DNA of 64,000 nt from an uncultured Planctomycetota bacterium (GCA_963849325.1 CAWKHF010000004.1:32001-96000), one strand, 5' to 3'. Shown: positions 1 to 64,000, numbered from the stretch's first letter. The notes: a model not told the origin generated them from the letters alone. Translations and numbers: made by a program.

Positions 1-1
1 C

Positions 2-3000
2 TCCACGGTTTCCGGAGGCGGTTACATTGGTGCCTGGCTCGCGGCCTGGATCAAACGGGAGGGAAATCCGCTGGAGGTGGAGCAACAGCTCAAACCCAAT
101 CGGGAGAAACAGGCGGAGGCTCGTCGCCTGCTGGCCAAGGACATGGTCGTGGAAGAGGAGCCGGAGCCGATTTACCACCTCCGTTCTTTCAGCAATTACC
201 TCTCGCCGCGCATGGGTTGGTTCTCCATCGACACCTGGACCCTGGTGTCGATCTATTTGCGAAACTTTCTGCTGAACCTGGCCGTGCTCGTTCCCATGAT
301 GCTGGCGCTGGTTCTGCTCTCGCGTCTGCTCCTGCTGGTGTTTTATTGGCAGCCGCCAGCCTCGATCTCCTGGTTGCCGTCGCTGGGCTGTGTGGTGTTT
401 GCGACCTTCTTGCTTGTGATTGCCTTTGTCAACCTCACGGGGGTGTTGCGGGACCAACTTCAGACTCCGCCGTCGCCCGCGGCGACGGAGTCTTCCGCTG
501 CCTCCCGGAAGATTCCGTATTGGGAAACCCTGTCGCCTCGAAGGCGAGTTGCTTTCCAGCTGCATGTGTGGGTGTTCGTCCCCCTGCTCACCGCGTCCCT
601 CTTCATCTCCTGGCTGTTTCGTGGAAACTTCCTTTCCTTCACTCCGCGGAACTGGGAAGTTCCGGAACGGCCCCTCATCCTCTCGCTCGGTTTCGGCATC
701 GTTTTCGGATTCGTTCTCGGATTCGTCCGATTCGTCGTTCTCTTCTGCCTCTGCTGCAAGCCCAAGATCGAGGACGCTCTGTGGACGGCCTTTTACAGTT
801 TCCTCTCGGGCTTGCTGGGAGGTTTCCTGTTCTCGATTTACTTTATGGCCGGACTGTGGACCCGTTACGAAGCGATGCAGCCGGCGGCCGCGCTGGCGTT
901 CGGACCGCCTGTGTTTCTTGGCGTATTCCTGCTTGGAGTTGTGATGGAAATCGGCCTTCACGGCCGGAAGCTCGAGGAGAACACGCGCGAATGGTGGGGG
1001 ACGATCGGAGGATATCTCCTGATCTACCTCGTCGGCTGGCTGGCCTTCTTCGCGATCACTCTCTTCAGCGAACCGCTGCTGGAATGGCTCAATCTGACGC
1101 AATGGATCAACGATCGCTTGCTCAAGACCGGACTGGCCGCGACCTGGATCACGACGGCGGTGGCGGGTGCCTTGTCGGGGCGCAGTCAACAGACGCGGAA
1201 CGGACTGGGCAACCGCGGCCTGGAGTGGCTGGGCATCATCGCTCCGCCCGTGTTCGTGGTCGGCCTCCTGGTGGTTGTCTCCCACTTCGCCACCGCCCTT
1301 GTCGAGGGCCCCGACCAGGACTACTGGGAACGGGTGAAGTCCACGCAGTTTCACGGGGTGGTGATCTGGCTCGTTGTGGGTGTGGGATTCGCTCTCCTCA
1401 GTGGCAAGCACGGCGATGTCAATCTCTTCTCTCAGCACGGCACGTATGCCAACCGCTTGATCCGCTGCTATCTCGGGGCTTCCCGGCGGAAGCTCAGCTG
1501 GCGCAAACGCGACGGCGACGACCTGTTGCGGGGCACTCCGGCCACGCTGAAACCTCCCGAGCGGCGCATCCGGGATTGGAGGACGGGACGGGGCGGAGCT
1601 CCCACCGGCAACGATGAGAGCCACGAGCGCCAGGCGGACCTGATCACCGGGTTTGATCCCGACGACGACATTCTGCTCAGCGATCTCCAGATTGGAAAGA
1701 TGCACACGGACCAGAAAACCTACTGGGGGCCTTTCCTGATCGTCAACACCGCCCTGAATCTCGAAACGGGTGATGAGCTGGCCTGGCAAGAGCGCAAGGC
1801 CGACTCCTTCGTGCTAACGTCGCTGTCCGGCGGCAGCAAAACAACGGGTTACCGATCGCTACCGTCTTACAACCCCGAGCAGCCCGAGCAGTCGAGTAAT
1901 CTCACCATCGGTCGCGCCATGGCCATCTCCGGCGCCGCGGCCAGCCCCAACATGGGCTATCACTCCTCGCCGCCCCTGGCGTTCCTGATGACCATCTTCA
2001 ACGTGCGCCTGGGGTGGTGGATGCAGAACCCACGCCGATCCGGTTGGCGAGCCGGCAGCCCGGCCCGGTGGGACCTGATCCTGCACGAGTTGCTCGGTCA
2101 AGCCAACGAGAAGGGGCGCTATATTTACCTTTCCGACGGCGGCCACTTCGAGAACCTCGGCGCCTACGAGCTGATCCGTCGCCGTTGCCGGTTCATCGTC
2201 ATCTGTGACGCGGACGCGGATCCTCTCTACAACTTCTTCGACCTGGGAAACTTGGTCCGCAAGTGCCGCAATGATTTCGGCATTCGCATCGAGATCAACG
2301 TCGCCGCCCTTCGACCCCAGGGAACCGACCGACGCAGCCGCTGGCACTGCGCCATCGGCGCCATTCGCTACGATGATCTCAACAGCAATTTTCTGCCGGG
2401 CATCCTCGTTTACCTCAAGTCGTCCCTGACCGGCAATGAACCGTCCGACATCCTGGCTTACGCGGACCAGTTCCCGACTTTCCCGCATCAGAGCACCGCG
2501 AACCAGTTCTTTACCGAGTCCCAGTTCGAGAGTTACCGCGGCCTGGGCTTCCACATTATCCAGGAGGTCTTCGGCGAGGTGACCCATCGGCATGACATCA
2601 AGTGTGAACGGGAGCCGAGCGAAGACGAGATGACGACGAACCGGCAGATCTTTTCCCGGTTGCGTCGTCGCTGGTTCCCGCCTCCGCCCAACCTGGAACC
2701 GAACTTCCTGGAGTCCGTGAAGGGATTTCTGGCCGTACACCAGGCGTTGCGTCGCGAGAAATCCCTCGCGGACCTGACCAGCGATTTGTACCCGGAAATG
2801 GAGAACCTGTTACGGGACCAATCCGAGGATGGCGAGGACCGTGAGGAGCAGATGGGCGAGGGCCAGCAAACTCCTCCGCCGGAAACTCCAGAGGCAGCAG
2901 CCGCGGCGACCAACCCGTTACACGGGGAGACGCCGGCCGAACCGGCGCAAGGTGTCGAAGGGAAGCACGGTCCAGCGTTGAATGCCGAGGATCCTGGCGG

Positions 3001-3973
3001 AGCCAATCCCGGATCGGCGAACGGCCGGAAGACGAAGGAAGCGGCGGAAGCCCGGAATCGGCATGGCGCCGAATTGCACGCCGTCAGCCTGATGCTTCAG
3101 GTCATGGAGAACGCCTGGCTGGGCTTGAAACTCGGTCAGTATTACGAACACCCCCTCAACCGCGGCTGGATGACCGTGTTCCGCCGCTGGTCGAACACCG
3201 AAGCCTTCAGCAAACATTGGCCGGCGCTGCGCGGCCAATATAGTCAGGAGTTCGTCTGGTTCTGCGAGAAGGAGCTGAAACTCCTGATGTGGGACATCCG
3301 TGCCCAGCGACTCTCGTCGAAGATGACGCCTCTCCTGGACGACATCCGAAACGATCGGATCATGGATGACAAGCCTTGTCCTCCGAATGATTCCGAGAAG
3401 CGCGACCTGGCAAATCTGAGCAAGGAATTCGCCTTCGACTGGTTCCGGGAAGACGAAGAGCGCCGAGGGTTGCCGGACCTCCTGAAAAAAGCGCTTGAGC
3501 TGTCGGATCAGCTCAAAAGGGAACCCTACATCTGGATCATTCGCTTGACCAACGCCAGCAAGGAAGGGGAGAAAGTTCTGGGAGAAGGGAACGCCGTGTA
3601 CGCTTGCGGGGTCATTCTGCTGTTCAAGCCCCTCTTCCCCAAGGAGACAACAGACCCCAAAGAGACAACAGACCCGGGGAACCAATTCGAGTTTTTTGTC
3701 TGGATCGATGGTCCGTACCGCAACCAGAGCATCGGCCGTGATCCAGACTGTGTGCAGCAAGCTCTCAAGACGATTCGGTCGGAGTTGAAAACGGAGTTGA
3801 ACAAGGAGTTCTTCCTGTTCGCTCGCTATCCGGAAGAAGGGAAGGCGGAGGGAAACGAGCCGCTCGAACGGTCGCTGTGGTCAAACTTCTTCCATTACTA
3901 CGACTTCCATCGCGCCAAATCCGAGGAGTTCGGGCGCAAGCAGGATTTGATCTTCGTCTCGCGGTCGAACTGA
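2..3973 (+). CDS. Large membrane patatin/cPLA2-like phospholipase with a C-terminal GNAT-like extension (5' end outside the window)
   Basis: Frame is open from base 2 and reads STVSGGGYIG (nucleophile elbow). It continues with many hydrophobic TM-like segments, AISGAAASPNMG, and LSDGGHFENLG (catalytic Asp motif, ~2126-2155). The C-terminal ~150 aa contain VWIDGPYRNQSIG and FFHYYDF. Confidence 0.85.
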   Translation, partial: STVSGGGYIGAWLAAWIKREGNPLEVEQQLKPNREKQAEARRLLAKDMVVEEEPEPIYHLRSFSNYLSPRMGWFSIDTWTLVSIYLRNFLLNLAVLVPMMLALVLLSRLLLLVFYWQPPASISWLPSLGCVVFATFLLVIAFVNLTGVLRDQLQTPPSPAATESSAASRKIPYWETLSPRRRVAFQLHVWVFVPLLTASLFISWLFRGNFLSFTPRNWEVPERPLILSLGFGIVFGFVLGFVRFVVLFCLCCKPKIEDALWTAFYSFLSGLLGGFLFSIYFMAGLWTRYEAMQPAAALAFGPPVFLGVFLLGVVMEIGLHGRKLEENTREWWGTIGGYLLIYLVGWLAFFAITLFSEPLLEWLNLTQWINDRLLKTGLAATWITTAVAGALSGRSQQTRNGLGNRGLEWLGIIAPPVFVVGLLVVVSHFATALVEGPDQDYWERVKSTQFHGVVIWLVVGVGFALLSGKHGDVNLFSQHGTYANRLIRCYLGASRRKLSWRKRDGDDLLRGTPATLKPPERRIRDWRTGRGGAPTGNDESHERQADLITGFDPDDDILLSDLQIGKMHTDQKTYWGPFLIVNTALNLETGDELAWQERKADSFVLTSLSGGSKTTGYRSLPSYNPEQPEQSSNLTIGRAMAISGAAASPNMGYHSSPPLAFLMTIFNVRLGWWMQNPRRSGWRAGSPARWDLILHELLGQANEKGRYIYLSDGGHFENLGAYELIRRRCRFIVICDADADPLYNFFDLGNLVRKCRNDFGIRIEINVAALRPQGTDRRSRWHCAIGAIRYDDLNSNFLPGILVYLKSSLTGNEPSDILAYADQFPTFPHQSTANQFFTESQFESYRGLGFHIIQEVFGEVTHRHDIKCEREPSEDEMTTNRQIFSRLRRRWFPPPPNLEPNFLESVKGFLAVHQALRREKSLADLTSDLYPEMENLLRDQSEDGEDREEQMGEGQQTPPPETPEAAAAATNPLHGETPAEPAQGVEGKHGPALNAEDPGGANPGSANGRKTKEAAEARNRHGAELHAVSLMLQVMENAWLGLKLGQYYEHPLNRGWMTVFRRWSNTEAFSKHWPALRGQYSQEFVWFCEKELKLLMWDIRAQRLSSKMTPLLDDIRNDRIMDDKPCPPNDSEKRDLANLSKEFAFDWFREDEERRGLPDLLKKALELSDQLKREPYIWIIRLTNASKEGEKVLGEGNAVYACGVILLFKPLFPKETTDPKETTDPGNQFEFFVWIDGPYRNQSIGRDPDCVQQALKTIRSELKTELNKEFFLFARYPEEGKAEGNEPLERSLWSNFFHYYDFHRAKSEEFGRKQDLIFVSRSN
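3638..3677 (+). repeat. 18-bp in-frame tandem repeat (PKETTD x2)
   Basis: cccaaggagacaacagac / cccaaagagacaacagac. Confidence 0.8.
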
Positions 3974-4016
3974 CCCGCGCGGCCGCTTCTCATCGCAATG
4001 AGGGGGAACCATCTCC

Positions 4017-6742
4017 ATGCTACGTCCAGAGGCCCGGCCGCTCGATTGGGCAGTGCTCGACCAGGCCCAACAAAAGGCCACCCACCGAGTCCTGACCTTG
4101 CTCCAGGAGGCCGTCGCGGATCTTCTCTTTGGAAAGGCCGCGACACGAAGTCAAGGACCAGCGCGACAGCGCCTTTCCCCTCGACCACGACCGCTCCAGC
4201 CGCATCCTCCTTCTTTCCGGAGAAAGAGGCACCGGGAAGACCACCGTGCTGCTGTCCCTCATTCAGCTCACGGAAGAGAAGAGCGGTTCGCTCCCGGAGG
4301 ACGTGAGCAAAGTGTTGGGCGACCTGAGCCACCGGCTGGTCTGGCTGGCTCCGATCGACATGGAGCCGTTGGCCGAGCCGACCAATCTCCTGGCGGCGAT
4401 TCTAGCTCGTTTCAGCGAGGCGGCGCGGGGGCGGGGCGGGGAGGAACGCGACGTCGGCGGTCTGCTCGAGTCCCGGTCGGAATCGCGCGATACGCTGCTG
4501 CAACTACAGCATCTGGAGACCAACGTCGCCCTGGCTTGGGATGGCAACCTGGCCGCTCGCGGCGGCCAGCTCGATCCGGACAACTTCGCGGTCGAGGTGA
4601 TGCGGACGGAACGCGCCCGCCTGGCCCTGAATCGAAGCCTCAAACTGGCCCTCGACGATCTGGCTCGGAAGGTGTTCGGCAAGGATGGGCGCGACGGCGT
4701 GAGCAATCCGCTGTTCGTGCTGCCGGTGGACGACTTTGACCTCAATCCGCTGCGCTGCCTGGATCTGCTGCGCGTCTTGCGGATGGTCTCCGTGCCGCGT
4801 CTGTTCACTCTGGTGCTGGGCGACGTCAAGGTGGCGGAGATGCTCTTCAACCTCAAGCTCTCCGGCGACTTCGCCCGTCTGGCGGGAAGGTCCGGGCGCG
4901 AGGACTTGCTGTCACTGTCCGCGGAGGACGTGCGGGGCCTGGCCGGCGAGGTTGCCGCCAACGCCATCCGCAAGCTCCTCCCTCCGGGGCAGATCATTCG
5001 GCTGGAACACATGGCCCCGGCCGAGGCCTTGAACTACGCCCCGGCGCCAGACAAACCGACGCTGCACCGCGTGCTGGCCGCCAGTCCCCTTCGCGTCGAT
5101 TCCCGCTACCAGCTGGCGTATCGCATGGCCAACCTGGCGGAGTTTTTCCAGCTGGACCCACTGGAGACGCGTCTTCCCGAATCAGCGGTGAAGAGAGCGG
5201 AACAGCCGGCCCCGGTGGGTCCGGGTGCGGAAATCGCGCGGAGCGTCTACACGGGAAGATGGGTCTTGAGCAACTCGCCGCGTCGCATTGCGGACCTCTG
5301 GCACGAGTTGGAACTTCACCTGTCGAAAACGGCTCGCGAGACGCTGGTGAGGGGAAAGCTGCCGCGGGAGTTGGCAGCTTCCTACGATCACCGTGCGCGC
5401 GATCGTCGGCGTGTTCGCCAATCACTGCCAGCGCAGCATCGCGGAAGACAGCCGGCTGCCGGATCGCGGGCGGCGAACCTTGCTCCACGCCATTCACAAG
5501 AACCGCGATGGCTACTGGGAATTGGATACGCGGGCCTATACGGTGAAATCGAAGACGGGGACGGCGTACGCCTTCGGAATCCCTCGCAGTACGGATTTCG
5601 TCGCGCGACCGGCAACCGTGCCGGACAAGAAAGGGAAAGGGAAGAATGCAACCTCCAGGATGCTGGAACCTCCCTATCAGCGCGTCGTCGCCTACCGCAC
5701 AAACGGCTGGTCCATTCGGGTCCCTCCCGACAAGCCGAAACAAGCTGTCGAACTCGATGACGCCACGGCGGCCGCCCTGATCGCCTTTCACGATCTCATC
5801 ATTTTGGCGAACCTCGGCACTCAGGGCATGGGAATCTGGGAGGAAATGGTGCGCCGGCGGACCCTGGAGTGGGATTCGCCCTTGACCGAATGGCGCTGCC
5901 AGGGCCGACGCGTGCGCATCAAGTGGCCGTCGGCCAGCTGGTCCACCTTCCGGGAGTACGATTTCTTCATCAGTGCCTGGCTTCGGGTGATTAACTGGCT
6001 GGATCAGGAGTATCCACCCCTCGTCAAGACGCTCTGTCGCTTTGAGGCGCTCGCCTTCGCCTGGATCGACCTCAATCTGACGGCCCTCGATCCCTGGGCA
6101 GCGCCCCCGACGGAGGGCAGCGAAGCACTTGGGAAGACGCCAACGTGGAAGCGTCTTGCCTGGCCGGCCGGCTTCCACGCCCAGGAAACCTCCAGCCGGA
6201 AACTAGACCCCAATTGGCCCCAACTCATTCAAAACCTCGGGGATTTCGTTCAGGAGTATTACCCCGTTAACGACACCACCGGCCAGCGCGAACAGAAGTT
6301 TCATCCGAGTATGTATCGCGCGTTGGACTGGTTGACGCAGATGGCTGTCTTCCTCATGCCGGAGACACTGGGCACCAGTCTCCGCACGACCCTCGACAAG
6401 TATTTCCCCGCCGAACTGGCGGAAGATTCAATTCTGGGACGAGGCCCAAGCGAAGTCGAGGGTCTTCTGGCGCTTTACGACTATTGGAAGAGTTGCGCGG
6501 AAGACATTCGCAGCCACCGGGCGCAGAAATTCGCTTATCTTCGCTCGCGCGGAGCGGTGGATAGCGCCGAATACCTGTGGACGGCCGAACCGCCGGCCTG
6601 TTTGCGGGACGAGAAGTACAAGCCGACGGAGGATCTGATCGACTACTTCCAGGAGGAGATCAGCCGGAACGAAAAGGCTTCGAAAGGACAGGCGAAAGCC
6701 TTCCCGAGCGCGGCGCAGGATGGGGAAAGCTCTGTTTCGTAG
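4017..6742 (+). CDS. rdrA: RdrA-like P-loop ATPase of a RADAR-type defence system (~900 aa; frameshifts near 4128 and 5390)
   Basis: SD-like GAGGGGG at 4000-4006, Walker A SGERGTGKTT, LAPID, Walker B LFVLPVDDFDLN, and IRKLLPPGQII. Three consecutive ORF pieces (4017, 4129, 5393) join, and the gene lies directly upstream of a large deaminase. Confidence 0.75.
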
Positions 6743-6753
6743 GAGGACCGTTG

Positions 6754-9377
6754 GTGAGTCGCTCGCGTCTGTCCCAGATCCCGATTGATCACGTGGTGGC
6801 GGAGGTGGCGGCCTTCCCGCTCGCCTCGGAGGCCGCGTTGCGCTGCCGGACCACGGAACTGGAGCGCGGCGATCAGGGCAGCGCGGGAAGGCTGTGGCGG
6901 GAGACCGAGCGCCACGTCCTGGGGCATTTCCCGAGTTTCTCGGTAGACGAAATGGTTGCCGTGCGCGATCGGGTCTGGTTCGGCGAGCGACGCCGCACCA
7001 ACCAACCGCTCCCCCTGGTGCGCTACTTGCGAACCGTCGCCCGGTTGTATCTCCGCCGGGAGGGCGACCGCGTGGTGCCGCAGCTGCCGGACGAAGAGTG
7101 GCAGCGACGGCACGGCGCCGCCCTCACGGGACCGCTGAGAAGCGCACGCGCGGTTCGCCTGGCGCTGGCTGTCCTTCGCGCTGCCCGCCGACTTGCTGCT
7201 GGCCGCCCTCGACGGCGCGCACCTTCCCTCCAGCATCCACCTCCTTTCGCCGGCCCTTGACCGAATGCTGCGCGACCGCAACTACGCCGAAACGCACGTC
7301 CACCTGGGTTGCACTATATCCTTCCCCCACCTCTGGGTCTGTGCCCTGCGGGTGCTGGCCGACCCCGCCACCAAGCGGGAGCGAACGTTCCACAGTCCCG
7401 GCGCCTCCCTCGAGGAAGGTCGCCAGCTGGGACCGTGGCTGCTGTCAGCGGCCCTCGCCCGGTACGTGCTGGCGGCTTACCTGACCTGGGGCAGACCGGC
7501 GGGAACCTTCGCGCAGTTCCTCGCTGGTCCCGTCCGCCAGCGCGTCACCCGGGACGCCGGCGCGGCCGCCTATGCGTTGTTATCGCTGTGTCTCTCCGAG
7601 CTCCTGCGCGGCGAACTTCAGTGCGATGATTGTTCCTTCGCCAATCGCCAGGGGTTGTATGCCCACCTGACGGCGGTAACAGCCCGGCGGTTTCCCAAGG
7701 AGCTGGCGGCCATCCATACGGCCGATTCGATTGCGGTTTTCTTCCCGGCTCGCGGCGACGGCCCGACGCCCGAGATGGGCTTCATCGCGGCGGGCTTGCG
7801 GCACCTGGAACTCCAACTGGCGGAGCCTCCCGACCCGACCTTTGCCATCCTGTTCTGGCAGGTGCTGCGCATCCGAGCGCTATTCTTTCGCCACGTGGTC
7901 CAGCGTCCCATGACGCCCGGCCTCCAGTGGTTTCTCCGTTTCTACGAGCGAATGAAAGCGGTCAGCCGGATCTTCTCCAAGGAAGCGCTCTTCCACTCGG
8001 CGGCCAAGCAGGGAGGGCAGGAATTCGGCCTGAGTTCGCTTGAGGTGCGCACGGCGCCGGACGCATCGGTGCGCAAGCTGTACAAGGAAATTCAGGCGAT
8101 CGATCGCGCGGCCGCCAACTACCAGCCTTTGGAGTATGGGATAGTGTTTCACCTGGTGCGCAACCGTGGCGGAGGGGCCCTGGAAGGCGAGCCAAGGCCG
8201 CACGGACTGTGGAGTAACGCGGATCCCGATTGCCGAATCCTTCCCAGGCCGGCCGGCAATCCGACCGGCTATCGCTATGCCATGGTTTACCAGGAGAAGC
8301 GGCAGGAGGTGCTGGCCTTCGCCTGGATGCTTCGGCATTATCCGCTGTCGCTGCAAATCGTGCGCGGGCTGGATCTCTGCACGGATGAGCTGGGCGTGCC
8401 GACGTGGGTTTTCGTTCCCTTGATCCGCCACATGCAGTCGGCCGGCCAGCGCGCCTCGGCCTATCTCCGTCGCTTCGGCCTGGAGGTGCCGCCGCTGCGG
8501 CTGACGGTCCATGCGGGCGAGGACTTCGTCCACTTGCTGACGGGCCTGCGCCACGTCGATGAGGTGGGGCGCTACCTCGATCTCCGGCAAGGCAGTCGAA
8601 TCGGCCACGGCCTAGCCCTGGGGGTGGACCCGCGCGAGTCGGCGCGACGGGCCGGCCGCATTCCGGTGACCTGCGAAGAGCGGCTCTTCGATCTCGCCTG
8701 GGAGTGGGACTGGGTGGCCCGCGAAGGGATGAACTATTCGAGCTGCCGCCGCCAACTCGTGGAGCGGGAGATCGTTCGGCTCAGTGAGAAGGTCTTCGGC
8801 GATTTCCAGCTTACCCCGCACGACCTTGGCCGACTCCTCGACGATCTTCATGACCCGGTCATGCTGTGCCGAGCCGGCTTCCCCACCGGCTTTCCTCCGG
8901 GACGGAAATTCCTGCCAAATAACCGTCGTCTGCGCTGGCTTCACGCCTATCTGACGGACCCGGACCTGTTCCTGCGCAGGCGCACGATCGAGTGGGTGGA
9001 CCCCGACGCCGAAGGGCCCGTGCTTGCGGAGCTGCAATGTGGCATCCGCCGCAAGTTCGCGGAATACGGCATCGTGGTCGAGGTCAACCCCACCTCCAAC
9101 CTCCTCATCGGGGACCTTCAGGATCTTCGGAACCATCCGCTCTGGCGCCTACGTCCTCCGCGCGGCGACGGGGATTCGCCTCCGGTTTCGGTGTGCATCG
9201 GCTCGGACGATCCGCTGACTTTCGCCACCAGCCTGCCCGTGGAGTATCAATTCCTGCATGATGCCCTGACCCTAGCGGGACTCTCCGAAGAAGAGGCGCG
9301 CTCCTGGCTGGAGGGAGGCGCGGGCGTGCGGCCTGGAGAACCGCTTCACGGTCCCGCGCCTGCGGGTGGCCGATTGA
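6754..9377 (+). CDS. rdrB: RdrB-like large adenosine deaminase (~870 aa; frameshifts near 7150 and 9318; true stop 9377 or 9423)
   Basis: AGGAGG at 6741-6746 overlaps the ATPase stop codon. Adenosine-deaminase motifs appear in order: ETHVHLG, GLDLCTDE, TVHAGEDF, RIGHGLALG, EVNPTSN, GSDDP. Size is far above a housekeeping Add. Confidence 0.8.
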
Positions 9378-9649
9378 GAAATTGCGCAATGTGGAGGACA
9401 CCGTTGTTCCGTTGGTCCCTTAGCTGGGCACTTTTCTCCAACCCTTTGCCGGGCGAAGGCATCGAGAGCTTGTCCACAACCGCGTCGGATACTATGGAAC
9501 AGAAGTGAAGGCGGCTGTGCTGTTAGGAATGACGGCACGCTCTAATAGGATAGACGCGCACTCATTCGATTATTGCAACTCCCTGACCACCTGCGGTCAA
9601 GCTAAGTCGGAAACTCGGCTGTATCGGGTGTTTTTGCTTTGCTTGGTGG

Positions 9650-10251
9650 CTATCCGAGAGTACTGTCCCGATGTGCGCCCTTGACGTACTCGATGGCCCA
9701 CTTCGTGTAGTTATCCGCCGGGTAGCCGTCCTGCCACCTCTCCGCGCCGTTGACGGCGAGCAACTGCTTCTCGTAATAGGCTCCGGCATTGTCCGGGTGC
9801 TTCGGCCGATTCCACGCGATCTGGTAGTCCCAGTCGCGTCCAAAGCCGGCGTCCGTGCCGGTGTGCCACTTACCGATCTGGGCGGTGTGGTAGCCGTTGG
9901 CGCGGAATAGCGCCGGCCAGAACGGGCACCGCTTCGGATCATAGGTGCTGCCGGGGTATGGCCCCTCCATCCCCATCGACTGGATGCCGTGCGGGTGTCG
10001 CCCGGTGAGGAACGAGGCTCGCGGCGGCATGCACCATGCGCCAAGGTATGCCCCGCGGAAGCGCACGCCCGATTGGGCCAGCGCGTCGAGGTGCGGCGTC
10101 CGAATCTTCTTCTGTCCATAGCAACCGAGATCCCCCCATCCCAGGTCGTCGGCCAGGATCAGGACCATGTTCGGCTTTCGATCCGCCGCGCGGCGCCGGC
10201 CGCGAGGACCACGAATGGAACGAACGCCAGCAGCCTGCGCGTCGGCTTCAT
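9650..10251 (-). pseudogene. 3'-truncated sulfatase (frameshift near 10175)
   Basis: Signal-peptide-like start, ILADDLGWGDLG, CMPPRASFLTGR (CxPxR), IGKWH. Stops after ~200 aa at a junction near 9665. Confidence 0.8.
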
Positions 10252-10327
10252 GGAATCACCAGGTTGACAAGACCTTGTTCAGCAGCTCCGAACCAGTTCG
10301 TGCTGGGAGGCAGAGGGATCCTGCGCC

Positions 10328-11873
10328 CTACTTCCGCGGAGCCTTGAGGGTCTCCGACAGCCGGGCCTCCTGGGCCTTGAGCCACGTTTCGTAACCTTTA
10401 GCTCGACTCCCGACATACTTGTAGGTATCAAAGATCTCGCCCTTGCCCAGGGCACGGGGATCCTGCTCTTCACGGAGCATGCGAAACATCCGCTCGCGCA
10501 GTTCGGCCATCACCTGGGTATGGGGCGGATCCTGGGCGAGGTTGCGCAGGCACTCGGGGTCGTCGGCCAGACGATACAGCATGTCCGCCGGCCGCTTGCC
10601 GAAGCACAGCTCATAGTAGTGTCCGCCCAGGAGCTTGAGCGCTTCCTTGGTCGGGCCGGGATCGCAGTTGCCAAAATCCGTCTCCGGGTTGCAGGCTGGC
10701 CAGCGTTCGGGAAAGTAGTTGTGGACATAGAGAAACTCGGGCGTCCGAATCGCCCGCACCGGATAGCCCAGGTCGTTCGGCCGACCGATGTCGTGTCGCT
10801 CTTTGCCGATCAGCATCACCTTTCGCGCCGGATCGATCCAGCCGGACTTCTTCGAGCGCAAGAGGTCTGCGAAGCTGCGGCCGGTCATCTGCGCGGGCGG
10901 CTTCAACCCCGCCAGTTCCAGGTACGTCGGCGCCAGGTCGCGCACGTTGATGAAGTCCTCGACGACGCGGCCCGGTTTGACGGCCTCGCCCCAGCGGACG
11001 GCCAGCGGCAGGTGGAAGCCGTCCTCGAAGATCTGCCCCTTAACGTAGGGGAACGGCATCCCATGATCCGACGTGACCACGATGAGGGTGCGGTCCAACT
11101 CGCCCGCGTCTTCCAGCAACTGGAGCGCTCTGCCGATGTGGCGGTCGCCCCACTCGACTTCGATGGCGTAGTCAAGCAGGTCGGAGCGAACCGCCGCCAC
11201 ATCCGGCAGGTAGGCCGGCACCTTCACGTCCGCCGGACGTTTGCCGAGCCGGACGCCGGAGCCGCGCTCGTAGGGGCGGTGCGGCTCGTGGAAGCCCATC
11301 CAGAAGCAGAACGGTCGGCCCGCGGGCCGCTGCTTGAGGAAGGCGGCGAAGTTGCCAGCGTAGTCGTTCCGGCCGATCCCCGAGGCAGGCACCTTTTGCT
11401 TGAGCTGGTCGAAGCTCGGCCCCGCTGGGTTGCGCGGGAAGCCCGCGGCGGTCTTGAAGTCGCCCGGTCCCCAGCCCTTGCCGGTCAGGCCGATCGTGTA
11501 GCCGGCCTGTTCGAGCAGGTCGGGGTAGACAGCGAACCCGGACGGGAAAAGGCCGAAATGGCAGGCTGGCTTCTTTGAGCTGCCAGGTGTTGCGCCCGGT
11601 GAGGATGCTGGCGCGGCACGGACTGCACTTGGGGTTGGAGGTGAAGCCGTGTTTGAACAAGATGCCCTCGCGGGCGATGCGGTCGAAGTGGGGAGTCTTC
11701 ACCCAGGTACAACCATAGGCGCCGGAGTGATTCCAGCCCCAGTCATCGAAGATAATGAACAGAATGTTCGGGCGCTTGGCCTGCTCCGCAGCCTGCAGCC
11801 GAGGCCCGCCGCTCAGCGTGACAGCGGCCAGGGCCACGGTCACTGTCAGAGGAAAGGAAACGCTGCGCATCAC
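10328..11873 (-). CDS. Sulfatase (frameshifts near 11560 and 11395)
   Basis: RPNILFIIFDD, CSPCRASILTGR, EPHRPY, TSDHGMPF across joined frames. Confidence 0.85.
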
Positions 11874-13244
11874 CTTGATCTCCCATCGAGGGCGCGAGAA
11901 TGGAAAGGTTGGAATTCTTGTGCCGCTTTGTAGTGCCGGTCAGCGAAGTCGAAGAAGATCTTCCAGTCGGCCGGCAGGACCGTGTGACCGCTACTGTGGT
12001 AATGGTACGCCAGGCTGCCATCGGCGAACGGCTGGTCCAACGCTGGCATTTGGGTAACGCCCAGGTCCTTCGCTCCCAGCAGACGGTAAACCGGTCCAGC
12101 GGCCACCAAGGCGAGGAACTGACCCTTGGGATCGCTCCATTGATCCTTGATCCCGCCGCTCACGAAGACAGGGCGAGGAGCAGACAGGGCGATCAGCAGG
12201 TGTTGATCCACGGCCAGTTCGTTCCACTTCCCAACCCACTTTTGCAGGTTGCCAGCAAATTGATAGCCGAAGCGCTCGGCCATGTCGTCCAGAGTCTCGC
12301 CCCAGTCGCGGCGGATCAGCGACGCACCCATCTCACCCGGAACAGCGGCGAACACCGCCGCCACTCGTTCGTCTTGAGCGCTGGCCCAAAGGACAGTCTT
12401 GCCCAACCGCGAGGCGCCGGTAATGGCGATGTGCTTGGCGTTGACGGATTTGTCGGTCTCCAAATAGTCGATGGTCCGGCTCAGCCCCCATGCCCAGGCG
12501 CTGAATCGTACCCCACTCGTTCGCCGCGGGTTTCGTCTGCCCTTGCTTCAGCGTCAAGCCGATCGCGCCCTCGGTCCAGCGGTTGGGCCTGTCCGGTTGG
12601 ATGTCGCTGTAGCCCAGCGCGGCGTAACCCCACCCACGGCTCAAAGTTTCCTCAACGAGATCGAACCGGCCCGGCGGCCTGCCGCCGCCCCGCGGCGCAA
12701 AGGTAAGGTTCAACAGTACCGGAACCGGACCATTCGCTTTGGCTGGTGTGAAGACGGTCAGGTTCATTCGGGGGCCATCTTTCGTTTCCCCCATTCTGCC
12801 AATGATGCGCCGCAGGACGGCCGTGCCCTTGCGAGCGTTGTCGTCGGTTTGGGTAACCTCCCAGGTGACCTTGGGGGCGTTCTCCGGGACAGCGCCGTAG
12901 ATCTCGTCGCGGAAGAACCTCAAGATCTCGGGACGTTGCTGCTTGAGCCACATCGCTGCGGTGGTGACGCGGCGTTTGTCGGACGTGACAAGGGGGTCCG
13001 GAAGTGTGTAGGGAGCGACCTTGTCCTCGGAGTAGTTCGAGACGTGGCCCGTAGCTTTGGCGAGGCGAACGGGGTTTCCTTGGGGATCGTTCTTGCCGAT
13101 GAAGGGAACGTTATCAGGGTTCCCCGTTGTACCTGGCGCGGGAAGCTTGTCCTTGTCCGGCTGCGAAGCCGGTTGCTGGGCCACAGTCAAAGTGAGGAAA
13201 CCGAGCATGAGGGCAAGCGCGATGGACCAGGTCCACGTTTGCAT
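11870..13244 (-). CDS. Glucuronoyl-esterase-like (CE15-type) secreted carbohydrate esterase (frameshift near 12500)
   Basis: Signal peptide, YTLPDPL, ITGASRLGKTVLWA (CE15 GxSRxGK), DQHLLIALSAPRP, WSDPKG. Confidence 0.75.
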
Positions 13245-13547
13245 TGGAGATCTCCTGATGGGGAAAGAGACTCGGTCAATGATGCGACGATACCCGCGAG
13301 GGTGTGCGCGGTCAATGGCGCTATGGGAAAATGGTTGTTGTGGGCGTGGGTGGTGGTGATCTCGTGAGGATAGGGGCGAGGCCGCGATCGTCGGCTGTAG
13401 GAGGTGAAAAGTTACAGAATAGGGCGTGGAAACGGCGGACGCCGGGAGTTTGCACTCTCGGCGTCACGTGTCAACTGGCTTTGCCCATAAACTCGGGGAA
13501 ATAGGAATCTGGCAAAGAGAGGCTCCCGTCCACCTTCGCCATCTCAC

Positions 13548-14219
13548 CGTTTCGGCAGATCGCCCAGGTCTGCAAGGTCCGGCCGAGCCACGCGATCATC
13601 GCCGGCGGCCGGCCCAGGCCCGCCAACTTGAAGACCACGGCATCTCGACTTACCTGCACGTTCCCTCCCCGGGCTTGCTCGAGAGCTTCATTGGCGACGG
13701 GGTGCGCAAGTTCATCTTTGAGGGGCGAGAGTGCGGCGGCCACGTTGGGCCGCGAAGCAGTTTCGCCCTGTGGCAGACGGCCATCGACGTGCTGTTGGCA
13801 GCGGAAACGGCGCATCCCGAGGAATTCCATATCGTGTTCGCCGGCGGGATCCACGACCGCCTCTCGACGGGCACGGTGGCGACGCTGGCCGCGCCTCTCG
13901 GCCCGGGGCATGAAGATCGGCGTGCTCATGGGCACCGCCTACCTGTTCACCCACGAGGCCGTGCGGAGCGGGGCTATCCTGCCCGAGTTCCAGCACCGGG
14001 CGAGGACGTGCCAGGAGACGATTTTGTTAGAGTCGTCTCTCGGGCACGCCACCCGCTGCGTCAACACCCCGTTCGCGGAGGAGTTCAACCGCGTCCGCAC
14101 CGAGTTGATTCGGTCGGGGAAAAGCACCGACGAGATTGGCGAACAACTGGAGAGGCTGAACGTCGGACGCCTGCGGATCGCCTCCAAGGGTGTAACTCGT
14201 CCCTCCGATCCACGCCAAC
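13548..14219 (+). pseudogene. Internal fragment of a type I PKS FMN-dependent (FabK/nitronate-monooxygenase-like) domain
   Basis: IIAGGRP, TYLHVPSPGLL, FIFEGRECGGHVGPRSSF, FAGGIHD, GVLMGTAYLFT, LNVGRLRIASKG in broken frames; no start or end. Confidence 0.7.
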
Positions 14220-14325
14220 CCGGAGCTTTGCAACGTAATTCGGCAAAATGTCAAGTTGGTGAACATGGTTAGTCACCTAGCTTCACCAGATTACCACTTT
14301 CCGGAATTACGTTGCAAAGCCCCGG
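14220..14325. mobile_element. ~106-bp MITE-like foldback element
   Basis: Terminal inverted repeats ccggagctttgcaacgtaattcggcaaaatg / cactttccggaattacgttgcaaagccccgg, plus an inner tggtgaa/ttcacca pair. Confidence 0.6.
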
Positions 14326-14413
14326 ACCCCGTCCGGGAGCCTCGGTACCAGAGACTCCTCGGTGGCCACCCAGCTGAGGGCGGCATCGTCCACGATGGAG
14401 GCCTGCCGGTGAC

Positions 14414-14570
14414 ATGGGTGCGTGGGGGCAAGCCACTCGGGCGATCCGCTGGGTTCTCCACCTGCTCGTGCTGTCCCGTAGCCAACGCCTGCGGGAGAAT
14501 CTGGCTCTCCGCCAGCAACTGTCCGTGCGGAGCCGGCAGCGTTCGCGACCGTCTGTCCTATCCGCAATAG
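14414..14570 (+). pseudogene. N-terminal remnant of an rve-integrase-type transposase
   Basis: SRSQRLRENLALRQQLSV resembles the ENLALRQQL N-terminus of integrase-core transposases. Confidence 0.4.
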
Positions 14571-14593
14571 CTTTGCCTTTAAATTCCCGGCTC

Positions 14594-14641
14594 TCGACAT
14601 AAGTCCTTGATCGAGAACCTCACATTCGACATAAGTCCTTG
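14594..14641 (+). repeat. 16-bp direct repeat tcgacataagtccttg x2 (32-bp period)
   Basis: Identical copies at 14594-14609 and 14626-14641. Confidence 0.75.
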
Positions 14642-14787
14642 TTCTTGGACTTCGCGTCGGAGTTTATGGGCAAAGTTCCAGAGAGTTGCCATCGGGGAAA
14701 GATCGGTTTAACCTGATGAGATAGTTCAAGCTTCGGCCGATTTGATTTTGACACTCGCCAGGGATTTCCGGATTCGGAGGTAGAGGG

Positions 14788-17595
14788 ATGAGACGCTTCC
14801 TGTTCCTCCTCGGGTGGGCTGTTTTGCCGGCGCCGCTGGCCGCCGGAGAAAGCGTCGATTACCTCCGCGATGTCAAGCCGGTGCTGAAGGGACGTTGTTT
14901 CGCCTGTCACGGCACCTTGAAGCAGCAGGCGAAGCTCCGGCTGGATGCCGCCGCGCTAATCCGCAAGGGAGGACGCCACGGGCCGGCAGTCAAGCCGGGC
15001 GATGCCGCCGGCAGCTTGCTCATCGAGCGGATCACCGATCCCGAAGAGAGTACGCGGATGCCGCCCCAGGGGAAGCCGCTCACCGATAAACAGATCGCCC
15101 TGCTGAAAGCCTGGATCGATCAGGGCGCCCCCAACCCGTCTGACGATCAGCCGGAAGAAGATCCGCGCCGTCACTGGGCATTCCAGAAGCCCGTTCGCCC
15201 CCCTGTACCTACCGGAGCGGATGGGGGCGGCAGCCGCAATCCGGTCGATGCGTTTCTGGCCGCTTCGCGCACCCGCAAGGGCGTGACGCGGAGTCCGTCC
15301 GCAACTCGCGCCGCCTTGCTGCGTCGCGTCTACCTGGACCTGATCGGACTACCGCCCAGCCGCGAGCAGCTGCACGCCTTCCTCGCGGATCCCGCGCCGG
15401 ACGCTTACGAGAAGGTCGTTGATCGGCTGCTGGCCAGCCCCCAGTACGGCGAGCGCTGGGGACGGCACTGGATGGATGTCTGGCGCTACAGCGATTGGTA
15501 CGGCCGGCGCGCCGTCCCCGATGTAATGAATAGCTATCCCCGGATCTGGCGCTGGCGCGATTGGATCGTCCGCTCGCTGAACGAGGACAAGGGCTACGAC
15601 CGCATGATTGAGGAGATGCTCGCGGCGGACGAAATTAGCCCGGAGGACGAGGACAGCCTGGCCGCCACCGGCTTCCTCGTCCGTAACTGGTTCAAATGGA
15701 ACTATAACCAGTGGATGCGCGACAACGTCGAACACACGGGCAAGGCGTTCCTCGGCCTCACCTTCAATTGCTGCCACTGTCACGATCACAAGTACGACCC
15801 GATCACTCAGCAGGAATACTTCCGGTTCCGCGCCTTCTTCGAGCCTCTGGAACTGCGGCACGATCGCGTCGCCGGCGAGCCGGACCCCGGCCCATTCAAG
15901 AAGTACGTTTACGGCGTCGCCTATGGACCGATCACCAGCGGTCGAATCCGCGTCTTTGATGAGAAGCTTGACGCTCCGACCTTCTTCTACAGCGGCGGCG
16001 ACGAGCGCAACCGCGTCGCGGGCAAGCCGCCCGTCCTGCCGGGCGTGCCCGCCGCACTGGGCGGTGATCGACTCCAGATCCAGCCGGTGAAACTGCCGCC
16101 GCAGGCGTGGTATCCCGGACTGCGACCGTTCGTGCAACAGGAGGAGATGGAGCGGCGACAGACCGCCGTCACCGCGGCCGAGGCGGCGCTGGCGAAATCC
16201 AGGATGGCATTGGTCGACGCCGAGCGAGCGCTGGCGGAGGCGCGCGGCACGGCATCCGCAGCGAAGGGGATACCGCCGGTCGTGGCCGACGTGCTGGCCA
16301 AGCGAGCCTGGGCCGTCGAGGAGGCCGGCCGGGCCGTGCGCTTAGCCGGGGCTAGGAGGACATTGGCCCGCTCGGACCTCGCCTCGATTGTGGCCCGCAT
16401 CGCCGCCGACAAGGTCGTCCATCTCGGCGCGAAAGGTGACGCCAAGGAAATGTCGCGCCTGGCTAGCAGGGCGGAGCGGCAGTACCACCTCGATGCCGCG
16501 CTGCTGGGGCAAGTGCAGGTCGAAAATGCCCTGGTGACGGCGCGGGAACCACGCGGCGCCAGCACAGATTCAGCTGCTGGAGAAGCAACTCGCCGGCGCG
16601 AAAGCCCAGAGCGCCGCCTGCCGCACGGCCCTCGCCAGCGACTCCACCACCTATACGCCGCTGTCGCCGACCTATCCGCGTACCAGCACGGGCCGGCGAG
16701 ACGCGCTGTGCGCTGGATCGTTCGCAAGGACAATCCGCTCACCGCGCGCGTCGCGGTCAATCACATCTGGGGCTGGCACTTCGGCCAGCCGCTGGTGGGG
16801 ACGACCTTCAACTTCGGTCGCAGCGGCGCGCGGCCGAGCCACCCGGAATTGCTCGACTGGCTGGCCGTCGAACTGATGGAGAACGGCTGGCACATGAAAC
16901 CGCTGCATCGCCGGATCGTCACCAGCGAAGCCTATCGCCTGCGCTCGCGGATCGGCGGCCGGGACGACGCCAACCAAAAGATCGACCCGGAGGACCGCCT
17001 GCTCTGGCGTTTCCCCTTGCGGCGCATGGAAGCCGAGGAGGTGCGCGACAGCGTCCTTTTCGTCGCCGGCGAACTGGATCCGACGATGGGCGGGCCCGAG
17101 ACGCCCCACGAGCAGGGGTTGACATCACGCCGGCGCAGCCTCTATTTCGCACATCACGGCGAGAGTAAGATGGAGTTCCTCGAACTATTCGATGGGGCCA
17201 ATGCCTGTGATGCGTACCGGCGCTCCACGTCCGTGTTGCCGCAGCAGGCACTGGCCCTGAGCAACAGCGAACTGGAACTGCGTCAAGGCCGCGTGCTGGC
17301 CCACAAACTCTGGCGGATCATCGAGTCCGATCGGACGGTGGCCGATCCCGAGACGATGTTTATTCGTGCGGCCTTCGAGCAGGTTCTCGGCCGTGCCCCC
17401 TCGGACGCGGAACAACAAGCCTCGGTTGCGTTCCTGGCTCGGCAGATACGGCTGTTTCAGCGGCAGAAGACCGAGATCGAAGCGGCGAGCAAGGCCGCTG
17501 GAGCTGCCGGGCCCGCAGAGGACCCGGCGATGCGAGGCCGCGAGAACTTCATCCACGCCCTGTTCAACCACAACGACTTCGTGATGGTGCGCTAA
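14788..17595 (+). CDS. Planctomycete cytochrome c (PSCyt1)/DUF1549/DUF1553 protein
   Basis: CFACHG, HWAFQKP, YGERWGRHWMDVWRYSD, CHCHDHKYDP, NPLTARVAVN, PSHPELLDWLA; local compensating frameshifts ~16545-16700. Confidence 0.9.
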   Translation: MRRFLFLLGWAVLPAPLAAGESVDYLRDVKPVLKGRCFACHGTLKQQAKLRLDAAALIRKGGRHGPAVKPGDAAGSLLIERITDPEESTRMPPQGKPLTDKQIALLKAWIDQGAPNPSDDQPEEDPRRHWAFQKPVRPPVPTGADGGGSRNPVDAFLAASRTRKGVTRSPSATRAALLRRVYLDLIGLPPSREQLHAFLADPAPDAYEKVVDRLLASPQYGERWGRHWMDVWRYSDWYGRRAVPDVMNSYPRIWRWRDWIVRSLNEDKGYDRMIEEMLAADEISPEDEDSLAATGFLVRNWFKWNYNQWMRDNVEHTGKAFLGLTFNCCHCHDHKYDPITQQEYFRFRAFFEPLELRHDRVAGEPDPGPFKKYVYGVAYGPITSGRIRVFDEKLDAPTFFYSGGDERNRVAGKPPVLPGVPAALGGDRLQIQPVKLPPQAWYPGLRPFVQQEEMERRQTAVTAAEAALAKSRMALVDAERALAEARGTASAAKGIPPVVADVLAKRAWAVEEAGRAVRLAGARRTLARSDLASIVARIAADKVVHLGAKGDAKEMSRLASRAERQYHLDAALLGQVQVENALVTAREPRGASTDSAAGEATRRRESPERRLPHGPRQRLHHLYAAVADLSAYQHGPARRAVRWIVRKDNPLTARVAVNHIWGWHFGQPLVGTTFNFGRSGARPSHPELLDWLAVELMENGWHMKPLHRRIVTSEAYRLRSRIGGRDDANQKIDPEDRLLWRFPLRRMEAEEVRDSVLFVAGELDPTMGGPETPHEQGLTSRRRSLYFAHHGESKMEFLELFDGANACDAYRRSTSVLPQQALALSNSELELRQGRVLAHKLWRIIESDRTVADPETMFIRAAFEQVLGRAPSDAEQQASVAFLARQIRLFQRQKTEIEAASKAAGAAGPAEDPAMRGRENFIHALFNHNDFVMVR

Positions 17596-17629
17596 CTCGC
17601 CAGTAAACGACATTCGAGGGGGTATAAAG

Positions 17630-19123
17630 GTGGTATTTCCAACTCGCTCCAGCGGCCCCATGTGCGGACGCCTCAACCGCCGGACGTTCCTCGCCGATGT
17701 CGGCCTGGGCTTCACCGGGCTGGCGATGGGCGCGATGCTGCACCGCGACGGCAGCGCTCGCGCGGACGCCCGCGCCACCGGACAGCCGCCCGACGGCCGA
17801 CCCCACCTGTCGCCACGAGCGAAGAATATCATCTGGATCTTTCTATCTGGCGGGGTCAGTCACCTGGAGAGTTTCGATCCCAAGCCCGCCCTCACCAAGT
17901 ACGCCGGCAAGACCTTCGCCGCCACCCCTTATCCCGATCCGCTCCAGTCGCCGTTGTTTCACGAGCGTTCGCGCGCCGTCGTTGGCGGCGAACGGCCCTA
18001 TCCCAAAATCTTTCCGCTCCAGGTCGGCTTCCGGAAGCACGGCCGGGTCGGTGTGGAGGTCTCCGACTGGTGGCCGCATCTGGCCAGCTGTGTCGATGAC
18101 ATCGCCTTCGTCCGCTCGATGTACACCACCGACAACGATCATGCCGCTGAGTTCCAGATGCACCACGGCCGGCACGCCCTCGACGAGAAGCAACCCGTAC
18201 TCGGCTCTTGGGTGCATTACGGCCTGGGCACCCTCAACGAAAACCTGCCGCAGTTTGTCTTTCTCGGACAATACAAGGACGCGCGCGTCAAGCAGGACTT
18301 CGCCCCGGACTACCTGGGACCGCGTCACGCCGGGGTTGAGCTATCGCTCGATCCGAGCAATCCCCTCCCGTTCGCCGCACGCGGCAAGGGCGTTCTGGCC
18401 CAGGAGCAGCAGGAACAGTTCGCCTTTGTCAACGAGTTGAACAGCCTGGCCGCCGCGGAACATCCCGAGGACGAGCAACTGCGGGCGCGCATCAAGTCGT
18501 ATGAGCTGGCCTTCCGTATGCAGAAGGCGGTGCCCGAGGTGCTGGACCTGAACCGCGAAACCAGCGCCACGCAGCGCCTGTACGGCATCGACAATCCGAC
18601 CACGGCCATCTACGGTCGGCGACTGCTGGCGGCTCGCCGCCTGGCCGAACGCGGCGTCCGCTTCATCCTGGTCTACCTGAGCGATTACGGTGAGTGGGAC
18701 TCGCACCTCGACCTGCGGAACCTGCACGCACGCTCCTGCGGCCGGGTCGATAAGCCGCTGGCAGGGCTTCTGAAGGATCTCAAACGAACCGGGCTGGATA
18801 GGGAGACGTTGGTCGTTTGCTGTAGCGAGTTCGGCCGAACGCCCGGCCTGGAGGTGCGCGATACGTACAAGATGCCGACGGGCCGCGACCATCATCCGCA
18901 CGGCTTCACCGTCTGGTTCGCCGGCGCGGGCATCCAGCGCGGCGTCGTTCACGGCGCGACCGACGAGTTGGGTTTCCATGCGATCGAGCATCCGCACTAC
19001 GTCACCGATATTCATGCCACCGTGCTGAACCGTCTCGGACTCGATCCGCGCCGGCTGGACGTTCCGGGCCGCAAGCGCCTGGACATCGACCACGGGTCGC
19101 CCATCCAGGAGATTCTGAGCTAG
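17630..19123 (+). CDS. DUF1501 domain protein (Tat-like signal)
   Basis: RRTFL, GGVSHLESFDPKP, SYELAFRMQ, WDSH, SEFGRTP, GRDHHP; usual partner of DUF1553. Confidence 0.9.
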   Translation: MVFPTRSSGPMCGRLNRRTFLADVGLGFTGLAMGAMLHRDGSARADARATGQPPDGRPHLSPRAKNIIWIFLSGGVSHLESFDPKPALTKYAGKTFAATPYPDPLQSPLFHERSRAVVGGERPYPKIFPLQVGFRKHGRVGVEVSDWWPHLASCVDDIAFVRSMYTTDNDHAAEFQMHHGRHALDEKQPVLGSWVHYGLGTLNENLPQFVFLGQYKDARVKQDFAPDYLGPRHAGVELSLDPSNPLPFAARGKGVLAQEQQEQFAFVNELNSLAAAEHPEDEQLRARIKSYELAFRMQKAVPEVLDLNRETSATQRLYGIDNPTTAIYGRRLLAARRLAERGVRFILVYLSDYGEWDSHLDLRNLHARSCGRVDKPLAGLLKDLKRTGLDRETLVVCCSEFGRTPGLEVRDTYKMPTGRDHHPHGFTVWFAGAGIQRGVVHGATDELGFHAIEHPHYVTDIHATVLNRLGLDPRRLDVPGRKRLDIDHGSPIQEILS

Positions 19124-19164
19124 TGGGGGCGGGGCATGGGCGGCGAGCACAATCGAGCGAACTG

Positions 19165-22118
19165 ATGAAGTCTTTTACTCCCTTTTTTGTGGCTTTTTTG
19201 ATTGGCATGTCCCTCGTCGTTCTGGCGGCGCCATCCGCCCAGCCCCAAGGATACGGCCCGGAAATGGCCGCGGAGAAGATGTGGGCGGCCGACGGCTTCG
19301 CGGTCAAACTCGTCGCCGCCGAGCCGTTGGTGCGCCAGCCGGTAGCCATAGACTTCGACGAACGTGGCCGCCTCTGGGTCATCCAATACCTGCAATACCC
19401 CAACCCCGCTGGCCTGAAGCGCGTCCAGGTGGACCGCTACTCGCGCACCGTCTACGACCGCGTGCCCGAGCCGCCGCCGAAGGGACCGAAGGGGGCCGAC
19501 CGCATCACCATCCTCGAAGGGCCCGACCCGACCGGACGCTACCGCAAAAGCAAGGACTTTCTCTCCGATTTGAACCTCGCCAGCGGCATGGCCTTCGGTC
19601 ACGGCGGTGTGTTCGTGTTGCAGGCGCCTACTTGCTCTTCTACCCCGACCGCAACCGCGACGATGTGCCCGACGGCGACCCCGACGTGCTGCTCAAGGGG
19701 TTCGGCATGGAGGACGCCCACTCCGTCGCCAACTCGCTGACGTGGGGACCGGACGGCTGGCTTTACGGCTGCCAGGGCAGCACGGTAACAGCTCACATTG
19801 ACGGCATCGAGTTCCAGCAAGGCGTATGGCGCTATCATCCCCTCACGCGCCGCTTCGAGCTGTTCTGCGAGGGCGGCGGCAATTCGTGGGGTCTGGATTT
19901 TGACCGCCACGGCAACCTGCTCTACAGCACTAACCTCGGCGGCTTCACCATGCTGCATGGCGTGCAGGGCGGCTACTACTGGAAGTCATTCGGCAAGCAC
20001 GGGGCGCTGCACAACCCCTTCGCGTTCGGCTACATCGACCACGTCCCCCACCGCCATTTCAAGGGCGGCCACGTCACCGTGGGCGGCCTCGTCTACCAGG
20101 GCGATTCCTGGCCCGCACGCTTTCGCGGCAAGTACGTCGCCGCGGACTTGCTCGGCCACGGCGTCTACTGGCACGATCTGACTCCGGACGGCTCCTCGTT
20201 CCGCTCGGCCCATGGCGGCGAATTGCTGCGGGCCAACGACAGCTGGTTCGCCCCTACGGACGTAGCCCTTGGGCCGGACGGCAGCCTCTACGTCGCCGAC
20301 TGGTTCGACAAGCGCACCGCCCACCCCGACCCCGACGCCGACTGGGACCGCAGCAACGGCCGAGTCTACAAGATCGAGGCGAAGGGAACGAAACCCACGA
20401 CGCCGTTCGACCTGACGAAGCTGTCCAGTGACAAGTTGGTGTCACTCCTCGCGCACCGCAACGACTGGTTCCGCCGCAAGGCCAGGCAAGTCCTCGCCGA
20501 TCGCCGCGACCCGGAGGTCGTGTTCCCTCTCCGCACCCTGATAGCGGAGGCGAAGGATGAGGACTTGCAGCTGCAAGCTCTGTGGGCCCTGTACGTCAGC
20601 GGCGGGTTCACCCATGCCTTCGCCGAGAAGCTGCTCGGCCACCAAAACGCGGCCATCCGCCGCTGGACGGTGCGCTTGCTCGGCGACGAATGCAAGGTGA
20701 CGCCGGTTCTGGCGAAGCGGCTGGCCGAGTTGGCGGCTGCGGAGCCAGACGTCGTGGTGCGCAGCCAACTCGCCTGCACCGCCCGGCGTCTGCCGGCGAA
20801 GGACGGTCTGCCGATTGTGCGGCGCATCCTGGAAAGGAACCTCGACGGTCATGACCCGCACCTGCCGCTGCTACTGTGGTGGGCCATCGAAGCGCACGCC
20901 CTGGATGCGAGAGATCAGGTGCTGGAGTTGTTCGCCACCGCCGAGGCGTGGAAGGCGCCTTTCGTGCGCGACGCGATCCTCGAACGACTGACGCACCGCT
21001 ACGCCGCGGAGGGTGGCGAAGCCGGGTATACAGCCTGCGCTCGGCTGCTGGTCTCCGCGCCGAAGGCTGATCGCGGCCGGGTGCTGGCGTCGCTCGATCA
21101 AGGCTTGCGGGACTGCCCGGCGAGCGGCGCCAAGCTGCCACCGGTGCTGGCGGAACAGCTCGACGCCCTGTGGAGGGACGACACGATCGACGTGACGTTG
21201 ATTCGACTTTCCGCCCGCCTGGGACGACAAGCGGCCCACGATCGCGCCGTCGCGCTGGCCACCGACCCGAAGGCTCCGGACCCAACGCGCGTGGCGATGG
21301 TGCAAGCGCTCGCCGAGGTCGGCAGGCCGAATTGCGTCGCGCCGCTCCTGGAACTTCTCGGAGGGAGCGAGCCGGAAAGGTTGCAAATCGCCGTCCTTGA
21401 CGCCCTTCAGCGCTTCGAGTTGGGGCCAATCGCCGCCGCGCTGTTGCGGCACTACCCGAAGATGTCCTCCCGGCTGCGCCGCGCACGACGGAGATCCTGT
21501 TAAGCCGCAAGGCGTGGGCGAAGGCGTTTCTCCAGGAGATCGATGCCGGGCGCTTCGCCACCAAGGACGTGACGACCGAACAGTTGCGCGTCGTCGCCCT
21601 GCACAAGGATCGGTCGCTGGATGATCTCGTCCGCAAGCACTGGGGCAACGTCCGGCCGGGGACACCGGGCGAGAAGCTCGCCGAGGTGCGCCGGCTCCAT
21701 AACGATCTGCGCGCGGCGCCGGCAGTGCGACCACCGGCCGCGCGTTGTTTGGCCAACACTGCGCCATTTGTCACAAACTGTTCGGCGAGGGCGAGGCGGT
21801 CGGCCCCGATCTGACGCACGCCAACCGCAAAGACCGCGATTATCTGCTCGTCAGCATCGTCGATCCCAGCGCCGTCATCCGCAAGGAGTACCTCGCCTAC
21901 AACGTGCAGACGACCGACGGCCGCACCCTCAGCGGTCTCCTCGCGGAACAGACGCCGAACGCCGTCACGCTGCTCGACGGCAAGAATCAGCGCACGAAGA
22001 TCGCCCGCGACCAGATCGAGTCGATACGGGAGTCGCCGGTTTCGCTGATGCCGGAGGACCTCCTCAAGAAGTTGAAGCCGCAGGAATTGCGTGACCTGTT
22101 CAGCTACCTGCAAAGTGA
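19165..22118 (+). CDS. PVC-type heme-binding membrane dehydrogenase-like protein (frameshifts near 19630, 21480, 21730; 3' end approximate)
   Basis: LVAAEPLVRQPVAIDFDERGRLWV, WGPDGWLYG, GPDGSLYVADW, HEAT-like helices, CAICH, GPDLT, SLMPE. Confidence 0.85.
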
Positions 22119-22166
22119 CAACCCGCCCATTACCCCGAAAGGATCGCCCGCCGGAGGAACCACCCG

Positions 22167-23222
22167 ATGCACGTCCGCTTGGCCCTTGCGTTGTCCATCG
22201 TCGCCGCGCTGGCCGGTGTCGCATCCGCCCAGGAAAACCGCACGTACGCGAACCGCCTCCGTCCCATCAAGAATCCAAAGCCGCTGCTCGCCGACCACCC
22301 CGACTTCGTCGCGCCAATCGAGGAAGTGGCGCGCTTCGAGGCGCCGCTGCTCGTGGACGACAAGGACGCCAACCTGCACGTCCGCGCCTGGCGCTTCTCG
22401 TACAACGCCCGCGGGATCATCGAAATGCCGAACCGTCTGCGGGCAGCGGAGACGGCGGTCATCGTGGTCCATCCGTGGGGCATCGACGACGGCCAGGGGT
22501 GGAAGACGCCCGAGCCGGCCGGCGTCTGCGACTTCTGCACGCCAGCCAAGAACCACCTCGCGGCGCGGCACACGCGCGGGGTCATCAATCCCTTCTTGAA
22601 ATCGCTGCGCGGCAAAGTCGCGTTCGTGATGTACAGCCTCATCGGCCCGGCCGACCCCATCCGCAAGAAGATGTACCGCACTTTCGATTCCAGGCCGACC
22701 GAGACCGAGCGCAAGCAAGCCGCGAAGGATCTGACGGCGAAACTCGCCAGCCTCTCCTACCAGGGTGAGGCGCTCCCGGCGAAGCTGACGCTGTCCACGG
22801 ATCAACCGGTGAGAGACTACTTCCGCCAGTTCCCCGGGCTCGATGCCGGGCCGCGCTACAACGGCCCTGACTTCTGGAACATGCCGGTGCCGGTCACGAA
22901 GGACATTGAGGTGGACGCCGAGGATGTGCTCGTCTTTGACGTGGAGGGCTACGCCCGCCTGCGCGATTTTCTCAAGAGAAACAGGGTCCGCCACGTCCTC
23001 CTTGCCGGCTACGCGACGGATATGTGTTACTGCCGGACGACGGCGGGGTATGAGAACCTCTCGAAAGACTTCAACGTGTTCCTGGTCGGCGACGCCACGC
23101 TGGCGACGTTCCCAGCCAACGTCAGTCCCCGCTGCGCCACGACGGCGGCCGTCTCCTTCGCGGCCCTGAACCAGCTCGTGACGCAGGTATCGTGGGTCCG
23201 CTACGAAGCGGCGAAGAAATGA
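22167..23222 (+). CDS. Secreted isochorismatase-like (cysteine hydrolase fold) protein
   Basis: GGAGGA SD, signal peptide, VLLAGYATDMC, FLVGDATLA. Confidence 0.65.
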   Translation: MHVRLALALSIVAALAGVASAQENRTYANRLRPIKNPKPLLADHPDFVAPIEEVARFEAPLLVDDKDANLHVRAWRFSYNARGIIEMPNRLRAAETAVIVVHPWGIDDGQGWKTPEPAGVCDFCTPAKNHLAARHTRGVINPFLKSLRGKVAFVMYSLIGPADPIRKKMYRTFDSRPTETERKQAAKDLTAKLASLSYQGEALPAKLTLSTDQPVRDYFRQFPGLDAGPRYNGPDFWNMPVPVTKDIEVDAEDVLVFDVEGYARLRDFLKRNRVRHVLLAGYATDMCYCRTTAGYENLSKDFNVFLVGDATLATFPANVSPRCATTAAVSFAALNQLVTQVSWVRYEAAKK

Positions 23223-23253
23223 TCTCTCGTTTAACCAACACGGAAGGCTCGCC

Positions 23254-24253
23254 ATGAATCCCCTTCTTACCCGCCGCGGCTTCCTCGCCGGCTCCGTGGT
23301 CGCCGGCATGGGCTGCCTTACGCCGGCAGCGCGGAAGAACGCCGAGTCCGACAAGGCCCTCATCGCCATCACGCTCGACCTGGAGATGAGCCGCAATTTC
23401 CCGACCTGGGAAACCACGCACTGGGACTACGAGAAGGGCAACCTCAACGACGAGACCAAGAAGTACACCGTCGAGGCGTGCCGGCGCGTCAAGGCGGCGT
23501 GCGGCGTGCTGCACTGCTTCGCCGTCGGCCGCGTCTTCGAGCAGGAGAGCGTCGCCTGGCTCAAGGACATCGCCCAAGCCGGTCATCCGATCGGCAATCA
23601 CACCTACGATCACGTCTACGTCAAGGCCGTCAAACCGCAAGACATTCAATTTCGCTTCCGGCGCGCGCCGTGGCTGATCGACGGCAAAGAGCCGAAGGAC
23701 GTGATCCGCGAGAACATCCGGCTGTGCAGTGCCGCCCTCAAGGCGCGCGTCGGCGTCGATGCGGCGGGCTTCCGCACGCCGGGCGGCTTCGCCAACGGCC
23801 TCGCCGACCGGCCCGACCTACAGCAGATGCTCGCGGACCTCGACTTCACCTGGGTGAGCAGCAAATACCCGGCGCATCCGATGAACGAAGTTGGCAAGGA
23901 GCCGTCGCCAGCGGTCTTCGACGGCATCGTCAAGGCGCAGTCCGAGGCGCAGCCGTTCGTCTACCCGAAGGGACTGATCGAGGTGCCGATGAGTCCGATC
24001 AGCGACATCGGGGCGTTCCGCAGCGGCCACTGGAAACTGGAGTGGTTCCTGAAGGCCGTTCGCCTCGGCGTGGAGTGGGCCATCGACAATAAGGGCGGCC
24101 TTCGACTTCCTCGGGCACCCGTCGTGTCTGTATGTGACCGACCCGGAGTTCAAGACCATCGACCTGATCCGCGACCTGGTGAAGAAAGCGGGGGACAAGG
24201 CGGCACTCGTCGATCTGGGCACGATCGCGCGGCGGGCGAAGCCACGGAAGTAG
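23254..24253 (+). CDS. Polysaccharide deacetylase family protein (Tat signal; frameshift near 24095)
   Basis: TRRGFL, ITLDLE, IGNHTYDH, GFRTPGG; alternative frame continues FDFLGHPS to TAG at 24253. Confidence 0.75.
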
Positions 24254-24316
24254 GTCGCGCGGCGGGGACCGCGAACCACGACGCCGCGAGGCAGAGAAGA
24301 ATGCGTTCCATCCCGT

Positions 24317-25687
24317 TCACTCCTTGCCTTTCCGGCGGGGCAACTCGGCCTTGTTCATGGTCGGCAGCCACTCAAGCAGGCGCTTCTTCGTGTCGGCGAA
24401 CTGGGGATCGCCGGCGACGTTCTTCCACTCGTACGGATCGGCGTCGTGGTCGTAGAGTTCCTCCCCGCCGTCGGCGTAGCGGATGTAGCGCCACCGCTCC
24501 GTCCGTACCGTGTGGTTGTCCTTGTGGAACGTGGTAAGAGCGGGCCGGTCCCACGCGGCCTTCGGGTCGCGGAGGAGAGGCGCGATCGTCACCCCCTCGA
24601 CGTGTCCGGGTGTGGCGAGGCCGCAGATGTCGCACAGCGTCGGGTAGACGCTCATCAGGTCCACGGTTCGATCGCACACCCCGCCCGGCCTGGTGACTCC
24701 CGGGACGACCCAGATATAGGGCATCCGCGTGGCCTCCTCCCACAATGCGAACTTGCGCCAGTGCTCCTTCTCGCCGAGGTGCCAGCCGTGGTCGCCCCAG
24801 AAGACGATGACCGTGTTCTCCTTGTGCGGGGATTTGTCGTAGGCGTCGAGGAGGCGTCCGATCTGGGCGTCGCAGTAGGCGATGGTCGCGAGGTACGCCT
24901 GCACCGCCTCTTTCCACCGGCCAGACCTCCGCATGGCGGCGTGGTCTCCATCCGGCCGGGCCATGCGAACGCCGGCCGGCGGAACGTCCTTCAGGTCGTC
25001 CTTCGTCGTCGGGGGCAATTCGATGCTCTCCAGCGGGAACAGGTCGTAGTACTTCTTCGGCACATTCCAGGGCATGTGCGGCTTGTGAAGCCCCACGGCC
25101 AGGAAGAACGGCTTGTCATGCGTCGTCGTCAGATGCTGGATCCCGTAATCGACGATCGACTCGTCGGGCAATGTCGAGTCGTCGGTGAGCGGCTGGAACT
25201 TGATGCCACCGACGCCGTCGTTTTTCGCCGTCGGGTGCGGCGTCGCCTTCCCTCTCCCGCCGACGAAGTAGTCGGTCCACTCGCCGGGCCGGTGGGCGTT
25301 GGCGTGGTAGATCTTCCCGGCCCCGTACACCTTGTAACCGGCGCTGAGGAACTGCGTGGTCAGGGTCTGCTCGCGGGGGATGACCGGCTTCCAGTCCTGG
25401 CCATTATCGTAGACGCCGGTGCTGCTCGGCCGCAGGCCGGACAGGAGCGCGGCGCGGGACGGGTTGCATACCGGAGCGGCGCAGTACGCCCGCGTGAACG
25501 TGACACCTCGGTTCGCCAGCCGGTCGATGTTCGGCGTCTTCGTCTGCTTGTTCCGGCCCAGGTGGCCGACCCAGTGATTCAGGTCGTCCACCGCGATGAA
25601 CAGGACGTTCGGCCTCTTCGGCGGCTCGGCGGCTCCCGCCGCATACACCACGGCCGCGGCGGCCAGGATGGAGAGGAACCAGCGCAT
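24317..25687 (-). CDS. Sulfatase (iduronate-2-sulfatase/choline-sulfatase-like)
   Basis: PNVLFIAVDDLN, CNPSRAALLSG, KPHMPW, GDHGWHLGEK. Confidence 0.92.
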   Translation of the reverse strand: MRWFLSILAAAAVVYAAGAAEPPKRPNVLFIAVDDLNHWVGHLGRNKQTKTPNIDRLANRGVTFTRAYCAAPVCNPSRAALLSGLRPSSTGVYDNGQDWKPVIPREQTLTTQFLSAGYKVYGAGKIYHANAHRPGEWTDYFVGGRGKATPHPTAKNDGVGGIKFQPLTDDSTLPDESIVDYGIQHLTTTHDKPFFLAVGLHKPHMPWNVPKKYYDLFPLESIELPPTTKDDLKDVPPAGVRMARPDGDHAAMRRSGRWKEAVQAYLATIAYCDAQIGRLLDAYDKSPHKENTVIVFWGDHGWHLGEKEHWRKFALWEEATRMPYIWVVPGVTRPGGVCDRTVDLMSVYPTLCDICGLATPGHVEGVTIAPLLRDPKAAWDRPALTTFHKDNHTVRTERWRYIRYADGGEELYDHDADPYEWKNVAGDPQFADTKKRLLEWLPTMNKAELPRRKGKE

Positions 25688-25711
25688 GGGAATCTCCTGG
25701 TTGTGAACGGG

Positions 25712-27091
25712 TCAGTCCTTCTCACCCCAGACCTTCGGGGTCACGAAACCCTTGGGCCGGGGCCTCGTCTTGGGGGGCACCGCCTCCCGGGCGAACGCGG
25801 CGAGCCGTCCGCGCAGGTCCTTGACGCGGTCGGGTTCCTTGTCGGCGAGGTTGGTCTTCTCGTACGGATCGTCCTTCAGGTTGAACAGTTCGACGCCGCG
25901 CTTGCCGGGGTTCTTCGCCGGGCCGCCGTCGGGGTCGTCGGCGCCATTGCGGACCACAAGCTTCCAGTCGCCCCCACGGATCGCACCGCCGGTCGGGGTA
26001 GTGTTCAGCAGAATCGCATCGTGCGGCGAGGGCTTGCCCTGCGTCAGCGTCGGCCAGAGGTCGCGCCCGTCGAGGGGCAGCTTCTGCTCCGCCTTCGCGC
26101 CGCACAACTTCAGCAGGGTCGGATACCAGTCCACGATGTGCAGCGGTTCGGCGATCGTGGAACCCCGCTGGATGTGGCCCTCCCAGGCGGCGAAGGCGGC
26201 GACGCGGACGCCGCCCTCGTAAAGAGTCGCCTTGCCGGCCCGGTACTTGCCGTTGTCGGTGACGACGCCCGGCCGCGGTCCGCCGTTGTCGCTGCTGAAA
26301 ACGAACAGGGTGTTCTTGCGCACCCCCGCCTTCTCCACGGCGCCCACGATCTGGCCGACGGCCTCGTCCATCGCCGCGAGCATCCCGGCGTACTTGCGCC
26401 GCTCGCCCTTGAGGCTGGGATAAGACTTCGTGTACTCCTCGGGCGCCTGGTGGGGCGCGTGGACGGCGTTGAAGGGCACGTACAGGAAGAACGGCTTCTT
26501 CGCGGCGTTTTCGGCGATGAAGCGAACGGCGTCTTTAGCGATGAGATGAGTGCTGTAACCCTCATCGTGGCAGGCCCGGTCGTCCCTGTGCCAGTCGAAG
26601 CCGCCGTCGCGGACGTGCGTGAAGTAGTCGATCGCTCCGTTGTAGTGGCCGTACTGGTGGTCGAAGCCGCGATGCGTTGGCAGATAGTCCGGAGTGAAGT
26701 GGCCCAGGTGCCATTTGCCGACGAGGGCGGTGGCGTATCCGGCGTCCTGGAGTGCCTGGGCCAGGGTGCGCTCCTCCAGCGGCAGCCCGTACCGCGCCCA
26801 GGGGCGGACCACGCCGACCTGCAGGCCGTGGCGCATCGGGTAGCGGCCGGTCATCAGGGCGGCGCGGGTCGGGCTGCACACCGGCTGGACGTAGAAGGCA
26901 TCGAGGATCGCGCCGGCGGCGGCCAGCTTGTCGATGTGCGGCGTGCGGATTTGCGTGCCGCCCATGAACCCGCAGTCGGCCCGGCCGAGATCGTCGGCGA
27001 GGAGGAAGACCACATTAGGCCGGACCTCCTCGGCCCGAGAGATCGGCCTCAGCCCAAGCAGAATGGCACAAGCGATCGTGAAGTATCTCAT
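25712..27091 (-). CDS. Arylsulfatase B-like sulfatase
   Basis: PNVVFLLADDLG, CSPTRAALMTGRY, GKWHLG, SSDNGG, YEGGVRV. Confidence 0.92.
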   Translation of the reverse strand: MRYFTIACAILLGLRPISRAEEVRPNVVFLLADDLGRADCGFMGGTQIRTPHIDKLAAAGAILDAFYVQPVCSPTRAALMTGRYPMRHGLQVGVVRPWARYGLPLEERTLAQALQDAGYATALVGKWHLGHFTPDYLPTHRGFDHQYGHYNGAIDYFTHVRDGGFDWHRDDRACHDEGYSTHLIAKDAVRFIAENAAKKPFFLYVPFNAVHAPHQAPEEYTKSYPSLKGERRKYAGMLAAMDEAVGQIVGAVEKAGVRKNTLFVFSSDNGGPRPGVVTDNGKYRAGKATLYEGGVRVAAFAAWEGHIQRGSTIAEPLHIVDWYPTLLKLCGAKAEQKLPLDGRDLWPTLTQGKPSPHDAILLNTTPTGGAIRGGDWKLVVRNGADDPDGGPAKNPGKRGVELFNLKDDPYEKTNLADKEPDRVKDLRGRLAAFAREAVPPKTRPRPKGFVTPKVWGEKD

Positions 27092-27144
27092 CTCTCATCC
27101 CCTCTGGGTGCGGCGACTCCGCGAGCCAATCAACCCCCGCCGAG

Positions 27145-28954
27145 CTACTTCACCCGGACGAGTTCGACCGCGCGCACGTCGGCGACCTGGCTGCCTGATA
27201 CCTTGGTCGCTCGGAGCATCAGGGTGGCCCTGCCCGCGCGAAGCTCCACCACCCCGAGCGACAGGGGCCGGAAGTCCTTGACGTAGGACTCTCCGCGGCG
27301 CGGGACACGGTCGTGTTCCTTGCCGCGAAGCGGCGGGTCGTGGCCCTCCGCGATAGTGCCGGTCCATTTCCCCTTGCCGAGGGCCAGTTCCAGAGTCGAA
27401 CCAACGTCCGCCTTCGGGCAGGTGTAATGGACGATCGCCTCGTACCGGCCCGCGGAGTGGACCTCGACCTCCCACGTCATGCGGTCGCCCGGCTTCGTCC
27501 AGCCGGTGAAGAACGAGCAGTTCGGCGCAGGCGCGCTCCGCCGCATCCCACCATGCGGCACCCCGTCGCGGGCAGGCAGCACGGCGCGCGGAAACTCGGC
27601 ATATCCGACCGAGAACGGCCGGTCGTCGGGTTTCGGTAGCTCGCTCAGCACCTCGCGCTTCCAGCGGATCACCGCGTCGGCGAGCCGCTTCGTGACTTCC
27701 GGGTGCTCGGCCGCGACGTTCCTTTGCTGGCCGGGGTCGCTCGTCAGATCGAAGAGTTGCCCGGCTGCATCGAGGCGGAAACGCTGATCGCGGGCACTCA
27801 CCTTCCCCGCCCAGTGCTGGAAGAGGATGCGGTCCGGCGTCGGGGCGTCTTTGCCGAGGAGCCACGGAGCGAGGCTGATGCCGTCCAGCGGCTTGTCGCC
27901 CACGCGGTTGATGCCGGCCAGGTCGAGGAGCGTCGGATACAGATCGACGGCCGCGGCGACGGGCGTGACGACGGTGCCGGACTTCACCTTGCCCGCCCAG
28001 CGGACGAGCAGGGGCGAGCGCACGCCGCCCTCGTCGGTGCTGCCCTTGATCCCCTTCATGCCGCCGTTCCAGCGCCGGCCGTTCGGGCCGTTGTCGCTGA
28101 AATAGACGACGATGGTGCTCCGATCGAGCTTCTGGCCCTCGAGCGCGGCGAGGAGGCGGCCGACGTTCTCGTCGATGTTCTCGCACATGGCGAGCGCGGC
28201 CCGCGTGTGATCGAGATCCTCCTTCTTGTCGCCGGTGAGTTGGAGCTTTACCTTGTCGAACCGCCGCCAGTACTTGTCGGGCACCTGCATCGGCGAGTGC
28301 GGCGTGTTGTACGCGAGGTAACAGAAGGACGGCTTGCCCGCGGCCACGTTCTTCTTCAGGAAGGCAATCGCTCGGTCGGTCAGGTCGTCGGTGATGTAGC
28401 CGTGGCCGCGGACGGGGCGGCCATTGTGGTCGAGCGGCGGATCGAAGTACTCGCCCCAGTGGCCGGAGGTGAACCCGTAGTATTCCGCGAACCCCCGGCC
28501 CTTGGGGTGGTACGGATACTGCGAGCCGTTGTGCCACTTGCCGAAGCAGCCCGTGACGTAGCCCGCCGCCTGGAACGCTTCCGCGATCGTCCGCTCGTCG
28601 AGATCGAGGCGCTCGGCCCCGGTGGAAACGCCGCTCACCCCGCAACGCGGATGCCATCGTCCGGTCAGGAACTCGGCCCGCGTCGGCGAACACACCGGCT
28701 GCACGAAGAACCGCTCGCAGCGCGCCGTCCCTGGCCAGCGCGTCGATGTGCGGCGTCCGCAGGTTCGAGTTGCCATGGAGGCTCAGGTCGCCCCAGCCCT
28801 GATCGTCGGCGAGGATGACGACGACGCTGGGCCGCTCCGCCGCGACAAGGGAGCCTGAGGCGATCAGCCCCGAGAACACGAGGGCGGCGAGGAGAACGCC
28901 CCTGCGGCGCAGGGTGGGCACTGCAAACAACCAGCGCACCGAGAAAGTCCCCAT
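27145..28954 (-). CDS. Arylsulfatase with a C-terminal beta-sandwich domain (frameshift near 28725)
   Basis: [42 protein letters not shown]. Confidence 0.88.
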
Positions 28955-29054
28955 TTGATCCCTTGTGGAGGAATGGTCCCTGGGAGCCTGGATTCGATTT
29001 CAGCAACCAGGTTTAACCCCTGCGCGGAGCATTTGCAATCGTTTTCCCAGAATG

Positions 29055-29097
29055 TGTCAGGCAACAATAGAAATGTCCGCATTTCGGCGACATTTAG
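29055..29097 (+). mobile_element. Solo IS end remnant (IS1202/ISNCY-like)
   Basis: tgtcaggcaacaatagaaatgtccgc resembles TGT...AGAAATGTCC ends and sits exactly where hoxH breaks. Confidence 0.45.
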
Positions 29098-29304
29098 GTG
29101 GCTGACCGGGCAGATACCGCAGACGCGCGCGGTGATGCTTGGCATCTCCCACAGCGGCCGGCCTTCGTACATGCGCTCGAAACCGCGAAACTCGGTGACG
29201 TGAAAATGGGCGTCGCTCACTTGGCCGGCGTCGTCGAGTTGTACCGTGATCTTGGCGTGGCCCTCGATGCGCGTCACCGGGTCGATAAGGATGCGTTGAG
29301 GCAT
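29095..29304 (-). pseudogene. hoxH: Truncated [NiFe] group 3d hydrogenase large subunit (first ~70 aa)
   Basis: [17 protein letters not shown] and the L1 motif [10 protein letters not shown], then homology is lost. Confidence 0.85.
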
Positions 29305-29319
29305 GGATGACTCTCCCCC

Positions 29320-29862
29320 TTAACCGAACTTGAGGTTGCGCCCTTCGAGGTGCGGCGGTTTTCCCTGCAATACGCTTTCCAGCACAGTGCGGATGCGCTC
29401 GGCCGGCGGCGGGCAGCCGGGCAGGAAGTAATCGACCGCCACCACCTGATGCAGTGGCCGCACACGCTCCAAGAGACGCGGCACGATGTCACGCTCGCTG
29501 GGAACCTGCGGATTGACATCGGCCAGTTCCACATAGGCGCGCTCCAGGACCGGCAGGGCGCTGCCGAGCGGATTGCGTAACGCCGTCACGTTGCCGGTCA
29601 CGGCGCAGTCGCCGAAGGCAACCAGAACGCGGCTGCGAGCGCGGACGAGTTGGAGGAAGTGAAAATGGTCCTCGTTGGCGACCGCGCCTTCGACAAGCGT
29701 GACATCCACGTTTTCGGAAAATTCCTTGATGTCGGCCAGCGGTGTGAAAACGATGTCGGCCATCTTCGCCAGGTCGATGAGCCATTCGTCCAGGTCGAGG
29801 AACGACATGTGGCAGCCGGAGCAGCCGCCCAGCCAGACGGTGGCGAGCCTCAGACGTTCCAT
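29320..29862 (-). CDS. hoxY: NAD-reducing hydrogenase small (delta) subunit
   Basis: ATVWLGGCSGCHMSFLDLDE, VEGAV, GDCAVTGNV, LPGCPP. Confidence 0.9.
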   Translation of the reverse strand: MERLRLATVWLGGCSGCHMSFLDLDEWLIDLAKMADIVFTPLADIKEFSENVDVTLVEGAVANEDHFHFLQLVRARSRVLVAFGDCAVTGNVTALRNPLGSALPVLERAYVELADVNPQVPSERDIVPRLLERVRPLHQVVAVDYFLPGCPPPAERIRTVLESVLQGKPPHLEGRNLKFG

Positions 29863-29881
29863 TGCTTCTTCTCCCGAGCGT
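29851..29881 (-). pseudogene. Last ~10 codons of a probable hoxU (AREKKQWNV*)
   Basis: A frame overlapping the hoxY start reads AREKKQWNV-stop; upstream sequence is replaced by ISL3. Confidence 0.4.
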
Positions 29882-30886
29882 TGCGGCCACTTCTTCACGC
29901 CGCCCTCGCCAGGCTTCGTCCGAGGCGCTCATGCCACCGAACGCTTCTTGGAGCAGGCCGTCCGCTTGATCCGTTTCAGTGACATCGCCAACGTCGCCGC
30001 TTTCCTGGGCGTTGCCGAGAAAACCTTGGAAAAGTGGTACGACGACGACGTGGAGCGACAACGGCAGACGCCCCACGTCCCTCTCCAGCCCATCCGCCAA
30101 CTGGGCATTGATGAGTTGGCGTTAAAAAAAAAGTCGGCCAGTTCGTAGCCGTGATCATCGATCATAGCAACGGCCGTGTGCTGGATGTGCTGAAAAGACG
30201 CGAAAAACAGGTGATTCGAGCGTACTTGGAGCGTGGGCGGATGGCGGGTTTGTTGGCCCGGGTGGTCGAAGTCACGACCGACATGTGGGAGGGTTACGTG
30301 CAGGCGGCGCGAGAGGTGTTTGGGGAAGGGGTGCGGGTCACCATCGACCGCTTCCATGTGATGAAGAACTTTCAGGACCACTTGACGGCAGCACGTCGGG
30401 AGAGCCAGCGTCAATTGCCCCGCGAAGAGGCGAAGGCCCTGAAGGGGACACGTTGGCTGTGGTTGACCAACGCGGAGAACTTGACGGAGCAGGAACAAGC
30501 CGAACTGACCGTGTTGCAAGAACCGTTTCCGCTGCTGGGTCGGTTACGGCGGCAGCGCGAGCGTTTGCGTCTTCTTTTTGAAGATGCAGAGATCGACACG
30601 GCAGCGGCCGGGATGAAGTACCTGCGTGCTTGGATGCAGGAAGTTCGGGCTTTGGGTGTGAAGGCGTTGGATAGCTTCTGCAAGACATTGGATCATTGGC
30701 TGGAGAAGATCGCCAACTACGTTGTCAAGCGTGCCAGCAATGTTCGGGTGGAGGGGTTCAATACGGGCCTTCGGTCGATCCTGCGGCGAGCTTTTGGCAT
30801 CTTGAACTTTGAACACTTTCGCCTTCGGGTCTTGGATCGCTTTGGAGTGCCGAGTCCAGCCTAATCAGCAAAGCTCGCGGAGAGCC
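29882..30886 (+). mobile_element. 5'-truncated ISL3-family IS (transposase in two frames)
   Basis: LGIDELALKK, TTDMWEGY, IDRFHV, VEGFN; right end ...cgcggagagcc (reverse GGCTCT, ISL3-type) ends at 30886; no left end. Confidence 0.85.
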
Positions 30887-31459
30887 AACTTTCTTTGCCT
30901 CCCGAACTCCCGGCGTGCCTTTCCGCAGCCCCTTGACTGCCAGCAGGGCGTGGTAGACCGTGCCGGGGATCAGGTCTTCCTCGACAGCGTAGGCGAACAT
31001 CCGCTTGATGCGGTTCACCTGGCTGTTGACGTAGCTCCGCGACCAGTTCTTCGCGATCATCGCCTCGCGGACCCTCTTCAGATCCTTGGGGCGGAAGGCG
31101 TCGGCCGGCTCCCGGCCGTAGCCCTGCTCCTGTAGCACGGTCAGAGCGTCGTTGATGCAGCCGGCCTCCTTGTTCTCGCCGTGATTGGGCCGATAATAGT
31201 CACGGGCGTGCTTCAGGTAGGCCAGGATCACCTCGTTGATCGTGGGGTGGTCGTTCGGCACCAGCGGCTCGTCAGTCGTCACTTCGGGTTGCTTCTGGCG
31301 CTGTTGCCAGGCCCGTATCAGGGCCGCGTACTTCTGCTTGCTGCTGGGTGAGCCGAACGGCCCCAGGTAATGGTCATGGCCATCGATGGTGACGACAGCA
31401 CAATTTCGGGCCTTGTGGTGGCGGTACGAGGGAATTGCTCCCTTCTTCAGTCGTGGCAT
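30887..31459 (-). pseudogene. Tyrosine integrase N-terminal half, cut by ISL3
   Basis: PSYRHHK..AVVTIDG.DHYLG arm-binding region and SAM-like core (VNSQVNRIKRMF); catalytic domain absent; starts ~107 bp downstream of the tRNA fragment. Confidence 0.8.
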
Positions 31460-31566
31460 GGCTGCTGACTCCGGTTTATCCAGTACCGTGTACTGGATTT
31501 CGGGTTCAGCCGCCTTTCCCGACCGTCGGGAGGTAGCGTAAGTTGCTGTCGGCTTTCAAGTTATAG

Positions 31567-31608
31567 TGGGCGCTACTGGACTTGAACCAGTGACCCCCAG
31601 CTTGTCGA
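31567..31608 (-). tRNA. 3' half of tRNA-Val(GAC): att-site remnant, not a functional gene
   Basis: Minus strand reads tcGACaa-gctgg-gggtc-actggTTCAAGTccagt-agcgccc-a: anticodon loop, T-arm and acceptor 3' strand are present; 5' half is absent. Confidence 0.85.
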
Positions 31609-31807
31609 TCAATCCTGGGTCGAGCTTTCTTGATGCTGAAAGCCATTATCTCCCTTCATGTTACGCAGACGGGTTCGCTCAGTCAATCGTGGTCAAACGT
31701 GATAAATCGCATTCTTGCAAGTCCTTGATAATCAAGAACTTCCGAATTTGGCCTTTTCGCAATTCGGAAGAATTCGGAAGCAGTGAAGCGCTGACCCACG
31801 GTGCAAT

Positions 31808-32554
31808 CTAACCCATGACCACCAGCCTCAAACGCTGGTGGTCATGGGTTGGGTAGAACAAGCTGCTCAAGGGGGGTCGCATCTCCCCCGCCATGTTCGC
31901 CTGCCAGACCTTCCCGGTCCTGACCTCCAGCGCCGTGAGCCAGCCCCCGCCGTGGCAGAAGGTGTCGATGCACTTCAGGTAGCCGAGGTCCAGAACCTCG
32001 CCGTTCTTCTGAGGCGTGTGCCCCACGATGGCCACCTTGCCTGAACAGTGCCGGGCTGGGATCGGCGGCAAGGAGGCCCACCGCAGCCCGCCCCAGCGCT
32101 GCTCGTGCAGCGGTCGGTCGGGTTCGTAGTAGGCGTGGACGAAGATGTGCCGCAGCGTCTCGAAGTAGTCCCGGCATCCCTTGATGAACTGAAGATGCTC
32201 CGAGGGGATAAAGGCACGCAGGTCAGCGGGACGAAGTTCCTGTCCGCTACGGTGGCCGTAAGAGGCCAGGGCCTCCGTGCCCCCGAACTTGAGCCAGTAG
32301 CGCAGTTCGGACGACCCTTCGAGGGCGGCGAGCAGCATCTCCTCGTGGTTGCCCAGCAGCGGCACCAGCGTACATCGCTCGGCAAGGGCGATCACCTGCT
32401 CCATAACACCCCGACTGTCCGGCCCCCGGTCGATGTAGTCGCCCAGGAAAACCAGGGTGTCGAGTGCGGCAGGGTCGATGGCTCGGACGAGCGTAGACAG
32501 TGCCGCCGAGCAGCCGTGAACGTCGCCAATCGCTATCGTGCGTCCTTCGGTCAT
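31808..32554 (-). CDS. Metallophosphoesterase (PrpA-like Ser/Thr phosphatase family)
   Basis: GDVHG, GDYIDRG, GNHE, FVHA, VGHTP, CIDT. Confidence 0.9.
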   Translation of the reverse strand: MTEGRTIAIGDVHGCSAALSTLVRAIDPAALDTLVFLGDYIDRGPDSRGVMEQVIALAERCTLVPLLGNHEEMLLAALEGSSELRYWLKFGGTEALASYGHRSGQELRPADLRAFIPSEHLQFIKGCRDYFETLRHIFVHAYYEPDRPLHEQRWGGLRWASLPPIPARHCSGKVAIVGHTPQKNGEVLDLGYLKCIDTFCHGGGWLTALEVRTGKVWQANMAGEMRPPLSSLFYPTHDHQRLRLVVMG

Positions 32555-33480
32555 GGGGCCTTTGTATCGCTCGTGCTGCGCAAGGGCGGTGCGCTCTCCT
32601 GATCGCTCAGCGGCGGCTTCCACTTCACCTGATTCCCCCACACCATGTCAAAATCGGGCAAGACTTCAGCATCGAGGTTCGCCACCATCCATCTCGGCAC
32701 GTCCTTGATCGACCGATCCTCGAACAGCCTTCGGCATCTCCCGCAGGCGTGGATGAAAAGCGGCCTGCGGTTGAACATCCCGCTCCACGGAAAGCCAAAG
32801 TTGGTCAAGAGGATCGGCTGGTCGCAGTTCAGGCAGAGCGGGGCCGTCGTGCGCCGCCAGGCCGACTTCAGCGCCGCCCAGGGGATGCAGTTCGGCTCGA
32901 TGCCCTCCCAGGCGAACCCGGACCATGTGTGGGGAGCCGCCGTCCAGTCGTCTGGCTCTTCCACGACCCGCTGCTTCCACTTTCTCCAGTACGCTTTCCA
33001 GGGCCAAAACGGTGCAAGCCGCTCCCCGAAGAGGAAGTCGTCGCCGTGCCGGGGCGTGCTGATTTCCCGTTTCCTGTCGAGCAGGGCGACCTCCACGCCC
33101 TTCCTTGCCAGTTCGTGCTGCTTAAAGAACGGGCGCAAATCGACACGCCCCTGCTGGCCCCAATGGTGGACCGCCACCCGCCCTGGCCGAAGCTCTAGCA
33201 GGTTCAACTGGCATCGCCGCACGACGAGCCGGATCACCCGCTGCGGGTCAGCGGCGTCGAGCGTCACCAGCCGCTCACGGGCACGTTCCAAGATCGGCTC
33301 CCGTGCGTTGTCCAGTGCCCAGGCCACGGGGTCATCAACCGCCCAGGCTACCCCGGTGGCCGTGTGCAGGAACCAGAACGACCTGGGATTTCCTCCAGCA
33401 CGCAAGCCCCTGGGCAGGAGGAACGAAGCGATTGCGGCAAGAGTCGTCTTGAGGAAAGTGCGCCGGGTTGGGAAGGACAT
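32551..33480 (-). CDS. Hypothetical protein with a Tat-like N-terminus and CxxC...CxxC
   Basis: TRRTFLK, CLNC, CGRC; 4-bp overlap with the phosphatase gene. Confidence 0.6.
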   Translation of the reverse strand: MSFPTRRTFLKTTLAAIASFLLPRGLRAGGNPRSFWFLHTATGVAWAVDDPVAWALDNAREPILERARERLVTLDAADPQRVIRLVVRRCQLNLLELRPGRVAVHHWGQQGRVDLRPFFKQHELARKGVEVALLDRKREISTPRHGDDFLFGERLAPFWPWKAYWRKWKQRVVEEPDDWTAAPHTWSGFAWEGIEPNCIPWAALKSAWRRTTAPLCLNCDQPILLTNFGFPWSGMFNRRPLFIHACGRCRRLFEDRSIKDVPRWMVANLDAEVLPDFDMVWGNQVKWKPPLSDQESAPPLRSTSDTKAP

Positions 33481-33735
33481 GACCTCACCTGCGGTTCAGT
33501 GCCATCAAAGAGAAGGTGGCACCGAAACCACCTTCATCGCACGGCTTTCGCCGCCGCTCCTTTACCACCGTGCCTTGCGGGGTCGGTTGGTCGGGGTCGC
33601 AGGAAAGAAGCCATCCTCGCCCGGTCGTGATGAAGACTCTTCAATTATTGCAGGCGTCATGCGTGCTGACAACAACCCCGACCCGTAAAATGGGCCGCAG
33701 GTCGCCAAGGCCAGGACCGGCGGGAAAGGAACTCC

Positions 33736-34113
33736 ATGAACCTCTGCAAAATCTGGATGGAGCAGTGCGAAGCAGCCAGGGGCATCGAGGACGAATTCGG
33801 CACGCAGAAGGCGCTGGCCTACCTCGTGAGCGAGAAGTTCTTGAACTACCTCGAAGCCGCCGAAAAGGACTCCACGTTTCAGGCCGAGCTTCCGGCCTTT
33901 GTTGGCGAGATCAAGAGCCTTTTCGAGCCGTGGCAGCTTGCGGAATGCCTGGAGAAAGCACGGCTGACGGAGCCGTTCGACCCCGGCATCTACGAGGACG
34001 CTGAGCCTGAAGACATCGAGATGGAGCGGAAGGCGGACCTGCGCCGCTGCGCCGCCGACCTGCTGGTGGTGGAGCGGGCGAAGGAGTTGCTGCTGGGCAG
34101 CGGCAGCGAGTGA
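33736..34113 (+). CDS. Hypothetical acidic protein
   Basis: AAGGA SD; natural composition; coupled to the next gene. Confidence 0.7.
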   Translation: MNLCKIWMEQCEAARGIEDEFGTQKALAYLVSEKFLNYLEAAEKDSTFQAELPAFVGEIKSLFEPWQLAECLEKARLTEPFDPGIYEDAEPEDIEMERKADLRRCAADLLVVERAKELLLGSGSE

Positions 34114-34466
34114 TGGAGGAGCGCCGGGAAATGAAGCGGTCATCAAGAGGACGGACTTCTGGCAAGGCCACGACTGGTGGGGATGTCGCCACCCTGGAAG
34201 ACATCCCCAACGTCGGCCCAGCCGTCGCCGCTGATCTTCGGCGGCTGGGCATCACCGCCCCCGCCGACTTGCTGGGCCGTGACCCCTATGCGCTGTACGA
34301 GGACTTGTGCGAGAAAACGGGCCAGCGCCACGACCCCTGCCTGCTCGACACGTTCATCGCCGCCGTGCGGTTCATGGCGGGGGAGCCGAAGAAGCCTTGG
34401 TGGGCGTACACGGCGGAACGCAAACGACGCCTGGCGGCTCGAACGCTACCCGCCGACTCGGATTAG
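34110..34466 (+). CDS. Helix-hairpin-helix protein (Cdd1/mitomycin-resistance-like)
   Basis: LEDIPNVGPAVAADL, DPYALY, HDPCLLD, PWW. Confidence 0.8.
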   Translation: MMEERREMKRSSRGRTSGKATTGGDVATLEDIPNVGPAVAADLRRLGITAPADLLGRDPYALYEDLCEKTGQRHDPCLLDTFIAAVRFMAGEPKKPWWAYTAERKRRLAARTLPADSD

Positions 34467-34476
34467 CGAGGGTGCG

Positions 34477-34992
34477 ATGATCTTCCGGCTTTCGCAAAAG
34501 CTGAACGCCAAGATCAAGGCAGGCATCTTGCCGAGCGTGCCCCTGGACGAGAACCCGTTGGCGGACTGGTCGGCCCACCTGTTCGTGGCGGGCCGGACGC
34601 AGTACCTCCTCCTGAGCAACACGAAGTCGCTCTACTCCACGGTGATGTACGGCAAGGGCGTCACGACCGACAGCCACTTCATCGAACGTGCCCTCGGCGG
34701 CATCCGGGAGTTCATGGAAGCCGATGGCCAGGCGTTCGCCTACCGCCAACTCATCGTGCCCGCCGCCGCATCGGTTCGGTTCGCCAAGGCGCTGGATCGC
34801 TCCGTCACGGGGTCGATGAACGACCTGATAAAACATGCGACGTATTGGCTGGCCGAGGGCGACCAGTCGCCGTTCGACGTTGGCTTCCGGCTCAACGACA
34901 TCCCCATGTCGGCGCTGGCCAGCAGCAGCGGCTCGTCTTACGGCAAGCCACGGGATGCGTTCAGGGCGCTGGCGGGCGGGGTCGAGTCGTGA
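34477..34992 (+). CDS. DUF6933-like protein
   Basis: MIFRLSQKL, LADWSAHLF, DRSVTGSMND. Confidence 0.65.
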   Translation: MIFRLSQKLNAKIKAGILPSVPLDENPLADWSAHLFVAGRTQYLLLSNTKSLYSTVMYGKGVTTDSHFIERALGGIREFMEADGQAFAYRQLIVPAAASVRFAKALDRSVTGSMNDLIKHATYWLAEGDQSPFDVGFRLNDIPMSALASSSGSSYGKPRDAFRALAGGVES

Positions 34993-35069
34993 TGGGACAG
35001 CCAGGGGCTAGAAGCCGCTTCAACCCGACCTGCACGATGAGGGGCTGTGGCTGCCGTTGCCAGCAGGGT

Positions 35070-35522
35070 TCATCGCATCTCCCGCAGGTGTCGGACAATG
35101 GCCCTTTTGAGGAAGAATGATATACCCCACAGCAGCAAACGTGCCAGAGCGGACTTGGCGTGGAGCCGGAAGGAACGGGTAACGTGGGTTCCGTTGGCGG
35201 TGCGCTGGAACTCCCACGTTTCCTCGAACTCGGTCGCCCACCGAGAAAGCGGTGCGGAGAAATCCTTCATTTGAAGCCGAAGCCGGTGATCGGGCTGCCA
35301 CTCCACAATTTCCTCAATATGACTCGACCCGTCCCGGTTCGTGACCCGGATTCGAGAGCCGACGATGCCGGGCGTCTGGACATCGAACACCGCAACCTTG
35401 ATGCCCGGTAGCGGGCCGAAACCGTGGAAGTTGGGCCACTTCGTCAGGTCGAGAATCTGCCGGGCGATCTCTTCGGGAGCGAGAGGAAGTGTGTCTTCGC
35501 AAGAGAAGGTGATCGGGTTCAT
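35070..35522 (-). CDS. SRPBCC-family protein
   Basis: DLTKWP, GSRIRV, EEIVEW, GTHVTRSF pattern. Confidence 0.7.
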   Translation of the reverse strand: MNPITFSCEDTLPLAPEEIARQILDLTKWPNFHGFGPLPGIKVAVFDVQTPGIVGSRIRVTNRDGSSHIEEIVEWQPDHRLRLQMKDFSAPLSRWATEFEETWEFQRTANGTHVTRSFRLHAKSALARLLLWGISFFLKRAIVRHLREMR

Positions 35523-35980
35523 TCGGCCCTCTCGCACGCCCTGAGCATCGCCGTCAGCGGCTCCGGGTCGGCCAGGCGGTGGTCGCTGCCTACTTCGACC
35601 AGGGCCGTGGCGGGCAGGCTGCTGGTGCGGACCAGTTCCTCGCTGTCGCTGAACGGCACCACGTCGTCGGCCCGTGAGTGCAAGATGGTCGTTCCGGGCT
35701 TCAGGGTCTTGACCGTCCCGTACTTCTTCCAGGCGGGGCAGAGCAGCACGAGCGGGGTGTCGCCGCTGTCGAGGTTCATGGCCAGCGCCCCGCCCCGTGA
35801 AGAGCCGACCACCACAGCGGGCCGGTGCCGGTCGTACTCGGCCTGGGCGATGCGCACGGCTGCCTCGAAGTCCTCGTCGGGCAGCTTCGGATTGATGACC
35901 TCATGGCCGTGCTGCGCCAGAAAGGTCGGTTTGACCCCGCCAGGGATCGAATGCCAGCCGTGCAGGAAGAGGATTCTCAT
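35519..35980 (-). CDS. Small alpha/beta hydrolase (YqiA-like)
   Basis: FLHG, VGSSRGG, DDVV, DHRL. Confidence 0.85.
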   Translation of the reverse strand: MRILFLHGWHSIPGGVKPTFLAQHGHEVINPKLPDEDFEAAVRIAQAEYDRHRPAVVVGSSRGGALAMNLDSGDTPLVLLCPAWKKYGTVKTLKPGTTILHSRADDVVPFSDSEELVRTSSLPATALVEVGSDHRLADPEPLTAMLRACERAE

Positions 35981-36108
35981 GAGGTCGTTGTAGCCTGCTG
36001 CGGTCGGCCTGGCTGTGCGTGCCTGTGACCGGGAGAATACCTGCGGGGGCTTGTTCGGGAGGCCCGCCCTTCCGCAAGATGACCAGAGGCGGCACAGGAG
36101 GGCCTGTC

Positions 36109-36816
36109 GTGGCCAAGAAGAACAAGAAGGAGAAGAAACCCCGGACCCCGGCCCAGTTCGCCACCGAAGTGCAGGTCCGTGTGAAGCCCGGCACGACCGA
36201 CCCGGACTTCCCTGACATCCCGCTCGGCGGCTGGGCCGGGACGATCAGCGAAGTGGACCAGAGATCGGCCCCGCCGACCTACCTGATCGAGTGGGACCGG
36301 CACACGCTGGACCCCATGCACCCCGTCTACCGCAAGCGCTGCGAGCGGGACGGCCTCGGACTCGAAAGCATGTGGCTGGGCGAGGACGACATCGAGCCGG
36401 ACAGCGGCGGGCCAGCCGTCATCGAGCAGCCGACGAGCATCGTGACCCGCCCGCTCAACGAGAAGGACCAGGACGACCGTGTGCGGATCGCCCTGGGGCT
36501 GACGAGCAACGACCCACTCCCGGAAGTCGATGACGACACCCTCCGGGCCTACCACCGCTACCTGGCGGCGCACCTGACATTCCCCTTCGAGGCCAAATGG
36601 GAGCCGGAACACGGGCCAGCGCAGGCCGTGAAAATCACCGGCCTGGGCGACACCGAAGACGACGCCTGGGCGGACGAGATGTACGGGGTGCTGTGCGAGG
36701 CGAGGGCCGAGGGCCGGTTGACCGAAGTGTTGCTGGGCGAGTGCGAGGCCAAGAAGGGCAGCGCCAACCGGCAACTGCTGAAGGATTATGCGTACTGGTT
36801 CTGGAACAACAGGTGA
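36109..36816 (+). CDS. Acidic protein with a CcbP-like (calcium-binding family) C-terminal domain
   Basis: LTFPFEA...NRQLLKDYAYWF pattern. Confidence 0.6.
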   Translation: MAKKNKKEKKPRTPAQFATEVQVRVKPGTTDPDFPDIPLGGWAGTISEVDQRSAPPTYLIEWDRHTLDPMHPVYRKRCERDGLGLESMWLGEDDIEPDSGGPAVIEQPTSIVTRPLNEKDQDDRVRIALGLTSNDPLPEVDDDTLRAYHRYLAAHLTFPFEAKWEPEHGPAQAVKITGLGDTEDDAWADEMYGVLCEARAEGRLTEVLLGECEAKKGSANRQLLKDYAYWFWNNR

Positions 36817-37266
36817 CGGGGAGTGCCCTTGCCAGGCTTCTGCGCCCCAGCTTCGCCGGAGAGGGACGAAGCTGAAGGTTGACGGAACCTCGATCCGTGG
36901 TAATCTGGCTCTTCCCCAGGGCCAAGGACTGGCCGAAGCTGAAGGGACTCAGCCTGGGGTCATCTCGCCTTCGCCTGCCGTCCGCAGATCGACGTGAGAT
37001 CGACGTGCCCGCCCTCCACCGCCGCAGGCTTGTGCCGCACACTGACCAACCTGCCTGGCGCTTTAGCCCTGTCAAGAAGGTCGTGCTGGTCGGTCCTGGG
37101 CGCTTCCCCCGTGGGCTGCGGGCTGACCCCGGCACGGTGTTTGCTCCTCATCCTCCAATGGCGTGCAGCTTCGGGATGCCGGGGTGCAGGGTCCGATGAT
37201 TACTGCCGTCCGAAGGTGGTGTGAGATGGAGGCCAGGCAGGTGGCGACCGTGGAAGGTAAAGACCC

Positions 37267-38885
37267 GTGGATGAACCAGGCACGAAAACGCCGTCGAACG
37301 ATCCGCCTGGAAAGGAGCCGCCTGCGCACGGCCTGGGCGGGGCTGAAGAACAGCACCGCCTGTTGATGGAGTGCGTGACCGACTACGCCATCTTCTTCCT
37401 CGACCCTCACGGGCGGGTCGCCACCTGGAACGCCGGGGCCGAACGCATCTTCCGCTACAGGGAGGCCGAGATCGTCGGCCAGCATTTCTCCCACTTTTCA
37501 CTCCCGAAGACGTTCAACAAGGCATACCGGAGAAGGAACTCCAGAAGGCGGCGACGGCGGGGCGGGCGAATGACGACCGCTGGCTGGTACGCAACGGCGG
37601 GGAGAGGCTGTGGTGCAACGGCGTGACCACTGCCTTGGGGGACGAGAAGGGCGGACTGCGGGGCTTCGCCAAGGTGCTGCGGGACCGCACCGAGCCGAAG
37701 CGTCTGCAAGAAGCCCTGCACCAGCGGGCCGAGGAACTGGCGCAAGAGGCCCGGCAGAAGGACGACTTCCTGGCGGTCCTGGCCCACGAGTTGCGCAACC
37801 CCCTGGCCCCCATACGCAACGCCCTGCAAGTCATCCGCCTGGGCCATCACGACCCTACCCTCGTGGAGCAGATGCGGGCGATGGCCGAGCGCCAGGTCGG
37901 GCACATGACCCGCCTAGTGGACGATCTGCTCGATCTCTCCCGCATCAGCCGGGGCCTGATCCGGTTGCTCAAAGAGCCAGTGGACGTAGGCCAGCCCGTG
38001 CAGCAAGCCATCGAAGGTGTGCAACCCCTGGTCCGGGAACGAAGTCTAACGCTCTCGGTGTCTCTCCCAGCAGAGCCGTGCTACGTCGATGTGGACCCGA
38101 CTCGGTTGCAGCAAGTCGTGGGCAACCTCCTCACCAACGCCGCAAAGTACACCGACCCAGGGGGCAACATCCTGCTCACCGTCCGACCGGAGGGCACCGA
38201 CGTGCTGCTGCGGGTGCGGGACACGGGCATCGGCATCCCGGCTGACATGCTGCCTCGTATCTTCGACCTGTTCGTGCAGGCCGAGCGCCGCCTGGACCGC
38301 TCCCAGGGTGGTTTGGGGATCGGGCTGACCCTGGTGCGCAGGCTGGTGGAAATGCACGGCGGCAACGTCACCGCCCACAGCGAGGGGCCGGGCCAGGGCA
38401 GCGAGTTCGTCGTGCGCCTGCCCGCCCTGCCCGAAGACCGGAAGGGAGAACTCCTGCGGAAGCAGGGCGATGACCAGCAGCCTGTGGCTCCCTCGGCTCC
38501 CCGCCGCATCCTGGTGGTGGACGACAACGTGGACGCCGCCGAGAGCCTGGCCGTGCTGCTGCGGCTGGAGGGGCACGAGGTCCGGGTGGCCTGCGACGGC
38601 CCGGCGGCGCTGGCGGCGGCGCAGGCGGACCCGCCGGAGATGGTGGTGTTGGACCTGGGGATGCCGGGGATGGACGGCTTCGAGGTTGTCCGCCGCCTCC
38701 GGGGGCAGCCGGGGTCGAAGGATGCGCTGTTGGTGGCGGTGACGGGCTGGGCACAGGAGGAGGACCGGCGGCGATGCTACGAGGCGGGCTTCGACGGCCA
38801 CCTGCCCAAGCCGGTCGAGTGGGACGCCCTGCGGCAATTCCTGGCCCACCCCAAGCTGCTCAGGCATCGGCCTGCGGGAAGCTGA
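37267..38885 (+). CDS. PAS hybrid histidine kinase/response regulator (frameshift near 37500)
   Basis: WNAGAERIF, LAHELRNPL, NLLTNAAKYT, DTGIGI, GLGIGL, ILVVDD, DLGMPGMDG, KPV. Confidence 0.92.
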
Positions 38886-38891
38886 TCCGTG

Positions 38892-39092
38892 TCAGCGTGC
38901 TGGCTCCAGACGGGCAGACAAGCTCTCGGCCTGATGCTCGGCCTGCACCGCCTGTTGCGCCCCGGCGTGGCTGGCCTCGTGGCGGCAGTAGCAGTCGAGG
39001 GAACAAGACGGCTGGCCGCACTCCTGACAGAAGAAGGTGGTGTGCAGTTTCCTGCCGCACTCCGAGCAGCAGGCGAAGCTGACAACAGACAT
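38892..39092 (-). CDS. Small Cys-rich (zinc-finger-like) protein
   Basis: GGAG SD; CSEC, CQEC, CSLDC..H. Confidence 0.5.
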   Translation of the reverse strand: MSVVSFACCSECGRKLHTTFFCQECGQPSCSLDCYCRHEASHAGAQQAVQAEHQAESLSARLEPAR

Positions 39093-39259
39093 GGCCCTTC
39101 TCTCCTCCGGCATTTTGGGGAGGGACAGCAAGCACCGGAATCCGCCCACGGCCCGGTTCGACCTATATCGCTCCGTTCCTCAAAGGTGCAACTGCCGTGC
39201 CGTATCCCCCGGCAGAACTTTCCGTTTCAGATGGATCAGCGAGGTGGGCGAGGGGAGCT

Positions 39260-39874
39260 TCATCTCTCCCGCCGGATCACCGCAAACCACGCCTTCGGCC
39301 CGCCCGCACTGAAGGTCACGTCCTTAAAGTCAGGCCGAATATCGTAGCGTGATGGCTCGATGGATTCGATGACCCAGCCCTGGGCGAAGGCGTCGTGCAG
39401 TTCCTTCTTCGACACCCGCCTCGGCCCCTGCGTGCCCGGCTCCTCGTCGCTGAAGCAGAGGAGGAACAACCTCCCGCCCGGCTTCAGGACGGTCGCTAGA
39501 CCCTCGACGTAGCGCTTCCGGTCCTCGTCGGAGAAGACGTGAAACAACCCGCTGTCGATCACGTTGTCGAACACTTCGGGGAGGTCTTTGAGCGCCAGGG
39601 CGTCCATCACGAGGAAGGTGACCGTCAGCCCCCGCTCGCTCGCCTTGCGCTTAGCCCGCTGGATCGGTTCTTCGAGGAAGTCGATGCCCGTGACCTTGTG
39701 GCCTCGGCTGGCGAAGAAGAGGGCGTTCTCGCCGGTGCCGCAGCCCACGTCGAGGACGGAGCCGGTGATGGGGTCGGCCACGTCGAGGAACGCCTGCTGC
39801 GGCCCTCCGATGTCCCAGGGCGCTTGCCCGGTGTAGGCGCTCTCGAACGTGCTGCGGTCGGGTAAACTACTCAT
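39260..39874 (-). CDS. Class I SAM-dependent methyltransferase
   Basis: APWDIG, VLDVGCGTG, DSGLFH, LKPGG. Confidence 0.9.
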   Translation of the reverse strand: MSSLPDRSTFESAYTGQAPWDIGGPQQAFLDVADPITGSVLDVGCGTGENALFFASRGHKVTGIDFLEEPIQRAKRKASERGLTVTFLVMDALALKDLPEVFDNVIDSGLFHVFSDEDRKRYVEGLATVLKPGGRLFLLCFSDEEPGTQGPRRVSKKELHDAFAQGWVIESIEPSRYDIRPDFKDVTFSAGGPKAWFAVIRRER

Positions 39875-40028
39875 GGCGATAACCCCTCCTTGCGCCCATT
39901 TTAGGGCTTTTGCTGCTCGCCATCGGCTTGGAGGAGCCGAGTGTCAGCGGTTCCGGCAAATGGGACGGGACGCCCTCCGTCTGCACCGGCGTAAAATGAC
40001 AGTAGGGAAGCCCCGTGTCGAAGCGAGA

Positions 40029-40340
40029 ATGCCGATGCTCCTGCACGAGTTCAACTGGAAGAAGGAAGTCCTCCAGGCCAGCGAGCCGGTGCTGGTCGAT
40101 TTTTGGGCCTCATGGTGCCCGCCGTGCCGGGCGATGAACCCGACCATCGAGGCGCTGGCCAGGGAATTCAAGGTCTGCAAGGTGAACGTGGACACCAACC
40201 AGGAACTTGCCGCCCGCTACGACATCTCCTCGATCCCGGCGCTACTGATCTTCAAGGGCGGGCAGATTGCGGCTCGGCACGTCGGCGTGACGCCGGAGGC
40301 CACGCTGCGGGCCGAGATGCAGAGGTTAAGGCAAACATGA
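40029..40340 (+). CDS. Thioredoxin
   Basis: VLVDFWASWCPPC, SIPAL. Confidence 0.9.
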   Translation: MPMLLHEFNWKKEVLQASEPVLVDFWASWCPPCRAMNPTIEALAREFKVCKVNVDTNQELAARYDISSIPALLIFKGGQIAARHVGVTPEATLRAEMQRLRQT

Positions 40341-40362
40341 CCGCCCGCCAGGAGGCCAGACC

Positions 40363-40812
40363 ATGACTTTCTTTCGGAGAATCCTTGCAACTGACGCCCC
40401 CGCCGCCGTCCTCCTGATCCGCCTGATCGTCGGCGGTGTGTTTCTCTCCGAGGGCATTCAGAAGTTCCTGTTCCCGGAGGCCCTGGGGGTGGGCCGCTTC
40501 GCCAAGATCGGGATTCCGGCCCCGGAAGTCATGGCCCCGTTTGTCGGGGTGTGCGAGATCGTCTGCGGCGTGCTTTTTCTCCTGGGGTTGCTCACTCGTT
40601 TCGCCGCCATCACCATGATAATCGACATGCTCGTGGCGATCTCGACAACGAAGGTGCCCATGCTGCTCAACGAAGGTATCTGGAAGATGGCGCACGAGGC
40701 CCGCACCGATTGGGCCATGCTGCTGGGGTCGCTCTTCCTTCTTATCGTCGGGGCGGGTTCGTGGTCGTTCGATGCGAAGCTCGCTCGGACGGCTGATCGG
40801 AGAACGGGATAA
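40363..40812 (+). CDS. DoxX-family membrane protein
   Basis: LLIRL..G..F..EGIQKF, GLLTRFAA, GAGSWSFD. Confidence 0.85.
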   Translation: MTFFRRILATDAPAAVLLIRLIVGGVFLSEGIQKFLFPEALGVGRFAKIGIPAPEVMAPFVGVCEIVCGVLFLLGLLTRFAAITMIIDMLVAISTTKVPMLLNEGIWKMAHEARTDWAMLLGSLFLLIVGAGSWSFDAKLARTADRRTG

Positions 40813-40918
40813 CGAGCCATTCGTCAATCGGTGAGCCGTTGTTGACCGCAGCCTTCCGGTCGGGAGCGGGACTGTCCGCATCTCCGGCGGGCCACGTTGA
40901 AGGCCGCAAGTTCCTGCG

Positions 40919-41533
40919 TCATTTGGTGGCGATCCCACGATAGAGATAGCCGGGGGTTTTCGGCATCCGTTCCAGGTAGAACTCCTCGACTTCGACCGAA
41001 GCGAAGGGCTGGGCGGCGGCGAGTTCCCTCATGTTCCGGTCCAGGTGACACCCATTGGCGAGGCGCACTTGCAGCCAGTTCAGGCGGCGCTGCCACTTCT
41101 GCACCTGCGGCTCCGGGCTGAGGCCGTGTTCGAGGAACAGGAACTTGCCGCCGCTCTTTAGCACCCGGTACACTTCCGCCAGGGCTTGGTCAACGCCCTC
41201 GATGCTGCACAGGGTAAACGTGCTGACGGCGCAATCGAAGCGGTTGTCCTCGAAGGGGAGGCGTTCGCCGCCGAGGAGCTGCTGGTCTACCTCCATCGCC
41301 GTGCGTTGAATCCGCTTCTGCGCCAGCCGGTGCATTCCGGGGTGCGGATCGACGGTCGTGAGCATACGGACCCGTTGGGGGTAGTACGGCAGGTTCAACC
41401 CCGTCCCGAAGCCAATCTCCAAAACATCGCCGTAAGCACCGGCGAGCAGATTGCGCCGCTGCCGAGCCAGGAGGGGCTTGTTCAAGAGGAAATCGCATAG
41501 ACGTGGGACAATTACCTGCGAGAAGAAGCCCAC
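40919..41533 (-). CDS. Class I SAM-dependent methyltransferase
   Basis: VLEIGFGTGLN, FTLCSI, LEHG. Confidence 0.9.
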   Translation of the reverse strand: MGFFSQVIVPRLCDFLLNKPLLARQRRNLLAGAYGDVLEIGFGTGLNLPYYPQRVRMLTTVDPHPGMHRLAQKRIQRTAMEVDQQLLGGERLPFEDNRFDCAVSTFTLCSIEGVDQALAEVYRVLKSGGKFLFLEHGLSPEPQVQKWQRRLNWLQVRLANGCHLDRNMRELAAAQPFASVEVEEFYLERMPKTPGYLYRGIATK

Positions 41534-41719
41534 AGTCTTCTCCTGATGTGCTTGGCATGGGCTGGTCCGTTCGTGGCTATTCTACTCGCCTGCCGACCCG
41601 ACGAAACCACGAACGGCGGCGGTGCTACCCGTGCTTCTTGGTGGTCGGCCCGGTTGCAGCCTGGCTAGAATAGCCGAAACGGGCGTCCCTTCGACGCCTC
41701 CTGAAAGGAGGAATCTGCA

Positions 41720-42052
41720 ATGGCTATTCCGCACGCCAAGCCCGGCGAGGTCGTGGACGTTCGGCCCCTGGGGGCGGCGCTGGCCTCGGCGCAAACGCAA
41801 ACCCTGGTTCGTGCCGAGCAGGTGGAGGTCATCCGCCTGGTCGTCCCGGCGGGCAAGGAGATCGAGGAGCATAAGGCCAAGGGCGAGATCGTCGTGCAAT
41901 GCCTGGAGGGGCGGGTGGTCTTCACCGCCTTCGGCAAGACGCACAACCTTGAGGCCGGGAAGCTCCTCTACCTGCCCACGGGGGAGCCACACTCGGTCAA
42001 GGGGATCGAGAACGCCTCGCTCCTGCTGACGATCCTCCTGCCCAAGCACTGA
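41720..42052 (+). CDS. Cupin domain protein
   Basis: AGGAGG SD; EEHKAKGEI, EPHSV, LLTIL. Confidence 0.8.
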   Translation: MAIPHAKPGEVVDVRPLGAALASAQTQTLVRAEQVEVIRLVVPAGKEIEEHKAKGEIVVQCLEGRVVFTAFGKTHNLEAGKLLYLPTGEPHSVKGIENASLLLTILLPKH

Positions 42053-42230
42053 AAGCGCCGCCCGTCGCCGGGCCTTCACGGTCGAGAGTCCTTCGCCAGC
42101 AACAGCATGGCCACCGGCGTGTGCGCCTGGAGGCCGTGGCGCAGGCCGGTGGGCATGTGGACCCAGGTGCCGGGCGTGGCACTCGTTTTGCTCCTGGTGA
42201 GAGTGGGGCGTTTTTCAGGAGGGCAGAACG

Positions 42231-42455
42231 ATGGCAAGCGACCTGAAGCGAGGCGATCATGTCGAGTGGAACTCGGAAGCGGGGCGGGTCCGGGGAACGA
42301 TCCAGAAGAAAGTGACTTCGGAGATCACCTTCAAGGGCTACAGGCGGCACGCCTCCCAGGAGGAGCCGCAGTACATCATCAAGAGCGACAAGACCGACCA
42401 CCTGGCCATCCACAAGGGGTCGGCCCTCAAGAAGCTCAAGAAGACCAAAGGCTAA
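42231..42455 (+). CDS. DUF2945/HVA1 Tudor-like protein
   Basis: GDHVEWNS, ASQEEPQY.IKSDKT.H.A.HK. Confidence 0.8.
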   Translation: MASDLKRGDHVEWNSEAGRVRGTIQKKVTSEITFKGYRRHASQEEPQYIIKSDKTDHLAIHKGSALKKLKKTKG

Positions 42456-42531
42456 CCCACGCCGATGGTTTCCGTCTCGGCGTCCCTCCTGGTGCTGACG
42501 GGGGCCATCGCCTCGGTGAGCGGCATCGGGA

Positions 42532-43407
42532 TCAGACCTGGCTCCTTTCCCGCATCGACTCGGCCAGGCGTTCGACTTGCTGGCGCATCTCGGCGGCGGG
42601 CAAATACACCCGCTGGCCGTGGCCGGGCAAGACCCACTCGAACCGATACGCCGCCAGCCGCCCCATCGACTCGGCCTGCTGCGGCCACGAATACCAGCAG
42701 TAGTCCTCGGAGGCCGAAAGCTGCTGCGTGTCCCGGTCCCAATCCAGGTGGTCGCCGGTGAACAGGAAGCGCTCCTGGTAGAGCAGAACGCAGTGGCCCT
42801 TCGTGTGTCCCGGCGTGGGGATGGCGAGGAAATCTGGAGCCAACTCCCACGGCCCCTCACCATCGAGAACGACTTCCGCACCGGGCTGCGACGAAAACTC
42901 CTCCCGATGGATGATGCGGCGACTGCCGAAATGCCCGGCGTAGCGCTGGGCGTCGGCTACGTCGTCTCGGTGCGTCAGGAAGATGTGGGCGATGCCGCCC
43001 AGCTTCTCAAGCTGCCGCACCAGCGGGGTCACGAACTTGGGCGAGTCGATGAGCCAGTTCCCAGCAGCGTGCTTGATGAAGTAGCTGTTGCCGCCATACG
43101 ACTTCGGAGAATTGAACCCGCAGTAATAGACCGGCGCCTCGATGAGAAGGGGGAAGTCCTTCATCACCGCCTTCACGTCATCGTCACTGAGGCAGCCGAT
43201 GGACCCCGTGGGGCAGGCCAGGAGCGCTTGCAGCGCCCGCCGCCGGTCGGCGCTGGCAACCGGCTGGGCCTTGACGAAGGACGTTTCCGCCGCCTCTCCG
43301 AAGACCGCAGGGGCGATCTGCCGACAGGCATCGCAGTCGATGCAGGTCGAATCTACGAAGAAGTCGCCAGGGACGTTTTCCGGCACCCGCTTCTTGGGGT
43401 TGGCCAT
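42532..43407 (-). CDS. Ferredoxin-fused MBL-fold metallo-hydrolase
   Basis: CIDCDAC...CPTGSI, LTHRDD, TPGHT, TGDH, PGHG. Confidence 0.88.
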   Translation of the reverse strand: MANPKKRVPENVPGDFFVDSTCIDCDACRQIAPAVFGEAAETSFVKAQPVASADRRRALQALLACPTGSIGCLSDDDVKAVMKDFPLLIEAPVYYCGFNSPKSYGGNSYFIKHAAGNWLIDSPKFVTPLVRQLEKLGGIAHIFLTHRDDVADAQRYAGHFGSRRIIHREEFSSQPGAEVVLDGEGPWELAPDFLAIPTPGHTKGHCVLLYQERFLFTGDHLDWDRDTQQLSASEDYCWYSWPQQAESMGRLAAYRFEWVLPGHGQRVYLPAAEMRQQVERLAESMRERSQV

Positions 43408-43498
43408 GATCGAACCTCCTCTTTGCATTCTACCTGTGCGGGAGGCTCTTGAATTGCATCATCGTGGCGGCGCATACCCAAGCTGGAACCGGCCCGTC

Positions 43499-44233
43499 TC
43501 AATTCCGACGTTCCGGCTTCGTGGCAGTCACGAGACGAGTTGCTGCCCAGGGACCACCCCACCAAAACCGCCATCCCAGCCTCCTGCGGGTAACATCGTA
43601 AATGCCGATTTTGGCAAGCTGTGCCTGGTGATGCCGGGTGCCCCGAATGTCAGCGATCATCAGCCGACCGCCAGGACGTAGCACCCGCACCGCTTCGTCA
43701 ACTGCTTTCTCTCGGCCAGCACGTCCGCTGATGTTGTGGATGGCCAGACTGGAAACAACCACATCAAAACTGTTGTCTGCAAAGGGCAGCGATGTCATGT
43801 CGCCGGTGTGCAATTCGATACGATCAGCTACCCCCTCAGCGATGGCGTTGCGCCGGGTAGCCTCGGCAGAATTGCCGGACTGATCGACGCTTCGCCACAA
43901 GTCCACGCCCACTGCCCGGCCTGTCGTCAAGCGTTGAGCGGCCATTAGCAGCACCGCACCCCGGCCACATCCCAGGTCCAGTATTCGCTCGTCACCCCGA
44001 AGCCCCAGCTTGTCCAGCAATTCGGCCCAAACCATGAACTTGCCTCGAAGCGTGGTGTGAAGGTAGAAACTTTCGATGGTCAACAGGAATAGGACAGCCA
44101 GAAACGGCAGCAATCGGCCAGAGATAATTGCCATTACGAGGATAGCAACGGTCATGACTGCAATGGCAGCGGGCGCATAGGGAGCATCAATCCCATACGA
44201 ACCACGCCGTCGAGGTTGCACCTGTCCAGTCAT
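43499..44233 (-). CDS. Membrane-anchored SAM-dependent methyltransferase
   Basis: Two N-terminal hydrophobic helices; ILDLGCGRG; VLRPGG. Confidence 0.88.
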   Translation of the reverse strand: MTGQVQPRRRGSYGIDAPYAPAAIAVMTVAILVMAIISGRLLPFLAVLFLLTIESFYLHTTLRGKFMVWAELLDKLGLRGDERILDLGCGRGAVLLMAAQRLTTGRAVGVDLWRSVDQSGNSAEATRRNAIAEGVADRIELHTGDMTSLPFADNSFDVVVSSLAIHNISGRAGREKAVDEAVRVLRPGGRLMIADIRGTRHHQAQLAKIGIYDVTRRRLGWRFWWGGPWAATRLVTATKPERRN

Positions 44234-44280
44234 CGGGGTGTCTTCTTTCCGTTCTGAGAATCCTCGCCATCGCATTCCCA

Positions 44281-44753
44281 TCAGTGACCTGACAACTTGA
44301 TCTCGATGCCATATCGAGCGCAGCGGCCAGCAGCTTCTCGATCTCGTCCTTCGTGGACGGGGCGGCAGTCGTAGCGCCTGGCGGGACAGGGACGCCGACC
44401 TCGAAGAACATCTTTTCCAGCCCGGCAGGGGCGACGGAGATCAGCATTCGGGCGGGTTTGCCGCTCTCGTTCTTGAACGAGTGTAGCGTGCCGACAGGCA
44501 TGTTGGCGAACATCCCGGCATTGGCAACGAGCCGTTGGTCGCCAAGCGTGAGGGTGATCTCGCCTTCGAGGACGTAGAAGCCTTCTTCCTCCCGGCTGTG
44601 GACGTGCGGGGGTGGCCCACCGCCCGGAGGCACGACTGCTTCCCACATGGCGTACTTGCCGTTGGTGTCCTCGCCGGTGGCCAGGAAGCGGTACACATCA
44701 CCGACGACGGCGATGGTGCGCCCTTCGGCGGGCTTGCGGGTCGTCGGGTTCAT
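44281..44753 (-). CDS. Cupin (quercetinase-like) protein (frameshift near 44320)
   Basis: PPPHVHSREEEGFYVLEG, HSFKN; alternative frame ends YGIEIK. Confidence 0.82.
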
Positions 44754-44769
44754 TCGGTTCTCACTCCTC

Positions 44770-45099
44770 TCACTTCACAGGCAACTTCCCGACGAACTTC
44801 ACGGCCCGCCCAATCCAGCCGCTCAACTGCTCGTCGCCCTCGACGCCTTCCGGGGCGACCAGCACCCAGCCCTTCATCGACCTCCCGGTGATGTCGAACT
44901 TCTTGACGTGCGGCTCAGGTAGCGCCTCCTCAGCCTGCTCCGGGCCGAGCCGGACACAGAGGGAGTCCTTCCAGACTCCCACCAGCAGGTTGCCGTTCAG
45001 CAGGAAGCCGACCCCGCCAAACATCTTCTTTTCCTCGACGTTCTTGCGCCGGGCCAGTGCGTTGCGGATGCGTTCGGCAAGGGCTTCGCTGAAGGCCAT
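44770..45099 (-). CDS. TfoX N-terminal domain protein
   Basis: EKKMFGGVGFLLNG, GRSMKGWV. Confidence 0.85.
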   Translation of the reverse strand: MAFSEALAERIRNALARRKNVEEKKMFGGVGFLLNGNLLVGVWKDSLCVRLGPEQAEEALPEPHVKKFDITGRSMKGWVLVAPEGVEGDEQLSGWIGRAVKFVGKLPVK

Positions 45100-45149
45100 G
45101 AGCAGTCTCCGGGGCAGCCTGGCGGTCACGCACCGAGTATTTTAGCTGG

Positions 45150-45440
45150 ATGCCGAAGAAGGGCCGCAAACCGGGGTCGAAACCGCCTGGCGACCGCTGG
45201 TTCGTCTACCTGCTTCGGTGCGCCGACGGCACGCTCTACACGGGCATCGCCAAGGACGTGAGCCGCCGCTGCCAGCAGCACAGCGCCGGGACCGCCTCCC
45301 GGTACACCCGCAGCCGCCTGCCGGTCGTGGTGGTTTACCAGGAAGACCACGCCAGCCGAAGCCTGGCCTTGAGGCGGGAGGCAGCGATCAAGGCGCTGAC
45401 CCGGCGGCAGAAGTTGTCGCTGATTCGGCTGGCCGGGTGA
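45150..45440 (+). CDS. GIY-YIG nuclease (YhbQ/UPF0213-like)
   Basis: FVYLLRCADGTLYTG, H..G, YTRSR, EAAIK. Confidence 0.88.
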   Translation: MPKKGRKPGSKPPGDRWFVYLLRCADGTLYTGIAKDVSRRCQQHSAGTASRYTRSRLPVVVVYQEDHASRSLALRREAAIKALTRRQKLSLIRLAG

Positions 45441-45472
45441 GGACGATCTGTTCAACGCAAGGGGTAAACGGC

Positions 45473-45991
45473 ATGACCGCCGACGAGATTGCTGCCGCCG
45501 TTGGCAGGGAGGCGGCGAACGAGTTGACCAGCGCCCTGGCCAAGATCAAGCACTGCCTGGGCCAGTTGACCGACGAGCAGGTGTGGTGGCGGTCCCGGCC
45601 CTCGCTCAACAGCGTCGGCAACCTGATCCTGCACCTGTGCGGCAACCTGCGCCAGTGGATCGTGGCCGGGCTGGGTGAAGCGGCGGACAGTCGGGACCGG
45701 CCCGCCGAGTTCTCCGAGCTTGGCCCGATCCCCAAGGACGAGTTGCTGCTCAAGCTGGCGGACGTGGTGGACGAGGCCAGGGCAGTGCTGGCACGACAGA
45801 CGGCCCGCCAACTTCTGGAGGCCCGGCGCATCCAGGGCTTCGACGTAACAGGGCTGGCGGCAATCTTCGACAGTGTGCCCCACTTCCGGGGTCACACGCA
45901 AGAGATCGTCAGCCTAACCCGGTTGCAGTTGGGGGATGCGTACAGGTTCGCCTGGGCACCGACCACGCCGGAGCAACGTGCCCCATCGTGA
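45473..45991 (+). CDS. DinB/DUF1572-like protein
   Basis: NSVGNLILHLCGN, RDRPAEF, HFRGH. Confidence 0.8.
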   Translation: MTADEIAAAVGREAANELTSALAKIKHCLGQLTDEQVWWRSRPSLNSVGNLILHLCGNLRQWIVAGLGEAADSRDRPAEFSELGPIPKDELLLKLADVVDEARAVLARQTARQLLEARRIQGFDVTGLAAIFDSVPHFRGHTQEIVSLTRLQLGDAYRFAWAPTTPEQRAPS

Positions 45992-46017
45992 AGGCTTGCA
46001 GGGAGAGGCAGGTGGCC

Positions 46018-46197
46018 ATGACCCATTCGTTGTGCGAGACATGCGCCTGGATGCGAGAGGTCGTCACGCCGAAGGGATCACGCTTTCTGCTCTGTCAGTT
46101 GTCCAAGACGGACCCGGCTTACCCGAAGTACCCGCCGCAGCCCGTGGTCCGGTGCGACGGCTACCAGAAGCAGGAACCGGGAGGTGTTGAGCGATGA
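46018..46197 (+). CDS. Small Cys-rich protein
   Basis: LCETC, GSRFLLC, KYPPQPV..C. Confidence 0.65.
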   Translation: MTHSLCETCAWMREVVTPKGSRFLLCQLSKTDPAYPKYPPQPVVRCDGYQKQEPGGVER

Positions 46198-46948
46198 CGC
46201 AGCGAAAGGAAAAGGCCGTCCTGTTCCTCTGCACCGGCAACTACTACCGCAGCCGGTTTGCCGAAGTCCTGTTCAACTCGGTGGCCGGGAAGATGGACCT
46301 GTCCTGGCGGGCGTCGTCCAGGGGCCTCGCCCTGGAGCGGGGCGTGAACAACGTCGGCCCGATGGCGGCGGCTGCCGTCAAAGCCCTCGAAGCCCGTGGA
46401 CTTCGTGCCGTCGCTGATTGTGCCCGCCTCCCGGCGCAGGTGACGGCGGACGATCTCGAAAGAGCGGCGTGGATCGTCGCTCTGAAGCAGGCCGAACACC
46501 TGCCGCTGTTGCAAGAGCGTTTTCCGGCCTGGGCCGAGAAGGTCGAATTCTGGCAGGTGGACGATGCGCAGGAGGCGCTGGCCCTGATCGAGCATGAGGT
46601 CATGGACCTGGCGGCTCGCTTGATCGTGGGCGGCAGAAAACGAGTAGCGCCGCCACCCAAAATCGCCGTCGAGCCTCCCGTGACGAAGAAGGAAATCACC
46701 AGAACAGCGCCCCCGTGGTCCGGCTGGGCCGGGAGACGAAGGGCAGACGGGGCAAGGGCGTGACCACTGTATCCGATGTTCCGCTCGATGAAGCGGGCCT
46801 GCTCCAACTCGCCACGAAGCTGAAGGATCGCTGTGGCACTGGCGGGACGGTCAAGGATGGCGTCATCGAGATTCAAGGCGACAAGCGTGACCGGCTGGCG
46901 GCGGTGCTGGAAGGCATGGGTTATCGGGTGAAGCGGGTCGGAGGCTGA
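46194..46948 (+). CDS. Low-MW protein-tyrosine-phosphatase family domain followed by a SUI1/YciH domain (probable fusion across a frameshift near 46712)
   Basis: VLFLCTGNYYRS P-loop, ASSRG; then RETKGRRGKGVT, CGTGGTVKDGVIEIQGD. Confidence 0.7.
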
Positions 46949-46949
46949 G

Positions 46950-47528
46950 ATGGTCCGCTGTCCGTGGGCGAAAACCGAATTGTACGTCCAGTACCATGAC
47001 ATCGAATGGGGCGTGCCGGTCCACGACGACCGACTGCTGTTCGAGTTCCTGATCCTTGAAGGAGCGCAGGCGGGCCTGAGTTGGGAAACGATCCTCAAGA
47101 AACGAGAGAACTACCGGCGAGCCTTCGACAACTTCGATCCTGCCATCGTCGCCAAATATGGCCAGAAGAAGCGCAAGAGCTTGCTGGCAGATGCCGGGAT
47201 CGTCCGCAACCGGCTGAAGATCGAAGCGGCCATCCAAAATGCGAAGGCATTCCTGGCCGTGCAGGACGTAATCGGCACGTTTGACGAGTACATTTGGGGA
47301 TTCGTGGGCCACGAGCCGAAGCAAAACACCTGGAGGTCAATCAAGGAAGTCCCAGCGAAGACCCCGGAATCGGATGCCATGAGCAAGGACTTGAAACGGC
47401 GAGGTTTCAAGTTTGTGGGCAGCACGATTTGCTACGCCTTTATGCAAGCCGTGGGGATGGTGAACGATCATCTGGTCGATTGTTTCCGGCATGGTGAACT
47501 GCAAAAGGCGGGCAAGGGCAGACGATGA
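46950..47528 (+). CDS. tag: DNA-3-methyladenine glycosylase I
   Basis: RCPW, YHD.EWG, EGAQAGLSW, GIVRN, FVGSTI.YAFMQA.G.VNDH...C. Confidence 0.95.
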   Translation: MVRCPWAKTELYVQYHDIEWGVPVHDDRLLFEFLILEGAQAGLSWETILKKRENYRRAFDNFDPAIVAKYGQKKRKSLLADAGIVRNRLKIEAAIQNAKAFLAVQDVIGTFDEYIWGFVGHEPKQNTWRSIKEVPAKTPESDAMSKDLKRRGFKFVGSTICYAFMQAVGMVNDHLVDCFRHGELQKAGKGRR

Positions 47529-47707
47529 CCGACGAGGCCAGCTACACCTGCGATGCGTGCGGTGAGGAGATCGTGGTGCCCATCGACCTGTCGGCAGGGA
47601 CGAGCCAGGAGTACGTCGAGGATTGTCCGGTGTGCTGCCGCCCGAACGTCATTCACGTCGAGGTTGACGAGGACGGCGACGTGCGGGTGTGGGCGGAAAG
47701 GGAGTAG
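47525..47707 (+). CDS. CPXCG-motif cysteine-rich protein
   Basis: CDACGE, YVEDCPVCCRP. Confidence 0.8.
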   Translation: MTDEASYTCDACGEEIVVPIDLSAGTSQEYVEDCPVCCRPNVIHVEVDEDGDVRVWAERE

Positions 47708-47708
47708 G

Positions 47709-47967
47709 ATGCTGCCGCTTTACCAAGACCCCTGGTTCACCTTCCGCTTTGCGGACGACCGTATCATCCCCCGGTTCCACTTGGAGGGCGTCGAGGCCGG
47801 GCGGAAAGTTTCGGTCTTCAGAGATCGACCCTGGCACCGGCGAGCGGCTGGGCCTGCTGGCGACGGCAACTGTCGGCGAAGGAGGTTGGGTTGAACTGGC
47901 CGAGCCGATTATCGTGCAGGCCGGGGATGCGTTCGTCGCCGTGCCGGAACCGCCTGGGGAGCAGTAA
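47709..47967 (+). CDS. Small hypothetical protein (frameshift near 47820)
   Basis: Two joined frames: DDRIIPRFHLEG / ATATVGEGGWV. Confidence 0.5.
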
Positions 47968-47975
47968 TCGGCGGT

Positions 47976-48227
47976 TTATTCCGGTTCACGGTGCAGCCGC
48001 AAACCGAGGTCGATAAGCCCTGCTGACTGCCGTTGGGCTTCGGCCTCCCTTCGGCAGCGGTCACAGATGATCCGACCCTCGACCTCCGCTGAGTGCTTCT
48101 CGCAGGCGGGTTTCAGGCACACGTCGCACTCCCGGTAGAGCCAGGTGTCCCGGTCCCTGGGGTCCACCTTCAAGACCGGCTGGAGTTTTCGGCTGCAACC
48201 ATCGACGCTGCACTTCACGAAGGGCAT
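47976..48227 (-). CDS. Small Cys-rich protein
   Basis: CSVDGC, CDVC...CEKH, CDRC. Confidence 0.6.
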   Translation of the reverse strand: MPFVKCSVDGCSRKLQPVLKVDPRDRDTWLYRECDVCLKPACEKHSAEVEGRIICDRCRREAEAQRQSAGLIDLGLRLHREPE

Positions 48228-48391
48228 GGCGATTCCCCTCCCGTACTCAGGCAGTTGGGGCAGTACCAGGGGGCGGGGGTCTTGACAGGTTTCGGGCTTC
48301 TCCTGCGGCACCTGGCGCACCGGAAGCGCTTGCCCTTGACGGCGGTTTTCGGGCGCACTTTCTTTCCAGTCCTGAGAATGGTCCTCGCCAT
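48215..48391 (-). CDS. Small basic zinc-ribbon-like protein
   Basis: GGAGG SD; CARC, CPNC. Confidence 0.5.
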   Translation of the reverse strand: MARTILRTGKKVRPKTAVKGKRFRCARCRRRSPKPVKTPAPWYCPNCLSTGGESPCPS

Positions 48392-48475
48392 CGGAGCCTC
48401 CACACGCATTTTATCAGAACGGTGGAGCTACCTGAGAACCCTGCCCGGCTCTCCCGAACCGGGCAGGTTCGCTCA

Positions 48476-48678
48476 TCACTCCCTGAAAGTAGTGGTGGCG
48501 GTTCACGCCGTCAAAAGCAGCCGGTGTTGCGGCAGCACGTCTTGAACCGCTTGCCAGACCCACACGGGCAGAGGTCGTTCCTGCCCAGCTTCTCGGCCAG
48601 TTCCTTACTGCCGTGGACGACCCGGACGCCACGCTTCACCTGCGTCTCGGACGGGAACCCCTTGCGGCGTTTGCTCAT
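48476..48678 (-). CDS. SEC-C motif protein (homopolymer frameshifts near the 3' end)
   Basis: [19 protein letters not shown]. Confidence 0.75.
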
Positions 48679-48879
48679 CGGCTCGAAAAAAACGGCTGGT
48701 GGTCGAGGTCTTGCTGGTCCATGATCCACCGCCTTCTTGTGTAAAATAGGCGACAGCACCCCACCTTGAGACGGCGGGGCTGGCGAGAGGGTTCGCTGCT
48801 CGCCGTGAGCGGCCAAGCATCGACGGTGCGCCAACGGCCCGGAGTGGCGGTGCCCCAGGTTCGTGCGGAGGACTCGGAC

Positions 48880-50270
48880 ATGCCGACCGATCCGATCAAG
48901 CATGTAGTGGTCTTGATGCTGGAGAACCACTCCTTCGATCAAATGCTGGGGTCGTTCCGGTCGGTATTCCCGGACCTCGAAGGCGTCGATCCCGCCCGCC
49001 CTGGCAGCAACCGGGACAAGGACGGGACGGCGTACCCCCAGGCGGTGACGACGGCGACCTCCGTGCTGCACGACCCCATGCACGAACTGGCGAACGTGCT
49101 GCACCAACTCGAAGGCGACAACGGCAACTTCGTGCTGGACTACTCCGAGGCGTACCCCGGCACGACCCCGGACGAGCGCCAGCAGATCATGGGCTACTTT
49201 CGCCCGGCTCGCTCCCCGCCCTTCACGAACTGGCCAGGCACTTCACGGTCTGCGACCACTGGTACTCCTCGGTCCCAGGGCCGACCTGGGCGAATCGCTT
49301 TTTCGTTCACAGCGGCACGTCCCTGGGCCGGGTGCAGATGCCCGAAGACCTGAACGACAGCCTGCGCCACCCCGGTCTTTACTTCGGGTACGATCAAGAC
49401 ACGATCTACGACCGGCTGAACGAGCGGGGCGTGCCCTGGCGAATTTACCACGGTGACATTCCCCAATCCCTGGTCCTGACCCACCAGCGCACTGTCCAGA
49501 ACGCCCGGCGGTACGAGTTCATGGACGTGTTCTTCAGCGATGCCAGGGGCCAGGAGGAGCAATTCCCGGCCTTCTCCTTCATCGAACCGTGCTACTACTG
49601 GCCCGGCCAGAACGACGACCACCCGCCGCACGCCACGTTGCGTGCCCAGGCCCTCCTGGGCAGCGTGTACAACGCCTTGCGCCAGAACGACCGGCTCTGG
49701 AATTCGACGCTGCTCGTGGCGCTGTACGACGAGCATGGCGGCTTCTACGATCATGTGCTGCCTCCTGCCGCTGTGCCTCCTGACGGTCACTCTCTACCGA
49801 ACTTCGGCTTCGACCGGCTCGGCGTCCGGGTGCCAGCCCTGCTTGTCTCGCCCTGGGTCGAGCAGACGGTCATCAAGACCGAGTTCGACCACACCAGCCT
49901 GCTCAAGTACCTGACGGAGAAGTGGGGCCTCGGCCCGCTGACGGAACGAGTAGCGAGGGCGCAGAGTTTCGGCTCGGCCCTTCGGACAACAGGCCAACCT
50001 CGAACGGACACGCCGAGTTCCGTGTCCCTTCCAGTGACGGCGGCTGCGCCGGAGGCGATGACGGCAGGCGGGCCGGGCGAGCCGCTGAATGGGCACCAGA
50101 AGGCGCTGATTGCTTTCAGCGAGTATCTGGAGCGGGAGATCGAGGAGCCGGTCGGCAAGCCCGCACGGGCGGCGGCGATGATGGCCGGGCCACCGTCGCA
50201 GGTCGAAACTGCCAAGAGCCGGGTCGAAATGTTCCTGGCCCAGCAGAAGGCGAAGGCTGGCGGCGGGTAG
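48880..50270 (+). CDS. Phosphoesterase (phospholipase C/acid phosphatase family; frameshift near 49205)
   Basis: [48 protein letters not shown]. Confidence 0.9.
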
Positions 50271-50362
50271 AGTTCACCGGGCATGACGAGGGGCGACAAG
50301 GCGCTGGTGACACCGGCCCGTGGCTGCGGAGGAAGCCCAAGTTCTCGCATTTGATGGGGCAG

Positions 50363-50785
50363 ATGATGAGCGAATTTGTCTTTCGGGAGTGCCGCTCCGA
50401 AGACGTGGGGGCGGTTCTCCAACTGTGGCAACAGGCCGAGGCCACACCCGGCGTCACGGACACCGCCGACGACCTGCGGCGAGCGGTTGCCGAAGGCCCC
50501 GCCGTCGTACTCGTGGCCGAGGTCCAGGGGCGAGTCGTTGGCTCGATCATCGGGACGTTTGACGGCTGGCGGGGCAACATCTACCGGCTGGCCGCCCATC
50601 CCGATTACCGGCGGCAGGGCGTTGCCCGTGCGCTGGTGGCCGAGGTTGAGAAGAGACTGGCGCAGCAAGGGGCCAAGCGCATCACGGCGCTGGTGGAGAA
50701 GGACCACCCGTGGGCCATGACCTTTTGGGAGGCGGTCGGGTATCCGGTGGACGAGCGGATCGTCCGGCGTGTCCGCAACCTCTGA
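50363..50785 (+). CDS. GNAT acetyltransferase
   Basis: FDGWRG.IYRLA.HPDYRRQGVA, FWEAVGY. Confidence 0.88.
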   Translation: MMSEFVFRECRSEDVGAVLQLWQQAEATPGVTDTADDLRRAVAEGPAVVLVAEVQGRVVGSIIGTFDGWRGNIYRLAAHPDYRRQGVARALVAEVEKRLAQQGAKRITALVEKDHPWAMTFWEAVGYPVDERIVRRVRNL

Positions 50786-50800
50786 AACGTGCTGGGTGCC

Positions 50801-51243
50801 ATGAAACTCGTGTTCTGTTCCGACCCGTCAAACCCCCGGCATCCCGACGAGGCGTATCAGGCCGAGGCCGCCGCCGCCGAACGCCTCGGCATTCCGTTCA
50901 CCTTGGTCGATCACGATGCGCTGGCCCACGACAACGACCCGATCAAGGCCGTCCGCCGGGTGCCGCACCAGCCTCAACCCGACCTCGCATTGTACCGGGG
51001 CTGGATGCTGACGCCGGACCAGTACCGGCTCTTGTACGAGGCGCTGGAGGCGAAAGGGCTGCGGCTCCTCAACGACCCCACCGCCTACCGGCACTGCCAC
51101 TACCTGCCCGAATCGTACCCGGTCATCAAGGCGCACACGCCCCGGTCGGTCTGGATCAAGACGAAGGGCGACGTTTCGACCGACGAGATCATGGGCCTGC
51201 TGCGCCCGTTCGGGTCGGCCCCGGTCGTGGTGAAGGATTACGT
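50801..51243 (+). pseudogene. ATP-grasp-like protein, 3'-truncated
   Basis: YRGWML, CHYLPESY, TPRSVW, VVKDYV, then an abrupt switch. Confidence 0.65.
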
Positions 51244-51668
51244 CGCAGCAGTCCGTCTACCCCATCGCCCGCAGGATGGGCGTGCCGATCACGCTGCCGC
51301 CGGTGTCTCCACAGCCGCACACCCACCTGGCCTTCGAGGGCTACCAGTACGCCAGGGAAAACGGCAAGGGCAACGACTACAACCACCGAGTCCTGAAGGC
51401 GTTCTTCGTCGAGGGACAGGACATCGGCCAGATCGACGTGCTGACGAAGCTGGCGGGCGAGGTCGGCCTGAACGAGCAGGGGTTCGAGGAAGCGCTGCGG
51501 ACCCGGAAATATCGAGAGGTCCATCAGCGAGCATTGCGCCACGCCTACTCGGAGGCGGGCGTCACCGGGGTGCCGATGTTCGTGATCGGCAGTCAGGTCT
51601 TGACCGGCTTGCAGAACCGGGAGACGCTGGAGGCTGTGATCGAGGAGGAGAAGCCACCGCCTCGGTGA
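51244..51668 (+). pseudogene. DsbA/FrnE-like oxidoreductase, 5'-truncated (no CxxC)
   Basis: PQPHTHLAFEGYQYA, AFFVEGQDIG, GVTGVPMFVIG. Confidence 0.7.
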
Positions 51669-51758
51669 AAGACGAGCGGACGATGCTGCCAGCCCCACCC
51701 TTCTGCCGACGACTTCCGGGTACGGCTCGAAAACCAGAGGCCAGCAGATAAATACGGT

Positions 51759-51995
51759 ATGCAATCGTTCCATCACTTCACGGAGGCCAAGGATTCGAGA
51801 AATAAAGTCAAGGCGATCACCGATCTCGTGGACGCCTTGAAGGGTGTTCTCGACCATTACGACATTGCCACACGCCGGGTCATCTGGAAGCGCCTCACCA
51901 CGGCGAAGGGACACGAGTTGATCGAGAAGCTGCTGCGTAATCCCCGGACATACCTTTCCAAGAGCGAATTGCGGAAGTTGGTCGAAAGCGGCTGA
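51759..51995 (+). CDS. Small hypothetical protein
   Basis: Natural helical composition; ATAAATA 4 nt upstream of the ATG; no SD. Confidence 0.55.
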   Translation: MQSFHHFTEAKDSRNKVKAITDLVDALKGVLDHYDIATRRVIWKRLTTAKGHELIEKLLRNPRTYLSKSELRKLVESG

Positions 51996-52023
51996 AACCG
52001 AAGCAGTAGAAGGCCGGTGTGCG

Positions 52024-52287
52024 ATGGCAAAGAAGGGCATCAGCAAGGCGAGGGCGATCCAGAACGCCCTGGCACGCCTGGGAATGCAGACCAGCCCCGA
52101 ACAGGTCGTCGCTGCCCTTGCGGAATTCGGGATCGACGTGAACGAAGGGCTGGTGCGACAGGTCAAGGTGGACATGCTGAAGCAAGCTGCCAAGGCCGAA
52201 CGGCAACAGGTGAGGACTCCGCAGGTCGAGCGGCCCCAAGTGCGGTGTCCTCCGAAGGTGCCGCCTCGACGGAGCTTTCGGTCGTGA
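52024..52287 (+). CDS. Small basic hypothetical protein (possibly DNA-binding)
   Basis: ISKARAIQNAL...PEQVVAAL..FGIDV...LV.QVK. Confidence 0.55.
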   Translation: MAKKGISKARAIQNALARLGMQTSPEQVVAALAEFGIDVNEGLVRQVKVDMLKQAAKAERQQVRTPQVERPQVRCPPKVPPRRSFRS

Positions 52288-52333
52288 ACAGGCAAGGGGA
52301 GCCTCGTTGCGCACAATCTCCCCGCCCTCATCC

Positions 52334-54346
52334 TCACGCCGCCCTTGAAAACAGCATGTTCAACTGCCTCAGCCGCTCTCGATACCGCCGGTCACAGGCC
52401 AAACGCCTCGCTTCCATGACAAAATCGAGCCAGTCACCGCTGGTGACATCCACGGGAGAGAATTCCAGAGACAGATAACGAATAGATACGGTGTGTGTGG
52501 TGTGTGGACCCGACTCCTCGAACCGCACCCCCGGCCCGCAGATGTAGAAGTTGCCGTGGCGGTAGCCGGTGTCCGGGTCGCTGAAGTAGTTCTTCTGCTT
52601 GAACAGCAGGCCCTTGTCCACGAGCAGTTTCCGCACGTCATGCTGCTTCTGCCGGGACCGGCCCTTGATGCCGACTTCTTCAAGCAGGTTGCCAACCATG
52701 CTCTCGGCCAGTTCGTTGTTCGCCTCCACGAAGGCCAGCACCTTCTCGATGAAAACCTTGGCTTGCTCGTTGCTGGCGTAAGCGACGGTCGCCAGTTCCG
52801 GGATCAGCGCCAGAAGCTCAGCCGTCCACGCCAGCTTCAACTCCGGCACGACCGCCTGCTTGTGCTTGTCCCAGGTAGCCGGGTCGTGCAGCTTGAACCC
52901 CCGTCTCGACCAGGCGGCAACGGCGGCTTTGAGCTTGGCCTCGCTCGACGCCGGGTCTTTCTGGTAGCCGTTGTTCTTCCAGACGGCATCGACCGCACAG
53001 GCCATGACTCGCTGAAGCTCCTCGAAGTTGTCGGTGAGGCGGTCGGAGAACTCGGTGGACCGGAGGGCTTGCAGCCGGTCCTCGACCCAGGCCACGGCCT
53101 CGTCGCTGCTCAGTCCCTCGAATTTCAAAATGCGCAGCGTGACGATGACATATTTCCCGATGGTGTCGTCCTCCGGCACGTCCAGTTCCGACCAGAACCG
53201 CACCAGCGCCGAGGCACACCGTCCCTTGAGACTGCCGATGCTCCCCATGCCGCCGGGCGAGCGGTGCTTCTTCCTGGTGGCTTGCTTCTCGGCGGCAGGC
53301 TTCGCTTCCGCCGCTGGCTTATCGGGGCAGCGTGCCACCGCTTCCCGGAGGACTTGCTCGAAGACCTGTTCGTTATATTGCATATCCGAGAAATATATCC
53401 AGTTGAGGTAGTCGGCGCAGGAGTGGGCCTCGTAATATACCCGCCGCTTCTTCCCGTTATATTTCGCCATCCGGTACTTTTTGACTTTTCCGAGGACGCC
53501 GCTGCCGATGAGGGTGATCTTGTCGGCACGCAGCGGGGCGAAGATTTGCGGAGAACTCGACGGGTATATCTCCATCCGGCTGAAGTCATATTCGGGCAGT
53601 TCTTGCTGGAGGGCGGTGCGGACCTCCTCGGCCACGCTTTCGTCCTGGGCGATGGGTAGGTAGTCCGGGAGCCAGCCGAAGCACCGGACGGAGCCGTTCC
53701 TGGCGTTGACCTCCGGGGCGAAGCGCAGGTGCGGGAACCGCCGGGTCAAGACCTGGCCGACCTTGATGGCCTTGACGACGTGGTACTCGCCGGGCACGTC
53801 GCCACTGTGCCGGTCGAGTTCCGGGGCGATCTGCAAGGTCATCCGGCCCTTCTTGACTCCGAAGAAGCGTTCCCCGGCCAGGTGCGTGGTCAGCGTGGGC
53901 GTGGAGATTTCACTTTTCCAGGTGGCCCGCTTGCGCTTCCCATCGACCTGCGCTTCCGTGATGTAGTCGTCCTCGTGGCTGTAGTCCCACACCATGTACT
54001 CCAGCAGCGTGGTCGCCTCTTTTTCGGTAAAGGCCGTGATCGGCTCGGTGTCGCCCAGGTCGTAGAGGTTGCTGGTGACAAGCTGCCCGGCTTGGTCGAG
54101 GCAATATAAAGCCCACTGGTCGGAAATATCGGGGCCGAAATGTTGAAATCTCTGGCGAAGCCGCTCACACTCGTCGGGCGGGATCGGCTCGATATATTTC
54201 GGCCTGCACCGGGGCTTGTCGAAGATGTAGGTGATGGTGCCGAAAGGCTGGGCGTGCTTATTCAGGCGACGATGCCGCTTGAGGATTTGCTTTTCCGTCC
54301 GGTGGTGATTCGGGACGTGTGACCAGGCGTAGTGGTGACTTCCGTG
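52334..54346 (-). CDS. Divergent AEP primase-like/replication protein, 5' end removed by IS66
   Basis: HLAGERFFG, ELDRH, NGSVRCFGW, EIYP...FAPL in AEP-like order; the ORF-track start codon lies inside the IS end. Confidence 0.45.
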   Translation of the reverse strand, partial: HGSHHYAWSHVPNHHRTEKQILKRHRRLNKHAQPFGTITYIFDKPRCRPKYIEPIPPDECERLRQRFQHFGPDISDQWALYCLDQAGQLVTSNLYDLGDTEPITAFTEKEATTLLEYMVWDYSHEDDYITEAQVDGKRKRATWKSEISTPTLTTHLAGERFFGVKKGRMTLQIAPELDRHSGDVPGEYHVVKAIKVGQVLTRRFPHLRFAPEVNARNGSVRCFGWLPDYLPIAQDESVAEEVRTALQQELPEYDFSRMEIYPSSSPQIFAPLRADKITLIGSGVLGKVKKYRMAKYNGKKRRVYYEAHSCADYLNWIYFSDMQYNEQVFEQVLREAVARCPDKPAAEAKPAAEKQATRKKHRSPGGMGSIGSLKGRCASALVRFWSELDVPEDDTIGKYVIVTLRILKFEGLSSDEAVAWVEDRLQALRSTEFSDRLTDNFEELQRVMACAVDAVWKNNGYQKDPASSEAKLKAAVAAWSRRGFKLHDPATWDKHKQAVVPELKLAWTAELLALIPELATVAYASNEQAKVFIEKVLAFVEANNELAESMVGNLLEEVGIKGRSRQKQHDVRKLLVDKGLLFKQKNYFSDPDTGYRHGNFYICGPGVRFEESGPHTTHTVSIRYLSLEFSPVDVTSGDWLDFVMEARRLACDRRYRERLRQLNMLFSRAA

Positions 54347-55835
54347 GTACTCATTCACGGGGCGAGGTTGCCAAGTCCTAGCGTGATCGCTACGTCAGCT
54401 GCATGAGCGCGGCTCCGCCAATCCCTGACGAACTGTGGCAGCAAATCCCTCCGGCTGCCCAAGCTGCCCTCTGCGCTCTCATCCGGCACTACGAGCAACG
54501 GCTCGCCGACCTCGAAGCCCGCCTTAACCAAAACTCCACCAACTCCTCCAAGCCACCCTCTTCCGATCCGCCCGCCGTCAAACGCGCCCCGCCCCGCCCG
54601 CCCACCGGGCGTGCGGCCGGCGGGCAGACTGGACATGCCAAGAGCCAACGCCCTCTTACCGACCACCCCGACGCCATCCAACACTGCAAACCCACGGCCT
54701 GCCGCTGCTGCCGGCTGCCGCTGTGCGGCGACGACCCCCAGCCGCTACGTCACCAGGTCTGGGACGTGCCGGCCGTCCGGCCCGTCGTCACCGAGTACCG
54801 TCGCCACCGCCTGAGATGCCCCCGCTGCGGCGTCACCACCTGCGGGCAGGCGCCGGCCGGCCAGGACGGGCCACGCCTGAAGGCCGCCGGCGCCCTGTTG
54901 ACCGGCGCCTACCGGCTGAGCAAGGCCAAGGCCGCCCGCCTGCTGACCGACCTGTTCGCCGTGCCGCTGTCGGCCGGACAGGTCTGCGCCATCGAGGCCG
55001 AGGTCGGCCGGCAACTGCGGCCGGCGGTGGACGAGTTGCTGGCGGCGACGCGGCAGCAACCGGCCAACGTCGAGGAGACATCGATGGGTCGGGGGCGTTG
55101 GCTGTGGGTGATGGTCACGGCGGTGGCCACCGTTTACCAGGTCGTCCGCGGCCGCAGTCGCCGCGAGCTGGACCGGCTGGTAGGGACGGACTACCGGCGC
55201 GTGATGACCACCGACCGTTATCGCGTCTACGACCACCTGCCCGACGAACGCCATCAGTTGTGCTGGGCGCACCTGCGGCGGGACTTCCAGGCGATGGTGG
55301 ACCGGAAGAACGCCGGCGTGGCGGTCGGCGAGGAGTTGTTGGCCTTGTCGGGGCAGATGCTGGGCTGGTGGAAGCGCGTGCGTGACGGGACGTTGACGAA
55401 GATACGTTTCGCAGGTCGTCTGCACGCCGCGCGGGACTTTCGCGTGCGCTTCCGCGCCGTCTTGGCGTGGGGGGCGGCGTGCGGCTGCGCCAAGACGGCA
55501 GCGGTGTGCCGCGAACTGCTGGGGCGTGAGGTGTCGTTGTTCCTGTTTGCGTTCGTGTCGGGTGTCGAGCCGACGAACAACGCGGCGGAGCGTGCGGTGC
55601 GTCATGGGGTGTTGTGGCGGAAGCAGAGTCACGGCCCGCGGAGTATGGACGGCAGGGAGTACCTGTCGTGCATCTGGTCGGTGGTGGAGACGTGCCGTCA
55701 GCGGGGCCGGGGCGCATGGGATTACCTGACGGCGTGCCTGGCGGCAGCCGCCGAAAGGCACGTCCTGCCGTCGTTGCTGACCCCGGCCGTTGATGCTCAT
55801 GCCGCTTGACCTCTAATTGGCCCGTGAATGACTAC
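54347..55835 (+). mobile_element. IS66-family element (single-ORF type)
   Basis: IRs gtactcattcacgggg / cccgtgaatgactac. Confidence 0.9.
54403..55809 (+). CDS. IS66-family transposase
   Basis: NSTNSSKPPSSD, GGQTGH, CPRCG, WLWV, TDRY, QLCWAHLRRDF, PTNNAAER; first DDE motif reads NVEET. Confidence 0.9.
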   Translation: MSAAPPIPDELWQQIPPAAQAALCALIRHYEQRLADLEARLNQNSTNSSKPPSSDPPAVKRAPPRPPTGRAAGGQTGHAKSQRPLTDHPDAIQHCKPTACRCCRLPLCGDDPQPLRHQVWDVPAVRPVVTEYRRHRLRCPRCGVTTCGQAPAGQDGPRLKAAGALLTGAYRLSKAKAARLLTDLFAVPLSAGQVCAIEAEVGRQLRPAVDELLAATRQQPANVEETSMGRGRWLWVMVTAVATVYQVVRGRSRRELDRLVGTDYRRVMTTDRYRVYDHLPDERHQLCWAHLRRDFQAMVDRKNAGVAVGEELLALSGQMLGWWKRVRDGTLTKIRFAGRLHAARDFRVRFRAVLAWGAACGCAKTAAVCRELLGREVSLFLFAFVSGVEPTNNAAERAVRHGVLWRKQSHGPRSMDGREYLSCIWSVVETCRQRGRGAWDYLTACLAAAAERHVLPSLLTPAVDAHAA

Positions 55836-56280
55836 TGACCCGTATCTTGGCGCTGCAATCCTGGCCCACGATATTGCCCTCGCTGCTGCCGAGAATTATG
55901 AGGTTGATTTCTTGGCAGGCTTGGCGAATTCTGCGACGGAAGCGCTTGCGACGGCGACGACGGATAGTATCCCAGCAGCGACCCATGAAATATGGGTAGC
56001 CGCTAGGGACAGCGAAGCCACAGCCCAGGCTGCTCTGATCCGGGAAGTAGTAGGCAGCCCTTTCCGTCCGGTGAGCGTTGACCCCGGCTGGCTGACGCCC
56101 AACGTGGTCAAGTTGGCCCAGGGAATATATTGCGAGCGGGCCTTCTCCCGGCTACCGGAGTTAGCCGAGGCCCTGGAGAAAACGGGCTGCACGGACGCTG
56201 AGGTTCTGACTCACTGCCGCCAGCCGGGGGAGCATGTGCGGGGCTGCTGGGTGGTGGATTTACTCTTGGGCAAGGAGTGA
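55836..56280 (+). pseudogene. Gemmataceae-type repeat-family protein, 5'-truncated by IS66
   Basis: [33 protein letters not shown]. Confidence 0.7.
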
Positions 56281-56284
56281 CGCC

Positions 56285-57075
56285 ATGACCGAGGCTGAGT
56301 GGCTGGCCTGCACCGACCCGACGCCGATGCTGGAGTTCCTGCGGGGGAAAGCCAGCGAGCGCAAGCTGCGGTTGTTCGCCGTGGCGTGCTGTCGCAGGGT
56401 GTGGCATTTGCTGGTGGATGAGCGCAGTCGTGAAGCAGTCGAGGTAGCCGAGCGGTTTGCCGATGGTGCGGCGACGGACAAAGAACTTGAGGACGCCAAA
56501 AGCAACGCCTGGGAATTCAGCCTTCACATTGTTCATGAAGACGAACGCTTTTTTGACCTGGACCAAAATGCCCTAGATGCTGCCGATGCGCCTGCTTGGG
56601 CTGCTGAGTGGTCGGTGGACTATGGCAGCGAGTACGGCGGGCGGGTGGCCACTTCGGGCGGTCGTGGCAACCCAGCGGGCGCTTGGGACCGCAGAGGGCA
56701 ATAAACAAGCTGGTTTGGTCCGCTGCATTTTCGGCAACCCCTTCCGGCCTGTGGCCGTCGATGCTGGTTGGCTCACGCCCGGCGTGGTCGAACTGGCCCG
56801 CACGATCTACGAGGGCCGGGCCTTCGACCCAATGCCGGAGTTGGCCGATGCCTTAGAGACTGTCCCACAAGGGTGTGGCGGCACGTTTCCAACGTGCCGG
56901 AAGACCGGAAAATCCAACAAATCGGCACGTTGGAAACGTGCCGCCACAGCCCTTATGGGACAGTCTCTTAGAGCAAGCGGGCTGCGCCAACGCCGATATT
57001 CTGGCCCACTGCCGAGAGCCGGGGCCGCACGTCCGGGGCTGCTGGGTGGTCGATGTGCTGCTTGGCAAGGAGTGA
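56285..57075 (+). pseudogene. Second copy of the same family, interrupted by a MITE
   Basis: [50 protein letters not shown]. Confidence 0.75.
56856..56967. mobile_element. 112-bp MITE with ~44-bp TIRs, a TTA target duplication and internal REP-like hairpins
   Basis: tta|gagactgtcccacaaggg...cccttatgggacagtctc|tta; excision restores the DALEQAGC reading frame. Confidence 0.9.
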
Positions 57076-57165
57076 CGCCAATACGGAAATGGAGGGGCAG
57101 GCGTGTATCGACTCGACGCCTGGCGCTGGAGTTCCTGTAGGTTGAAGCCGAAGCGGAGTAGCCCG

Positions 57166-57543
57166 ATGGCAAAAGCCAAGACGAAGCAGAAATCTCCCTT
57201 TCAGGGTCGGTGGCGCATCGTGTCAATGTCTGCCTGGGAGGACGACTATCTCGATGAAGAAGTCCAGGCATTCATCGAGTTCGAGGAGAAGGGCAGCGGC
57301 TCGTTCCAGTTCGGCTACGTCCAGGGCTTGATCGACTGGCGGCTGACCACACGGGACGGCGAGGCAGCCGTGGAGTGGTCCTGGGAAGGCGGCGACGGCG
57401 CAGACGGCACGCCGCTGACGGGGCGGGGCTGGGGGAAGATGAAGGACGCTGAACTGCACGGCGAGTTCTTCATCCACCAGGGCGACGATTCCGAGTTCGT
57501 GGCGACCAGAGCCAAGGAGAAGAAGGCAGTGAAGCGGAAGTGA
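57166..57543 (+). CDS. Conserved hypothetical beta-rich protein
   Basis: GGAG SD; GRWRIVSM..W, G.FQFG.VQG, WSWEG.D, GRGW, IHQGDDS. Confidence 0.7.
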   Translation: MAKAKTKQKSPFQGRWRIVSMSAWEDDYLDEEVQAFIEFEEKGSGSFQFGYVQGLIDWRLTTRDGEAAVEWSWEGGDGADGTPLTGRGWGKMKDAELHGEFFIHQGDDSEFVATRAKEKKAVKRK

Positions 57544-57550
57544 GCGGGAC

Positions 57551-58288
57551 ATGGCCAAAGAACACCCAAGGCTGAAGCTCGGCAAGAGCGCCGCCTTCGT
57601 GAAGACTCACCTGAAACGGCTGCCGCAGGTGGAGGAAACCTGGGAAGCCGACTTCCGGGCGCTGCCGAAACCAGCAGGCCAGGCCGAGACGCACTACCTG
57701 GGGGTGGTGGCCGCTCTCCCCCAGGGTGATCCCTTGCACTACCTCCCGGTGGAATACGCCCCGAACGTCAACGACCTGGCCGACCTCCTGGCCGATGCCC
57801 TGCGCCGACCGCTGACGGGTCCGGCCCGCCGACCCGAACACATTCGTTTTCGGGGCAACCCTCGGTGGGAAGAGTTGTTTGGGCACCTGAACGAACTCGG
57901 CATCGCAACCTCGATCCACGAGGAACTGCCCAAGGTTGAGGAGGTCTACGAAGACTTTCTCCGGCAGATGCGCAAGGCAAGCTCTGGCCCGATCTTCATG
58001 GTATCCCCAGGCCGGGGCCACGTTGCCGAGCAGTTCCCCGCCGTCGCCCGGTGGGTGCAGGGCTACGGGCGCATCGAGATTGGCCAGCAAGAGGGCGTCG
58101 GCTTCGTGGTCCGGGCGCTGGACGACGCCGGACTGGTCTTCGAGAACAACAGCAGCACCACGCTGGCCGAGGCGCTGGCCGCTCTGGAGGAGGCGCTGGC
58201 CGGGCGGTTCAGGGACCACGAAAGCTCCTTGCGATCATCCTCGCCTACGGTCAAGAAGACACAGCGGAGGCCCACTGACCATGCCTGA
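57551..58288 (+). CDS. Hypothetical protein (paralog of 58817-59500)
   Basis: LKLGKSAAF, ETWEADF, THYLG, FPAVARWVQGYG.IEIG. Confidence 0.75.
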   Translation: MAKEHPRLKLGKSAAFVKTHLKRLPQVEETWEADFRALPKPAGQAETHYLGVVAALPQGDPLHYLPVEYAPNVNDLADLLADALRRPLTGPARRPEHIRFRGNPRWEELFGHLNELGIATSIHEELPKVEEVYEDFLRQMRKASSGPIFMVSPGRGHVAEQFPAVARWVQGYGRIEIGQQEGVGFVVRALDDAGLVFENNSSTTLAEALAALEEALAGRFRDHESSLRSSSPTVKKTQRRPTDHA

Positions 58289-58799
58289 GCAAGCACGCAA
58301 GCTGTCCGAGATCATGAAGGAAATGTCGGAGACGCTGCTGCGCAATCCCGGCGGCGTGCCGTCCTCTGAGGCCGCACACGTCGCCCTCTTCTTCGCCAAC
58401 GTCGCCTGGAACGAGAGCGTCGGCCTCGATCTCGCCAGGGAGGGCTACCGCAACGTGTGGGAGACGATTGAGGCCGAGAACCCGGCGCTGTGGAACGAGT
58501 TCAAGTCGAGCGACACCGACGCCATGATTGACGAACTCATCCGGTACAAGAAAGCCCACTACCCCGACGACCGGCGGCGGATTCTGACCTGCGGCATCCC
58601 GGACGGGAAGGTTCGTGTCGAATGGCTGAAGCCTGCTGCTCCAGGGGTGGATTCCAAATGGGAGATGCAGTTGTACGGGCTGGTGCGGACGGGGCAGAAG
58701 GACAAGGCGATCCGCTTTCTGCAAGAGACTCGGCGGATGACCCGCAGCGAGGCGTCGAAGCGAGTGGCGCAGATCGCCGCCGAGTTGGGGGTGAAGTAG
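58281..58799 (+). CDS. Hypothetical protein
   Basis: GGAGG SD; overlaps the previous stop; natural composition. Confidence 0.7.
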   Translation: MPEQARKLSEIMKEMSETLLRNPGGVPSSEAAHVALFFANVAWNESVGLDLAREGYRNVWETIEAENPALWNEFKSSDTDAMIDELIRYKKAHYPDDRRRILTCGIPDGKVRVEWLKPAAPGVDSKWEMQLYGLVRTGQKDKAIRFLQETRRMTRSEASKRVAQIAAELGVK

Positions 58800-58816
58800 C
58801 CCAAGAGGGAGCGACC

Positions 58817-59500
58817 GTGGCACGAGAGGAGGAGAAGCTGAAACTCGGCAAGGGTGCGGCCTTCGCCAAGGGCCGCTTGAAGCGGCTGCGCCAGGAGGAG
58901 GAAACCTGGGAAGCGGACTTTCAAGCGCTGCCCAAGCCGATCACGCAGAGCCAGACGCATTACCTGGGGATGGTCGTGGCCCCGGACGGCTCCTTCCTGG
59001 CCGATTCCCACGTCGAGGGCAGGCCCACGGTCAACGACATGGCCACGCTGCTGGCCCAGGCCATGCGGCGACCGATGACCGGGAAAGCTCACCGGCCCCG
59101 CCGCATCCACGTCCGGGGCCACCCACAGTGGCGGGAGCTATTCCCGCACCTGGACGAACTCGGCATCAAGGTCGCCGTCCACCGGGAGCTTCCGAAGGTG
59201 CAGCGAGCCTGCCAGGGCTACCTGCGGCAGCAGCGAGAAGCCCACCGGAGGGGCATGGTCAAGCCGACCGCCGAGCAGCAGGCCGTCGAGAAGCTGTTCC
59301 CGGCCATCGCTCAGTGGGTCCGGGGCTACGGGCACATCGAGATTGGCGACCAGGAGATGTTCGGGTTCGTCGCCAGGGCGCTGGACTACGGCGGGCTGGC
59401 CTTCGAGGACGACAAGCCTGACACGCTGGCCGAAGCGATGGCGGCGCTGGAGAAGGGGTTGAGGAAGTGGTTCGAGGAGCAAGGGATCGACCTCGATTGA
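58817..59500 (+). CDS. Hypothetical protein (paralog of 57551-58288)
   Basis: LKLGKGAAF, ETWEADF, THYLG, FPAIAQWVRGYG.IEIG. Confidence 0.75.
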   Translation: MAREEEKLKLGKGAAFAKGRLKRLRQEEETWEADFQALPKPITQSQTHYLGMVVAPDGSFLADSHVEGRPTVNDMATLLAQAMRRPMTGKAHRPRRIHVRGHPQWRELFPHLDELGIKVAVHRELPKVQRACQGYLRQQREAHRRGMVKPTAEQQAVEKLFPAIAQWVRGYGHIEIGDQEMFGFVARALDYGGLAFEDDKPDTLAEAMAALEKGLRKWFEEQGIDLD

Positions 59501-59569
59501 TGAGGTAGTGGGCCGCTCACCGCTCCGGCGAGATGAAGTGCGACCCGGCAGGCACAGAGGAGGTCAAGC

Positions 59570-60616
59570 ATGATGTATCTCAAGCCGGACGGCCAGATAG
59601 ACCTCAAACACCGTGCGTACTTCCTGCGAGGCGCACCGCACCGCACCCCCGTGATCGCAGCAGCGGAAGACGGCCAGCTTTCCATGCTGAGTCCTGATCT
59701 GAAAAATGTTCAGATGCGCCGCCTCCCGTCAAAGGTTCGGGCCGTATCCCCGCATCCGTCAGATCAACGGCTGGCATGGGTTGATGGGAAGGCTGGCTCG
59801 CTCACCGTGCAAGATTTCCACGGGTCACGGCTCCTCGAAATCGCTCCTCCAGAAGTCCAAGAGACGATGCCGGTATGGATTCAACGAGATTTTGACGACT
59901 GCTTCTACAGCGAAGACGGGCGTTTCTTGTGGACGATTGCGCCGTTGAATTCCGAGGACGTGCTGGTTCAGTTGCACGAGGCAGAATCCGGGGCCACGAT
60001 TGAAACCGCCCCTGTCAAAGACCCGTTCGGAGGGAGTTCCTGCTCGTTTCATCCGACCGCACGGCCCGATCTTACGTCGCTGTGGTTGGCGGCGGGGCAG
60101 GATGGCCAGCAGGTGTATTGGCTGAAGCGGACCCGCAGCGGTTTCTCTTGCACACGGGAGGCCAAACTGCGAAACACCATCCCGCCTGTTTTCTCACCAA
60201 ACGGCAAGCAGCTTCTCGTGGTGAATGACCACAACGCCATCTGCAAGTTCCAATTCCCTGCGATGCAGCAGGTCCGCTCGCCTCTGGAGTCGGGCGATGA
60301 AGACAACCAGTTTGCCGAATCACTGTGCTATCTCACCGAGCGGCAGGCCCTCGCTGGCACCAACGAGCAGCGCATTTTCATCGTGGATACCGTTCAGATG
60401 AAGGTTGAAGAGGAGGTTGCCCTCGAAGGCCACGAACCACGGCCTATTGGCCAGTATTATCCGAGGCTGGCAAAGGACAAGGGCTTGGGTACGGACATCT
60501 CTCACTTCTTGAGGCTGGGCGATGTCATCCTGTTCGCCTATCGTCGTGATCGGGGCACGGGGTTGGCGGGATGGAAGGACACCCTTCTCTGGCTGTCGGT
60601 CAAAGGGCGAGTGTGA
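59570..60616 (+). CDS. Beta-propeller-like hypothetical protein
   Basis: GAGGAGG SD; HPS, YSEDGRFLW, FSPNGKQLL, LEGH blade-like motifs. Confidence 0.6.
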   Translation: MMYLKPDGQIDLKHRAYFLRGAPHRTPVIAAAEDGQLSMLSPDLKNVQMRRLPSKVRAVSPHPSDQRLAWVDGKAGSLTVQDFHGSRLLEIAPPEVQETMPVWIQRDFDDCFYSEDGRFLWTIAPLNSEDVLVQLHEAESGATIETAPVKDPFGGSSCSFHPTARPDLTSLWLAAGQDGQQVYWLKRTRSGFSCTREAKLRNTIPPVFSPNGKQLLVVNDHNAICKFQFPAMQQVRSPLESGDEDNQFAESLCYLTERQALAGTNEQRIFIVDTVQMKVEEEVALEGHEPRPIGQYYPRLAKDKGLGTDISHFLRLGDVILFAYRRDRGTGLAGWKDTLLWLSVKGRV

Positions 60617-60645
60617 GCGGCCTGCTGGCCGAAGGAAAGGCGGCG

Positions 60646-61254
60646 ATGAGCGATGACAAGCAGGGCGTGCGGGTCAACCTTGGCGGCATTCCGGTTGACC
60701 TGAACGCCGGAATGATCGAGGCCGTGACGAACCCGCCACCGGGGTTTCTGTCGAAGCACCGATTCGTGGAAACCGACGTTGCGGCCAGGGTCAACTCGAT
60801 TAACTGGTTCGCCCGGGGCGGGGAGCGCTTGGCCCCCGACCTGACGATGGAGACGGAGCAAGTCGGCGGCTGGGTGCAGGCCATCGAGTCCTGCAAAGCT
60901 CCTGCCTGGGAAAACGCCCAACTGGAAGCGCAGAACCAACTGACTCTGTGGCTCCATCTGAACGACCGGCCCAGCTACCGGAGATGGAACGAGATCGTTG
61001 TTGCCCACAAAGATACCGTCCTGAACCGCCTGACGAGGGAGGTACTGGCCCCTTTCCAGGCCAAGCACAACCTCGACATCGCTCTTGTCCGCAGTGTCCA
61101 GTGGGACATTCTCGGTGCCTTGATGGAGAACTCGTACCTGCGGAGCGGACACTCGGCGTTCTTCTTCCTCGAATTGCTCACGGTCTATGAAGCGGGGCAT
61201 TTCCCGTGTGGCTGGAAGGGCGAGTGGCCGAAAGGGACGCTACTGGTGTACTGA
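60646..61254 (+). CDS. Hypothetical protein
   Basis: VQWDILGALME, VYEAGHFPCGW.G.WP.G.L.VY. Confidence 0.65.
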   Translation: MSDDKQGVRVNLGGIPVDLNAGMIEAVTNPPPGFLSKHRFVETDVAARVNSINWFARGGERLAPDLTMETEQVGGWVQAIESCKAPAWENAQLEAQNQLTLWLHLNDRPSYRRWNEIVVAHKDTVLNRLTREVLAPFQAKHNLDIALVRSVQWDILGALMENSYLRSGHSAFFFLELLTVYEAGHFPCGWKGEWPKGTLLVY

Positions 61255-61281
61255 CAAAGGCTTTCCAGAGGTATCGACGGC

Positions 61282-61776
61282 ATGAAGGTGAAAACCACCT
61301 ACCTTGAAATGCTCGCTCACCCCGAATGGGTTGTGCCGCCGCCAAGGGACGGTCTGGCGGTTGTACACGCCAAGAAGCCGACCCTCGCCTACTACCGCTT
61401 CCTGTACGACGGTGTAGGCCGGGACTACGACTGGACGAGCCGCAAGAAGCTCTCCGACGCCGAACTCGCCGCCCTGCTGAACGCCCCCCGGCTCGAAGTC
61501 CACGTCTTGATGGCCGATAGCGTCCCGGCTGGCTTTGCCGAGTTAGACCGGCGCACCGAAGGCGAGATCGAACTGGTGCAGTTCGGCCTGATGCCGGAGT
61601 TTATCGGCCAGGGGATGGGGCGGTTCTTTCTCCAGTGGACCATCGACAAGGCGTGGAGCTATGGCCCCAGGCGCTTCTGGCTGCACACCTGCAACAAGGA
61701 CCACCCGGCTGCTCTGCCGAATTACCTGAAGGCGGGCTTCGCCGTCTACAAAGAAGAGGTCAAGGACCAGGAATGA
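61282..61776 (+). CDS. GNAT acetyltransferase
   Basis: GFAELD, FGLMPEFIGQGMG, HTC..DHP.ALPNY.KAGF. Confidence 0.88.
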   Translation: MKVKTTYLEMLAHPEWVVPPPRDGLAVVHAKKPTLAYYRFLYDGVGRDYDWTSRKKLSDAELAALLNAPRLEVHVLMADSVPAGFAELDRRTEGEIELVQFGLMPEFIGQGMGRFFLQWTIDKAWSYGPRRFWLHTCNKDHPAALPNYLKAGFAVYKEEVKDQE

Positions 61777-61856
61777 CACGACGCCCGCAGTGCCACAGCA
61801 CTTCCCGGTCAGGCTCACGCAGGCCCAGCGGAAGGTCGTGGCCGAGTTCGCCTCGG
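61773..61856 (+). repeat. Truncated imperfect copy of the 5' end of the gene at 63690
   Basis: atgacacga(c/t)gcccg...cagca...cccggtcag.ctcac.caggcccagcggaagg.cgtggccgag matches 63682-63765. Confidence 0.8.
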
Positions 61857-61887
61857 CGTCGGCCAATGGCTACCAGGGACAGTGACG

Positions 61888-62490
61888 ATGAACTTCAGCG
61901 GCCTTGTCAACATCCGTGACTACCGTGTTCGCTTGCCGCCGACCTTGTTTCCATACAAGGGCAAGCAGGTAATTCAGGTGCGCCACGCCAACGAGGTCGC
62001 TGCGGGCGACATCGCTTGGCTTCGCTTCACCGATTTGGGCGACGACTTTTTCCACCCCGCCTTCGACAAACGGAATCCCCTCAACCTGCCTGGTCCCTTC
62101 TACGGTGCTGAAACCGACACCTGCGAGACAGGCCCAGCCGAAGCGCCCAACAATGTCCTCATGGACCGACAAGGCCAGGAGTTCGTCTTCAAGCAACCAG
62201 CCAACGAGGAGGAATTGAGGGATGTTGTCAGTGCCGCTCTTTGCGAGTGCTTCTGCGGTTACGGAGCAGACGGCAACGACAACTGGACCTTATCTCTTAT
62301 CCGTGAGTGGTGGAAGGGTCGCCACGACCTCCTCGCTCGTGCAGGCGAGGTCAGCGGCTCGCCGGAGAGCATTCTCTTGTGGCAGCGGCTACTTTCCGGT
62401 GAGGGCGAGGACTACCTTCGTGCTTATGCGTTCTTTGTGGAAGAGGGACGGATTCCGAGCGGCACCGAGGCATTGCCGGAACTGGATTGA
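61888..62490 (+). CDS. Hypothetical protein with a degenerate ferredoxin-like segment
   Basis: NLPGPFY...DTC...AP..., FKQPANEEE....A..C pattern with fewer Cys than a standard ferredoxin. Confidence 0.55.
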   Translation: MNFSGLVNIRDYRVRLPPTLFPYKGKQVIQVRHANEVAAGDIAWLRFTDLGDDFFHPAFDKRNPLNLPGPFYGAETDTCETGPAEAPNNVLMDRQGQEFVFKQPANEEELRDVVSAALCECFCGYGADGNDNWTLSLIREWWKGRHDLLARAGEVSGSPESILLWQRLLSGEGEDYLRAYAFFVEEGRIPSGTEALPELD

Positions 62491-62519
62491 TCGGTCTTTT
62501 CGGGAGTCGGAGCCAGTCC

Positions 62520-63643
62520 ATGCTCAAAGAAATCAAGATCACTGACATCAAGGTTGGCCACCGCCACCGCAGGGATATGGGCAACCTACTATCCTTGGCC
62601 GAGAGCATTCGCCAGGAGGGACTGCTCCAGCCCATCGGCGTGACTGACCGGCTCGAACTCGTCTTCGGGGAGCGCCGCATCCGGGCCGTGCGGGACATCC
62701 TCAAGAAGAAGACCATCCTGGCCCGGATCGTGGACGTGTCCAGCATCCTCGCCGGGGAGTATCACGAGAACGAGGTCCGCAAGGACTTCACGCCGTCCGA
62801 GCGAGTCGCCATCGCCAAGGCCATCGAGCTTCAGGTGGGCAACCGCCGTGGGCAGAGGACGGACGCGGAACGTGTGCAAAAAATTGCACACGTTGAGCCG
62901 GGCAAGAAGACCCGTGACGCAGCCGCCGAGCGTGCCGGGTTCGGCAACCACGAGACGTACCGGCAAGCCGCCAAGGTGGTCGAAAGCGGCACGCCCCGGC
63001 TCATTCAGGCGATGGACGGGGGCCGGGTTTCCATCTCCGCAGCCGCTCTCCTGGCGGACGCCGACCCCGATGAGCAGGACCACATCCTCGACTTTGACGA
63101 GAAAGCCATTCTCCAAGCTGCGCAAGAGATTCGTCGTCGCAGGGCAGACGGCATTACTGGCCATGAGCAGCCGTACCGGGGCGAAACGAACGATTGGCTG
63201 ACGCCGAGGTACATTCTGGACGCCCTGGGGAAGTTCGACCTCGACCCGTGCGCCGCCCCGGACCAGCCGTGGGCGACGGCCAAACGGCACCTGACGGTGA
63301 AAGACGACGGACTGAAGAAACCCTGGGTCGGGCGAGTGTGGCTGAACCCTCCTTATGGCGAGCAGACGGGCCGTTGGCTGGAGAAGATGGCGAAGCATCA
63401 GAATGGCATCGTTCTGATCTACGCTCGGACGGAAACGCAGATGTTCTTCGATCACGTCTGGAGTCGAGCCAACGGCATCTTCTTTTTGAAAGGGCGGGTA
63501 TACTTTTGCCGACCGGACGGCAGTGTGGCGCAGACGCAGGGGCACCTTCGGTCCTCGTCAGCTACGACCACCGCTCCACGAGGCGCAATTACAACGCATT
63601 GAAGCGTTGTAAGTTGGCCGGGCAGTTTTTGAGCATCAGATGA
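62520..63643 (+). CDS. ParB-like N-terminal domain fused to a phage-type DNA N6-adenine methyltransferase (frameshift near 63530)
   Basis: LAESI...GLLQPI, FGERR, ENEVRKDFT; then NDWLTP, FDLDPCA, VWLNPPY, ARTET, LKGRV. Confidence 0.82.
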
Positions 63644-63689
63644 CTGACCCCGCCGCAAGACGCTCTCGGACGCCGGAAGGGATGACACG

Positions 63690-64000
63690 ATGCCCGATTC
63701 CCAACAGCACGTCCCGGTCAGACTCACCCAGGCCCAGCGGAAGGCCGTGGCCGAGATCGCCCCGGAGCTTGCCGACCGGCTGAAGTTGGACGAGCGGAAC
63801 CAGCGGACGATTCCGCTCACGCTGGCCGAGTTGAAGGCGATCAAGGAAAAGGCCGGGAAAGCGCTGCGGCAGGCCAGCACGGGCATGGGGCGCAACTCGC
63901 TGCGGCACGTCACCGACCTTGCGGCCCAGGCCCTCGACCGCTCCCGTGGCCTCGGTGCCATCCCCGCCGCCGAGCGGGTCTACCAGTTCAGGATCACCCT
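63690..64000 (+). CDS. Plasmid pRiA4b ORF-3-like protein, partial (runs off the window)
   Basis: Open frame MPDSQQHVPVRLT...ERVYQFRIT; YQFRITL is the usual start of the ORF-3 domain. Confidence 0.55.
   Translation, partial: MPDSQQHVPVRLTQAQRKAVAEIAPELADRLKLDERNQRTIPLTLAELKAIKEKAGKALRQASTGMGRNSLRHVTDLAAQALDRSRGLGAIPAAERVYQFRIT

Follow-up and report, generated by a model that had tools for sequence, protein, structure and literature searches.

The systems known as RADAR in E. coli, C. rodentium and S. suis, as presented by Duncan-Lowey et al. (2023, PMC9994260), consist of an AAA+ ATPase, RdrA, and an adenosine deaminase, RdrB. In that account RADAR is defined experimentally, by the phage-triggered conversion of ATP and dATP to ITP and dITP, by a heptamer-dodecamer assembly and by protection against phage; solved structures include 8fnt, 8fnu, 8fnw, 8hr7 and 8hr8, and the system is reported in 270 of ~38,000 genomes. 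Among large defence complexes it is one of those least understood, both in the sensing of infection by RdrA and in whether the build-up of ITP and dITP suffices to stop the phage. Gao et al. 2020 is said to be the primary source for RADAR variants with a SLATT or Csx27 accessory. A review describes this accessory as a small membrane protein, with a SLATT domain or of the Csx27 type (PMC11676413). In CBASS, the effector CapV is a patatin-like phospholipase activated by a cyclic nucleotide (PMC12480259).

We analysed a 64,000-nt stretch of DNA from an uncultured Planctomycetota bacterium (GCA_963849325.1 CAWKHF010000004.1:32001-96000), hereafter the window, to which all coordinates refer. Three co-oriented genes, for a giant patatin-like phospholipase (PLP), a P-loop ATPase and an adenosine deaminase, lie on the + strand from -292 to 9423. 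The locus is a new variant of the known RADAR system. Like RADAR, it has the ATPase gene tightly followed by the deaminase gene, about 900 residues per protein, an RdrB-type deaminase core with identical catalytic motifs, an ATPase that resembles RdrA over its whole length (judged from the fold model of a homolog) and a rare, patchy distribution. It differs from RADAR in its very divergent sequences: where the equivalog cut-offs curated by NCBIfam stand at 800 bits (RdrB) and 600 bits (RdrA), the deaminase scores 159 bits and the ATPase 22.8, each piece being scored separately because of frame breaks. The ATPase homolog that was modelled is 10-12% identical to solved RdrA in the fold alignment, the members of the lineage come mainly from soil and water metagenomes, and in the window a membrane phospholipase gene of unusual size stands upstream.

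That gene occupies the same operon position as the membrane protein gene of the SLATT/Csx27 variants. The latter is a ~200-aa two-helix protein; PLP, in contrast, has 1421 residues, about ten membrane segments, and both patatin hydrolase and GNAT-like domains. It matches neither Pfam SLATT nor any PADLOC model, Csx27 and CapV included, and we reject it as an accessory of the SLATT/Csx27 type. With CapV it shares a patatin-type Ser-Asp lipase encoded beside a nucleotide-modifying defence enzyme, whose product could in principle trigger the lipase. A CapV-type effector would be a soluble patatin lipase encoded together with a CD-NTase cyclase; here the flanking genes include no cyclase, and PLP is integral to the membrane, with an insertion of membrane segments dividing its patatin domain, so that a CapV-type effector is rejected as well.

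Gene layout and likeness of the pair to RADAR

The first-pass annotation had described three co-oriented genes, separated by 43 nt and about 10 nt and ending at 9423, with the ribosome-binding site of the deaminase overlapping the ATPase stop. We measure gaps of 43 nt and 8-11 nt, the deaminase starting at TTG 6751 or GTG 6754, and find AGGAGG overlapping the TAG at 6740-6742. The PLP stop is a TGA, and the ATPase ATG lies just 3' of AGGGGGA. The true stop of the deaminase is placed at 9421-9423 by a tblastn alignment of P0001, an intact 905-aa homolog that is 90% identical and aligns over all four frame pieces.

Features of the three-gene locus, in window coordinates
Feature	Position	Strand	Basis and remarks
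PLP (patatin-like phospholipase), 1421 aa	1..3973 in the window; full ORF -292..3973 (G000:C4:31708-35973), gene start 292 nt 5' of the window	+	continuous ORF
Insertion with multiple membrane passes (PLP residues 179-566), splitting the patatin domain	242..1405	+	hydrophobicity
GNAT-like C-terminal domain of PLP	3272..3970	+	model and Foldseek
PLP-ATPase spacer, 43 nt, with ribosome-binding site AGGGGGA	3974..4016	+	sequence inspection
RdrA-like P-loop ATPase, ~908 aa	4017..6742	+	three frames: 4017-~4127, ~4129-~5316-5393, then to 6742; frame changes around 4124-4128 and within 5316-5393
RdrB-like adenosine deaminase, ~890 aa	6751..9423	+	four frame pieces, breaks near 7136, 9313-9317 and 9354-9360
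Terminator-like hairpin, ~190 nt past the deaminase stop	9613..9629 (L001 19613-19629)	+	consensus scan, weak

A consensus scan finds neither a promoter-like nor a terminator-like site in the PLP-ATPase spacer, which is 4 nt shorter in a ~90% identical relative. The strongest promoter-like candidate, with 10 of 12 matches, is located 230 nt 5' of PLP. Both scans are weak: promoters were compared with the sigma-70 consensus, from which those of planctomycetes may deviate, and the hairpin behind the deaminase carries little weight since 8 terminator-like sites were found where shuffled sequences give 9.7. PLP is probably co-transcribed with the ATPase-deaminase pair.

The earlier identification of a RADAR-type pair is borne out. 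The deaminase matches the RdrB models of PADLOC (E 5.2e-35) and NCBIfam (E 2e-46), and a profile of 40 homologs retrieves solved RdrB from the PDB (8fnw and 8fnv, E 2.4e-50) over profile positions 358-870. The motifs HxH (ETHVH), HAGED and SDDP are invariant across these 40 homologs.

The ATPase carries Walker A GERGTGKT and Walker B VDDFD. Its homolog from L022, the locus that is the window's sister in the deaminase tree, spans all three frames in a tblastn alignment, with 52% and 34% identity. When the family profile is compared with the PDB, the top two matches are RdrA (8fnt, E 5.3e-7; 8hr7, E 6.6e-7), over two collinear stretches; two of five intact homologs from related loci weakly match the RdrA model of PADLOC (best E 3.4e-9) and the other three do not. 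The fold model was built on the L022 homolog, the closest intact relative, in place of the broken ATPase of the window (pLDDT 78, pTM 0.80). Its 20 Foldseek matches at E<=0.001 fall exclusively on RdrA chains, in alignments of ~900 columns, and the next match is BrxC with E 1.5e-2. The likeness extends over the full length, C-terminal lobe included, at a low global TM of 0.23-0.32. Finally, an ATPase homolog lies upstream of the deaminase in each of the 46 related loci where 2.5 kb or more is available for it. The pair is very probably a divergent lineage of the RADAR type, one that is large, mostly environmental and missed by curated models.

The patatin-like phospholipase

The upstream gene had been described as encoding a patatin-like protein of more than 1300 residues with multiple transmembrane segments. 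This description holds, and the motif set is intact. Pfam Patatin (PF01734) matches only the N-terminal part, residues 66-128, with 34.3 bits for a cut-off of 27.7. Five homologs share without change the oxyanion motif GGGIR (residues 70-74), the nucleophile-elbow motif TVSGG, whose Ser102 is encoded at window 11-13, and SDGGH, which holds the DG[GA] aspartate, Asp810 (window 2135-2137); in this family a threonine takes the place of the first glycine in GxSxG. The membrane insertion contains ten hydrophobic 19-residue segments (Kyte-Doolittle mean of at least 1.6) and is poorly conserved, with many alignment gaps.

A conserved helical domain, from about position 3030 of the window, precedes the GNAT-like domain. 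The model of residues 1040-1421 (mean pLDDT 79.8, pTM 0.77) has GNAT acetyltransferases as all of its listed PDB matches in Foldseek, the best with E 7.6e-4 and probability 1.00, and TM on target of 0.44-0.54. Pfam GNAT gives sub-threshold matches (E 0.004-0.085) in four of eight sequences scanned and none for the PLP of the window. GNAT enzymes bind acyl-CoA through the motif R/Q-x-x-G-x-G/A; the corresponding region reads YRNxGLGR in the homologs and YRNQSIGR in the window. Among 22 long PLP homologs, one is fused to a GMC oxidoreductase, and none to the ATPase or the deaminase.

Accessory module or unrelated neighbour

Contigs of a ~88-91% identical relative together tile the same order of three genes, and one of them bridges the end of PLP into the ATPase. 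Further away, we ran a PLP profile in six frames through every available flank of 81 related loci and obtained a single homolog, at locus L037 (E 3.2e-55), where its stop overlaps the ATPase start as ATGA. This amounts to 1 of ~40 distinct distant loci; PLP was not found in the ~39 others with at least 600 nt 5' of the ATPase. It is also absent from the 1.2 kb upstream at L022, from locus L002, and from G089, the only other sampled genome of the phylum with a full pair. PLP and deaminase occur together in none of 60 relatives and in none of the three deaminase-bearing genomes of a 400-genome sample of the phylum. The proposal of the first-pass annotation that the phospholipase is a RADAR accessory stands in part: the arrangement recurs in the close relative and at L037 and is missing from the other loci searched, and the enrichment beside homologous rdrAB pairs, whose lack that annotation had named as a ground for refutation, is largely not there. 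The link between PLP and RADAR is real but rare.

The PLP at L037 belongs to another branch of the family and is no nearer to that of the window, which ranks 120th of 124, than to the other members; the L037 deaminase is not sister to that of the window. This suggests that the pairing of PLP with RADAR arose twice, separately. PLP-like genes occur in ~5% of genomes of the phylum, roughly one per genome; by a rough estimate, the odds of finding one as an immediate neighbour by chance in ~40 loci are about 1 in 1000.

The reading we put first, with confidence evenly balanced, is that of an intact three-gene unit in which a divergent RADAR pair has PLP as an optional accessory module. The RdrA-type AAA+ ATPase and the RdrB-type deaminase, with its complete metal-binding and catalytic motifs, would constitute a divergent anti-phage RADAR; by homology and analogy with the solved systems, the pair would convert ATP and dATP to ITP and dITP upon infection. 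PLP would most likely be an effector that damages the membrane, or else a second arm for killing, and we consider the chances that it is a functional accessory to be about even. The same position may be an accessory slot throughout the lineage. A co-oriented gene stands at most 150 nt 5' of the ATPase in 17-18 of 39 loci and is of varied kinds: SLATT (SLATT_2 in L085 and L087, 47 nt away), SIR2, subtilase, kinase-TPR or CHAT-lipase.

No other neighbour is as large, or as unexpected, as the membrane protein with patatin and GNAT-like domains. Such changing hydrolase, NADase and membrane genes beside a constant core pair would suggest that RADAR can drive separate effectors. It is possible, though unlikely, that the lineage combines a sensor-deaminase engine at its core with exchangeable modules for killing, the one in the window and at L037 being a membrane-embedded patatin-GNAT lipase that is activated by RADAR and couples deamination to membrane destruction. 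The switch of the lipase could then be ITP or dITP as a signal, or the activated ATPase; that ITP or dITP activates PLP is pure conjecture. If this were true, the RADAR product would be a second messenger, and PLP would belong to a new class of integral-membrane lipase effectors.

Alternatively, the RADAR-like pair is real and PLP is an unrelated neighbour, either a lipid-remodelling enzyme or a stand-alone conflict gene. The pair would have been inserted behind a resident PLP, or both would have travelled together without cooperating. To this we give a substantial, if less than even, chance. PLP belongs to a very large family, 7881 of the 8000 candidates scored having E<=1e-10, and one that is mostly free of RADAR: full-length homologs are present in 6 of the 60 relatives and family members in 18 of the 400 sampled genomes, none of which carries the deaminase. 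Some PLP homologs have conserved housekeeping neighbours (CorA, EPSP synthase, RibD) and others lie behind lipase (Lipase_3) and GMC-oxidoreductase genes, contexts that fit a role in lipid metabolism; the GMC-oxidoreductase fusion also speaks for this reading. In the window's genome the flanks are housekeeping, with NorB and NnrS upstream and a sulfatase downstream on the opposite strand. PLP is therefore not merely one item of a crowded defence island, a point in favour of its link to the pair. In favour of an unrelated neighbour is G007, a genome of the same genus in which a PLP homolog stands 3.4 kb away from the NnrS ortholog and RADAR is lacking, so PLP may predate the arrival of the pair here. 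The lack of PLP at ~39 of ~40 distinct loci and the non-overlapping genes of the window, 43 nt apart, also favour an unrelated neighbour. Against it, L037 repeats the adjacency with overlapping genes, another PLP branch and a divergent RADAR pair, which chance would rarely produce; moreover, no terminator-like site separates PLP from the ATPase, and the three-gene order is kept at ~10% nucleotide divergence. Were PLP uncoupled, the locus would reduce to a Planctomycetota RADAR lineage, new and divergent, beside an unrelated lipid enzyme, valuable for annotation and otherwise ordinary.

Distribution and integrity of the pair

Deaminase homologs number 463 at E<=1e-5 among 8000 candidates scored, and their source labels range over Gammaproteobacteria, Acidobacteria, Planctomycetes, Verrucomicrobia and Alphaproteobacteria. 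The deaminase is found in none of the 60 relatives, and a single full pair in the 400 sampled genomes of the phylum. Such a patchy, non-vertical distribution argues against a nucleotide-metabolism or signalling module that shares its folds with RADAR and has no part in defence, as do the breadth of hosts, the full-length likeness to RdrA, and the neighbours in related loci, which are typical defence parts (SIR2/ThsA-like, SLATT_2, a subtilase matching PADLOC models, MADS-like ATPases). This alternative can appeal to scores far below the curated cut-offs, to 17 pattern matches in viral contigs that include no relative, to the lack of plasmid matches and integrase context, and to the fact that neither a tRNA nor flanking repeats delimit an island; we nevertheless regard it as very improbable, and a role of the pair in defence remains the preferred reading.

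All five frame breaks lie within the pair (5.4 kb), and PLP (4.3 kb) has none, as if the ATPase and deaminase were decaying pseudogenes and PLP alone functional; this is highly unlikely, because rpoB, rpoC and uvrA, which are essential, are likewise fragmented across several frames each in this genome. The assembly, 14 contigs with a marker completeness of just 84.7%, carries on this evidence ~1 indel per kb. The five breaks are most likely assembly errors, as the first-pass annotation had supposed in asking for polishing, and the locus would appear broken with its genes intact. At three of the five break sites (4124, 9317 and 9354) the contigs of the ~90% identical relative differ by indels, as judged among the 12 of 33 indels listed. 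Breaks aside, the deaminase is 90% identical to the intact P0001 and every catalytic residue is present.

Layout of the locus and probable RADAR identity of the pair

The three genes, encoding a patatin-like phospholipase (PLP), an RdrA-like ATPase and an RdrB-like adenosine deaminase, follow each other head to tail on the + strand. The coordinates and spacings of the first-pass annotation are all correct, as is its remark on translation signals: a Shine-Dalgarno-like AGGAGG overlaps the ATPase TAG, ahead of the deaminase start. The flanks are housekeeping in nature, with NorB and NnrS upstream and a sulfatase on the opposite strand downstream, and nearby genes carry the planctomycete-specific families PSCyt1, PSCyt2, PSD1 and DUF1501, which mark the genome as planctomycete. 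The three genes stand alone, outside any crowded defence island. Neither a tRNA nor direct or inverted repeats flank them, and tblastn finds no paralogs elsewhere in the 8.16-Mb genome of 14 contigs. In same-genus genomes NnrS (with NorB in one genome) is all that is conserved near the site, the downstream sulfatase and later genes not being conserved there; because so little is shared, the borders of an island cannot be drawn by synteny.

Features of the locus and of the loci compared with it (bare positions are those of the window; G, genome; C, contig; L, other locus)
Feature	Position	Strand	Remarks
Gene 1, PLP	-292 to 3973	+	full ORF of 1421 aa, unbroken; 5' part outside the window
PLP-ATPase spacer		+	43 nt, holds AGGGGGA
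Gene 2, ATPase	ATG at 4017, TAG at 6740-6742	+	
Gene 3, deaminase	TTG at 6751, end 9423	+	end set from an intact homolog, 90% identical
Tandem duplication in PLP	3637-3672		18 nt
Sulfatase gene	9653-11873	-	split over three ORFs
rpoB, rpoC and two uvrA-like genes, same genome	G000:C1:334967-343005, G000:C2:476809-482562		broken, some with in-frame TGA
Lipase_3 (class-3 lipase) gene directly upstream of PLP homolog, two relatives	L016:8100-15257, L021:322-4360		4-nt overlap in L016
PLP homolog, same genus	L019 (G007:C1:1272000-1291900)		frame-broken; no RADAR genes
Two RADAR-like deaminase genes, one metagenome contig	L053:2-2983, L053:7218-12094		about 6.6 kb apart
ATPase-deaminase ORF	L080:4249-9849		1867 aa
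Subtilase fused to alpha/beta-hydrolase-like part	L039, L101		upstream of ATPase
Kinase-TPR	L046, L091		upstream of ATPase
SIR2	L057		upstream of ATPase
SLATT_2	L085, L087		upstream of ATPase
DUF7379 multidomain protein	L097:717-6179		1821 aa
Opposite-strand cassette	L046:12491-18814; also L061, L062, L071, L088, L091, L099/L100		
Five genes upstream of RADAR-like pair	L079:32-6822		co-oriented

The deaminase matches the RdrB models of PADLOC (E 5.2e-35) and NCBIfam (E 2e-46), at 159 bits against the NCBIfam cut-off of 800. Among 8000 candidates scored, 463 homologs were found at E<=1e-5, mostly of about 900 aa. An alignment of 40 homologs shows no variation in the metal and catalytic motifs, and the profile of these 40 matches the solved RdrB structures 8fnw and 8fnv at E 2.4e-50. 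The ATPase matches RdrA models just around Walker A (E 3e-5; 22.8 bits against a cut-off of 600). The profile of 27 intact ATPase homologs has RdrA 8fnt and 8hr7 as its two best PDB matches (E 5e-7, over two collinear stretches). A fold model was made from the closest intact homolog, at locus L022, whose identity to the two halves of the window's ATPase is 52% and 34% (pLDDT 78, pTM 0.80). In Foldseek, all 20 matches of this model at E<=0.001 are RdrA chains, with about 900 columns aligned and a low global TM of 0.23-0.32; the next match is BrxC, at E 1.5e-2. The RADAR-type pair of the first-pass annotation is thus borne out by the RdrB profile match and by RdrA as the best ATPase matches, in a divergent lineage: genes 2 and 3 are very probably a divergent RADAR pair, an identity we regard as well supported. 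In the RADAR systems described in PMC9994260, ATP and dATP are converted to ITP and dITP upon infection; by analogy, the same chemistry would be expected of this pair.

Of the 81 related loci, 46 leave 2.5 kb or more of room ahead of the deaminase, and all 46 have an ATPase homolog there. The pair is rare and patchily distributed: 60 relatives lack it, and a 400-genome phylum sample holds one other full pair (G089). A scan of genome contigs for further loci yielded a single one, L002; none of 17 pattern matches on viral contigs encodes a relative, and plasmids gave no match. Two of the metagenome loci have unusual layouts: in L053 the second deaminase gene has its own ATPase, and the single ORF of L080 covers both homologs, either as a natural fusion or as a sequencing artefact.

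Broken reading frames

Two breaks divide the ATPase into three frames, one near 4124-4128 and one between 5316 and 5393; three divide the deaminase into four pieces, near 7136, 9313-9317 and 9354-9360. The essential rpoB, rpoC and uvrA of the same genome are likewise split into several frame pieces, marker completeness is just 84.7% despite the 14 contigs, and Logan contigs of the public run X1, from a relative with about 88-91% DNA identity to the window, differ from it by indels at 4124, 9317 and 9354 (three of the five break sites, among the 12 of 33 indels listed). On these grounds we take the ATPase and deaminase as intact in the organism, and decay as very improbable; the breaks are most likely assembly errors. 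Programmed frameshifting was rejected, since breaks of this kind also run through rpoB, rpoC and uvrA. At an apparent rate of about one indel per kb, broken genes of this assembly need polishing before being labelled pseudogenes; the first-pass annotation had rightly called for this. The downstream sulfatase gene, whose pieces match Sulfatase and SGSH_C, is probably affected by the same problem.

A membrane phospholipase beside the pair

Gene 1 agrees with the multi-membrane-span patatin-like protein of more than 1300 aa first proposed. Pfam Patatin matches residues 66-128 above its cut-off (34.3 against 27.7 bits). Three motifs never vary across five homologs: GGGIR (70-74), TVS102GG with the nucleophile, and SD810GG. 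Between the serine and the aspartate come about ten hydrophobic segments (residues 179-566), and the patatin domain is therefore split by a membrane insertion. For the last 382 residues, modelled at pLDDT 79.8, every listed match is a GNAT acetyltransferase (best E 7.6e-4, probability 1.00), with sequence support below threshold. The product of gene 1 is a patatin-like membrane phospholipase whose tail this model predicts to be GNAT-like. The tandem duplication yields PKETTD PKETTD in a poorly conserved loop of that tail. The family is very large: 7881 of 8000 candidates scored at E<=1e-10, with lengths of 800-2100 aa. In 22 long homologs (1660-2093 aa) a domain scan found Patatin, plus a GMC oxidoreductase in one, and no fused ATPase or deaminase domain.

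Several observations favour a link with the pair. One is the housekeeping setting described above, in which the three genes stand by themselves. The PLP-ATPase spacer is short, and in weak consensus scans it holds nothing terminator-like; these scans place the best promoter-like site 5' of PLP and a terminator-like hairpin 3' of the deaminase. In the relative of about 90% identity, one contig joins PLP to the ATPase and another the ATPase to the deaminase, and the match stops right at the deaminase stop. At L037, a distant metagenome locus whose deaminase is 43% identical to the window's, a PLP homolog (profile E 3.2e-55), also with a GNAT-like tail, ends in an ATGA overlapping the ATPase start. 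This PLP is no closer to the window's than to the family at large (the window ranks 120th of 124), and L037 is not sister to the window in the deaminase tree (FastTree, SH-like support only). About 5% of phylum genomes have PLP-like genes; this gives a rough chance estimate of about 1 in 1000 for some 40 loci. With both families rare and joined twice separately, the association is hard to ascribe to chance. A complex prediction of the L037 ATPase (1-750) with its PLP (160-407), run without controls, scored 0.19 and 0.00, where the mark is 0.32, and weighs neither way.

Other observations speak against it. A six-frame search of all 81 loci with the PLP profile found L037 alone; a weak match at L079 comes from a patatin of ordinary type, 411 aa long and 6 kb distant. 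L002 and G089 both lack PLP, as does the upstream region of L022, the window's sister in the deaminase tree (support 98). Of 60 relatives, 6 have a full-length PLP homolog, and of 400 phylum genomes 18 have a profile match; all of these genomes lack the deaminase. The surroundings of PLP are mixed: housekeeping CorA, EPSP synthase and RibD in one genus, where a caspase-DUF7379 gene stands beside a second PLP copy, and a TIR-SLOG or AAA-WHD gene in single genomes. A GMC oxidoreductase lies further upstream of the lipase and PLP genes of L016 and is fused to the metagenome homolog P0212; there are hints that part of the family acts in lipid oxidation or hydrolysis. In genome G007, genes for an animal-haem-peroxidase-like protein and a DUF900 hydrolase come before the PLP homolog of L019. 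This homolog lies 3.4 kb upstream of the NnrS ortholog, and for this reason PLP may have been resident at the site first.

Altogether, the proposed accessory role stands in part: PLP recurs in the relative of about 90% identity and at L037, but is missing beside about 39 of the roughly 40 distinct loci (44 in all) that extend 600 nt or more upstream of the ATPase. We consider a functional role of PLP in the RADAR-like system about evenly poised. The first-pass annotation knew of no description of the combination; we likewise found no published report of RADAR or RdrB with a patatin, in a search outside the supplementary tables of RADAR papers (e.g. 270 systems in PMC9994260), which may list such neighbours.

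A variable position next to the pair

Known RADAR variants include ones that carry the membrane proteins SLATT or Csx27 (PMC11676413); PLP would occupy that position too, as by far its largest occupant. A co-oriented gene lies within 150 nt upstream of the ATPase in 17-18 of 39 loci examined; several of these genes match no family, and others are listed in the table. The L097 protein, one small gene beyond the adjacent position, combines DUF7379, an LCAT/DUF676 lipase-like part, a CHAT protease and TPR-S. At L114 and L117, DUF7379 fused to a caspase domain is encoded directly upstream of PLP homologs.

On the other side, about a dozen loci have a TauD-like gene immediately after the deaminase. 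Near one RADAR-like subclade, the opposite-strand cassette encodes a UvrA/ABC-like ATPase of about 1450 aa (PADLOC mad3, E 6e-53; also mad8), a TauD-like protein, a methyltransferase and a 160-aa protein, and a further TauD-like gene abuts the deaminase; the cassette could represent a MADS-like system associated with RADAR-like genes. The five genes of L079 (the 411-aa patatin, a 614-aa protein, an LmuA/metallo-beta-lactamase-type PADLOC match, a 313-aa protein and an endonuclease/exonuclease/phosphatase-like protein) look like another defence cluster.
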